Source: Anolis carolinensis
Lineage: Eukaryota
Direction of reading: 5' to 3'
Length of the DNA: 64,000 bases
Assembly (NCBI RefSeq): GCF_035594765.1
Contig: NC_085843.1
Location: 45,926,201-45,990,200 of the forward strand
Within the stretch, counting starts at the first letter, position 1. The number at the start of each line of letters is the position of its first letter. The notes under the pieces are model-generated. The model was not told the DNA's origin. It searched no databases and saw nothing but the letters and a program-made list of their open reading frames with translations. Shown in pieces: positions 1 to 64,000 of the stretch. The position numbers and the translations under genes were made by a program.

Positions 1-404
1 TACAAAGTCTCTTGCATTTTAGGAATTCTTCCAGGTCTCAAAAATACAAAATTTTCTGGTTAATTTGCTTGAAAAGAATAGCTTTCTTTTCCTCCCAAAG
101 GAGAGGCTTCCAAGATACTTCTGTGATGCCCCCTGCCAACTCACTAAATGATGACAGAAAAGCCCTGGAGAAGTAAGATGACAATCTAGAAAAGGTAGGG
201 ACTGCATTGCATTTTAAAGTTTGGCAGAAAAGCTGGGCAGATGGATGGAGAGTGTTTGTGTGATCTAATAGAAAAAAAAGAAAAAAAATCCTATGCACAC
301 TTCAGCCATCTCATTTGCTATGCAAAGAAAAATAGTAAAGAAAAGAACTATACAATGCAATATTTAAAATGAAGAACAATTTTAATCAATATAACAGCAT
401 TAAA

Positions 405-629
405 TGGAAGACTCCAGGGGCCAACCGGTCCACACATACCCTTCTTCTGCCATGCAGGAAAAGCAAAGCACCCCTGGCAGATGGCAATATAGCTTCTGTA
501 GTAATAGTAGCAGTAGTAGTAGTAGTGACAATAACAATAGTAATAGAAGTAATCCCAGGGGCCATCCAGCCCAACTCCCTTCTGCCATGCAGGAAAAGCA
601 CAAAGCACCCAACAGATGGCCACTCAGCC

Positions 630-630
<1 letters not shown>
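405..630 (-). mobile_element. Two tandem CR1 LINE 3'-end fragments
   Basis: Two diverged copies of ...CAGGGGCCA...CTTCTGCCATGCAGGAAAAGCA.AAGCACCC..CAGATGGC separated by a (TAG/TAA)-like simple repeat; same motif as the CR1 ends at 10885 and 31675. Confidence 0.6.

Positions 631-686
<56 letters not shown>
631..686. repeat. (TAA)n microsatellite
   Basis: About 18 perfect TAA units. Confidence 0.95.
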
Positions 687-687
<1 letters not shown>

Positions 688-752
688 AACTAGATCCAGC
701 ATATATATCTCGTTTGCTGTGTCATACTGTGTCTTTGTATCAATAATAATAA
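687..752 (+). mobile_element. Extreme 3' end of a Dong/R4-type LINE
   Basis: ATCCAGCATATATATCTCGTTTGCTGTGTCATAC...TCAATAATAA closely matches the 3' UTR of the element at 59005-59060; flanked by TAA repeats. Confidence 0.7.
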
Positions 753-1479
753 CAACCCACCCATCAATGAAATAACGAGACCAGACAACTGTGTTGGGAT
801 AAATATAGACAACATTCTTTACCTGTGCCATTTTTTTTATTCTGTAACAGTGGTCTTGGAGCTCCTGAGAGCTTCTGGCTATTGTTAATGTCAACAAAGG
901 TGTCTGTGAGACTCAAAGGCAGGAGAGGGGAAAGGAAGAGGTGATATCCCCCATTTCTCTCTCTCTAAGTCACATGTACACCTTGGCTCACACCAGCAAA
1001 GGCACCCAATGGTGCCCAAGAGTTCTCTGGAGGTCTGTGGCTGCCACTGCTGCAACAAAAAGTGATATAAGTAAGTACCATTCCATTTCCCAATGCCATA
1101 GAGTCAGAGAAAAGTGGAAGGCAGCACTGGCTCATGTAAATAGCAGGGCTGGTTCCAAATCAGAATAAGCCAAGCTGTTCACACACATACCCTGAAGTAT
1201 GAGATACTCCTAATGACTTTTCCTAATGAGTGGTAGAATTGGGTAAAACAGTGCTACCCTTAATTATGGGTTGGAAGTCCATGGACATCATCTGAATGCC
1301 CATAAAGCCAATTGTCATTATCTTTCATTCTAAACCACTTTATGAAGATACTGTGAGGACTAAACTTGGAAAGATGACCATGTATGCTGTTTTCATATCC
1401 CTAGATATATGAAAACAACAAGTGTATTACAACATGTATCTTCTTACTTTAAAAGAAAAAGAGCATATTTTGTAGAGAC

Positions 1480-2330
1480 AGATGTCAACATGATGAAAGT
1501 TTGACAATCCAGGAAAATTACATCTTATAAGCAAAAGCATAATTATACCCTAATTGGTATCCAAATGCCCATCATGATTGTCATTAGAAGTGGCAAAGTC
1601 TGAAGGAGATACAAAAAGCACTCTTTGATAGTAGATTTTTTTTCTTCTCTGTATTTATATTTAATACATTGTACCCATTATCTATGATTGCTCCATCATC
1701 AGATATTACTAAAATGAACTCTGCTAATATGCTTCTGAGGAATCTGAGAAAACTCTTTTGAAAGCCAGCAACTTTAAAATGCTTTAAAAAGATTTAGAAG
1801 CAACATAATTTTCAGCAACAGTCTCTAAATGTTTTGATCAAAGGGAGTTGTGTTAAGTTACACAGTAAAGTTTTGGATGTACATGAGAAAGAATCTAGGG
1901 GCCTTGCTGCATGAGATACTACAACTGATCTTTGAAATGTTTATTATCAGAAACATATGCACTTACTGCATTTTAACAGAATCTAACTAGAATAAGATAA
2001 ATAATTTTGTTTTCTTCAATAACCATCAATCTGATCTAGCAAGAAACATCGGTGTATAGAAACAGATTTCAAAATTTGTATTCTTCAAATGCTTTAAAGG
2101 GAGATGCATACTAGGATCAGATCTTTTTTATAAAAATCTCAGTGACTGGTTTCTTGATGCTAGTGTTTTCAAATCTGAGAAGAACCATCGAGCATGTCCA
2201 GTGTCCAGGTAAGTGAAGTCTAAAGCATCTAGATAACCAAAAGTTTAAAACTAAGGCTATTTTAATAAGGTCACTCTGATGGTAATATCTGGAAGAATAA
2301 AAGTGGTATCTTTCAGCATCAGATTGCCAG
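1480..2330 (+). mobile_element. Heavily decayed CR1-like LINE fragments
   Basis: Patchy resemblance to CR1 ORF2 and its 3' region; no open frame. Confidence 0.35.
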
Positions 2331-3071
2331 AAGAAACTTTACTAGCAATCAGTCAGTTGTAACCGTTGAATTTTGCTTATTTGGTTTGAGTCTAATATTT
2401 CTGAAATTTCATTTTGGCTTTCACTTCCTTCATGGTGGGAATGTGATTCTTCACTACCTTTCTTCTTGAAAGCAGCAATAAACAATTTCAGCCATTTTCT
2501 TCCCTCTGCAAGTAAGTGGTTTAAACCCCCCCCCCCCAAAAAAAAACCAGTCCATTTTTAAGGCAATTTGCAATTTTGAACTTATCTATACAAAATTTTT
2601 ACATGGTTGTTCTGAGCAGAAAACAACATTTTTCCATCCAGGAAATTCCAAAACATTAGTTTCTGCATAGAAAATTCTGTTGCACATACATGGTGAGAAG
2701 TTCCATCCAAGATTGCACATGAGACACTGAAATATGGGGAAACAAAGGCCATACCTTTTTATTGGCTGATAGGATTGTCAACTGTACATAGGTCCTTGAG
2801 CCCAGCATTGACCAGCCCATTTGCTGACTAATGATCACAACACTCTGAAATGACCTAGTAGAGGCAACCTGTTGCCAGTTACTCTACCAATACCACCAAT
2901 GCCGGAGAGTGAGGTGGGGGCTGCTTACATGTCTGACGGGTTGCCAATCCAGACTATTCTGAGTAGCCCCTCCCCATCAAGTCTCATAGTTACTTTCCAT
3001 GATATGACTGATACCAGTAGGCTACATATCAGCAGTTCTGAATCTAGGGCCCAAGCCAACCAGCTTCAAGT

Positions 3072-3683
3072 TGTCACAAAAAAAGGCTCAAGCAGCTGCC
3101 TTATATATTTAGCTGGTAGACCAGAGGAAAGGAATCTTCCATCAGGGCTTTTGTGGACTATTCTTCTGCTTCTGAGGAGGATGTAGAACAGGAGGCTGAA
3201 GAGGTAGTACATGGGGACTTGGGGCCAAGTGTTGAGGAGGAAGAAGAAGGTGAGGAAAACATATTACAAGTCCCTACATTTTTAAAATGGCATAGGGAAA
3301 AAGAAGAAAAGGCCAGCTAGAATCACAACAACTATGCTGACAATAAAACCTTTCCCTAGGAACATCTGTGCTGGGAGCTCAGGGCTATAAATTAGCAGCA
3401 AAGCCAGTAGTCAAAGCTGGCAGCAACCAACCAACTTGGTGTATTTGTGTTCTGGTCTCTTTGATACAGCTCCAGTGTTGGTTTGGCAAAAGACTTCTTG
3501 CCACAGACTCTTGTTCCTGTATACTGTAAGCCTTTTTTGCCAAAGACTCTTGCTCCTGTCTGCTGTGAAGACTTGTTGCCAAGACTTTTGTTTCACATCT
3601 CCTGTAAGACCTTTCATTGCTTTAGAACTTTACCTTCTGTTTCCTTTACTGCTGTTTGTATTATTATTATTATTAACAGGACA
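3072..3683 (+). mobile_element. Decayed LTR-like element
   Basis: Acidic-coding stretch, CTATAAA TATA at ~3385, ~40-bp direct repeats (TGCCAAAGACTCTTG.TCCTGT) at 3490-3590, possible TG...CA ends; no TSD found, so boundaries are uncertain. Confidence 0.4.
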
Positions 3684-5479
3684 AGGGCCAACTTCCCCAG
3701 TCAATGAGTTTGAACTGCCAAGTTCAAAACAATTTGTTGCTGATATTCCTACTCTTCTCTCCCAGGCTTCCTAAGTGCAGGGCCTGCTGGGAGAGGTGAG
3801 AGCCACACTGGCGAGAAGAAGAGAGCGGTCAGATTCTTTCTCCAATCTGGACCACAACTGTTACATCCATTTAGTCAGGCAGACAATTTCCTGAACAGAA
3901 ATGTTGCTTTTCATATGAATCAACCATAAATCAATTTCAGGAAGAAAAAAGTTCCACAATTACAGAATTTTCTGTACACAAAACAGCCTTTTCTGCACCA
4001 TAATAAATTGAATATATTTGCCTTGAGATTTTATTTTCCATGCATAAAATGTTATTTTCCAGGTAAACCCACTATGTATAGCATAGATTTTGAACTGTGA
4101 ATAATTGCATCAGTCCATGAGTCTTCTCATCAGTTTCTCATCACTCGAAACATGTTTTTTAACATTTTCAAATGTTTCTGAATATTATTTTCAACTCTAC
4201 CTCAGAGGGCCTCTGAATTCTGTATTTGGTTATATTTTGCTCAATTTTGATTGATGTTTTTTTCATTTAAAAGCTTTGAATTTCACAGCTTGAGACAAAA
4301 CAATCAGTGAGGTCAGAGATTAAACATGAAGGCAAAAGAGAAACACAGACTATGAAGTTACAAGCAGATGATGGTGGAGATTATTATGATTGCACTACTA
4401 ATTTTGATAGCAGTTGTGTAAGACTTCAAAGGAACCCTTGCCATTTAATTTTTACAGAGTGCTTCCAACTTACAGGAACAAATTCATTTGCATGGTGAAA
4501 TTAATCTGCAGCTTGATTATTGTAAACTAGAAATCCTGTTAATGCTGGTCAAGGCAAAATAGCAGCTTGAGGTCAAACTAGATATGACCTTAAATGTGTC
4601 GTAAATGTACAAGTATTTTTAAGCAGAATGAACAACAAATGCAGTTGTGCTGAGGTAATTATAGAGATTGCAGCAGGTGTTAAAAGGAAGTTAGCTCCTT
4701 CATTAAACCATCCCTCTGACACTGGCAATGATATGGGATCTCCTCCCATTGCATGCACCAGCTTCAAAGTTTTTCCTCAATAATAATCCTAGCAGAATAT
4801 TGAGAATATAAGCAATGTTTAACATAGTCACTGACTTTAATAATTATAAAATGAGGTTCTATACTCTTGAATTTTTTTTTTTAAAAAAAACTCTAGCAGA
4901 GAAAGATTTGTGTTTTTCCCATGCATTCTGCAATTGTAATGCTTATCTGGTTATACAATGCATATCATTTGTTTTTTGTTTTGTTTTGTTTTTTTTTTAT
5001 AAAAAAAAAATCACTCCTCTACATTTAATGTTACAGTAGTACAAACATGCAATTCATATCACAGATCATTCCTTTAATTCCACCACTCTCACAGAAACAT
5101 TTGATAGGGATGTAAATGAAGGCTTTCTTGGTGACTAGAAGTTATGGAACTTTCTTTCAATGGAGTTGAGACTGATCTCATACTTCTGGCTCTTTCACTG
5201 GCAATGAACACCTTTGTAATGAGGCAGGCTTTTCACAACTATCTGGCTTATTTATGATATATTTTAAACTTTATTTTATTTCTATAGGTGTTCTTTCCAT
5301 ATTCTATTAATCTGTCTTTTAATATGATTAAATTCCCTTTGGCATCTTTTCCAACCCTACCAATACAAATACAAAACTGAAGCATTTCCGAAACATGGCA
5401 ATTCAACCCCTGTTATAGACCTCCAATCATGGAGAGTCAAGTATAAAAAGTTCTTGCAGTAAAAAAAACTTTTTTCCTT

Positions 5480-5870
5480 ATGTTTAGGTGGAATCACTTT
5501 TCTGCAAATTTTAATGCAATCGTTATGTCTTCTATTCTCAGCAGAAGATACTTGTTTCATTTCCTACATGGCATCCTTTCATGATTATGATACAGTCCTC
5601 GGCATACTTGCCAAGGAGCTCTGGATACTTAAAGTCCTGCAAAAAGAATGACAAATCCAGGCTTGGCTGTGACTCTGCAGTTGCACAGCTTGATGTCTAT
5701 TTTTGATTTTCCATTTTGCTTCTTCCATAATTCTCACATTTTTCCCCTTTGCAAATGCTGATATTTCTGCAGCACATGCCAGATATGCCCACCATATTTT
5801 ACGCCTCAAAAAGTGAAAGCAAATAATAAGAATATAAATATTTGTGTGGGCTTCTTCCACTTAACCATCT
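5480..5870 (-). mobile_element. Decayed RTE/BovB-like LINE fragment
   Basis: Degenerate similarity to the RTE ORF region upstream of the RT; many stops. Confidence 0.35.
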
Positions 5871-6879
5871 CTCAGTAAAGATTCCCTTTCTAAAAAGAGA
5901 TCAGTTTAGCTACCACTAGTGCTTTAACAGCTGGTTGTTTTTTTTTTAAGTGAAACATATAGTTGGAATTCTGGCAGTGGAATGTACTTAGAAAACATGC
6001 AATATAAAGGATGAGTATGGGAAGAAAATATCTTGATTGAGTTTAACTTATTGATTATATCACATACACATAAAGAACACTTGTATGTTTCAGTGCATAA
6101 CAATTGATATGCTAGGTCTTCAAAATCAAGTATTCATACAATGATCATAGACAAACACACAAGCCAGTTTAGCCTGAAGAGCTCCCAGTACTTAGCCAAA
6201 GCTAGCACCATGGGATTATACTCAGTAGGCACTCCATTTTCTTCTTTAAAGAGTAAACATGCAATTATGGCAAAAGCTTGCATGTCCTCCCTCCTTGTCT
6301 ATCCCGAATGATTAGGTATGTTTTTCCACCTCGTTTCTTGCTGACGGTTCTCTCTCAGCTCTTTCCTAGAATTATGGTTGTTTAGATTTAGCACACTGAG
6401 GAACTTTCCTATTTTAGAATGGAGTTCCTATGAATGCATTTTGCTTCTCCAAGCCATTGGTGTCTTTGTTCAGGATATCTAAGTAATGTACACACTCTCT
6501 GTTAAATCAAGCTCCATAGCCATGACTAGGTTATGTTTATTTAATTTCAATAGCTTGTTTGTATGTCTGATTTCACATGAATTTAACCCAATGAATACCC
6601 ATAATGCACATAGCCCACATACATACCATAGTGGCAAAATTCTTATTGTGCTGATATATGTTTTCTCAGCATTGAAAGTGTGGTGTATGGCACATGAGAA
6701 GATGTTGTCAATGTAATTGTGAGGGTGGAATACAAGGTGTATGACTGACATGTCATGTGATTGTGGGCTTGTTTCTTTTTTTATGAAACAATGCATCTGA
6801 ATCTTGGAAATATGTGCTCAGTTTCTTTACTCAGTCCCTGAGATGTAGAAATGCATAAATCCATTTTTAGAAACATGCA

Positions 6880-7150
6880 ATGGGGAAAATTTCCCACACA
6901 GCCCTTGTTAGAAGATAAGCAACTTCACATTTGCATTCTTTAAGAACTCTCCTGAAGATTCCATCTGCACTTGGAGATTTATTCATTTTAAATTTGTCCA
7001 TAACATCTAGAATTTCACCTTCTGTTACCATGACTTGGCTCAGTTTCAAATATGCCTTTGAAAAATTTCAGTTCCTTCATGGAAATGTGCCTCATACCAT
7101 CTGCAGTGAAAAATTCACTTTTCTTGCGATGTTCTTTTCCTCACTGAGCA
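6880..7150 (-). mobile_element. CR1 LINE ORF2 fragment
   Basis: Translates to KMNKSPSADGIFRRVLKECKCEVAYLLT, matching the CR1 motif KSPGPDGIHPRVLKE. Confidence 0.75.
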
Positions 7151-7654
7151 AGGGATGCAATTTCAATAGTTAAATATATGAAAATGAATGTAAAACTGCA
7201 TAGCTCTTCAGACATATTTATTTTAAAATTAACAGTTAGATTTATGTGGGCAGCAAAAATAGTCTGATCTATTAAGTCCTACCTTTAGGACATCTTTAAT
7301 TTTCTTATTTTGCAGTAGTACAATTCCCCCCCCCCCCTCTAGTTTTCTGCTTCTGATACATATTTGATTTTTCTTGACATTTATATTTATCCAAATGTAT
7401 CAGAAGTTTATTGATTAATATTCAAAGAATCACCAGAGATACTAAAATAGCTGTAATGAAGGGGAATAAATACTGTTTGATATTAAATCATAATATGCTC
7501 AAAAAGGTCACCTATTCTTAGTTTCATTCTTTATTTTTCTTCTTTTATCTCTCTAACTGAAGATGTGGTTTTAATTTTCTGAAGAAGTTTTTTTTTGTCT
7601 TTAATGCAATCTTTCTGCTTCAACATATGCTAATGTCCTCTAGGACATGCATGA

Positions 7655-8510
7655 GTCAGCATGATGTAATGCTTTGAGCATTGCTTTAGGACACTGGTGG
7701 ACCAGGGTTCAAATCCTGCTTTGTCTTGGAAACTCACAGGGTGATCCTCAACAAGTAACACACTCTTATGACCCTTCCAGACAGGCATTTAAAATATTTC
7801 AAAACTTAGGCCATACAGAGGGCCAAAATTCCAGGTTTTTCCAGGGTGACGGTGGCAGCCAGTTACTTTCCTTCCCTGGTTGATCAGAGATCAACTGAAG
7901 AGGGAATCTAGTCAGCCCCCCCCCCTCTGCTGCCATTCCCCCTTTAAACTTACCAGTGGGAACTGGCTGCATCCCCATCCCCTCAGAGTAAGCTTCATTT
8001 TGACGTATCAGAAGCTTACCCCAAGGGGCCTGAGGATGCAGCTATGTCCCTCCAGTAAATTTAAGGGGGAAATGGGGGGCTGGGAGGGGATGGTGTGGGT
8101 GCCACCCTTCTCTCTTGAGCTGTTAGAACCCAAAGAACCAGGATGGTCATGGGGATTGACCCTTGGGACCATGGAAGATGGTTTCGGGTCACTCCGCACA
8201 GGCCCAACACCTGAAAAGACCCAGATCTTACTGAAAGTTCCTGGTCTTTTCAGGTATTTTTTAAATCTGATACAAATTGGGAAATCTCAGTTTACTCTGG
8301 AGTAATCATGATTAACCTGAGGCATAGTTTGGTAAATCCATTATACCTAGGTTAATCTGGAACCCATCACAGATTTTGGGCTTGTCTGGAAAGGCTCTTA
8401 GCCTCAGAGGAAAAGAAGAACAAACCACCTCTAATCAAATTATGCCAGGAAAACCCCATGATAAGTTTGACTATAAGTTAGAAATGATCTGAAGGCACAC
8501 AACAACCACC
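7655..8510 (+). mobile_element. tRNA-derived squamate SINE with (CAA)-type tail, split by a MITE
   Basis: B-box GGTTCAAATCC at ~7706; 3' end GAAGGCACACAACAAC; paralogous intact copy at 52075-52295. Confidence 0.6.
7769..8397. mobile_element. PIF/Harbinger-like non-autonomous DNA transposon
   Basis: Imperfect TIRs (GACCCTTCCAGACAGGC / GCTTGTCTGGAAAGGCTC) and 3-bp TTA TSD at 7766-7768 and 8398-8400. Confidence 0.75.
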
Positions 8511-8962
8511 TCTAGGACTGAGTAAAACATGGCACTATTAACAAATGAGCAAATCTTAATGTGGGATGATATAGCAACCAATCTAAATATTCCTTGGGGA
8601 TTCTTTGTGCATGTGTGAGAGTGTGTGTGTTTTATAACTCCCATACAAAACCACATTCTTAACAAAAAGTATTTAAAACAGAAGATTGGGACATCAATAC
8701 AGATATTTTCTGCACTGTGTTTATTTATTAGAATCATTTATGTGCCAAAAGTCAAAACAATTCATGAATCTGTGAAAAAGACAATACAATTTTTCATAAT
8801 GAAATAGCAATCTGAAATTGTTCTCACAATTGAATGTGTATGTGAGAGTGTGTGTCTTAAAATGGTATAACAATGTACCACCAAGACATAGATTTGGATC
8901 TTATTGATAATCTAAAGCAGAGTTAACCCATCAAATTCATTATTTAATGGTGAGTTGACATA

Positions 8963-9411
8963 TTTATTTATTTATTTACAGTATTTATATTCTGCCCTTC
9001 TCACCCCGTAGAGGACTCAGGGTAGATCATATTATATACATATAGGGCAAACATTCAATGCACATAGAACAGAGACAGACACAGAGGCAATTTAACCTTC
9101 TCCTGAGGGGATGTTCAATTCTGGCCACAGGGGTGAGCAGCTGCTTCATCATCCACTGTGATGGCACTTCCTCATTCCAACGGCATAAATTAGTTAAATT
9201 TGCCTCCCCACTTTATAAGTTGTACCTTATTTCCTACTTGATAGATGCAACTATCTTTCGGGTTGCTAGGTCAGCAACGAGCAGGGGCTATTTTTTATTT
9301 TTTAATTGATGGGTGCTCACCCCGCCACAGGCTGGCCTCAAACTCATGACCTCCTGGTCAGAGTGATTTATTGCATCAGGCTGCTCACTAGCCTGTGCCA
9401 CAGCCTGGCCC
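8963..9411 (-). mobile_element. Anolis-type SINE2 (tRNA head, L2-derived 3' tail)
   Basis: Minus-strand head GGGCCAGGCTGTGGCACAG...GAGTTTGAGGCC, L2-like stem CCCTGAGTCC...GAGAAGGGC and (TAAA)n tail. Confidence 0.75.
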
Positions 9412-10884
9412 AGGAAATTCCATTGATACAATGGGTGCATCCTAGTTGTGACATAGTTTTGTGGTCATTGTTTTTAAAAAGCAGTGTCTTGAGATGCCAG
9501 GAACCAGTTGTTTCTTCAAGGGAACATGCAAACCTTTCTTGGGAGGGCATATTCAACATTTTCAGTGCAACATGGGGATGAGCTTGGAAGCTTCTTGTGC
9601 CTCAGGACCATGTGCTATACATCTGTTGATGAGGGATACAGATCAGAGTTACACTTCCATAGTCAGGTATACCAGTATATACTGAAGGCAGAAAATCTAA
9701 AGATGCTGCTGCTGTCTTCTTCATAGAAAGGTTATTTTCTCCCTTCATTGTTAGATTGACATTGAAAAGACACTTGAGAGAGCATTATGAATTGCTGTAA
9801 TATATTTGTGGCACACTTTTCATGATGATGTAGGCAAGCCCTTAGTAAACAAATCAGAATGCCTTTATTCATTTCATAAAAACAACACTTATGGAGGTTG
9901 ATTGAAATTGAAATGTTATTTTAGAACAAAAATATTAATTATAAATTTGGCTCTTTCTTCTGTTTGTAAATTATGCATGAATCAGCCATGATTTTTGTGA
10001 ATTTATACATTGCTACTTGCTATTCATTGGAAACCCTCATTGGCTGCCTTACAATTTATAGAACTTTCTAAATGCTTTGCCTCAATACATTACATTCTTT
10101 GGGCTAGGTGAATGGTCACTTCAGCTATGTTTTCATCACAATACAGACTACAGCTGCAGTTGAAAACACTGACAAATAGTCACATCTGGCTGTTTCTCCA
10201 GTATATGACAATGTGGAATATGTGGCAATTGGAAACAACCAATCCTAGAATAGGTTATTTGGGAGGGGTTTTTTTTTTGTATTCCTTCTTCAGTCTCAAG
10301 CTCATAAACCAAAGCTGATATCAGTGATCCAAGTATTTTAGAATCAATTCATCACCATCGTCCATCATACAAGTGTAAAACAAGTCAATACTGGTTTACT
10401 CCTTCAATCGAAGACTCCATTTTAAGTAGCAATGATAAGTAGAGCTTTCCTCTACTTGGATTGTTTTGGCCAAATTTACAGTCTTTCAAGATCTTTTCCT
10501 TAATTCACACATTGCTACTATGCTTTGTAGTTACTTGCATGAATATCAGATCAGCAAAGGTAATTCAAACAGGAAAAAAGGATGGTTTGTTTTTTCTTTT
10601 CTGCATAGGAACAGACCTACTGTGACCTAACGTTGGGTTCCTTAGAGAGTCCTTGACAATGACAACGAATACAGCCAAGCTCAGCTGTACATTTGCATAT
10701 TCTGATTTTGATTACTGCAATAAAGTGACTAAATTTAAACTATAGATATCACCACTTATTGCTTGTGTTCTGAGCCTCATTTGCAGGTAGTGTACCCCCA
10801 CTTTTCTAGTCATGAATTTATAGTCATGAATTATCTGTAAGAATTAGATTATTTAGCAACTTGATGAGAGCTGAGCAGTATTAG

Positions 10885-11185
10885 AGAATCATAGAATCAT
10901 GGAGTTAGAAGATGCTACAAGGGCTACCTAGTCCAACCCCCTGCCTTCAAGAACATAAAATCAAAGGATTCCTTAAAGCCACCCAGTCTTTGTTTAAAAA
11001 CCTTGAAAGAAAGAGACTCCATTGTATTCTAAGGCAGTGTATTCCACTGCTGGACAGCTACAATTAGGAAGTTCTTCCTATTTTCAGGTGGAATCTTTTT
11101 TCTGCAGATTGTATCAATTGCCCTGGGTGCTAGTTCTAGAGCAGAAGAAAACCCTGCTTCATCTTCAGTTGGACATCCTGGGATT
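10885..11185 (-). mobile_element. CR1 LINE 3' end
   Basis: Begins AGAATCATAGAATCAT (reverse complement of the CR1 ATTCTATG octamer tail) followed by AGTCCAACCCC. Confidence 0.75.
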
Positions 11186-11704
11186 CTGCTGTTCAAAGTT
11201 GCCAGTGGTTTTATTTGAGCAAAGCTGTATCTATTGTTTATTGACTAGTGCAGGTAGCAAAACAAACCAGAAAAAAGTGAATCAGAAAAGGCTGCTGCTT
11301 CTGCTTTTAATGCTTAAAGCCTTCCTAGTAGTGGAAGAAATAAAGAGGATATGCCAAGATTTGGTATCCTGCTTTTGCTACTGTTACTGGTTTGAGAAAA
11401 TGAGGTGGTATGACAGCCCCCACCTGAGCTGATTCTTTCTTCCTCTGGAGGAGCCTGTCCACTCAGTCCATCTTTCAATCCCCCACTAGATTGTTAGATT
11501 ATTAAAGTGTAATAAGAAGTATATGAAATGTATAAGCACGTATCTTCCTCAGCACCTATGTATCTCCATAGGTATGGTCAGTATCCTGTGCAATCCACTG
11601 CCAGAAAAACTTTATGGATTAATCCAGGGCAAATGTTTTTATTACAATTCATACTACCATATATGGGGGCAAGGACAATGAAGAAAAGGAAAAAGACAAA
11701 TGAA

Positions 11705-11895
11705 ACAGTGTGGTGTAGTGTGTTGACTAGATTGTCTTAGACCTTGCTGGCCCATGAAACTCACAGAATGAGTCATTTAATCTCTGCAAAAAATATCTTG
11801 CAGGGTTGTTGTGAACTTAAAGGTTGAAAAGAGGACTGCTGGATATACCATGTAGAGTTCACTGGAGGAAAGTCAAAATACAAAAATAAACAAGG
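11705..11895 (+). mobile_element. Old MIR/CORE-like SINE
   Basis: CAGTGTGGTGTAGTG head, CAGGGTTGTTGTGA core-like motif, AATAAA tail. Confidence 0.45.
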
Positions 11896-12116
11896 AGAAA
11901 ATGGAAAAGAAGGCATTATTACTTCCACAAATCTAAAGATAGGTGCCTATTGCAAGTTTTCCCTTCCTCCCCATGGATTCCTGAAAATTCTTTCTCTTTC
12001 ACTCCACATATACTTTGATCCCTGAATCCAACATGGAAGCAGCATGCCAAAATTGGACATTCCATATGGTCAATGACTAAATATTGCTTTCCAAAGAAGA
12101 AAAGAAAAAGTCACGC

Positions 12117-12119
<3 letters not shown>

Positions 12120-12164
<45 letters not shown>

Positions 12165-12225
12165 GCCCCATTTATACCCTGCCTTTCTCACCCCAGAGGG
12201 GACTCAAGGTGGCTTACACAAGAAA
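12120..12225 (-). repeat. (ATT)n microsatellite plus L2/SINE2 3' stem
   Basis: About 14 ATT units followed by CCTTTCTCACCCCAGAGGGGACTCAAGGTGGCTTACA. Confidence 0.7.
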
Positions 12226-12848
12226 CCCAGTGGGGGATTGTTATATGATATGTGCTATAATCTGTATATATTATCTCAACTCCATAACCTCAAGTGAAGA
12301 ATAGGACCATGTTAATATGAAAGTAAGTTCACACTGATTAAGAAATTATGCAGTCTAGGTTAGGTATATGCTTGACTCAAGGAATAGTGAAATGTGTCAA
12401 CTGAAATGTTAAGACAAAATTGTACCATGGAGCTATTGTAAGCAGTATGTTTAACTAGATTCAGAGTAGCAAACTTGATAGAAGGCCAGTAGAAGAACTG
12501 AGCAAAAGATGGAAAAACCAAGCAAAACTTTCAGTCATTCTTGAAGGCAGAGCCAAAATTTGTGAGTCAGTGGTCTCTGATATTTTACTTTTCAAGACAC
12601 AGAATGAAAACTGGTTAAGATCATATATACAAAAGAGACGGAAGAGCGGGGTGGCAGTAAAATGAGACCAGTCATCTTTGAATGTACCAATAAGGCTACT
12701 CTCTTGTTAGACCATAACAGCAGACACAAGAGTGCATGCTTGTATGCAATCCCTAGGATTATTTATGTTAGTCCAAATAGATGGAATTTGGTATACTGAC
12801 ACAATAGTTATGTTAGAGTAATGAAAAAAAGGGTTGTAGTAATGAAAT

Positions 12849-13168
12849 GGAGCCTTTGTGGTGAAGTGCATTAAAGCACAGAGCTGGAGACCAAAAGGTC
12901 CCAGGTTCAATCCCCGGGAGCGGTGTGAACGGCCGCTGTTAGCTCCAGCTCCTGCCAAACTAGCAGTTTGAAAACATGCCAATGTGAGTAGATCAATAGG
13001 TACCGCTCCAGCGGGAAGGTAACGGCGCTCCATGCAGTCATGCCGGCCACATGACCTTGGAGATGTCTACGGACAACGCCGGCTCTTCGGCTTAGAAATG
13101 GAGATGAGCACCAACCCCCAGAGTCAGACATGACTGGACTTAACGTCAGGGGAAAACCTTTACCTAAC
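12849..13168 (+). mobile_element. Sauria SINE, full length
   Basis: tRNA-like head with GGTTCAATCCC B box, characteristic body and ACCTTTACCT tail; 12-bp TSD TAG(T/C)AATGAAAT at 12837-12848 and 13169-13180. Confidence 0.92.
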
Positions 13169-13399
13169 TAGCAATGAAATAGTGAGATGGCTGTTTAAAG
13201 GGGTATACATTTTTCTACAGATGTAATGTGATATACGTATATTACACTTATGTATGAAATTCATGAGATCGCCATAAGTTGACAAGTGACTCTATTCACA
13301 CATACACATCTCCTATTGCATCTGACGTTGACTTAAGTCACAAAAGCCTATTGTCAGAACCCAGTTTTCAGGGCCTGGATTATGGCACCAGAAATCAGG

Positions 13400-13560
13400 G
13401 TCGCTGGCTTTCCAAACTGATAAGACACCTTCTACACCTGACCCTGAAAGGAAACGGCTACAGAATTTTGCGAGGAGATTTTGCGGGGTTTTTATCTGGC
13501 GGGAATTGTGTCTTTGAATGAGGGGGAGGGTATATAAGGGAGTGCGAACCGACGCCTGGC
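13400..13560 (+). promoter_or_regulatory. Possible TATA-box promoter or enhancer of an unidentified transcript
   Basis: GTATATAAGGG at ~13530, locally elevated CpG, GATA motifs (TGATAAG ~13418, TTATCT ~13492); no gene recognised downstream. Confidence 0.3.
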
Positions 13561-15147
13561 AATCTTGGCTTTTTCCATGTCGATGTATCTTGTAGTAAAA
13601 GTTTCCAGTGATAACAGAGCAAGTCTTGTGTCTTCATTTGGGAGTGGCTATAGTGAGCTGACACCTATGCTAAGAACTTCTTTCTCCCAGTTAATCTCAA
13701 AGAGACTACACAATCCCTTTTTTTATAAGGGCCAAACAAGCATAGCTATTAACGATGTCTTCAAAATAACCAATATTGTATATAATGATATTCCCTTATC
13801 AATCCAAAATACAAGGATTAGCATGTGTCTTACAAGTTTGAAATACATTTCTTTAAAAAGATATCACATTCTTTTCCTTCAACCGTGTAATATTTATCTA
13901 AGCAAGGTGTCTAAATGATGTAAAGTTGATGATACGAGATACAGTAGAAATGTTGATATAAGTTTATCCCATGAATAAATAGAAGCAAGATTTCCTCAAA
14001 AAATGTAGAAATCTAATACTACTGCTCTGTAGCCAAATAAAAATTGAAAAATATAAAAAGCTAACATAGAAATATCTAATGCCAAATTTTCATTCTCTTT
14101 GACATTTCTCTCCTTAAGGATTCTTATGGGGAGAGTTGATGTTCATTTTTCATCTGGACAATAGAATGTTGTTCACAAGTTGAAAAATTAGGTACTAAGA
14201 ATTTAACTAGATAACTCCTAATAGGAATTGACTGAACAACTGCAAAGAATTCTCTGTTACTCGGAATAAAACACACACAGCCATTTCGACACTATTTCCA
14301 TAGTGAGAGATTAAGTTCTCATTAGAAAAATTGAGACTGGTGAAGACTGTTGTCCAGGTCCATTATGTATTATTTCCACAATGGGATCATGTAATCTTGA
14401 GGACATTCCCCAGACCTGCTAAGTCTGGCTTCAGATAAACGGGCAAATAGTGAGGTGGAAGGGCTCAGATTTCAATTTGTTATGCCTGTATCATTTCCAG
14501 ATTGGAGTCAAACAATGGTTTCAGAAAAAGATATCATGGCTTTTGAAAGCTGTACTATAAAGTTACTTTGGAAAAGGTAAGGATCTTTTTCAAAGGTAGT
14601 GGAGACTTCACAAGGAACATGCCATCAAATTCATATCTGGAAACAACCTAATAGCTTTTCTTGCTTGTAAGGATTCTGATTCAGACTGCTCTTTTCAAAG
14701 AGCCAAGACCCTGGTCTATTGTTTGAAAGATGTTCTGAATCCAGAACAGAGGAGATTTGCTGATTTTACTTTATTGCCCACTACTTTTACTATCATGGCA
14801 GCTCAGTATTGCTGGAGACAAAACTACTGACTAAGGAACATCAGAACCAAAGGCAGTAAGTTTTTTCTAAGCTTCTTCTTGAAGGTAGTAAGGAGTAATT
14901 TCAACCATTTTCTTCCCACTGTGAGAAAGTCTTTTCAAATCATGCAATTTTACAAAGCTATTAACAATTCAGGAGTCATTATGAACAAGATTTGTATTTG
15001 GTTTTTGCACAGAAAATGCTGTTTTCCATTCAAATTAACCATGTGCAAATTTTATGCAAAGCAAATTCCCAAATATAGTTTCATTTTATTCTTTTTTTCT
15101 GTGCAGAATACAGCATTTTATATGCAGGAATTAATATTGGCACATTG

Positions 15148-15149
<2 letters not shown>

Positions 15150-15178
<29 letters not shown>

Positions 15179-18100
15179 TATACCCTAACAAGGAGACTCA
15201 AAGCGGCTTATATTAAAAGCCTTTCAGCACAGTGTTAAATCTACAAATAAAATAAGTTGAAAACCGTATGAAATATAAATGGTATTAAAAATCAAAGTTA
15301 AAATCAATGCTAAAAACCCCAGCACTCCCTGGCAAGATCTTAAAAACATCTTTGAATTGTGCTCAGAAACAAACTGGCAGCCAGTGAAGCTGCTGCAACA
15401 GGCGGGTTGTCTGCTTCCTGTAGGTACCTGCAGATAGCAATGTGGCTGAAGCTCTTGGGATCAGCTGAAGTTTCTGAATGTTCTTCAAGAGCAGACCCAT
15501 GTATAGCATGTTATATTAATCCAGTCAAAATGTAACTAAGGCATAAGTCTACTCCAAATAAATGCTGGAAGTGTGGTGAAAAGAAAGGCACGTACTTCCA
15601 CTGTTGGTGGACTTGTGCAAAAGCAAAAGAGTTCTGGAAAGAAATACATAGGAATATACAGAGAATACTTAAAACTAAGATTAGTTTAGACCTCAAGTTG
15701 CTCCTCCTGGGTATGTATGACAACGTAGAGGAAAAAAATAAAGAAATCTTATTTAACTATCTGATAACAGCAGCAAGAATGACATATGCTAAGGGATGGA
15801 GGGAAAAAAACAGTCCGGATATAAACAACTGGTTTATTAAAATTTTGGAAATTATGAGTGCAGACAAATTAACATACTTATTATCGAACACTCAAGGCAA
15901 ACCCAAAAAACAAACAGATTGGGAATTAGTTACAAACTATTTAAGAACAGAGAACTGTAAAGTGATAATATAAGGATACAATAGCAAAAGATAAAAGACT
16001 ATACAACTGTCCCAGAATAAACACTAAAGGAGAGAAAAATAATGCTACAAACAAATAGAAGAGGAAATACAAGGGTATAGTCTATACCAAATGAATACGA
16101 TACATAACACACATCTGATGGAAGTCAGTTTTCATTATATGTGATAACTGTTAGTATTTAAGTGATGTTCTGATTTTTTGTTTTTTGCTTTCTGTTTTCT
16201 GTTTCTGTCCTCTTTTTCTTTTTCCTTTTGTTTCCTGATGTAGGGTTTCGATTAATAGATTTCCCCTAACCTCCTATTTTTTTTCTTACCCCCATGTTAT
16301 CTCCCTTCACTGTGTGTAATTGTTGATGTGATTCACACCCCTTGGCAAATGACTTTAATAAAAATTTATTTTAAAAAAATGTAACTAAGGCATGTACCAC
16401 CGTGGCCAGACCTGGCTTCTCAAGGAACGGGTGCAGTTGACACACTGCAAAGGCCATCCTGGCCACTATAGATACCTGGGTCTCCAGATTCAATGCTGAG
16501 TCCAGGAGATGCCCAAAATTTGGACCTGTGTCTTCAGGGAGAGTGTAACCCTATCTAGCACAGGCTGGATTTCTATTCTTTGATCTGACTTCTGGCTAAC
16601 CAGGAGCACCTCTCTCTTGTCTGGATTCAGTTTCAGTTTATTTGTCCTCATCCAGTCAATTACTGGTGACAGATCCGATTTAGGATCAGGACAGCTTCCT
16701 TGGTATTAGGTGGGAAGGAGTAGTAGAGTGTCATCTGCATATATGTGGCACCATACTCCAAAACTCAAGATGATCTCTCCCAGTGGTTGTATATGTTAAA
16801 TAGCATGGGGGAAAAAACAGAACCCCGAGGAACCCCACAGGACAATGGCCAGGGGTTCAAACAGGAGCCCCCCTGCACTACCTTCTGGGTACAGCCCTCC
16901 AGGAAGGAATGGAGCCACTGTAAAACAGTGCCTCCCAGTCCCATCCCAGTGAGCTGTCCCAGGAGGATACCATGGTCAATAGTATCAAAAGCCACTGAGA
17001 GGTCCAGACAAACCAACACACTCCCCCGTCTAGCTCTCTGTGTAGGTAATGATCAATTTGTTTGCCCCCAAGGAATTGGGAAGGCTTCTGTTCAACGTTT
17101 TGATGTTTTGCTTTTTGTCCAATATAACAGGTTGCATTTTTAATTTAATTTTAGTTGTTAAGTCATAATTTGTTTTTATATGTTGGGTTGTCAATTTTCG
17201 TTATTATGGTGTATTGTTGTTGTGTTTGTGCATTGAATGTTTGCCTTTTATGTTTGAAATCTGTCCAAAGAGATAGGGCAGACTATAAATAAAGATTTAT
17301 TATCATCATCATCGTCATTGACACAACAACATAGTTGTTATTATTGTTGTTGTTGTTGTTGTTGTTAGGCTCCTGCAGTTGGGAGGCCACCACACACTCC
17401 AAAACCTTGCTCAAAAAGGGGACCTTGAACACTGGCTGCTAGTTATTTATTATGGAGGGGTTCAGGGATGGCTTTTAAAATATATGTCTCACAACTACCT
17501 CCTTTATGCAAGCTGAAATTTTGCCTTGTTTCAAGGAGGCACTGACCACCACCTTTGCCCACTCTGCCAGTCCCCCTCTGGTCTGTTTAATCTGCCAGGA
17601 AGGGCAAGGATCTAGAATACTGGCGTAGCTCTCACCTCTCCAAGGATCCTGTCCAAATGCTCAGGCTGTACAAATGGAAAGGTATCCATTAATGCTGGAC
17701 AAGCAGGGGCCAGAGTTACATCTATTGAAACTGTATCAGTAACAGCATCTAAGTCTGAATGGATCTGAGCAACTTTACTGCAAAGTGCTGTGCAGATTCT
17801 TCACAGCAGACTGTTGAATTGCCAGAATTTTCTCTTTGAGAACCAGTTTGTAATAGCCCTCTGACCACTCAAAATAGCTCAGCTGGACAGTTCCTTGCAA
17901 ATGCAATAGTGACAGCAATAAACAATTTCTCTGCAGTCTCCACTGTCATGAAGTAGGTTTTCAAATACTCTCTAGCCTGTGCTCAGTCTGATTTGCTTCA
18001 TGTTCTCCATCCATGTCACTCTTGTCTCCACAGAAAACAAGCTCCAAAGTATGCCCGTCAGCATGAGTAGGACCAGATACAATTTGGGACAGACCTATGC

Positions 18101-18900
18101 TTGTCACGGAAGCCATGAAGTCCTGGCATGGATGTTGAAGTATCTCAGCGCTATTAGCTGCTGAGACTCCAACACCAACCCCGAGACCATCCTGGCTAGG
18201 TCAGGAAAGGAGACTATTGAGCAGCACGGTGGGTGGTACACCAACGGAATGTCCTGGCTACTACCTTTAGGTAAATACACTTGAATGCCATTGACTATGG
18301 GATGGGTAACCTGGTCAGGGCATGGAATCATGATAGACTACTGCAACTCTACCTCCCTATCCACAGGACTGCTGCTGGTGGGCAGAGCCGAGAAAGATTA
18401 CCCCTTCCCCAGTTTCATCCAGCCAGGTCTGTGTGATACAAGCCAGGTCAGTATACTTATCCAGAATCACATCCCGGGTGGCAGTTGTTTTTCCATTTAC
18501 TGACCTGGCATTTTCAATTTAGGAAGATTATCACCCTGGTTATTCAAGCTATTTGATATAGGAGACAGTTTGGGGCATAAGCACTCTATTTTGCTCCCCA
18601 TTTGCACCCCCTTTCCACCCCTGATGTGGCTCCCCCAAAGGGGCAAAACTTGGTCATGCCCCTGCCCTCGCAGGCATCTTCCTTTTATGCCCCACCTCTG
18701 GAGGAAAGTAGCTGTTTCTGCTGCGAGTCCAGACCTTGTCTTCTGTCATGGCCTCAGTCTGCGAAGAGTCAGTCCTCTGCACCAGAAGTTGAGGGCAGAG
18801 ACAGGCCACAGCAAGAAAACACCACCTCTTCCCTTCAAGCTCCCTGATGATCTTCCTACTGCCTCTTGTGGATGGTGCTGTGTTTATTTTCTACACAGAA
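15150..18900 (-). mobile_element. Decayed L2 LINE (3' UTR, RT, APE endonuclease) interrupted by younger inserts
   Basis: Minus-strand LDLSVAFDTIDHGILL...WLHSFLEG...GVPRGSVFSPMLFNIY (16765-17019), endonuclease-like YHPPCC...YFNIH (18104-18331) and an L2 3' stem with (ATT)n at 15150-15210. Confidence 0.8.
15545..16375 (+). mobile_element. 5'-truncated L1-clade LINE (ORF2 C-terminus, 3' UTR, polyA signal)
   Basis: Open frame 15545-15973: CWKCGEKKGTYFHCWWTC...LITAARMTYAKGW (CCHC knuckle of L1 ORF2); AATAAA at ~16357; 18-bp TSD AAAATGTAACTAAGGCAT at 15527-15544 and 16376-16393. Confidence 0.9.
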
Positions 18901-19589
18901 AACTGCTACAGGCATTTTTTTAAAAAAAATTTTTTTCATGAACTATGAAAGTTCTCACCAGTCCAGGATGGTTCTTATCAGGGTATCCCACTCCCCAATG
19001 TTTTCAAATATTCCCTAAGAAAAGTATACATTACAAACATGTTCCAAATCCCAAGGACTACAAACCAGATAAACCAATCTCTCCCTCATCTTCCTCGGAG
19101 ATTATCTAATACTGAAAATCAGGCTATCTGGATTTTTGAAAATATGCCTGCCCCAATTTTTTCCTTAACATACTTCCTTAGATTTTTTTTTCCAACTGAA
19201 GTCACAAAGTGAATCCAGGTACGCCTTTGGCAAAAAAAAAATTGATTTTCTCAGAATAAGCTTTTTAGCTGGTTAGCTGCCAGAATCTTCCCACCCTACA
19301 CAGTTATTGTAAGTTGTTGGAATATTAATATCAATAGCTTAATGTATAGAGAGTTGTCATTTATAGTTTAATGAGATATATAGAATTTTATTTCAGAGAG
19401 CAGTTTGGGAGACTGTAGTAGTCAATTTTAAAAGCCTCCATCACACTACAAATCCCAGGATTCTATAGGGTAAAGCCATGCCAGTTAAAGTGGTATCAAA
19501 CTTATGTATGTATACACTGTGGGCCCACTGGTGGATTTTAATTACTTCCCATTCTATTTTATGTTTTAATTAATTTGATTTTTTAAAAT

Positions 19590-20125
19590 GAAAATCTCTT
19601 TTTACAAACCAGCATGGACTCTGAGGTGCCCTGAGAAGACCCTCCTCTCAGTCCCACCACCTTCACAAGTACTGTTGGTGGGGACGAGGGTGAGGGCCTT
19701 CTTGGTAGTGGCCTTCCAGGTCTGGAATACCCTTCTAAGGGAAATTAGGCTGGCCCCCACCCTCCAATGTTTTTGGTCTTACCTAAAAACTTGGCTCTTT
19801 AACCAAGCTTTCCAGTAGATATAGAGCCCAAAAGGTTCAAATTAAAGACCAATTGGTTTTCTCACTGAAAGCACTTTATATGACTGGTTGATTGTTATTC
19901 ATTGTATGTCTATAATTACCATAACATTTTATTGATGTGTATTTTAGGGTTGATTGATTTTACTGTGGTATTGTTATGTATTGATGATTGAATTATGTTT
20001 TCCTTTGATATTGATGTACCTGTATTTATTGCACCTCATATATTATTACATTATGAGTGCTTTGTAAGCCATCCCAAGTCCCTTTTGGGAGATGGTGGAG
20101 GGATAAAAATAAAGTTTTATTATTA
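19590..20125 (+). mobile_element. L2 LINE 3' end
   Basis: TRVRAFLVVAFQVWNTL...LKTWLFNQAF* C-terminus followed by a 3' UTR stem and AATAAAGTTTTATTATT tail. Confidence 0.8.
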
Positions 20126-20545
20126 TCCTTTTGTTTGACATTTATGTTAGCTACCTTAGGTTTTGGGGAGAAATATAAGTACAGTATTAATCATCCAACG
20201 CTTTCCTTATTCTAAAAAAATCCTCATTTTTCCTTTTTCCCATGCCTAAGATTTTCTGCTGAAAAGAACCTTTGAAGATTTAAAAATGTAACACTAGAAC
20301 AGAGACATTCTCCTGAATAGAAAAAAAATGCTTTTTATATAAGCCACCAGTGATTTTATTTTTAAAATGTTATTTTCCCTTTCTATGTTTTATTATCTAA
20401 GTTTTGCCCTAGTGAATGGCAACTATCATCCTACCTTTTTAGCCAAACATCACTAATGTTGCCTTTGTTGATATTATTGTTGTTCATTTTTTTACTTCAT
20501 GTAGAATTACAAATGAAAAGAATATTCAACAGGTACTAATGTGTG

Positions 20546-20806
20546 ATGACTCATGGGCCTTGTAGTCCTGTTCCTAGTACTATTGTGGCAGATGAAGAGG
20601 AAAACATGGGGTTTTCGCAGGTTCAGCAAGAGCCGGAGTCTCTTCACCTGCAGGATGTTGATGTTTGCCCTCAAGAATTCAGCCAAACAGGCCTTGGGCA
20701 GAACTCCCCCCCGTTTTCCAGGAGGGAAAATTATTCTAAAGATAGGGGAGTCAGGGAGGCTAATCGGAGAAGCCTGAGAATCGCTGCCAAACAAATGGCT
20801 GATTAG
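20546..20806 (+). CDS. Putative LTR U3-encoded peptide (86 aa), copy A
   Basis: MTHGPCSPVPSTIVADEEE...RRSLRIAAKQMAD*; same start, frame and stop position in all three LTR copies. Confidence 0.45.
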   Translation: MTHGPCSPVPSTIVADEEENMGFSQVQQEPESLHLQDVDVCPQEFSQTGLGQNSPPFSRRENYSKDRGVREANRRSLRIAAKQMAD

Positions 20807-20882
20807 GTCTGCTTCCCTTGGGAAATTCTAAGGAGTCATGCATCTGGACAGAGTTGGGTTTCGCTTCTCGTTCTCTAGGGAA

Positions 20883-21777
20883 TGTCAGGACCCAGGCTAC
20901 AGAGCACCAATAACCATACGCAGAGACCAGAATCTATCTAATATCTTTATTAAAGGATTATATAAAGTCAATAAAAGCAAGTGAAGAATATAGTTCAGAA
21001 GTAGACCTTCCAGGAAAGGTCAAATATAGTCCAGGAAAACAATGTCCAATATGTGATATTAGAGTCCAAAGTTGTAATCCAATAACCGAAACACACACTT
21101 TGCCAAGCAAAGTGTGGGGAAATGACAGGGTCCTTTAGTCCAATGGAGCTTGGCAAACAATGCTGGAAGCAAACTAGATTCTTGGCAAACAAGGCTTGAT
21201 ACGTGGCAGCAAGAGGCAAGAAACAAGAACAAGGTCTGTGGCGAGGTCCGTGGAAACAAGGAAAGCTTGATGCTAGAACAAGGTCCGAGAAACAAGGCTT
21301 GGAACTTGGTCCTGGAGGCAAGGGACTGGAGTAGCGTAGTCCACACACGATCTCACTCCACAAGGTGACGAATTGACTCCGCAAGGATTTCTTTGCGGGC
21401 AAACACCTATATAGGATCTTGTTTTCCCGCCAAGGAACACTTTCCCTGGGGAACAAGAGACGAAACCCATACTGTGTCCAGATGCATGACTCCTTAAAGT
21501 TTCCCAAGGGAAACAGACTTAATCAGCTAATTGTCTGGCAGCTATCCTGGCGCTCCTGCGAGTCGCCTCCCGAGCGCCTCTATCTCGATTATAATAATCC
21601 CGGCGAGAAAATGGGGGAGATTTCTGCTCAAGGCTTGTTTGGCTGACTTCTGGTGGGCAAACATCTTGCAGGTGCAAGGGCTCCAATTCTGGCTGAAACG
21701 GTGGGAAACCCAAGTTTTCCTCTTCATCTGCCACAATAGTACTGGGAACGGGACTACATGGCCCATGAGTCATCACA
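20883..21777 (-). mobile_element. Solo LTR, copy B, same family, nested antisense inside copy A
   Basis: TG...CA termini, 5-bp TSD GGGAA (20878-20882 / 21778-21782); reverse-complement similarity to copy A along its whole length. Confidence 0.92.
21519..21773 (-). CDS. Putative LTR U3-encoded peptide (84 aa), copy B
   Basis: MTHGPCSPVPSTIVADEEE...RRSARIAARQLAD*. Confidence 0.45.
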   Translation of the reverse strand: MTHGPCSPVPSTIVADEEENLGFPPFQPELEPLHLQDVCPPEVSQTSLEQKSPPFSRRDYYNRDRGAREATRRSARIAARQLAD

Positions 21778-22989
21778 GGGAAAGAGTTCTGTTGGCGGGA
21801 AAACGAGACCCAATATAGGTGTTTGGCGCGAGGGATTCTTTGCGGAGTCAATTGATCAGCTTGAGGAGAGAGATCGTGTGTGGACTTTGTAATCCCAGTT
21901 CCTTGCTTCCCGGATCAAGCTTCAAGCCTTGCCTTGTCTCACGGTTTTACCACAGACTCTGTTCATGCTTCATGTTCATCTTGCCTCCAGTCACGGATCT
22001 AGTCAAGAATCAAGTTTATTTCCAGCCTTGTTGTCAAGCTTCATTGGACTTTAAAGACTCTGTTATTTCCCCACACTATTGCTTGGCAAAGTGTGTGTTT
22101 CGGTCAAGTGGATTAAAACTTTGAACTCTAATATCTTATATTGGACAATACATTTCTGGACTATATTTGACCTCATCTGAAAGGTCTGCTTCTGAACTAT
22201 ATTCTTCACTTGTTTTTATTGATTTTATATATTTCTTTAATAAAGATATTAGATAGAGACTGGCCTCTGTGTAAGGTTATTGGTGCTCTGCAGCCAGGGT
22301 CCTGACATAATGTTTGGAACACTCTTCACTGATAAGGATTGTTGAAAGATTTTAGTAATTCCACTGACATCCTTAGATATAAAGAGTAAAGTAATAGTGC
22401 TTCAATATAATAAAACGCTTTTTCATAACATAGAAAAACCTTAATCCATTTGTTAGTCCTAACTAGATTAGACATATCAAATCAATGGAATTTAAATAAG
22501 GGTTTGCTCTATAGGGAATACCAGTCAAATTCAGGAACAGGATATTTACCTGGCATTGCCTGAATTGATATTGATTATTTTACTTATGATTTGAATGAAA
22601 CAAAAATGTGATCTATTATCATTGAAATTTGTTTCACATAAAGAACCATGGAAAATGAACAAAATCCAACACTTTTCTGGAAAAGTTGTCATTTTCTCTC
22701 CTGCTCCACTCACTTAAGATTCAAAGATTGCACAAAATGTTTTTGGATGAGAACCTAGGTGTAAATTCTGGTTTAGTTAAAATCAATTCAGAAATGCACA
22801 TTCTAAGTAAAGTAAAATACACTAACTGTGTTTACTGGTAAAAATTTGTAAGGTACTTGAAGATTTGGGTGTATCCAGATCTAAAATTATATAACAAGCT
22901 TCATTTGGCTTCTATTAGACAATATGATGGGTTAATAGCTCTGTAATCAAACATGTGGATTTGTATGAAATAATGGATAGAAAGAAATA

Positions 22990-23301
22990 CAGTGGGGCTT
23001 TGATAGGAGCTGGGATTTGGCTCCAGAACATTCCATGGATTCCAAAGTTTACGGATGTTTCGGTTCCATTATAAAAGATGGCATAGAAAAATGATGTCCC
23101 TTCTATAAAAAGCAAAGTAATGCCAGAGAGATTTTGAAAAAATGAGGGGAGTCTACAACAGCATATGGCTACACATCAACACAATGATTGATGAATGGCA
23201 AAACTGAAGTTTGATTTGGGGATTCTCCCCATCCCAACCATTTTCAAGCCTTGGTTGGTTGAATCCATGGCTGCAGAACCATGCATACAGAGTTCCAACT
23301 G
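22990..23301. mobile_element. Tc1/mariner (Tigger-like) MITE
   Basis: TA-CAGT...ACTG-TA ends with imperfect subterminal inverted repeats (CCATGGATTC / GAATCCATGG). Confidence 0.6.
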
Positions 23302-24119
23302 TAGACAGTTCAAATATGCCATCAATGCTAGGATTGTGTAAGTTTAATATGAAAAGGTGTGACTCCCTAGTGGAGCAAAATTGGCCCTATATTTTAAACA
23401 AAACAAGGGAAAAATCTCTTTTTCATTTTAAAATAAGAGTAGTGAGGGAATTGACTTTGTGGTTTATGTAATGAATTTCACTTTACTGGGAAAAGGACAG
23501 TGTCAAGCAATGTTTTTACAGTCAATGGATCTAATTTTCACCTTGGGAGGTATCACTTAAATGACAATAGTATCAGATTTCATCTTGCTCTTAGCTGTGG
23601 CAGGGTTTTTTTTATCAGTATGACAAGAATGAATAGTAAACAAAAGTCCATTGGAATAGCAACAACACATATGCATTTAGAACATAGGGGTACTAAAAAT
23701 GAAATTTAGAGATTTATAAAATAATAGAAAGTCAAAAAAGTCACAACTACAACAATAATAAAAATTAACTTCTTAAATTATATATTTGTCAATTATATCA
23801 GACATGCAATGTATATAGATAATTGATATATGCATTTCTTTATTTTCCCTTCCTTTCCACTATTATGCTCTTGACATAACATACCTTATTAACAGAATGT
23901 ATCATGCTATGCTAGGCACATTAGGCTACTCTAGATATCTTGAAATCATTCCAGTGGGTTTTTTTTTACCTTACTTATTCAAAGCTGTAATGTGTGATTG
24001 TAGCATGAATCATGTTAGTAAGTCCAAAATTATTTGACTCAGTGGTTGAAATGAGTCAACTCCTTATGTAAATTACACTGATGTAATGGATCTAGTCTGG
24101 TTGGGACTAAAAAAAGCAC

Positions 24120-25340
24120 TGTCTGACTTACCGGGCAGCGCTGTTGCGGCAGTGGGTGCCCTCCTGTCCATGATTGTTGTCTGCAGGAGTCTTCTCCTTC
24201 CCAGAAACCTCCAGTGAGGCAGGAATGCTTCCTGCCTTTTACTCGGCCAGCCAATGAGTGGTAGGCCTCACCTTGCCTTTTAATTGGCTGAGGCCTGCTG
24301 CTGCTTAATTCTCCAGCAGCCTATTTAAGGCTGCCCTAGGCTGCTCACTTGCAGTGTCCCTTCTTTGGCTGTACTCACCCTTAGTATATATCTTAACTGT
24401 TTTATGGTTTCTATTTAGATATGTTCCTTTGTCATAACTTTCAGGTTGGCATGTGGCATGGGTTCTGGATCTAGCTTGCTGTCTGCAATACAGACAAAGA
24501 TGAAGGGCTGCCACATGTGAGTCAGTGGAAAGCAGAGAAACAACAATAGCTGCAACCTGACACTGAGGAAGCTACCCCTACAGTGCAGAACCAAGTGCCT
24601 CAGGCAAGTGGAAGTCCTGAGTTAACTCAGGATCAGGAGAACAATGAGGCAGAGTTAAGTATCCCAGAAAGACTGTAACTGAGGACTCAAGCTATTCAGC
24701 TATGTAGATCTGCCCGGTTGGCACAGAGAAGGCCGAACAGGTGAGAGCACTTGTGCTATGGAGCCTAAAGAGTGGTAGTTTAGATTTGGTCTTTGCTGGG
24801 AGCAATGTTTGGAGCCTGCTACAGCTTGAAGCTCTGTCAGATGACTTTGTGTGCTTTATCGTGTGTCAGACCTTGACTTTGGACCTTGGATTATGTACAG
24901 TTGGTGAGGACCTTTGGACTGGATTATTCACTACACCTTTTGGATTATCCCTGCATGATTTGTTTTTTGAATCTACTTTGGTTTTGACTCTAGACTGACT
25001 GGTGAAGAGCATAGAGAGTGGCTGTTTATACTAAGAGGTACTGTGCAGGGTTGCAACACTTGCTTACTCCCTCTCCCCCCCCCCCAATTGGAGGGAGGGA
25101 GCATCCGTGGTTTACCAGGGGTGTGGTGGTAACAGTGGCCCAGTTTTGTGTCAGCAGCACCCCCTGACATGGGAAATGGTATCGGTCAGTAGCGGGCTGC
25201 CCGATCCCTGATCTAGGATCCATGCATGGTGGCTAACCCTGTTCCTCTTCTGTAATCAATAAACAAGTTGTGGCCTTTTGTTATCCCAACACTGCGTGTG
25301 TGCCTTCATTGGGTTGTGCTGGCAGGAGGTAGCGATCACC
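24120..25340 (+). mobile_element. GC-richer composite repeat: possible DIRS/Ngaro- or LTR-type terminal region carrying an internal LTR-like insert (~24430-25058)
   Basis: TATTTAA TATA at ~24322, AATAAACAAGTTGTGGCC end motif at ~25257; inner TGTCATAAC...GTTGCAACA termini; no convincing TSD. Confidence 0.45.
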
Positions 25341-28300
25341 CATATCCATGCAAATAAAATGTAGATCTACATCTCTGCTTTTTCCTCTTCTCTGAAATGT
25401 TGCTTGTTATTGTTACCATTTTTCTTCTACTCCCAAAACATGAGGATGCAGTAAAAGGCCACTATGTAGACTTCATGTGCCAAAGAGTGTCAGTGAAAAA
25501 AGCTTTTCATTCCCTATAAATCATGCTGTCATTTCAGTCCTGTGCTACACACAGTGATGTTTCAGACAGCCTCTCCAGTGACTTTGCTTTGTTAGGACAG
25601 CTTGTTTGTCCATCTGTGAGATTTTGGCAGGAACACTAACTCCAAATGATCTGTGCTAGGCTGATGGTTAGCAATTCTAGGGCACTAGAAAAATCAGCTG
25701 GATTTGTAACAGTGTAACATGTGTCATATGAAGTGATTACCTGTATTTGTTTAGCCAGCAGCTTAGGATGCTCCTTCTAAGCATTTATGATATCTTTTGG
25801 TTTCTAGCTACTGAACAGTGCAGCTGCTTTCACTGGAAAGAAAACAATTGAGCAGCTTGAATGTCACTAGTAAAAGGTGAGAATTTTATGGTCTTGCAGC
25901 TAATTAACAGAAAACAGATTTGGGGCATGATATTCTATGTATTTTGGGGCCAAACACCCCACTCAGATATGTCTGCTCAGATAATGAGATATTACAAAGT
26001 CCAACTAGAACACCTGTTTTTCAAAAGAGAACAGAGTCTATAAATGGTGCTTTCTAGAAATTTCAACTCTTCAGGAAAGTTGGCAGCATGATGCAATAGT
26101 AGCATCATGTTTATATGTGGTGATTTATCTATGCAGGGATTTGGCAGTTTTCTCTACTGAAAAAAAAAATCCCCTTTACCACCTTTGCACACATGAAGAA
26201 AATCTGATCATCCCAATCAGCTTATTCAGTTCTTAATTGAATCCACGTTTCTCCCCATATTGTGGCATGCACTGATGTCCTTCTGTTTTATTCAATACAT
26301 ATACAAGCTGAAATTTTTAATAGTGCTTGAATAGGGTTAGTGACAGTTTTTGCATGGAGCAATGTAAACACTGTCCTCGATGTGATACATGTAACATGGC
26401 TATTCTCCACTTCTGTATTCTCCACAAGAGATATAAAATACACACTGTGGTTTATTCTCTAACAGCCCATGCAAAAGGGGCAAAATATACCACACTAACT
26501 GTCGTGGGAGAATGGGGTGCAACAACAGAGTAAAAAAGTGTCAAGTGAACAAGCATTTAATCATTTTATGCCTTCCAAATTTTCCCTAAAATACTCATCT
26601 GTGTACATTTAGCACAACCTTAGGAGATATATTTCTGTAACAACAATGTGCATAGATAAAAGTTTGACATGGTTTTATCTTCATATTTAATCAAGGGAGA
26701 AATCTGACAGATAAAGATTTTTTCACATAGATTTAAATTTCATGTCCTCTAATCTAACAACTTATTTCTGTTACATATGCCTGCATGCATGGAGTGCGGC
26801 AGATTCTTCCATATGTAAATAAACATGTATTTTGACACCTTAAAGACTACCAAATTTTATTTGGCATGAACTTTTCTGATTCACCTTCAGTGCTTGACAT
26901 CTTCAGTTAAAAGAGAAAAAGGTTAGGAAATGAGATTTGAGACACCGGAGTGCTCCTGACCTTCGGAATTGATATACTGGACTTGATAGACAAGCAAATA
27001 TAATACAGCACAACTGCTTATCCTCTTTATGTTAATTCTCCACTGTCTGGTATGTTGATTGAAAAACTATCAAGATAGTGCCTAAAGCACTCAAATGGAT
27101 ACTGGCTGCTTTTACAGTCTGCTAGTTGCTTTAGTATTATATAACTGTCACATATAATTTATTGTAGTTTTAGCCATTGCTGCATCTCAGCAAATATGCA
27201 TATATTAAGAAAATGTATATATACTTAAATGATGTTGATGTAGAATAGAGTTTCATTGCTTTGTTTGTATGGCCTTGCAAGTCTCTTTGGAAAGACTGGA
27301 AGAAAAAGAAAGAACTGTAAGATAGGAAAAAAATATACAAACATACACATCTATAAGTCAACTTCACGTATAAGTCAAGGGCATGTTTGAGGGCCAAAAA
27401 CTATTGAATTTTCTTTGTCAAATGAATAAGTAGAGAATATATAACAAATTTCTTTGCTCCTTTTAAATTCATAGAAATAACTTACTTAAGAAGTGTGTGT
27501 GTGGAAATTACACTGCTGATCTTAAAATGGAGGTTGGTACGAGGTTGGTGGAGAAAGATATTGAGGTTGTTGGAGAAAGATGGGAGAGAGAGTTTGCATG
27601 TACTGTAAATTCTGATAGTATTTGTGCTGGTAGTGCAAATGAAGAAAGAAAAGCCTTCTGGTTGGAATGAACAGCTTGGTGTCTCTCTTTTTGTTTTTGT
27701 TTCTGAGAATACCACTTCACCGCAATAAGGTATTTGGCTCCCTAACAGGAGTGAAGAGTCCCTTCTGCTATACAACAGGGAATTTCATGTTGATTTTAAC
27801 CCCTGACAAGACCTATTTGGGAACCAGTATGAAGACAAAGGAAAAAGCCTAACAAGAGAAAGCCCCCCTCACTCCATTCCTTCTTTTTCACCTTTTTTAA
27901 CCTAATAATCAGCATCCAGAAGCAATGTGGGTGATCCTGGAGAATGTGGTGCACCCTTGAGATGTAGTAAAGTGGTGATGGTAATTTTTGATAAGGGCTT
28001 ACTAGGTGTGTGCACAAGTATTGTTACTCTTCGTATTTCATATCAAAATCGTTACATTTGTACATATGAACCAATATTAGAAACATGCAGGAAAGGTGGG
28101 GGAATTTAAGAATTGAAACACTCACCAATCGTTTTTGTTAAGATTTTGTAACATTAGGATACCTCCCAAGGTCAGTTTAATTTTCAGTATAAGCATTATG
28201 CAACTTTGGTAAAGCCATAAAGTGTTTTGACAACCAATCCTGTTTTTCTTTGGCCTGATCACCATAAGTAAGGCACTGGGAGACTAGCAGATTTGGACAG

Positions 28301-30299
28301 GAGACTGAGAATACAGCATTCTTAGATATGTAGTTTGGGAAGGGGAGGCCCCCTGTGGCAGAGAGTGCAAAGGGTCCTGCCCTAAACTTCATTTCCCAGA
28401 ATGCAATGCTCAGCATCTGAAAACCTCAATGGCACCAACCATTTAGAGTCAGTCTAATAAAAAGTCCCTGAAGCTTCCCCAATTATAATAATAATGCACA
28501 ATTACTATAATGAAATAGTAACAAAATTTCATTACTCTCATCATAGTAAAATATTTTTCACTAACTATACTTTAGAAGTGCTTTAGAAATGAAATGCCAG
28601 CTTTGTAATAACTTTTGGGCGATTCTAGGAAGTGGTGCAGCTGGCATAATCAGCTGAAACTGGTGGTAAGCACTCCTAACCATCTTCCTAGGCTGACATT
28701 TGGAGAGACGAATCCAGAAGCACTTCCAAGTGTGAACACGGTTCCAAGCTTCAAACACAGTCTTTCAGGGGGAGTGTAACCCCATACAGAACTAGTTGAC
28801 ACCCCTCCATTCCTTGATGACAAGTAACTTTGTCTTATTTGCATTTGGTTTCAATTTGATTTTCTTCATCCAGCCCATTACCTCCTCCAGGCATCCATTC
28901 AACATAGAGCAAATATGTTAAAATTACCTTTTCACCATATATCTACCTGATAAAAGTGTAAACAGGGTTTTAGTCCAGGCCTATTCTGCCTTTTGAGAGT
29001 TGCTACTAGGATGGTTAATTTTAGTTTTCCCAGACCCTGGCTTGCATTCTTGAATCTTCATACTGAAACTAGAGAACTAATGAATCATCAGTTTACTAAT
29101 AGCTACAGTCACTTGGATAATGTTTAAAATGATTAATGCCAAGCATACTTAGACAGTTTTGAGTGATGTTTAAAATGATCAGTGCCAAATCTATTCATCA
29201 GTGTCACCTTAGGATCCATTCAAAAATTCTGTTCCTAGTTTTCAATGGATATGGAGTACGATGTTCAGTTTACTGTTTGGCTGTCTGCTGATTTGTCAAA
29301 GAATACAAAATCTTGCAGGAACCTATTATGTATTCCTGTTTGCAACACAGAGAGGAAAAGAACATTGTAACCACTAGCTCATCATTTACAAGGTCAGAAA
29401 GGACATAAAGGAATGATTTCTAGTTAACCATATTCCATCTAAGTGTAAGTAGAAATACCTAGTTGTAATGGTATGTTGCGAACCTGATATGTTGACGAGA
29501 AGCACTCCCTCTGCTTGGTTTTCACTTGTCTATGCATATTTGTGTATTTGTAATGACAGAAGCAACTCATAACAATGCTAGCATCTGGTAAATGCATATC
29601 AATAGCTTCATAAAAATAATTTGTTATTATCCATTTACAAAATAGCCACAAGTATAGTGCAGGAAATGAAGAGATCACAGATGGCACTTAGGTAAAATGA
29701 GCCTGTTTTGTTATGTTTTGTTCTCGCTTAATGTGAAAATTTTCCTGCTTTGTTGATGGCATTTTCCCCAGTGAGACTTGAATTTAAAAGTTTCAAGGCA
29801 AAATTGAATAATGGAAGGAAGCGATTAGACAGTGATTGACATATGATCTGGAAGGGTAGGCTACTGGGGATTTTGTAGGTTGGATTTAGGGTAGGTGTAC
29901 AACTTTTAAATGTAATTTTAATTGTATTTTATTGTATTTTAGCTGTACTTTAACTTTTGTATCTATGACACAAATATTTAATTGTTTTTTCTAATTTTTT
30001 TGTATTTGTCTGTTTTTAAATTTTATTGAGTTTAGTTATGTTATTGTCAGCTGCCTTGAGAACTTATGGGGAGGAAGGTGGGATAGAAATAAAGTAAGTA
30101 AATAAATAATAAACCATAGTCTAATTGCGGTTTCATAGTTATGCTTTTAAACAGTAAATAGACTGTTATTTTGTGGATTATAATTGATTCAGTTAGATAG
30201 AAGCACCAATGCCTTGAACATGAGAAGACAACAATGGAATGATAATGGATCAATTACTATCTATTAACCTAATTCAAGTTACAGATTGTGAATAAAGAG

Positions 30300-30880
30300 G
30301 TATAATATTTAATTAATTAATTAATCACTTGTATGGGACCCAAAGTGTCATAAATGTTAAAACAACATAGTTAAAATATAAAAAGTAATAAAACAATAAA
30401 GACAATCCAATTACAAATATTCATATAAAAGAATTAATATAATATTAAGATCCCTTAAACATTAAAAACAGTGCATTCATTATACTATTCTAAACAATAA
30501 AAGGTTAAATTCTGTTTAAATAAGATCTTTGCCTGCTATCCAAAAGAGATCAGGAACAGCGATTACTGAGTCTCACTTGGAAACAAGTTACATAGTCTGA
30601 AAGGAGCAAGGGAGAGGTTCTTTCCCAGATTCTGACCATCCATAACTGTGATGGTGATGGGACTAAAAAAAGGCCTCCTTTGAATATATTACGCTCATAT
30701 AGGCAGAATCAATCTTTTGAATATTCTGGACCTAAACTTCATAGGACATAAAAATTTCAATTGTGCTGTCATTTCTGGCCAGTAGCCATTGAATCTGTTG
30801 CAGAAATGAAATTATATGCTCCTCAGATTCAGCGCTGGTTAACAATCTAGTTAAAGCATTTTTGGATTTGCAGATCAGAT
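30300..30880 (-). mobile_element. Old L2 3' fragment
   Basis: Degenerate L2 C-terminal and 3' UTR pattern. Confidence 0.4.
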
Positions 30881-30999
30881 TTTGTTGTACAAGATCTACC
30901 TTATTAGTTCTTCCTTGATGCTACTTTTCCATTATGATGGAATTGCATGCTCTTGTGAAGTAACAGACTATACAAACATTAGTATTGCTATTGATAAGG

Positions 31000-32490
31000 T
31001 CTTCAATGTGATTGAGGAGCCAGGAGAAATGTGTCAAATAGCTAACAGGCAACAACTGTAGTGTAGAGTTACTACATATCTCACACAAAAAAATAAGGCA
31101 TGTCTCTCTCTCTCAAAAAAGTAGTGACATTAGGTGCTGACTCTTTTTAGTACAACACAGGAAGTAGAAATGATAAATCACTTGAGAATGCATTTTACCT
31201 TGAAAACCATATTATGATAAGACAATCCAAAATAAAGCAATAAACAATGCTGGCAGATGAGAACTCTGACTGGGAAAGCAGAAGTAGCTACTGGGGAAGA
31301 TCGGGAGATGAAATCAAATAGCATTGTGCCTAATTACACAACTGGACTAAATCTGAAAGTTCATCAACTGCTCATATACTCAGAGATGAAAGGAAAGACT
31401 GAAGCTGCACAATTCACAGAATATAAAGAATGGATGTGAGAAGGAAAACTCACAATTTTAGAAAATAACGTCAAAATGATCCTCAAAGAACTTAAGTGAA
31501 ATGGTTCACCTGAGATGTTACAAGCTATAGATAGAATCAATCAAATTCTAATTCTAATGTCAGCGATGTGATATGCAATATGAAAAACAGAACAATGGCC
31601 CACAGACTAAAATGTTCAATAAACATTCTGATTCACAAGGAAAAATGATACAAAAATTGTAGTAGATATCACATCATAGAGTCATAGAGTTGGAAGAGAA
31701 CACAAGCACTACCCAGTCCAACCCTCTGCCATGCAGGAACACATATTAAAGCACTTCCAACAGATGGCCATCCAGCCTTTTCTTTAAAACCTCCAGAGAA
31801 GGAGACTCCACCACACTCTGAGGCAACATATTCCACTCTTATTGACAGTTATGAATGAACTAAAAACTCAAGTACAAAGATACATATCATTGAATATTGA
31901 CACCAAACAGAGTCCCTTTGGGGAGATAGGACAGTATATAAATAAAGTTTTATTATTTTATTATATCATGCCATAGTATTTCCAATTTCTCAGAATGGTA
32001 GTGAAAGCTGGACAGTGAAGATAACTGAGAAGAAGATAATTAATTCATTTAAAATGTGGAACTGGAAGAGAGTTCTATTGATAGCACTGTTGGTCAAGAA
32101 ATGGGTACATGGGTACTTATGTAACCTAATCCCAAATATGGCCGGATATTTAGGTTGCGTTTGCAATATTTGTTCTCAGACTATATTGTTTTATATAGGA
32201 GGTATCATATGTAAATACTGTGAATGGCAGATTGTGTTCATGTCCAAGAAAAGGCAGCTCTATTGTGTTCATAGAAGAAATCATAATGAATATCTTAATG
32301 ACAAAAAAAGAAGACAAATACATGGATTCTGACCTCTACATCAAAACAAAAATTGCTAAATTTAGAAATTTCATGAGATAACATGACTCACTGGAAAAGA
32401 GAATAATTATGGGAAAAGTAGAAAATAGTAGGAAAAGAAAACATTTTCAGGATGCATAGATGATGTGGATTCTTGGAGGTCTCTTATTCA
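31000..32490 (+). mobile_element. Decayed RTE (BovB-like) LINE, interrupted by a CR1 end
   Basis: AIVFPISQNGSESWTVKITEKKIINSFKMWNWKRVL (31970-32075) matches the RTE C-terminal motif ESWT...FEMWCWRR; GACTCACTGGAAAAGA...GGAAAAGTAGAA near 32385. Confidence 0.7.
31674..31840 (-). mobile_element. CR1 LINE 3' end
   Basis: CATAGAGTCATAGAGTTGGAAG...AGTCCAACCC...CAGATGGCCATCCAGCC. Confidence 0.75.
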
Positions 32491-32608
32491 TGAAGTCATC
32501 ATAGGTTGAAGCTTATATGATGATAAATAGCAAGAGTGATACATTAATATCACCTTAAGCACATAGGAGGTAAAATGAATATATCTGTAACTTGAAAATA
32601 AACTGATA

Positions 32609-32609
<1 letters not shown>

Positions 32610-32657
<48 letters not shown>

Positions 32658-32770
32658 CTTTATTTATACCCCACCACCATTTCCCCAGCGGGGACTCGGG
32701 GCGGCTAACATGGGGCCATGCCCAAAGCAATACAATATAATAAAATATAAAACAGCATGAAGACTAAGAT
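32610..32770 (-). mobile_element. L2 3' terminus with (TTA)n tail
   Basis: (AAT)n at 32610-32653 followed by CCCCAGCGGGGACTCGGGGCGGCT; same family as 59060-59590. Confidence 0.75.
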
Positions 32771-32789
32771 GTGTGGGAAAATACTATTC

Positions 32790-33733
32790 AGTATATTCTG
32801 CACTGGAACAACGTCAATACCAGACAATTTCACCTTATGTCTGGAGGCTCTGTCGAACTGGCTACATGCTAGTAGACTGAAGGTGAACCCGGCGAAGACT
32901 GAGATTTTTTGGCATGGCCGCTCGACTGGTCTGACCCACTTGCTACCCACTTTCGATGGTGCTGCCCTATCTCCTTCGCCTACCGTTAAGAGCCTGGGTG
33001 TCGTTTTAGATTCGCAGCTGACAATGGAAGCTCAAGTCGCTGCTGCCAGCAAACAGGCCTTTTTCCACCTACGACAAGCAAGGCAACTGGCGCCCTATCT
33101 ATCTGATGAGGCACTGGCAACAGTCATCCATGCCACGGTCACGTCTAGACTGGACTATTGCAACGCCCTGTATGTTGGCCTTCCAATGTCCACCACCCGA
33201 AAGCTCCGTATTGTTCAGAATGCGGCAGCCAGGCTACTCACAAGAACACCCATGAAATGCCACATAACACCAGTGCTGCAGCATCTGCATTGGCTTCCAA
33301 CTGATTACCGTGGTCTATATAAGACGCTAGTTCTGACCTTTAAAACTCTTTACGGCCAGGGCCCATCATACCTTAGGGACCGTCTCTCCTTCTCCCTTCA
33401 TCGGAGGTCGCAACGACCATCCCAACGAGACTTACTTTACGTACCAGGTCCTAGAGAAGTGCACTTGGAAAGGACCAGACGCAGAGCTTTTTCTATTTCT
33501 GCCCCTGCCTTATGGAATGCCTTGCCGCCCTATATGAGAGCCATGCGTGAGTTAGGGCCTTTTACCCTAGCACTCAAGATCTGGCTCTTTACTAGAGCTT
33601 TTAATCTATGTTAATTTTATCAATATTTGTATGTATATATTTTTATCCTTTACAATTTTATCTTGTAAATCGCCTAGAGCATCGTGGATGGAGGGCGATT
33701 AATAAGTAATTAAATGATGATGATGATGATGAT
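32790..33733 (+). mobile_element. Young 5'-truncated L2 LINE with intact ORF2 C-terminus (frame ends at 33614) and (GAT)n tail
   Basis: RLKVNPAKTE...LGVVLDSQL...SRLDYCNALY...QNAAARLL...HITPVLQHLHWLP...RAFSISAPALWNALP; no stops and CpGs retained. Confidence 0.92.
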
Positions 33734-33734
33734 A

Positions 33735-36020
33735 TTTATTTTATTTATTTATTTGCCCCATTTATACCCCACCTTTCTCACCCCAAAGGGGACTCAAGGT
33801 GGCTTACATATGGCACAATTCGATGCCCCAAAACACATATAAAATCAAAGCTTAAAATATTAAATATTTAAAAATTTAGACATATAAAATTAAACCTTAC
33901 AACAGTTAAAAATCACACCAACCAAAAAATCATGGTCTAAAGCCATTCCAAGGTCATTATACATTTTAGACATCCATTCTTGCACTGCACAGTTATCCAA
34001 AAGCTTGATCCCAGAGCCAGGTCTTCACTTTCCTTCTGAAGGCCAAAAGGGAGGGGGCTGACCTTACATCGCTGGGGAGGGAGTTCCACAGCCGAGGGGC
34101 CACCATCGAGAAGGCCCTGTCTCTTGTCCCTGCAGGCATGCCAGGCAGGTGTCCCCCCCCCATGACACCATCTGGGAACAACCCTCCAGGAAGGACCAGA
34201 GCCACTGCAAAGCGGTATCTCTGAGACCCATCCCTGCGAGGCACCCCAGAAGGATACCGTGATTGACGGTATCAAAGGCTGCTGAGAGGTCCAGCAGAAC
34301 CAGCAGGGACACACTCCCCCTGTTCAGCTCCCGGCGTAGGTCATCGACTAAGGTGACCAAAGCTGTCTCGGTACCATGTCCTGGCCTGAAGCCAGACTGT
34401 GCCAGATCTAGAAAATCAGTGTCTACCAAGAATGCCTGGAATTGTGCGGCCACCACACATTCCTCGACCTTGTCCAAAAAGGGGAGATTGGAAATAGGCC
34501 GATAGATGTCCAGTTGAGTGGGGTCCAGTGATGGCTTTTTCAACAGCGGTTTGATCACAGCCAATTTAAGGCTCGCTGGAAATATGCCTTCCTGAAAGGA
34601 GGCATTCACCACCACCTTCACCCACTCGGCCAATCCCCCTCTGGCTTCTCTCACCAGCCAGGATGGACAGGGGTTTAGGGTGCATGTGATAGCCCTCACC
34701 TCTCGAAGCACTTTGTCCACATCCTCAGGCTGAACCAATGGGAAAGAATCCATCAAAATGGGACAAGCAGGTGCTCCTGCAACATCCTCAGAGACTGCCA
34801 TTAATATGGTGTCAAAGCCAGAACTGATCAAAGCAACTTTGTCCACAAAGAATTGAGAAAATGCTTCACAGCGGGCTGTCGAGTTGTCAGGGATCCCATC
34901 TTGGGAGGCGGGATTTATCAAACTTTTGACAACTCAAAACAGCTCCGCTGGATGGTTCTTTGCAGATGCAATATTAGCCGCAAAGAAAGATTTCTTTGCG
35001 GCATCTATTGCTGCAGCATATTTCCTCAGGAAGGCACATAGCCATGTTCAGTTTGACTCACTTGGCTTTAAATGCCACACACACTCTAGTCTCCTCTTCT
35101 ATCGCTTCATCGCTGCCAGCTCCTCATTGAACCAAGGAGATGGTTTAGCTCGGGTACTCGAGAGGAGACTTCCGGAGCAATTGTGTCTACTGCCCTAGTC
35201 ATCTCCCTATTCCAGACAGAGACCAGAGCATCGACAGGATCACCAACCGAGGTGGCTGGAAACTCCCCAAGAGCCATCAGGAATTCGTCCGGATACATAA
35301 GGCTCCTGGGGCAGACCATTCTAATTGGTCCTCTACCCTTGCAGAGGTTAGGGGGCGCAGTAAGCCTAAACCTGATCAGATGATGGTCGGTCCATGGCAA
35401 TGGAGTGATGGTCAGCTCCTCCACACCGTCACCTTCCTCCCATCCCTGGCAGAAAACCAAATCCAATGTGTGTCCAGCTCTGTGGGTCGGACCAGCTACC
35501 TGTTGGGACAGCTCCATGATTGACATGGTGGCCATGAAGTCCTGTGCTGCTCCAGAAAGGTTTATCTCAGTGTGGATGTTGAAGTCCCCCAGCACTATGA
35601 GCTGTTGGGACTCCACCACCAGGCTTGAGATCACCCCTGCTAGCTCAGGTAGGGAGACTGTAGTGCAGCGGGGTGGTCGGTACACTAGCAGAATCCCTAT
35701 TCTGTCCCAGTCACCTATCCTCAGGTGGATACATTCAAACATGGTTGACTGCGGGATGGGGCACCTGATCAGGGAGATGGAATCCCTATAGACCACTGCA
35801 ACCCTGGCTCCCGGTCCTCCAGATCTTGGTTGGTGCTGCACGGAATAGCCTGGAAGGCAGAGCTGGGAGAGATTACCCCCCCCCCCCCCCAGCTTCACCC
35901 AACTAGCCCAACCAGGTCTCCGTTATGCACGCCAGGTCTGCACGCTCATCCAGGATTAATTCCTGGATGGTTGTCGTTTTTCCATTAACAGACCTGGTGT
36001 TCAACAGCACCACCCTTAAT
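33735..36020 (-). mobile_element. L2 LINE: APE endonuclease plus RT N-half fused by internal deletion to the C-terminus and 3' UTR
   Basis: APE motifs VYRPP, LGDFNIH, GHTLDLVF, WTDHHLI (35107-35898); RT motifs YRPISNLPFL, QSGFRPGHGTETAL, LDLSAAFDTV (34064-34921); C-terminus RAFSMVAPRLWNSLP...LWDQAFG* (ends 33993). Confidence 0.92.
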
Positions 36021-39000
36021 CTGGCAGTGTTTATCAATAATAGGCAGTAAATAGAAATTTCTTCTCAGTATTGCTGAAGCTTTGCTTAAAACAGTTCTAG
36101 CTCGAAAGCTGGCTTCTGATGATGCATGCCAAGTAGCTCTGAGGTGGTTGTGCCAGCTTGAATGGAAGGTCGGGAAAGGCACTCTTAATTATAAAGTGAG
36201 ATTACCAAGAGGACCGCCTGCTGAGATTCCATTATGATATGTATTGAGATGGTGAAACAATTTTGGTGAATGTCAATAGGAATGTCAAAATAAATGAATA
36301 AAACCTTGTCAGTGGAAATTATAATACAATTAAACAAATGAAATTAAGCACTGGAAATAACCATAAATATAAATGTGACAGTTTTGACACTTTCGATCAA
36401 AAGAATAAAAATTAAGATGAAGCTGCAGAAGCATCCATAATTGAGCCCAGTCAACCTTTCAGCCTTCAAATCTAAAGAGGGGAGAAAATATCCTTGAGAA
36501 ATATAAATGCAAGCAATAATATGTCAATGGGGTGGTCATTTATGTAATAACAATAATAGGAACCACCCATTTCCTTTTGAAATCAGTGAAAATCGTCCAT
36601 TGATTTTTATTTTATTTATTTCAATAATTTAAAAGTCATTTTCTGTACAGACTGTACTCAGTGCAGCTCAGTTTCAAATTTTTTTTAAAAAAAATGATTA
36701 ATAAGATCAACATCAATCCCATACATATTTACCTAGTGAATGCAATGGGAATTATTTCTGAATAGGTAGGCAAAATAATGCATTTGAAATACTAATGCAG
36801 CTGCATCAGTTCAAAACATAATAAAAGAGGCAGTATTTAATTAGTCCTCTGTCAACAGAAAAATAGACTGTGTCACTCTTGTATCAAAGTTAAATATACC
36901 CCAAGTAAGCCATACAAATAAAATATCTAGCAAAATGTATTAATCATGCCACTGTTTGCAAGTAAACAAGTTATGATACTCAGATCCTTTCTGAGTATCA
37001 GAATCAGTATCTGAGTATTAAAAAAAACTATGATTAATAATACTCCATAATGTTAAATACACAAGGATACATAAACAGAAAATGAGATCCGAATAACTCA
37101 ATCATGTTTTCTATTTAAAATGGTATAAGCAAAGTCCTTAAATGTAAAACAATAACAAGATGCACCAGTTGTTATAGTGAATAACCTTTGAGGGAGGGGG
37201 GGCTGTAAAGTTTTTAACTGTAATTTTAATTGTATTTGAATTTGCATTGCATTGTGTCATGTTTTCTGTTAGCCACCTTGAGTCCATATGTCAGGAGAAA
37301 GTGGGATAAAAATAAAGTAAATAATAATAATAAATATTAGTAATGCATGTTGCAGACATTGCAACCAGGAACATGTAGCCTTTCAATGCCAATTTGGTTG
37401 CATTTCATCAAACCTGAGCTCCATTCTCATGTTATTCTCATTTCAGGTTGCGAGATTCTCTCCTCCTAATGGATTCGTGCTATTTTTTCTGCATTTTAAG
37501 ATAAACTTATATAATTTTTTTAATATTTTTATCCTCATTTTTACATTTTTCTCCATTGTTTGAAGTCTGTGCTTATGTTTTTCAATTATATAAAGTTTTG
37601 AATGTGGACATTTTACAAAGGTACTTATGGTTTTGTTTATGTTTATTCCTCTGAATCAATTGCAAGTCTCACAACAATGTATATTTTATGTAAAAAAATA
37701 TGTTTTCTCTTTTCATGCATCTCAGAAGGAGTTAAACAAATACTTTTATTGAAAATTTCACACCTAATGAAATTCCTTTGCAGCAATAATTGTTGTCCAT
37801 GCTACACATGCTATATTCAGTCAATATGTTTCATAATTGCATAAATGCAACTGGTAGAAGGTCTTCCTTGCTCCTACAATTTCTGAATGTTTCTGACACA
37901 GTACAAAAAAATCAGGACTCAGAAATTTTCTTGATGTTGCCTGGATTGTAGATGATGATTTCACTTAAGATTTAAAAGGAACCCAATATTTAGTGATATC
38001 ACCTACAGTCCTTGAAATGTGTTACACATAAAATTCCATACGGTTAGTTGGTTGTTCCTGAATTTGAAACAAAAGGGTTCAGGATATCAACCTAAGTCCA
38101 GAAATGAAGTCTGGTTGAAAATAGCACATGGATGTGTATTCCAGACGGGGATACAGAAATCCAAAGTGTGTGTTTGGGAAGTATCTGAAGTAGTTGATGG
38201 ATAAGATCCAGACTTTACTACAGTCTTTGTCCCAGTCAACACAAAGAAAATGTAAATGTTTTAAGCTACAATTGATTCAGTTTGCCTGGTTGCATTAAGA
38301 TCAACAGTAGGATTTGATCTCGGATCTAATGATGTTATGATCTAGCATGTGAATTCCTATGATATAGTAGATACTTCCCTTTAGGTTGTGGGAGGCAACT
38401 GTACAGCTGGCCTTCCAGAACAACCTACTGACTCTTCAACTCCCCCCCCCTTATTTTCAGACACCAAACCCATGACCTCCATACAGCCTACCCTTTGTGC
38501 TCTGAAGTACAGGGAATTTCAAAAAGATGGATCCAATTTGTAATCACTGTATCTCTACATCCACAAATCACCCATGAATGAAACTCTTCCTGCTTGAAAA
38601 GGTGGGACACAGAGTTTCAAATGACTACCACTAGATGCCTCTCCCAGAACAGAAACAGCCCCTGACCTTAGTCATTTACAAGATGGCAACATAAGGCTTA
38701 ATGAGATATTCTTGATTTTATTTTTAAGATTAGTTTCTGATTCAAAATGGTTTGAAAAACTTGATGACTCATTAAACAATTTGTAATTTTTTGTGCAATT
38801 GTAACATGTTTCCATCATGAAATATGCCGCTTTGAAATTTGGTCCATCATTCTGAAACATCCTGCATTGTGCTGGATGATCATGTCCCTTTGAAGGTGTG
38901 AAGAAATATTCAGTGCCAATTGGGCTGGATTGTGTAAATGGCATTGAAGAAGATGCCAAGTTATCCTTTGCCACAGTCAGCCAAACACAGAGCCATTCTG

Positions 39001-40785
39001 CCTCTCATATCACTATATCAGAGAGAACATTGTTTTTGCTGCAAAACAAAATATTCTGCTGCATGGACATTTCATATTTTACTCATTTGATCCATAAAAG
39101 TGAATAAGCTTACTCTGCTTAAAACTTGCACACCTGGGAAAGATAAAACAGCCATCCCAGCATATCTTTGTTCTGGGGAAAAATATATCTATGCCATATT
39201 AACATATCTGTTCTAAAGTTTGTTCCCCAAGCACATGGACCACCTTGACATATAATTACTGTTATTGAGCATAAGAAGCAAATGATTAATTACCTTACTA
39301 TTATAGGAAGGAATAACTTGGTCTGTAATCAAAAATAAGGCATTGGTCTGAACCCAAAACTCTTCATGAGTTCTTTGTATGAAAAGAGATCTTCATAGCT
39401 TAGAATTGTTCTGTTCCAATTTATATTAGTTGCTTTTTACTGGGGGTGCAAATCTTCACTGATTTTACAGAGGAGAACAAATACTTGCAAATATTTGTTT
39501 CCCCTCTGTTGGGCAACTTTACAAAGTATGTGCATTTTTTGAAAAAGAAAGTACTCAAATCTGTAAAACACAGCATACAATTCCCCCTCATTATATGACG
39601 CAACAGAAATTATCTCATAGAATTAGCTTTCTCTTTAAATGTGTAATCAATCATTTAAAACACACTCAAATATTTTGGTGTCAGAATTAAAATGGTTTGG
39701 TTACTACATTAATATTTTTGGAAAAGATTTGGATGGACTTTGTGCAATATGAAATACTCTATAAATGTCAGACATTCTTTCTAAATTTTGGGCTGCATAA
39801 TAACAATCAGTTGACATAAATTTCATATGTTAATGAGTGACAGTCTTTATACCAAACACCACTAACAAGTTAATTAATTATATGTAGTATTAGTACTGGC
39901 TAAATGTCGGGCATTTTTACACAGCATTGCTTTTTTTATGACCAAAACCAGCTATAGTCAAGCCAGTGAGGATTTTTATTTGGGGTGTGTTTGTAGCAAA
40001 ACCGAAATTATCAGACCCAGAGAATAAGATCAGGAAATATGATCTGCTGAATGGACACATAAACATAAAATCATTTAACCAGCTATAACTTTTTAGAGCT
40101 TAATCAGGAGACCAATTTGATCAAAATCATCAAACATTTCAGAGCACCACATGTGTTGGATAACTTTTGAATTATGCAGAACACAAATAGCCAGGTGAAT
40201 GCTGGCTTGTAGAAAGCAAATGTCATTCAAGTTTGACCTGTCCTTTCTGTTTTAGCTTTTTGAAAAATGCTGTTTATGTGTTAAAAAGGATGATTTGATA
40301 AATGTATTTCATTTTATGGGTTATTTTTGTTTAGAAAGAGGAATATTTTTGTACTAGGAAAGAATACACCAGAAACGAAAGTGAAAGATCATTCACAGCT
40401 TGAGAGGTGCACAAAACAGCAAAGAAATTGGGAGTGCTCTGTTCACATTTGAAGAAGAAAAAAGAAAAAAGTATGTCAAAATAAAAAGTGCATCTTATAA
40501 AATTAGTGAATTGCCTGTTGAAAATAATAAAATGTTCAATGCTTTCTTTGAAAATATTCTCCAGAGTCCCTGAAGAGCCTCCATATGAATAAATGAATGT
40601 GTAAAATAAGAATGTGGAGTGTTATATACAATAGATACAGATTGCTGTCAAATAACCTACATACCATTGGGTTGGAACCACACTTCAAGCACATTTTTAT
40701 GCATTTCTCCATAAAATATGTTCTATTAGCTTAAATCTAATGATATGCTCATGATAATGTCTGAGTTTTAGTTCCTTATTTCTAC

Positions 40786-41718
40786 TAGGCTTGTGCATTT
40801 TGTCTGAACCTCAATCCATTTCTGCTGGCCAAATTTTCGGGAAACCCCCAAATCCATTTTCACATGTCTCCCAAAAACAGGTGGGTAGCAGAATAGCCAT
40901 TTTCGGTCCCCAGACAAAAAATGTGGCTAGATCTGGCCCATTGGCGGAAATGAGGGGGCTTCTTTAGCTCCCCTTCCCATCATTTTTAGAGCTATCTGGA
41001 TAAAAATGACAACAGTTGGAGGACACATACTGTATTCCACTGTTAGCCCACCAAGTTTCATAATGTTTGGGTCATCCCCTGATTTTTAGAAATTTATTTT
41101 CTTTTTAGAAATAAAATCTCCTTAAAAATTCCCCAAAAGGTATCCTTCCACTAGTCCCGCTCTGTAACTTCTTCAGGAGCAGCAGCCAAATGTCAAAGAT
41201 GCACTTCCACATCACACAGCCCAGTGTCCCACTATTCCACTTTCTTCTTTGCTAATAAAAAACAGCAAGCAACTTCTTCCCAAAGCTTTGCCATTTCTTG
41301 TTCACACTTTCTCAATTCCCAGTCCCACTAAATACAAAGAATCAAGAAAATCAAGGAAAATCCAAAAGATTTAATACTAGAGGACAAGCCAAGCCAAGCC
41401 AAGCCAAGCCAATGGAGCAATGGAGGCACTCATCCCATTAAATAGACACAACTTGCATAAGACATATCACAGCATTCTTCTATTCTGATTGGTCTAACAG
41501 GCAGGGCTCACAGGGAAACCCCATGCAAGGATGCAGCAGCATCTTTGCACACCGGATGATGCCTAATAGGAGAGGAGCAGCCGTAGCTGGCTTCCTCATG
41601 ACCCATTTTGGACAAAAAAAATGGTGACTGAGTCTTTACCATTATGGCCAGCTGAACAAGCCAAGCAAACCAGATTGGCCAAAGAGAACTGACAAAACTG
41701 AATCTGTGCACAAGCCTA
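40786..41718. mobile_element. hAT-superfamily non-autonomous DNA transposon
   Basis: 12-bp perfect TIR TAGGCTTGTGCA / TGCACAAGCCTA; 8-bp TSD AT(T/C)TCTAC at 40778-40785 and 41719-41726; internal (AAGCC)5. Confidence 0.85.
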
Positions 41719-43016
41719 ATCTCTACATTCTGCTATTGTTCCAAAAATGTCTACCCTAGGAATTGCCTAGGGGCTTTGTTTTTAAGTTAATAGGGGATAG
41801 GGATGGATGAGAACTATAGAAAGTAGATGATATTGCTTTTATTAAGTTGTTTTGATTATACACTAATGAAAACACTAGATTTTCACAACCTAATGCCTTC
41901 CAACATCCATAGGACTACAACTGATCAACCAAACCAGAATGTCCAATCCTCAAAATGGAAGTCCAGAAACTCTAGAGGGCCTCATGTTGGGGAAGACTGA
42001 GATATGTTTGGGAAGATTCTTCTGTTCCTAATAAAAGCAAAGGCTTTTATTGGGGACTGGAACATCCATCTGTGTGTCAGGCATTTCTTTTCACACAGAA
42101 CTTCATGCATAATTTATTATGCCCTTTTCTTCAGGTATACATTTTATTATACACATTATTCCTACCTAACTGAAACATGTTTATTTCCTTTTAAAATTGC
42201 ACCTTTATTTATTTATTTACATCATATCTATCCCGTCTTTCTCACCCAAGGGGACTCAAGGTGGCCTTTTTATGAGATCACATTTATGGTGCATGCCCTT
42301 CAATCTACTTATCAGAATATCGTGATCCCACAAATTTCATTTGATTTTCTATGGTAAAAAAAATCACAGATGGTTTTACCAGTTCTCTGATATATAAGTT
42401 ATAACAGCTGGTATTCATTAGCAGTTTCCCATTTATGTATAGGCCAAAGCTGAACCTGCTTAACTTTCAAGATCAATAATCATCTAGCTTCTTCAGGATA
42501 TTTTGTAGGGCTGCACAAAATTTCATCTGTCAGATCTATTTTGTAAGATTTGTGCATACGACATAATATTAAGAAACACGAGGGGCAGCCACGCAAAAAA
42601 CTTAAGGTTCAAAAATAAATACCTTTGACTTTTGGGATAATTATGTAAGTCTTGTAAATGGCTCCAGATCTTCATTGCAGACACCCTCAAAAGGGCTCAG
42701 TTCTTCATTGCTGCACAATTCCAAAGATGTGCCCCAAAGAGCTTTCCTTAGTTATGAATCCAAGAAAGCTAACTTTATACTCATCCTGGGGAAACATAGG
42801 TACATCAAAGGGGATAGATGAGTACATCATGGCATTGCTGTGAATGTTTGTGGCAGCTATTAAATATAAACTAGTATTTTACAAATTCTTTTTTCCCTAG
42901 CTAAGTGGGTTAAACCAATGTTGCTATTATGCTACAACATCTCTGTGCTTAAACTTCATTTTGTTTTCTCTTCCACAGCTTTCTGAGTGACTTGAAAACT
43001 GGCTGCTTAGTATTAA

Positions 43017-46000
43017 CTAGCTTGAGGACCCAGTAGTGCCAGGGTCATTTGAGAAAGGCATTGTTAGCCTGTGTTCCAAGTGTTGTCTAGATCCGTCACT
43101 AGTGGAGGCCGCAGTGGTCTGTGGGAGGCAAAGCAATGGAAAATACTGGAAATTCCATCATCCATGGTACATTCTCCTTCAAACTGCACCAGGATGTAGA
43201 GTAGGTCATGGGGGCTCTATGTGTCATGTTTGGTGTTGATGAGTCATTGGTGTGGGTCTCAGGAAGTTAGTGTAAGTACTGAAAGTCCCATCATCCATAG
43301 TCCATCCTTCCCCACACCACATCAGGGGTTAAAGTGGGCCACATTGCATCTATGTTCCAAGTTTGGTCCAGTTGTGTTATTTGTGGGGGTCACAATGTTC
43401 TGTGGGAGGCGAATTGGGTGAAGGTACTGAAAATCCCATAATCCTTGGTCCATCTTCCCCCAAACTGCTGCAGTGTGTAACGTGTCATTTGGAATATGTG
43501 TGCCAAGTTTGTTTCAGTTCTGTCATTTTTGGTAGTTGCAGTGGTCTCAAGAAGTGAGTGAAGGTATTGGAAATCCCATCATCCTTGGTCCATCCTCCCC
43601 CAATCTTCCCCAGGATGGAAAAGGGTACACAGGGGTTCTGTGTGCCAAGTTTGGTCCTGTTCCATCTGGTGGGCATCACAGTGGTTTGTGGGAGAAAAAG
43701 TGATTCAAAGTACTGCAAATCCAATAATCCATGATCCATCCTCCCCCCCACACCAGGGTGTAAAGTGGGCCAGATTGGATCTGTGTGCCAAGTTTGGTGT
43801 AGTTCCCTCATTTGTGGGCATCTCAATGGTCTATGGGAGGTAAATTGGGAGAAGGAACTGTAAATCCCATAATCCTTGGTCTGTCCTCCCCCAAGGTCTT
43901 GCAGCATGTAAAGTGAGTCATTTGGGATATGTGTGCCTAGTTTGGTTAAGTTCTGTCCTTCCTTGTAGTTGCAGTGGTCTCAGGAAGTGAGTGAAGTTGC
44001 TGCAAATCCCATAATCCATGGTACATCCTCCCCAAACTGCACCAGGGTGTAAAGGGGGTCACGGGAGTTCTGGTCCAGTTATGTCACTTGTGGTCTGTGG
44101 GAGTTGAAGTAATTGAAAGTACTGTAAATCCCATCATCCGTGGCCCATCCTCCCCCACCAGGCCATTAGGTGGGTCATGGGGGTTGAGTGTACCAAGTTT
44201 GGGCCAGGTCCGTCATTCCTGGTGGTCACAGTGGCCTGTGGAATTGGCAGGCAATCAGAAAGCTGCCATATACATACATACAAACACTGACTTTTTAATA
44301 CTAGCTTGGGAACCCGGCGGTGCCTGTGTCATTTGAGAAACTTTTGTGGCAAGTGTGGTCCAGATCTGAAGTTGGCTGGGTCCAGTGCTGTCTGTATAAA
44401 GGTGAACTACTTGGTCCATCCTCCCTCAATCTGCCCCAGGATGGAAAGGGGTTCATGGGGGTTCTGAATGCCAAGTTAGGTCCATTTCTGTCACTGGCAG
44501 GCGTCGCAATGGCCTGTGGGAGCTGTAGCGATCGAAAGTACTACAAATCCCATCACTCATGGTCCATCGTCCCGCAAACTGCATCAGAGCATAAAGTGCG
44601 TCATGGGGATAAAGTGTGTCAAATTTGGTCCAGATCTGTCATTCATGGAGGTTGAAATTGTCCGTGCAAGTGGTGGCCAATCAGAAAGCTGCCACATACT
44701 CCACCGCATACATATATACCCGCATACATACATACAAACATTCACTTTTATTATATACTAGCTTGGAGACCCGGTGGTCCCCAGGTCTTTTGAGAAAGGC
44801 ATTGTTTGCCCATGTTCCAAATGTAGCCTAGATCCAATGTCAGCTGGGTTCAGTGGGTGTGGATGAACTACAACTCCCATATGCAAGTTCCATCATCCAT
44901 CCTCCTCCAAACAATGCCAGGATGGGTTCATGGGTGGTGTGTGTGCCAATTTTGTTCTTGATCAGTCATTGGTGTGGATTCCAGTGGTCTCAGGAAGTGA
45001 GTGAAGGTACTGTAAATCACATCATCCGTGGTCCATTGTTCCCTCAAACTGCAGGAGGATGTAAAGTGGGACACATTGCACATTTGTGTCAAGTTTGGTA
45101 CAGTTTTGTCATTCATGGGCATCACAGTGGTCTTTGGGAGGTGAATGGGATGAAGGTACTGAAAATCCCATCATCCTTGGCCCATTCTCCTGCAAACTGC
45201 ACCAGGACGTAAAGCGGGCCACATTGCACCTATGTGTCAAGTTTGGTACAATTTCGTCATTCATGGTCATCGCAGTGGTCTGTGGGAGGTGAATCAGGTG
45301 AGGGTACTGCAAATCCCATATTCCTTGGTCCATCCTCCTCCAAACTGCTGCAGCATGTGAAGTATGTCATTTGGGATATGTGTGCCAAGTTTGGTTCAGT
45401 TCTGTCATTTGTGGCAGTTGCTGTGGCCTCAAGAAGTGTATGAAGGTCCTGCAAGTCCCATCATCCTTGGCCCATCCTCCCACAACTGGCACCAGGATGT
45501 AAAGGGAGTCATGGGTGTTCTGCCTGCCAAGTTTTGTCGAGTTACATCACTGGTGGGTGTCACAGTGGTCTGTGGGAGGTGAAGTGATTTAAAGTACTGC
45601 AAATCCCATCATCCCTGGCCCATCATCCCCAAATGGCACCAGGACATAAAATGGGTCATAGGTGTTATGTGTGGCAAGTTTGGTCCAGGTCCGTCATTCC
45701 TGGTGGTCATCGTGGCATGTGATAGTGGCGGCCAATCAGAAAGATGCCACACACACCGCCCGTCTGCTGCATACACCGCCGCTCGCCGCATACACACACT
45801 GACTTTTATTATATACTAGCTTGGGTACCCAGCGGTGCCCGGGTCATTTGGAAAACTTGTGTGCCAAGTTTGGTCCAGATCCGAAGTTGGCTGGGTTCAG
45901 TGCTGTTTGTATAAGGGTGAACTCCAACTCTCAGAGCAAAGGGCAATTACCCCGAAACCCTGTCTGTATGCATAGTTGGGCATGATGAGGAAGTGTGCCA

Positions 46001-47290
46001 AGTTTGGTCTAGAACCAAAGTCGGCTGGGTTCAGTGCTGTCTGTATAAGGGTGAACTACAACTCACAGAGCCTAAGGTCAATCACCCCAAAACCCTGCCT
46101 GTATGCACAGTTGGGCATGATGAGGAAGTGTGCCAAGTTTGGTCCAGATCCGAAGTCGGCTGGGTTCAGTGCTGTCTGTATAAGGGTGAACTACAACTCC
46201 CAGAGCAAGAAGTGAGTAAAGCCACTTGGTCCATCCTCCACCAATCTGCCCCAGGACAGAAAGGGTTTCATGGGGGTTTTGTGTGCCAAGTTAGGTCCAG
46301 TTCCATCACTAGTGGGCGTCGCAGTGGTCTGTGGGAGTCGTAGCGATTGAAAGTACTACAAATCCCATCACCCCGCAAATGGCACCAGAGCGTAAAGTGC
46401 GTCATGGGGATTAAGTGTGTCGAGTTTGGTCCAGATCCGTCATTCGTGGCGGTCGTAGTTATCCATGTAAGTGACAGCCAATCAGAAAGCTGCCACATAC
46501 TCCGCCGCATACAGACATACATACCTGGATACAAACACTGACTTTTATTATATACTAGCTTGGGGACCCTGCGGTGCCCGGGTCATTTGAGAAAGGACTT
46601 GTTTGCATGTGCTCCAAGTTTAGTCTTGGTCCAGGGTCAGTGGGGTTCAGTGGGTGCAGGTAACTGACCCATTGAATGGGATCATCCATGGTCCATCCCA
46701 TTCCATACAGCGCCAGGATGTATAGTAGGTCATGGGAACTGTATGTGTCAAGTTTGGTCTTGATCAGACATTGGTGGGGGTTGTAGTGGTCTCGGGAAGT
46801 GAGTGAAGATACTGCAAATCCCATCATCCATGGTCCAAACTCTTCCAAACCACATGTAGATGTAGAGTGGGTAATGGGGCCTCTGTGTCCTAAGTTTGGT
46901 ACTGATTCATTGTAAAGCGGGCCACATTGCACCTGTGTGTCAAGTATGGTACAGTTTCAGTTTTCATGGGTATCACAGTGGTCTGTGGAAGGTGAATTGG
47001 GTGAGGGTATTGCAAATCCCATCATCCTTGGTGCATTCTCCTGCAAACCACACCAGGACTTAAATTGTGTCACATTGCAGCTGTGTGTCAAGTATGGTAC
47101 AGTTTTGTCTTTCATGGGTACCCCCATGGTCTGTGGGAGGTGAATCGGGTGAGGGTACTGCAAATCCCATCATCCATGGTCCATCCTGCGCCAAACCGGA
47201 CCAGGACGTAAAGGGGGCCACATTGCACCTGTGTATCAAGTACCCCCATGGTCTGTGGGAGGTGAATTGGATGAAGGTACTGCAAATCAC
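43017..47290 (-). mobile_element. Head-to-tail array of five non-autonomous Helitron units with internal ~120-bp minisatellite
   Basis: On the minus strand each unit ends in a GC hairpin (ACCCGGG CACC GCTGGGT-like) then CTAG, at 43017, 44301, 44758, 45816 and 46555; four units begin TATATAATAAAAGT-like followed by (GTAT)n; the last CTAG is followed by T; no TSD. Confidence 0.8.
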
Positions 47291-48886
47291 ATTTGCTGAA
47301 ATTAAAATTAAGCAACATTTTAAAAATAGTCTCCTTGAATTGTGATTTGTTTTTGTAAGCTGAATCAATAGACATGTATTCATCCATACTTACTTACACA
47401 ACAGGAAGACTGTGGAGAAGTAGTATTCAAAAACCTCCTTCTGGCAAAACTCTGTCATTGCTTGGTTTCTTTATTATGAATGAAAGAAGCTAGGTTGCTC
47501 GATGTGCTTAATTATGATGGCATAAGAAAGGTGTGTAAGTAATAATGTATCAGAAGAAAGCAATACCAGATCCCTATATTTCACTTGTGTTTGGATATTC
47601 ACAAACAAATTAATCCGAAGCGTAGAAATGTCTCATTAAGTCCATTAGGGATACCTTTATGAAAGGGCTGATTATTGCAGAAGTCTATTTTTTTTTACAA
47701 AAAAAAAATCCAAACAGTCCCACTGAGATCAAGGAAGCAGTCTGCAAATACCAGCTTAACCCAATCGCACTTAGTAATTTATAATAGTGTTGGATGTGTG
47801 CTTTTGAATGGGAGTAAAGTGAAAAAAGCTATGGCAGTGCTTTTGAAGGAGAAGCAATTATCAGCAAGCTAGACAGAGGGATTCTAGTCAGTGCATTTGA
47901 TGTTCAGCACTAAGGCCTTCCCTGCCATGGGATGGAAATGTGCTTGAGGTAGCAGAGCAAGAGGAGTGTGAAACATTCAGCCTGCAACTGTTCTATTTCA
48001 ATTTGGGTGACAACACTTGCTATCTGCTCTCTCACTTTTTCAGCAGGAGTTCAAATGCTTTTCTACCTTCTGCCAATTTTCAGGCAAGAAGAATGATATT
48101 GGGCTAGGAAAGGGAGATCACTTAAAGTTGATGATTTTATGACAACCCTAAAATAACAAAGCCAGACACATGGAGTCGGATTAAACAAGGTCCACTTTAT
48201 TACACCTATTATTTTATGATTTGTACCTGGGAAATTCCTAATGAAGGGGCAGGGGTGAAATGTAGACCACAATTTAGCTGGGCCATGTGTATACTTGTCA
48301 CAACCTCCCTAGTCATTTCTTGGGCAAAACACTTGACCCTGAGGCAATTTGAGATTATAGGTTACTCATCCAGCTAACCATATTTAGGAAAGCTCTACCC
48401 TAGGTCTGACTTCCCAGAACTTTATAAGGCAGAATAAAGCTCCATGTCAGTCCCAAAGACAGGCCCCTTCCCAGATCCTGGTCCCTAGATCCTAAGGAAG
48501 TTGTTTCCCCATCCTTTAACCAAGTGCCAAGATGTACACCAAAACTTTGATATTCCCCTTCCAGTACCTGTCTGCAACACTCATGAGAGGTCAATCAGGC
48601 CATTTACAGCTGGGTCTGATCAGCCTCTCAGGTGTCTTCTTGCAGAGTTCTGTCAACCCAGATATGTGTCATGCCTCAGCATATATTGTTTCATGCCACA
48701 TGGTCTAAGGGGCATATTAAAAGTATTATGAAATCTCTCTGATGAGATTTTGCATAAAATCACACCCTAGTGTGGGGTCTTATGCTAAAATTGTGCCTGT
48801 TTCATAGGTTCACTAGCTTCCTATCTGCCCATTTGCAGTCAGACATCAGTGTAAACAGATTGCACTGCCAACTCTGGCGTCCTTGT

Positions 48887-49036
48887 AGTCCCCTTCCACA
48901 GAGCTGGGATTTTTCCCACATTATCTGCTTTTAACTGGAATATATAGCAGTTAACCCAGTTCAAAGCAGATATTGTGGGATTTTCTGCTTTGATATTCTG
49001 GGTTATTCTGGGTTATATGATTATGTGGAAGGGCCC
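48887..49036. mobile_element. Palindromic Harbinger-like MITE
   Basis: CCCTTCCACA...TGTGGAAGGG termini; internal IR TCCCACATTATCTGCTTT / AAAGCAGATATTGTGGGA. Confidence 0.65.
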
Positions 49037-50184
49037 TTGGGCCTGCTTTACCAGAACAATTACCCATGAGCTCACCAGGCACCAAATACCTTATTCTGAG
49101 CACAAGGTGGCCATGTGGGTCATATATACTGGAAGAACTACAGCAATCACAACAGCCTAAAGGCTTCTGTTCTCTGCTGTCTGTGAGATAATTATTCAAA
49201 TCCCGTATCAGCCACAGTGGATCCCAGGATGCTTTGATCAAGGCAATTTCTTGCACCTTACGTTATTTTTTACAAATGTCTGTATAAATGTATGTCTTGT
49301 TTCAGACCTAGTAGTTGTTCTTCTATTACAAAGCAATCCTTGTGGTATATCTTTACAAGAGAAGTACATTAGGAGAGGGGGAACTATTCTTATAGAAATC
49401 ATCTGTTTGCCTCCCAATACCAATTTGTTGTAAGAGGTGAAACCATTTATTGCTATTAGATCATTTAAGCCCTGGCTATTGGTGCTCTGAATTTGTCTTT
49501 CTAAGTAGTGCTGAAATTGCAGGGTTTCATTTCTACAGGAATAACCTAATTGGTTTTTATTTTTAATAATTCAATGTACTGATTTTAGTGAATTTTTATT
49601 TTGAAAAGAATTATCTAATGCATCATTTTGAATATAAGAGTAAAACATTTTCTGTTCATTTTTACCTTTTCTGCATTATTAACCTTGTCGGTTCTTGGAG
49701 GAATGTGCAAGCTCCTGGTGGCAAACAACGTGCATCCATCAAGAGTTTTGAAACTCAAATGTATACCTAATTGACCAGTTATACGTGTCAGTCTTTTCCA
49801 GCATTCACAGCACTGGCATGGTGCTTTTGAGAAGAGTACAATGGGGGAACAATCTGCATAAGAAATAAATTAAAGGCGCATTGATTGTGTTGAAAACAAG
49901 GTGTTAAAAAAACATCAGGTGAGAAACACAGATTCTCAGCTTTGGAAAAATATTGGAATCATTTTAATTCTGTTCAAAAGAAGAATGTGTGGTACAGCAG
50001 TAGATCCAAGGTAGAAGTATTTATTCTTCTAGTTTCTAGGGATCTTTTCAAACTATACAATTATACCATTATGATTTTACTTTAAAGCTATATCAGCATC
50101 CTAGGAAATCCTAGGATTTGCAGAGGGGGTTGGGGGGGGGCAATTTAGAATTCTCATCCAGAGAGCTCTAGTGCCTCACTAGAC

Positions 50185-50422
50185 TTTGTTGTTTATTGGT
50201 TCAGTTGCTTCCGACTCTTTGTGACCTCATGGACCAGCCCACATCAGAGCTCCCTGTCAGCCGTCGCCATCCCCAGCTCCTTCAAGGTCAAGCCAGTCAC
50301 TTCAAAGATACCATCCATCCATCTTGCCCTTGGTTGGCCCCTCTTCCTTTTTCCTTCCTTTTCCCTCAAAATCATTATCTTCTCCAAGCTTTCCTGTCTT
50401 CTCATTATGTGATCAAAGTACC
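50185..50422 (-). mobile_element. RTE LINE 3' end
   Basis: YFDHIMRRQESLEKIMIL..KEGKRKRGQPRARWMDGI is the typical RTE C-terminus; (CAA)-like tail. Confidence 0.85.
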
Positions 50423-51180
50423 TCAATGGACTAGATAGCCATAATTTTTCAGCTTATGACTTTGGATCTTGTGTTGTTTTAAAAGTTTATTTTAATGTAT
50501 TGATATGTTATGAATTTTATGATTTTTACAGGATTTAATGTACTGGGTATATTGTATTTGTATGTTTATGTTTGTTGTGGCATTGGATTATGGCCAATCT
50601 GGAAGCCACTCTGAGTCCCTTTCAGAGTGAGATAGAGCAGGATAAAAATATAGTAAATAAATAAATGTTTAAATTTCACGTGAGGTTGTAGTGACAGTTA
50701 AAGTGGAATCATAGTACTATATTTATGTAATGTGGAAGGAGGCTAGGAGTAGGAAAATTGCAGCCCACATGTGATTCCTAGATAAATTTTTATACCTCCC
50801 AGGCTTGCCTAGATCTTCAAAGGCTCCTATATGGACACTTCTCCCCCAAAACTGAAGGTTTTATTCACCACCATCCCAATTCTGCTCCTTTCAGATTCTT
50901 CTGGGAAAGCTTAAGTTCTTCTTTTTTACCATTATGCTCAGAAATTAAAGCACAATATTCACAACCATTGGATAAGTTGATCAATTATTTTTGGTTGATT
51001 TTTTGAGTAAAATTTCTACACTTATACAGGCCCCAGAGACTTCTAGAAATAGATGTTTTTAAATAATTTGTTTACTTTGTTTATTTATATTCAGGCATTC
51101 TTTTAAAGATGGCTGTTTATGACCATCAAGGGCTGAAGTGATTTTGTGATGTGATTTAATATGCTTTTATGGTTTTAACC

Positions 51181-51289
51181 TGGATTGTTTTAATATTAAT
51201 GTTATTTAATACTGTTTTAATATTTGTATATTTTAAGTTGTACTGAAATGCTTTTAGTTGTGAGCCGCTTAGTTGTGAGCGGGATATTA

Positions 51290-51347
<58 letters not shown>

Positions 51348-51480
51348 TTGTTTGTTTATATCCCGCTTTTTCTCTCCATACGGAGACTGAAAGTGGCTCA
51401 AAACTAAAAGCATTTCAATACAACTGAAAATATACAAATATTTAGACAGTATTAAATAACATTAACATTAAAGCAATCCA
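51181..51480. repeat. Inverted pair of L2-type 3' ends around a (TTA)~20 microsatellite
   Basis: 51181-51270 is roughly 90% identical to the reverse complement of 51391-51480; TTA tract at 51286-51345. Confidence 0.85.
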
Positions 51481-52074
51481 GCAATATCTAATGGGTGCTT
51501 ATTTTTTATTTATCCCTGTGTTTCGGTTTTTAACAACCACTGAAGTGGAAAAATAATAAAGGACAACTCTCACAAGTATAACAACTAAACAATACTGCAG
51601 CAAAAAGTGATTTGCATGCAATATTTGGACTAACAATGTACAAAAGGAAATACAGCACAAAATTCTATGGGTGCACTACACCGGTGTTACTGTGCTACCT
51701 AGGCAGAGTTAGCAAGAAGAAAAAGGCTGTGGGTCCAGCAGCCATGTAGAAACTAAAGTAATGAAAAAGTAGGCTGCTTGGAGCAAGCTGATTTAGCAGT
51801 GTTTCTTTGTCACTGTTCTACAAAGCTGGGAAAAGTGGAACCACTGGAATACAAACTGTCATATTTGAAATGGTTGAGTTACGATGACTTATGCTGCTGT
51901 CTTGTTAACATTGGGTATAAATAATAAAACAGTGCCAAGTGCTACTAGCTTTTTCTAAGACCCATCTACACTGCCATATAATATGAAACTGCATTATATG
52001 GTCAGTATAGACTCATATAATGCACTTCAACACAGTTAAACTGCATTTTATGACTCTGCAATGTTCCAGAGTAA

Positions 52075-52295
52075 GCTAGCATAATTTAATGTTTGAGCAT
52101 TGGACTATGACACTGAAGACCAGGGTTAAATTACTGCTCAGTCATGAAATCCACTAGGAAATCTTGGGCAAGCCGCACTCTCTCATAGGAAGGTAATGGT
52201 AAGCTTCTTCTGAACAAATCCTGCCATGAAAATCCTGGGATAGAGTTACCATAAATGGGCAATGACTTGAAGGCATGAAACAACAACAATAACAG
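52075..52295 (+). mobile_element. tRNA-derived squamate SINE with (CAA)n tail
   Basis: Paralogous to 7655-8510; tail GAAGGCATGAAACAACAACAA. Confidence 0.6.
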
Positions 52296-52329
52296 TAACA
52301 ATGTTCTAGACATTTTTGAATCAGATATA

Positions 52330-52651
52330 GGTAAAGGTAAAGGTTTTCGCCTGACATTAAGTCCAGTCATGTCTGACTCTGGGGTGTGATGCTCATCTCC
52401 ATTTCTAAGCCGAAGAGCCGGCGTTGTCCATAGACACCTCCAAGGTCATGTGGCCGGCATGACTGCATGCAGCGCCGTTACCTTCCCACCTGAGCAGTAC
52501 CTATTGATCTACTCACATTGGCATGTTTTCGAACTGCTAGGTTGGCAGGAGCTGGAGCTAACAGCGGCCGCTCCCGCCGCTCCCGGGGCTTGAACCTGGG
52601 ACCTTTCGGTCTGCAGCTCAGTGCTTTAACACACTTTGCCGCCGGGGCTCC
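52330..52651 (-). mobile_element. Sauria SINE, full length
   Basis: Reverse complement of the 12849 element; (AAAGGT)n tail; perfect 13-bp TSD TGAATCAGATATA at 52317-52329 and 52652-52664. Confidence 0.93.
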
Positions 52652-54274
52652 TGAATCAGATATATACTGATATAATTTCTGGATCTTTTAAATTTTTATG
52701 TTTTTTAATAGTATTGCAATCAGATCTCTATGATGGCTGGTTTTAAAATCTTTTAAATCACCAGTAAAGACTTTTAATTATGCCAATTCAGGGTTCAATA
52801 TAAATGACTAGTTTGTACCCAAGTGCTAGTTTCAACTGAAGCAGATCTTGCCCCTCTCATAGGGCATGAAAAAAGATACACAGGCCTCTGTATCTGCTTC
52901 AGCAGCAAAGAGAGCATGAATCAATGACATAGGTCAGTTATGTGTCAAGAACTACTGAGGGAGCAATTTGATCATTATGCTTTTCTGAATTCTGGCCAAA
53001 GCTAATTTTATGGTCATTTTGTACATAGTGATGACCACTCAGAATCTCTCAGGACTGCTCCTAAATCTTTTTTTTCATAGTAATTACGAGTCAACGTGTT
53101 TCTAAGATGTAATATTTGTGAGAAAGCCATACATAAAAGAAACCACCTTTTATCATGTTTAATATATTTTATTGATAATATTGCAAAGAAATATATCTCT
53201 CCTCTCTCTCTTTCTCTCCTCTCTTTCTCTTCTCCCTTTCTTGTTTTCTCCAAAAATTGCATTATTAAAATAATGTAGCCTTTGATGTATTTGAGTATGT
53301 TGTTCATGCTCCCTGTATTCTAGCATTTATTTGCAGTCAGGAAAATAGAATATTATTAATATAAATATTTTTAGTTCAGACATGGAAAACTATTCATGAT
53401 TAGGGGTTTGTTTTCCTCAAAGGACATAAAAAGATTATACTTCCTGGCACACAATGCAAATAACTTTTCTGAAGTAAAGCTTTTTGAATTCCTTTAAACT
53501 TAGTTTTAAGACCATTCTTGGGGCAAAACTGGACACCATCTTTCCCTCTGTCTCATCATCCCCCTTCTTCTTTCCTGGTGACATACTAAATACTAGTAAA
53601 AGGTTAATCTACTAACAATAACTCCATTACCCCTACCCTCACTTTTTTCCTTTTTACCCAACTGTTCCTTTTTCTCCTCTTGTGTGAAAAAAATCTGGAA
53701 ACATACAATAAAAATGTTATCCTTATAAACAGAATGGAACAAAACTCTATGGTAATAAAACAATCCCTCCCTTCATGGGATGAAGTCCATAGGGATTGAC
53801 ACATGAACCCACAAATTAGGACAACTCATCACCGTGGTAGAAAGAATTGATGGGAAAGTCGGAGAAAGAGTGTTGAGACTGAGTGAACAAGAAATTCATG
53901 CTACTTCTTGTCATTGTCTTTTAAAAGAAATGTTTTGATATGTAGGAAGTCATCATGAAAGATAAATCTGATATTATAATATTTCAGTTCCAGAAAGATA
54001 TGCCATTTTCCCCATTTCTAGATATTGAAAGCTGTAATGATGGTAAAGATTATAAGATTAATTTCCCTTTCTTCTTCTTTGCATATAACATCCACCCAGC
54101 ATATTAGCCTAGTTTTTTCCCTTGTGGGAAAATGGGTTTCTAAGAGGATGATTATCAGAAATGCTTAAAGAGAAAACAGTTCATTGAAAATTCTAATTTT
54201 CACTAAATTGTTGCACCTGTTCCTTGGGAAGTCATATTTGACCACAGTGGTTCATTCTCTTGTTACATCTAGAA

Positions 54275-55230
54275 TAGACTATTGCAACACACTTTAAGTG
54301 AGGCTGCCTTTGAAGACTGTTCAGAAACTTCAAGTAGTCCAACAGGCAGAAGCCAGGTTTCTAACTGGAGTGGCGTACAGGGAGCACACAACTCCCCTGC
54401 TGTACTAGCTCCACTGGCTGCCAGTCTGCTATTGAGCACAATTCAAATTTCTGGTTTTAGCCTATAAAGCCCTAAACGGTTCGGAACCAGCTTACCTGTC
54501 CAAACGTATCTCCCCTATGAAGCATCTCAGAGGTTAAGATTGTCTGGGGAGACCCTGTTCTCGATACCGCCCTCCTTACAGGAGCAACTGGTGTGGATGA
54601 GAGGCAGGTCCTTCTCAGTGGTAGCCCCTTAGCTATGGAACTCTCTCCCCGGGGAAATTAAATCAGCCCCCTCTCTCCTAACCTTTAGGAAGTAAGTTAA
54701 ATCCTGGTTGTGGGACCAAGGGTTTGCACAGTGATTCCCAGTGCAACAATTGATATCTCAGAGCAATAATGAACAATACATATGACAATTAGAATGTCTC
54801 CTGGCATATGTTTTCAGATTCTGTAATTTTAAGTAATTGGTTTAATGTTTAAATTATATGATTTTAAAGTATATGTTGTTTTATTTTGATATGTATTCAA
54901 GGCATTGGATTGTGCCTTTGTTGTGAGCTGCCCTGTGTTTATTTATTTATTTACAGTATTTATTTATTTACAGTATTTATATTCCGCCCTTCTCACCCCG
55001 AAGGGGACTCAGGGCGGATCACATTACACATATAAGGCAAACATTCAATGCCTTAACATAGAACAAAGACAAACACGGGGCTCCGAGCTGGCCTCAAACT
55101 CATGACCTCTTGGTCAGAGTGATTTGTTGCACTGGCTGCAGCTGGTTGCTCAACAGCCTGAGCCACAGCTCGGGCCCTTTAGGGTGAGAAAGGTGGAATA
55201 TTAAAAAATTACACAAATAAATAAATTAAT
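54275..55230 (+). mobile_element. Decayed L2 3' portion, with a SINE2 inserted in its terminal stem
   Basis: LHWLP-type and RSFSVVAP.LWNSLP-type motifs; 3' stem split at ~54936/55177. Confidence 0.75.
54938..55177 (-). mobile_element. Short Anolis-type SINE2
   Basis: Same head and tail as 8963-9411 but lacking about 230 bp of the middle. Confidence 0.75.
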
Positions 55231-56744
55231 AATACACAATAAGGAACCAAATAAACAGGGTCTAACTCAATTTAAAATTTATCTTTAGGAAAGTAGACAG
55301 CAAATATTCAACATGGATGATCAGTCCAGTAGTTGTCTTGAACGTGAAGTTCCCATCCCATATTTTTTTAAAAAAAAAATTAATATACCTTCTTGCACTG
55401 CTTATACAGCGGCATCTACATGGCTAGACCAAGTGTGGAAATGGTTCTTTGAAGCCCTACTAATTTCATAGTGACCCTGGTCTGAAATCTTTTATATGAA
55501 AATGATTATTTATCTTAAATGAACTATAATTTCATGACTTGTATATAAGAGCTCCAAAGTTTAAAGGAAGTAAAGAATTAACTTTGAAATATCTGCATCT
55601 GCTTTGCATTTTCCTTTTGTCCTGTGTTATTTCCAGTGTCCAGGACTCCCATTTTATCCCCAGACATCAGCACTGACTCAAATCTCTTGACAATACTTCA
55701 CCTTGTATAGTTTTCATAGCTGCATGTACAACTGTATTTAAACTCATTGAATTCTTTTTTGTTGTAAGGAAAAATACCAGTATTTTCATCTTTGTATGAA
55801 AATGTTGACTTGGATTAGCAAAGCAGATCACTTTTCTATTATTTATTTTTTTAAAAAACCCAGTTTATTCATTTCTTCTCTTTTCTGCATCTGCTGTTGT
55901 AGCTAATTCTTTAAAACTCAAATCTCTAGCACAGGCTCCATTGACCTATAGGTCCCTGATGGGAAGAAAAATTCCTCTCAACAGCTGTTTTGGAGAGTGC
56001 AACTTTTCTTTCATGCATATGCAGGTCACTAGAGACAGATACCTCTCTTTCAATTTCTATATGGAGCAAACTACATCTCTGAAAAGAACTGAGGCTTATT
56101 CCATACAAGTAAACCCACAATGCTCCCATGATAATTTCTCCCTAATAAGGGAAGGGATGTCTGGTCAGAGACTGGCTGGTAATAAAACATTTATTAGGAG
56201 AACTCTAAATAATGCTCACCAGCATTGCACATACATCAAGACACAACAGAAAGTAGAGCATGAGAAAAGACAAGCTAACTTCTGTACAGGATCTTGTGAT
56301 GCATATACACCACTGGCCTTTGTTGATAGAAAACATGTTGGAAGAGTGGTTTATCACATAACATCAACAGGGGAACCTCCAGCCTGTTTTATGCAGGTTT
56401 CAGCTGTCCTTGGCTAAGAAAGGACGATGTTAGGGTAATCTTGTAGGATGCTTTCAACAGTGGTTGTGAAAATACAGCCACTCTCTTTCCATTTTTTCCC
56501 TCACAATTTGAGAAAAAGCAAACTAAAGCACTGATTCAAGATATGAACTGAAATAAATATATGAAAATTAGGCAGAATGACGAAACTGCTTTTGGTAATA
56601 GATGCTTCCAAGGCCATAGCTGTGGCAATATTTCTTCAGCATAACATAACACAGTCGTTTATGGAATTATCACCAAGACTATACCATTGAAACAGAGCCA
56701 TAATCAGCCACAAGTCATCACCTATAATAACTAGGCAGAACACA

Positions 56745-56843
56745 TGCATGCAGCTCCCAAATTACAAGCAAGATGGGTTCTATAGTTTTGTTCTGAAGTA
56801 AAATTTGTTTGTAAGTCGAAACAGGTACATTTTTAAAGTATAA

Positions 56844-56928
<85 letters not shown>

Positions 56929-57210
56929 CTTTGTCTAACATAGGGAAGGGTTAACACCCTGTGGTGTTTGTTTTTCTATCTGTGCCCCTGTTCAGAAGGT
57001 TTCACATAACTTTCTGTCTCTGTGATAATTGGATTTTGAAAAATATGGCTTGTTGTGAAAACAAGGATTAGTGATAAAGCTTCAGTTGAGAGACCTTTTC
57101 CTCATAATGTCTTTCAGTAGTGATTTTCCCACACTTCCTGTTGTCTCAGACCCATTCTTAACTATGAGTCATTTGTAAGTCAGATGTTTGTAACTCAGGG
57201 ATAGCTTGCA
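56745..57210. mobile_element. Tc1/mariner (Tigger-like) MITE containing a (CT)n(AT)n microsatellite (56851-56925)
   Basis: Degenerate TIRs CCCAAATTACAAGC / GTTTGTAACTCAGGG; internal TTTGTAAGTC repeats. Confidence 0.55.
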
Positions 57211-58302
57211 CAACACTGCCAAGTTACTGGGTGCTACTCATCAATTTACAAAGCATAACCTCTGCAATCAGAAATATGTAGTGCACAACTATAACACCTA
57301 GTATTGCTGTATGCAGAATTTCAGATGTGCTGCCACCAGCAGAATATGTAAATTGTACTCTGGTGAATAATTCACTCCGTATGCAACAAAGTACAACATA
57401 TGCCCACATACATGCTCCCAAAGGAATGCCAGTCTATGTGTGCCATAAAACTTTCCCATCACCTCTCAAATTGATCTCAAGTGTGGTGGAGATTAAATTT
57501 TATTAGCAGTGTTAAAGGGAATTTCAACTGCCCATTTAGTTGGCTTCTGAAGGTGGAGGAATAGAGGGTATGCTCTCTTGTTCTTTGCCTCAAACATCAA
57601 AATGCCTTTGTCAAACTTTGGATAAAAAGGAATGAAAGCACACTAAACAGACATGAAAAGAAAAGATATATTTTTCATCAGGGCTACTCCCAGACGTCTT
57701 AACATTCTTGATTTCTGTGTTCTGCTCCTTGGAATTGGCACATCTAAATGAGAAAGACAGTAAGAAACTCCTTCTTCCTGCTTCACTTATCTTCTCCTTG
57801 ATGGATATAGCTAAAGCAGCAATACTGTGTTACATAAATGGATGTTCAGTCAGCTTCAAATAAGGCAATTAGAGACATGATCATGAGCTAAATTGTAACA
57901 AAGATAAATTTGCTTTTATACCTTCCTTTTGAGATTCTTCTTGTGAGAGATTTCAAACCATGGAAAAAATATTATTTTGTTTCTGAAGACTGGTATATTA
58001 GCATCAAATGATGAAAGTAAGTCTATCCTGGGGACAACTGACTGATATTCCCTTTCCTATTTCCAGTGAGTTTGTCTTCCCGTGCAAAATATTCTGAGAA
58101 ATTTAAAGATGTGTGTGCATGTGTGAAGGGGGAATGTCAGAAAACATTCTAAAAAATTCAGAAAGGGAAAATGGCAAGTACATTTTTCTTTAACACAATA
58201 AGAATATAGCTTTCCAGATGTTGTTGGATCCCATCTTCTCTATTTCCTCACCATTAGAAGTTCTAGGTAGGCCTGACATACATTACAATACAATAATAAT
58301 AG

Positions 58303-59060
58303 AAGGAGACAGAGGGCCTGATCCTTGCCGCCCAGGAGCAAGCCATCAGGACAAATGCAATTAAGGCCAAGATCGAAAAATCAGCTGATGACCCAAAATG
58401 CAGACTATGCAAGGAAACCGACGAAACCATTGATCATATCCTCAGCTGCTGTAAGAAAATTGCACAGACAGACTACAAACAGAGGCATAACTGTGTGGCC
58501 CAAATGATCCATTGGAACTTATGCCTCAAGTACCATCTGCCAGCAGCAAAGAACTGGTGGGATCACAAACCAGCAAAGGTCGTGGAAAATGAACACGCAA
58601 AGATACTGTGGGACTTCCGAATCCAGACTGACAAAGTTCTGGAACACAACACACCAGACATCACAGTTGTGGAAAAGAACAAGGTTTGGATAATTGATGT
58701 TGCCATCCCAGGTGACAGTTGCATTGATGAAAAACAACAGGAAAAACTTGGCCGCTATCAGGACCTCAAGATTGAACTTCAAAGACTCTGGCAGAAACCA
58801 GTGCAGGTGGTCCCGGTGGTGATGGGCACACTGGGTGCCGTGCCAAAAGATCTCAGCCGGCATTTGGAAACAATAGACATTGACAAAATTACGATCTGCC
58901 AACTGCAAAAGGCCACCCTGCTGGGATCTGCACGCATCATCTGAAAATACATCACACAGTCCTAGACACTTGGGAAGTGTTCGACTTGTGGTTTTGTGAA
59001 ACGAAATCCAGCATATCTATCTTGTTTGCTGTGTCATACAACGTTGTTGTGTCAATAATA
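58303..59060 (+). mobile_element. 5'-truncated Dong/R4-clade LINE with restriction-like endonuclease (open frame 58303-58944)
   Basis: KETEGLILAAQEQAIRT...CRLCKETDETIDHILSCC (CCHC) ...RHNCVA...ILWDFRIQTD...PDITVV...IDVAIP...EKLGRYQDL (PD-D..K RLE); flanked by AATAATAAT and AATAATAA. Confidence 0.92.
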
Positions 59061-59590
59061 AAATTATTTACACCCTGCCACCATCTCCCCAACGGGGACT
59101 CGGGGCGGCTTACATGGGGCCATGCCCAGAACAATACAATATAACAGAATATAAAAATAACAACAAATCATAAAACATTGAACAATACAATAAATAGTAA
59201 TATACACTACATTACACAAAATCAGAAGAACAATAAAACAAGGGCAGGCCACATGAACACTAAGTTAAAACTCGGGGTGAGAAAAGAAATAAGAATAAAA
59301 ACCACAGAGAACAGGGTCATAAAGTAGTGGTGCAATCTGGAGGACAGATATTGGAGGAGAGCAGCAGAGGGAATGTATGTAGTAATTACTCTCCAAAAGC
59401 ACAATGGAAGAGCCATGTTTTCAGGTCTTTCTTAAAGGCTGCTAATGTGGGGGCTTGCCTAATCTCACCGGGTAGCGAGTTCCACAATTGGGGGGCCACA
59501 GCAGAGAAGGCCCTCTCCCTTGTTCCCACAAGGTGGGCCTGAGATATCGGCAGTGGTGACAGGAGAGCCTCCCCTGACGATCGAAGGGAG
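59061..59590 (-). mobile_element. L2 3' end
   Basis: Same terminal stem as 32654; ORF2 C-terminal RAFSAVAPQLWNSLP-type coding at 59390-59540. Confidence 0.8.
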
Positions 59591-59884
59591 ATGTGAGAGC
59601 AGATTTACCCACCCTTGCATTGCAGGGATGATCAAGCCTAGGTTTTATCTGCTACATAGGCTTTCCCCAATATAATAACATTGAGGATCACATAAGGTCT
59701 CACTATGCAATATAAACAAAGTAATCTCCTCTTTGTGCTATAATCAATGACCAATATTTCCAATTTTTCTTTTTCTTACATTTTTCTACTTCCTATATGC
59801 TTCTTATACTACACATAACATCTCTACCTTCAACAAAACACTTGGAGAAATTCATAAGCAAATATTATAGCAATGTATGTACAC

Positions 59885-60372
59885 TAGGCTTGATCGATCC
59901 ATGAAAAATTTGATTCTAAACTCGTTCCAAAACTAGAGGGGGCAGTTTTTCGTTTTTGTTGCTAATAACGAATTTGGCCCCCAAAATTTTTCGAAATTAA
60001 CGAAAATTCGTTATTTTCGAAATTAATTCGTTAATGGCGGACGCGCATGCGCGGTGGCCCAAAAACAGCCCGAAGGGGGGGGGACTTAGGGGGCTCTCCC
60101 GCCCTCATTTTTTGAGTGATCTTCTTCAAACTTGGTACAGTGGTAGAACACATTTAACACTGATAGCTCACCAAAATGTGGAACGTTTCCCTTATCCTCT
60201 GATTTTTGGCAAATTTTCATAGCTTTTATAATAAACCATTTTTTAATAATTGCAGAAATCTGTTCCTGGTTTGAAAGTCTTATTTCCTGTTAAATTGGGT
60301 TGTCTTTACTGTGAAAGTCATTGCTCTACTTTAGAAACTTTGTTTTTGTGGCTGAAACTTTGTTAAATTGGT
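59885..60372. mobile_element. One end of a hAT-like DNA transposon
   Basis: TAGGCTTG terminus related to the TIR at 40786; CpG-rich subterminal TTCG/CGAA repeats; internal similarity to 40950-41100; other end not found. Confidence 0.6.
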
Positions 60373-60395
60373 GTAGTCCCTGCATATGTGTGTGT

Positions 60396-60695
60396 GTAAA
60401 GGTATCCCTTGACGTTAAGTTCAGTCATGTCTGACTCTGGGGGTTGTGCTCACCTCCATTTCTAAGCCCAAGAGCCAGTGTTGTCCATAGACACCTCCAA
60501 GGTCATGTGGTCGGCATGACTACATGGAGTGCCATTACCTTCCCGCCACAGCGGTACCTATTCATCTACTCACATTGGCATGTTTTCAAGCTGCTAGGTT
60601 GGCAGAAGCTGGAGCTAACAGCGGGCGCTCACTCTGCTCCCAGGATTTGAACCTGGGACCTTTCAGTCTGCAAGTTCAGCAGCTCAATGGTCTTT
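60396..60695 (-). mobile_element. Sauria SINE, older and slightly 5'-truncated
   Basis: Colinear with 52330-52651. Confidence 0.88.
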
Positions 60696-61059
60696 GCCTT
60701 GGCTGCCTTCCAGATCAGGCTTATAACCAGCCTATTATGGGCCACAAATTAAAGAAAATTCAATCCCATTTAAGCACAACATGAACAGTTTTGATGCCAA
60801 AACCATAAACTCTGTTTATTAAACTCTACGATCCAAACTTTAGAACAACTTGCAAACAATTGAAGGTTAGACCACAGTAATAATAACCAATTCTATTCCT
60901 TTCCAAAATTTAAACATAAAATAGTATCTTTCTTTCCAATAGCATATAAACTTTTCCTTTCTTTACAAAACAAAATTCTAGACAGTAGCCATTTAGAAGA
61001 TATTTCTATATTTTCCCTGCAAAGGATAGGGCTGCATCCCTCTGGAGACACACATGATA

Positions 61060-61330
61060 ACCCGGACATGATATAAGGCACTTATATACGTTAAATAAAC
61101 ATGATGTCATTGCATATATAAAAGAAGCATGATATTAGGCAATTATAGTTGCAAATAATATAATTAAACATGTAAAAATTATACATCCATACATAAAAGA
61201 AACATGTAAAGTAACTGCATATATAAAACACAATATAAAATATGATATAAGGCAATTACAGATGTCAAAGGAACGTGATATTACATATGTAAAAAACATG
61301 ATTATATGTATAAAAAAGCATGATACAAGG
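61060..61330. repeat. Degenerate AT-rich tandem repeat (CATGATATAAGGCAATTA units), continuing after the LTR at 62194
   Basis: Motif recurs at ~61067, 61128, 61241 and 61319. Confidence 0.6.
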
Positions 61331-62193
61331 TGTCAGGATCTAGGCTGCTGGGCACCAATAACCATACACTGAGGCCAGATTCTATCTAATATCTTTATTA
61401 AAGGAATATATAAAGTCAATAAAAACAAGTGTAGAATAAAGTTCAGAAGCAGACCTTTCAAATGAGGCCAAATATAGTCCAGCAGATTATTGTCCAATAT
61501 GAAATATTAGAGTCCAAAGATTATAATCCAATAACCGCAACACACGCTTTGCCAAGCAAAGCGTTGGGAAAACAGAAAAAGTCTTGAATCCAATGAAGCT
61601 TGACACAAGGCTGAAAGTTACTTGGAACGTGGCTGGAGCTGTGGCTAAAGGCAAAGCAACTTGAAGCATGGAACAAGATCTGTGGTAAATCCGTGAGACG
61701 AGGACAAGGCTTGGAACTAGATTCAGGAGGCAAGGAACAGGATTCGAAGTCCACACACACATGACCTCTCTCCAGGAGCTGACGAATTGACTCCGCAAGG
61801 AATCCTTCGCGCAATTTCCCTATATTGGGTCTCGTTTCCCCAAACAACAATCACTTTCCCTAGAGAACAGGGAGCGAAGGAAACCAGCTTGCAGGTGCAA
61901 GACTCCCCGTATTTTCTCAGGGGAAATACTTCTAATCAGTGGCATATTTGGCAGCAAGGCGAGCACTACTTCTAAATTTTTCTCTCGATCCTCTATCAGT
62001 CGTGTAAGCCTGTTTTCTCCCATAAGGGGGAGAGTTCCCACCAAGGTCAGGTTTAATTGGTTCTTGGACTAGAACTTCAGGCAGCTGCCAAGGCTCTGAC
62101 TCCGACCGGAAATCTGGGGAAAACTCCATATTTTCCTCCTCATCTGCCACAATACTGTCAGGAATAGGACTGCAGGGCCCATGAGTCATCACA
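61331..62193 (-). mobile_element. Solo LTR, copy C, same family as 20542/20883
   Basis: TG...CA termini; 5-bp TSD CAAGG / CTAGG (one mismatch); colinear with copy B; AATAAA on the minus strand at 61394-61399. Confidence 0.9.
61932..62189 (-). CDS. Putative LTR U3-encoded peptide (85 aa), copy C
   Basis: MTHGPCSPIPDSIVADEEE...RSSARLAAKYATD*. Confidence 0.45.
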   Translation of the reverse strand: MTHGPCSPIPDSIVADEEENMEFSPDFRSESEPWQLPEVLVQEPIKPDLGGNSPPYGRKQAYTTDRGSREKFRSSARLAAKYATD

Positions 62194-62452
62194 CTAGGCA
62201 ACTGACACATCTAAAAGAAACACAATATAATTAACCTAGGTACAACAAATGTGAAAGAAGGCAACAATATACATAAAAAAACATTTCTGGACTCACAAAT
62301 GTAGTCTAAGAGAATTGGGCTTCCATTCTCCAAACCTGAAACAAAGTGGGAGGAAATGTAAAGAGTGTTAATGATGCTCGAAATCAAATGTTGTTCTTTT
62401 ACAAAGTCAAACTAAAACTAAGGATAAATGCTTCGGTCTTCTCCTGATCTTC

Positions 62453-62974
62453 TTATCTCCTCACCTTGCGTCCAGCCGAGTTACGTCCGCACTTGCGATA
62501 CAGCGACCTCTTCCCTTGGCTCAGTGGGCAGTATTTTAAAGTATGGGCCTTTTCGCCCGTGGCACCGCAGAGCGGACAGGTGTATTTGCGCAAGATGGGG
62601 CACTCCACGGTGCCGTCCATCCCCTTCAGCCGGTGGGACGAATAGACCTGCTTGGATTCCCCGTTGTGTTTGCAGAAATTGCAAATCTCCTTGTTTTGGG
62701 AAGCCTGGCCATTGGCACTACCTTTGGAGCTCTTGCTGCTGGAACTGCTTCCATTAACCCATTGTGATGCTGTTTCAAAGTTGTCCTCGTTGAGGACTAG
62801 CTGCATGTCGTACTCCATTGTGTCCCAACTCTGAGATGGAAATGGGACCTTCTTGCGTTCCGCGATGATCTCCGTAACCACTTTCGCAAGGCTCAGATAG
62901 CCCTTCCATCTGTCAAACTCCCTGAACATGGAAGGGGCATAATGTGGCACGTGCATGGCTGATCTGGAGAGCAT
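62453..62974 (-). CDS. NANOS2: Nanos homolog 2 (CCHC zinc-finger RNA-binding translational repressor), single exon, 173 aa
   Basis: Translation has the Nanos double-CCHC finger [17 protein letters not shown]...[26 protein letters not shown], an N-terminal NOT1-interacting-like motif [14 protein letters not shown], and a NANOS2-type C-terminus [17 protein letters not shown]. The ATG at 62974 is in Kozak context GGCACCATG and lies downstream of a TATA box; the longer ORF-track start at 63088 is upstream of that TATA. Confidence 0.95.
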
Positions 62975-63037
62975 GGTGCCAATTCTACCCTGGTGTGGAC
63001 ACACACTGAATGCCACATATTGGAGGCGGAGTCTTTG

Positions 63038-63164
63038 TTTTATATATAAGGGGAGGGGTTCCAAACCTTTCACATTGGACCCTCCCATCTATTTTTACCC
63101 TCCTTTGCCCTAGATTTAACCCCCACATGTCTAGACAATCACAGCTTTTCAAGGAAGAGATTGG
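63038..63164 (-). promoter_or_regulatory. Putative nanos2 core promoter: TATA box plus two CCAAT boxes
   Basis: Minus strand TATATAAAA at ~63038-63046, about 65-70 nt upstream of the ATG; CCAAT at 63074-63078 and 63160-63164. Confidence 0.65.
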
Positions 63165-63215
63165 TTTTTCCAATTTTTTAACTTCGGAGGTAATGCCACA
63201 GTTTCTCCCTTGAGG

Positions 63216-63350
63216 CAGTGGTTCTCGACTTGTGGGTCCCCAGATGTTTTGGCCTTCAACTCCCAGAAATCCTAACAGCTGGTAAAATGGCTGGGATTTC
63301 TGGGACTTGTAGGTAAAAACACCTGGAGATCCACAGGTTGAGAAACACTG
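63216..63350. mobile_element. hAT (Charlie-like) MITE
   Basis: TIR CAGTGGTTCTC / GAGAAACACTG, near-palindromic body, 8-bp TSD CCTT(G/A)AGG at 63208-63215 and 63351-63358. Confidence 0.88.
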
Positions 63351-63514
63351 CCTTAAGGGAACGTTAGCAGTTGTGGTTCTGTTTGTCCATCCAAGAATGA
63401 GTTGAATTTCTGCCTTGGATGAAATAGCAACATTGCACATCCAACGTTTGCCAAAGTCCTGAAGGACGGATCCAGTAATGATGAAGCCTGCAAGAGTGTT
63501 ATATTGCTTTTGCA

Positions 63515-63720
63515 TGGCAGAATAGCATTGGACTGGATGGTCTCTTCTACCTTTATGATTCTATGATGTTTGGCGCCATGACTCTATGATTCTATCATTT
63601 TAGGATTCTAGGACTTTTGGGATGATTCTGTTACTTGGTTCTTTGAGTCTATGACTTTAGGGACCATGTTTCTATTATTCAATGACTTCTGTGAACATAT
63701 TTCTATGACTTTTGTGACCA
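63515..63720 (+). mobile_element. CR1 3' end with an expanded degenerate (ATTCTATG)n tail
   Basis: TTGGACTGGATGG...ATGATTCTATGA followed by about 10 degenerate octamers. Confidence 0.6.
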
Positions 63721-63793
63721 TTCATGGGCCATCTGGCTAGTATTCCGGGACGGTAAATGATATATCGGTTACAGCATCAGATATTTCTGGATA

Positions 63794-64000
63794 CAGTAGA
63801 GTCTCGCTTATCCAACATTAACGGGCCAGCAGAACGTTGGATAAGCAAATATGTTGGATGATAAGGAGACATTAAGGAAAAGCCTTTTGAACAGCAAATT
63901 AGGTTATTTTACAAATTAAGCCCCAAAAAATCTTGTTTAACAGCAAATTAGACAGAAAAGGTAGTTCAATACGCAGTAATATTACATAGTAATTACGAAT
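63794..64000. mobile_element. Tc1/mariner (Tigger-like) MITE running off the window end
   Basis: TA-CAGTAGAGTCTCGCTTATCCAAC start with internal IR GTTGGATAAGC. Confidence 0.65.

Follow-up and report, generated by a model that had tools for sequence, protein, structure and literature searches.

An open reading frame in the U3 of a young Anolis chromovirus is the C-terminal tail of Pol and carries a putative HMGN-like nucleosome anchor

Introduction

Chromatin finding by vertebrate LTR retrotransposons is little studied. In HIV and MMTV, the U3 of the 3' LTR is overlapped by coding sequence, nef and sag respectively, which are separate genes with their own mRNA. A related question is raised by a locus of Anolis carolinensis, where three LTRs of one family lie in the window (the whole stretch of 64,000 nt that was analysed), each with a small open reading frame (ORF) in U3 and an arginine-rich ending of HMGN-like appearance: to which protein does this frame belong, and what might its ending do? 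The earlier note had offered an accessory peptide or the tail of a longer ORF, and had described three ORFs of 86, 84 and 85 aa, free of internal stops and ending in RRSLRIAA, RRSARIAA and RSSARLAA, all of which were recovered at the positions given below.

LTRs and reading frames in the window

The features concerned are as follows.

20542..22307, + strand: solo LTR-A, with TG...CA ends and the target-site duplication (TSD) TAATG at 20537-20541 and 22308-22312, interrupted by LTR-B
20546..20806, + strand: C-terminal tail of Pol, U3 copy, subfamily A (86 aa, P0001)
20765..20788, + strand: codons of the RRSLRIAA motif of LTR-A
20883..21777, - strand: solo LTR-B (895 nt), nested in LTR-A, with the TSD GGGAA at 20878-20882 and 21778-21782
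21373..21382, - strand: GCGGAGTCAA, complement of the primer-binding site of full-length copies and inferred 5' end of the transcript (self-priming)
21408..21413, - strand: TATA-like box of LTR-B, 3' of the ORF stop
21519..21773, - strand: C-terminal tail of Pol, U3 copy, subfamily B (84 aa, P0002)
21537..21560, - strand: codons of the RRSARIAA motif of LTR-B (HMGN/Dot5-like)
59885..64000, no strand assigned: left part of a young hAT DNA transposon that carries LTR-C and continues past the window
61331..62193, - strand: solo LTR-C (863 nt), hAT passenger, with the flanks CAAGG and CTAGG
61932..62189, - strand: C-terminal tail of Pol, U3 copy, diverged subfamily C (85 aa, P0003)
61950-61973, - strand: RSSARLAA, tail of subfamily C

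In all three LTRs the ORF starts at LTR nucleotide 5, within the terminal TGTGATG. The pattern R[RS]S.R[IL] has three matches in the 127,996 aa of the six-frame translation of the window, and all three are the LTR ORFs, the copy in LTR-C being without the second arginine of the motif (RSSARLAA); shuffling of the three LTR peptides produced the pattern in 95-201 of 200,000 cases. The reading of the LTRs as three independent solo insertions was ruled out, LTR-B being nested in LTR-A and LTR-C being a hAT passenger. LTR-B is inverted within LTR-A, between the ORF and the TATA box of the latter, and a second opposite-orientation pair of LTRs of the same family, about 1.1 kb apart, was found elsewhere (L081); a preference of the family LTRs for inserting into their own LTRs is possible.

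All 30 of the 30 top copies share the flanks of LTR-C and are 98.5-99.9% identical over the 3.3 kb compared (L034-L063), and the many copies of LTR-C are thus hAT passengers. The hAT element is high-copy and very young and has internal tandem repeats; a BED-hAT transposase ORF of 713 aa lies beyond the window (L099, 6411-8552, - strand), and a head-to-tail hAT junction with a period of about 10.5 kb was observed in L097. The window also holds, at 42970-47300, a degenerate array of units of about 146 nt, with 16 copies of an 81-nt core that are 60-85% alike, a GC content of 45-49% and a single ORF of at least 150 aa.

Continuity of the U3 frame with Pol

The U3 ORF is the C-terminal tail of the Pol of a young, high-copy Ty3/Gypsy chromovirus and no separate gene. 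In full-length copies, Pol crosses the polypurine tract (PPT) into the 3' LTR and ends at the stop of the U3 ORF, and one natural copy (L033) keeps a single Pol ORF of 1234 aa, from protease through to that stop. The Pfam families found on Pol, namely PR, RT, RH, IN, SH3 and Chromo, all lie ahead of the tail; RT, RH and IN exceed the Pfam cut-offs, and the protease matches fall under them. The chromodomain (PF00385, E 6.3e-09, residues 1075-1123) has the aromatic residues F, W and F/Y by eye. Among the 57 chromodomain starts collected, 42 are open to the motif-bearing end; 56 were examined for an LTR start, which was found in 55, and the LTR ATG is in the chromodomain frame in 47 of these 55 3' LTRs, in which two elements appear twice, and out of frame in eight. 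In seven of the eight, the shift is of 1-2 nt and falls in G-rich stretches of the linker or PPT, alongside in-frame relatives. The tail frame of subfamily A is shared with the chromodomain in the 3' LTRs L065, L067, L068 and L094. For subfamily C no 3' LTR was found, its closest LTR clusters being about 73% identical, so that the connection of P0003 to Pol rests on homology. Two UniRef Pol entries of Anolis, with 94 and 366 members, terminate in RRSARIAAKNLAN and hence already contain the tail. Some public Anolis gene models, annotated as a cation-transporting ATPase (P0008), an uncharacterised locus (P0043) and an RT-domain protein (P0026), also end in the LTR ORF, through running on or being spliced into an LTR; they are probably annotation artefacts or cases of LTR exonisation.

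The search in full-length elements for an internal ORF feeding the U3 frame, as proposed in the earlier note, led to Pol through its chromodomain. Of the two possibilities raised there, the tail of a longer ORF has held, and the free peptide of the nef/sag kind has not, its ATG being that of the att terminus and its ORF lying upstream of the inferred transcript start. A free accessory gene was rejected on the frame continuity, the att-derived ATG and that location. It is very unlikely that a spliced or read-through transcript yields, additionally or as the main product of the ORF, a free peptide of about 85 aa initiated at the LTR ATG. For such a product speak the ATG in nearly all copies, the ORF of 80-100 aa kept in 141 of 147 LTR records, and several copies with a retained LTR ORF in another frame than Pol. 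However, the ATG belongs to the TGTGATG terminus of the LTR, and TGATG is a conserved chromovirus LTR terminus, described as such for the plant CRM chromoviruses too (PMC3059260), so the ATG requires no further explanation; one copy (L163) has AGG in its place with the frame otherwise intact. The out-of-frame cases differ among themselves and fall in G-runs, beside in-frame relatives, and the intact ORFs are to be expected in copies as young as these, the paired LTRs of which differ by 3-7 mismatches.

Class, priming and age of the element

A full-length copy contains a gag with a zinc knuckle, a PPT before the 3' LTR and paired TG...CA LTRs, and since Pol runs into the LTR there is no space for env. 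Among named proteins, the closest are Gypsy Pol entries in UniRef from Anolis carolinensis; frog and cyprinid ones come next. In its tested features, the family fits a Tf1/sushi-type chromovirus, a placement made by features and nearest named proteins. Like the vertebrate chromoviruses of the Tf1/sushi group (GyDB V-clade: Sushi-ichi, Amn-san), it has the order PR-RT-RH-IN with an integrase chromodomain, TG...CA LTRs, a 5-bp TSD, a PPT and a primer-binding site (PBS) of the self-priming type.

The PBS, TTGACTCCGC, stands after the 5' LTR and is complementary to GCGGAGTCAA, which lies about 30 nt 3' of the TATA-like box; the 10-nt complementarity to LTR nucleotides ~396-405 is present in ten 5'-LTR records, and in the diverged copy L154 the PBS and its LTR complement have changed together, as a compensated variant. 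The PBS-complementary site was found in 32 of the 34 LTR clusters described below, every time downstream of the ORF. Self-priming in the Tf1/sushi group works by pairing of the mRNA 5' end with the PBS (PMC4600332, PMC6317226), and, as judged from the matching sites, the Anolis element appears to be primed by an arrangement of this type. Its transcript would start at about LTR nucleotide 396, some 135 nt beyond the ORF stop. With a start 3' of the ORF, transcription would take in the ORF only in the 3' LTR, within pol, and the copies in 5' and solo LTRs would be silent cargo. The location of the ORF upstream of the LTR TATA, pointed out earlier, is borne out by LTR-B, with its TATA-like box downstream of the ORF stop; together with the self-priming start, it speaks against the free peptide. 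Four contig sets from presumed RNA runs cover all 30 element bins; these contigs are short and uninformative on strand, start and level, and none of the eight joints listed in them connects the 5' region to the tail.

Each ORF, used as a query against the genome, gave 40 of 40 scored matches at 99-100% identity, these being the best 40 of 2864, 1391 and 2554 first-look candidates, which are not copy numbers. Full-length elements are marked by LTR pairs about 5.35 kb apart; the divergence of 3-7 mismatches noted above comes from five of them, and an exact 5-bp TSD is retained in 39 of 44 solo LTRs, which together indicate that the family is young. In L075 and L076 (L096), family LTRs lie 6.3 kb apart with identical upstream flanks, a local tandem duplication and not a full-length element.

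Selection on the tail

The LTRs were gathered by their DNA ends and amount to 147 records, of which 113 are distinct (some copies were fetched twice), in 34 clusters at 95%. Indels were counted along a minimum spanning tree of the 34 cluster representatives, with natural copies only: the length is a multiple of three in 15 of 25 tail indels versus 14 of 209 elsewhere in the LTR (Fisher p 8e-10), and the count by alignment gaps gave 10 of 15 versus 25 of 112. Substitutions per site at codon positions 1, 2 and 3 are 0.085, 0.074 and 0.154 in the tail versus 0.103, 0.108 and 0.105 in the rest of the LTR. Maximum-likelihood codon models, run on 18 representatives drawn from the 40 of 57 chromodomain starts with an intact motif and at least 200 open upstream codons, yielded an omega of 0.208 for the integrase, 0.155 for the chromodomain, 0.279 for the tail, 0.452 for the middle of the tail and 0.207 for the last 33 columns, the set being pre-selected for the intact motif and the omega of the motif block therefore biased low. 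The counts of indels, codon positions and residues in the 34 clusters are free of this bias.

In the 34 clusters, which were chosen by DNA alone, R72 is kept in 32, R73 in 31, S74 in 34, R76 in 32, I/L77 in 34, A78 in 33 and A79 in 34. Six different codons, AGR as well as CGN, encode R76; 33 of the 34 clusters retain the stop, as TAA in 11 and TAG in 22. The SP[PV][FY] block at residues 52-55 is equally conserved. It resembles the SP[EDAV][FY] with which many Pol proteins of fish chromoviruses end shortly past the LTR boundary (P0011, P0016, P0017, P0020, P0053, P0145, P0159, P0164, compared with P0002), and may represent a conserved motif of older date or a site of proline-directed phosphorylation.

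Purifying selection acts on the tail, and the signals predicted for this case, an omega well under 1, an excess of frame-keeping indels and an ORF that stays open, were all obtained. That the tail is a functionless read-through, its frame open by chance or through constraint on the U3 DNA, is largely refuted and must be regarded as extremely improbable. The variable middle of the tail would suit it, as would the DNA-level roles of U3. Three features nevertheless point to the protein level: substitutions are in excess at third positions, indels tend to preserve the frame, and both motif and stop persist through changes between synonymous codons. The first two of them are absent from the rest of the same LTR.

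Relatives in other genomes

A profile search of 1.84 billion representatives and a tail-only search revealed no HMGN-like tail outside Anolis-labelled proteins or close members of the family, all 12 matches of the tail-only search being Anolis-labelled or of this family; among 157 proteins scanned past the chromodomain, the HMGN-like motif was present in four. A PPT-like linker occurs in 37 of 136 chromodomain-bearing proteins, and the fish Pol proteins among these often extend by 16-38 aa and end in SPE[FY] or similar. Proteins of Rhineura, Vipera and Crotalus have tails of 86-107 aa that are acidic and then basic, with other tips (DARRRRQ..., KRGRP...), and Podarcis models show an acidic tail start; these squamate relatives are gene models of uncertain integrity, and a homologue search with the viper tail returned one protein. 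A second Anolis chromovirus family with long open Pol frames (L107, L112-L114, L119, L120, L124-L135, L137, L138, L141, L142) mostly ends about 14 aa past the chromodomain, without the tail. By these comparisons, Pol commonly reads on into the LTR across the clade, several squamates have a long bipolar tail, and the HMGN-like tip was observed in this family only.

The C-terminal motif as a putative nucleosome anchor

The tail starts with an acidic part, of net charge -8 to -10, and closes with a basic one (+5). Its RRSARIAA matches the RRSARIAT of Dot5 at seven of eight positions, and the core arginines 1, 2 and 5 of RRSxR[LI] are the residues R72, R73 and R76 kept in 32, 31 and 32 of the 34 clusters. 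In vertebrate HMGN, the core RRSARLSA is reported to bind the H2A-H2B acidic patch (PMC12480509); yeast Dot5 is described as binding the acidic patch by RRSARIAT, with R6, R7 and R10 required for nucleosome binding (PMC13347269); and foamy virus Gag is reported to hold an arginine anchor on the acidic patch, the loss of which redistributes integration sites (PMC9040877). A search of P0001-P0003 against Pfam gave no family at E<=1, and thus no match to the HMGN family profile; a PDB search returned matches only to Ty3, caulimovirus-type and retroviral Pol, none of which extends to the tail. The likeness to HMGN is well motivated by the motif itself and by the Dot5 precedent, and the reading preferred here, to which a probability of about 0.6 is given, is that the ORF supplies the last 84-96 residues of Pol and that its RRS[A/L]R[I/L]AA end probably anchors to the H2A-H2B acidic patch by its arginines. 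Against this reading stand the restriction of the motif to Anolis-labelled proteins and the family, the eight 3' LTRs out of frame with Pol, the missing second arginine of LTR-C, and the second Anolis family, whose ending shortly after its chromodomain implies that a tail is not essential for chromoviruses here.

The same anatomy of the Pol tail would, however, be compatible with a basic tip that acts as a nuclear localisation signal or as a helix binding DNA regardless of sequence, its likeness to HMGN being incidental, an alternative that appears possible though doubtful. In keeping with it, the squamate relatives retain the acidic-then-basic tail with unrelated basic tips, and the reference list of PMC3605345 includes work on a C-terminal nuclear localisation signal of Ty1 integrase. 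A structure model of chromodomain plus tail (12 sequences) likewise makes the last 27 residues helical, in a low-confidence prediction (mean pLDDT 51.5, pTM 0.17) in which the chromodomain is misfolded. Against this alternative, S74, I/L77, A78 and A79 are conserved as strongly as the arginines, and R72, R73 and R76 are never replaced by K in the 34 clusters, while positions 58 and 80 alternate between R and K, a pattern of specific arginine anchoring and not of a charge patch.

If the end is an arginine anchor, the following mode of action may be proposed. The tail, which the Pol frame reaches without a break from the integrase chromodomain across the PPT, would remain on the mature integrase and form an acidic linker, probably disordered, that ends in a basic tip. 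By the precedents of HMGN, Dot5 and foamy virus Gag, the tip would grip the acidic patch and tether the integration complex, as a putative second nucleosome contact beside the aromatic-cage chromodomain. The integrase might therewith be a two-point nucleosome reader, with a chromodomain of the methyl-lysine type and an acidic-patch anchor of the HMGN/Dot5 type on a flexible tail encoded by the LTR; even odds would be placed on this wider proposal.

Comparison with known systems and significance

The running of Pol through the PPT into the LTR is shared with the fish relatives of the Tf1/sushi group, in which the extension is about 16-38 aa with an SPE[FY]-type end. The Anolis tail is 84-96 aa long, acidic then basic, and has an HMGN-like end that was not observed in the relatives examined (fish, viper, worm-lizard and wall-lizard). 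In group A of the plant CRM elements, too, Pol is described as continuing into the 3' LTR, where it codes for a targeting module (PMC3059260, PMC3605345). This module is the CR motif, a substitute for the chromodomain that is associated with a centromeric location (PMC3059260). The Anolis element is like these in its Pol extension and differs from them in retaining the chromodomain and adding the tail to it, and in that its top copies are spread along contigs.

The motif agrees with HMGN RRSARLSA, Dot5 RRSARIAT and tardigrade Dsup RRSSRLTS in the form RRS.R[IL], with the three essential arginines in place. In contrast to these proteins, it stands at the extreme C-terminus of a retrotransposon Pol and is a putative binder. 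Prototype foamy virus (PFV) Gag, and also KSHV LANA and HCMV IE1, tether a mobile genome by an acidic-patch arginine anchor, which according to PMC9040877 shapes the integration sites of PFV. In these systems the anchor is on Gag or a separate protein, unlike the putative anchor of Anolis, which is on the integrase; no sequence homology is claimed. From nef and sag the Anolis frame differs in being continuous with Pol, with no separate ORF of its own start.

Neither a chromodomain with an HMGN-like anchor on a retrotransposon integrase nor the Anolis tail was found in the literature searched, and Repbase or Dfam entries may describe the read-through. Already known are the extension of Pol into the 3' LTR, from plant CRM, and the tail as such, from UniRef; absent from the literature searched is the HMGN-like tip beside an integrase chromodomain. 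The LTR-encoded end of Pol is a site of lineage-specific chromovirus tips: SPE[FY] in fish, varied basic ends in squamates and the CR motif in plants.

Acidic-patch tethering has been established for foamy virus Gag and herpesvirus proteins, and was not found for a retrotransposon integrase in the literature searched. Should the motif be a nuclear localisation signal, ordinary transposon anatomy would be at hand. The motif of eight residues, with a close proven twin in Dot5, is testable with a synthetic peptide and nucleosomes. If the anchor reading is true, the acidic-patch tether would be on the integrase itself and would have an origin separate from HMGN, Dsup and Dot5, within a family whose expansion continues.
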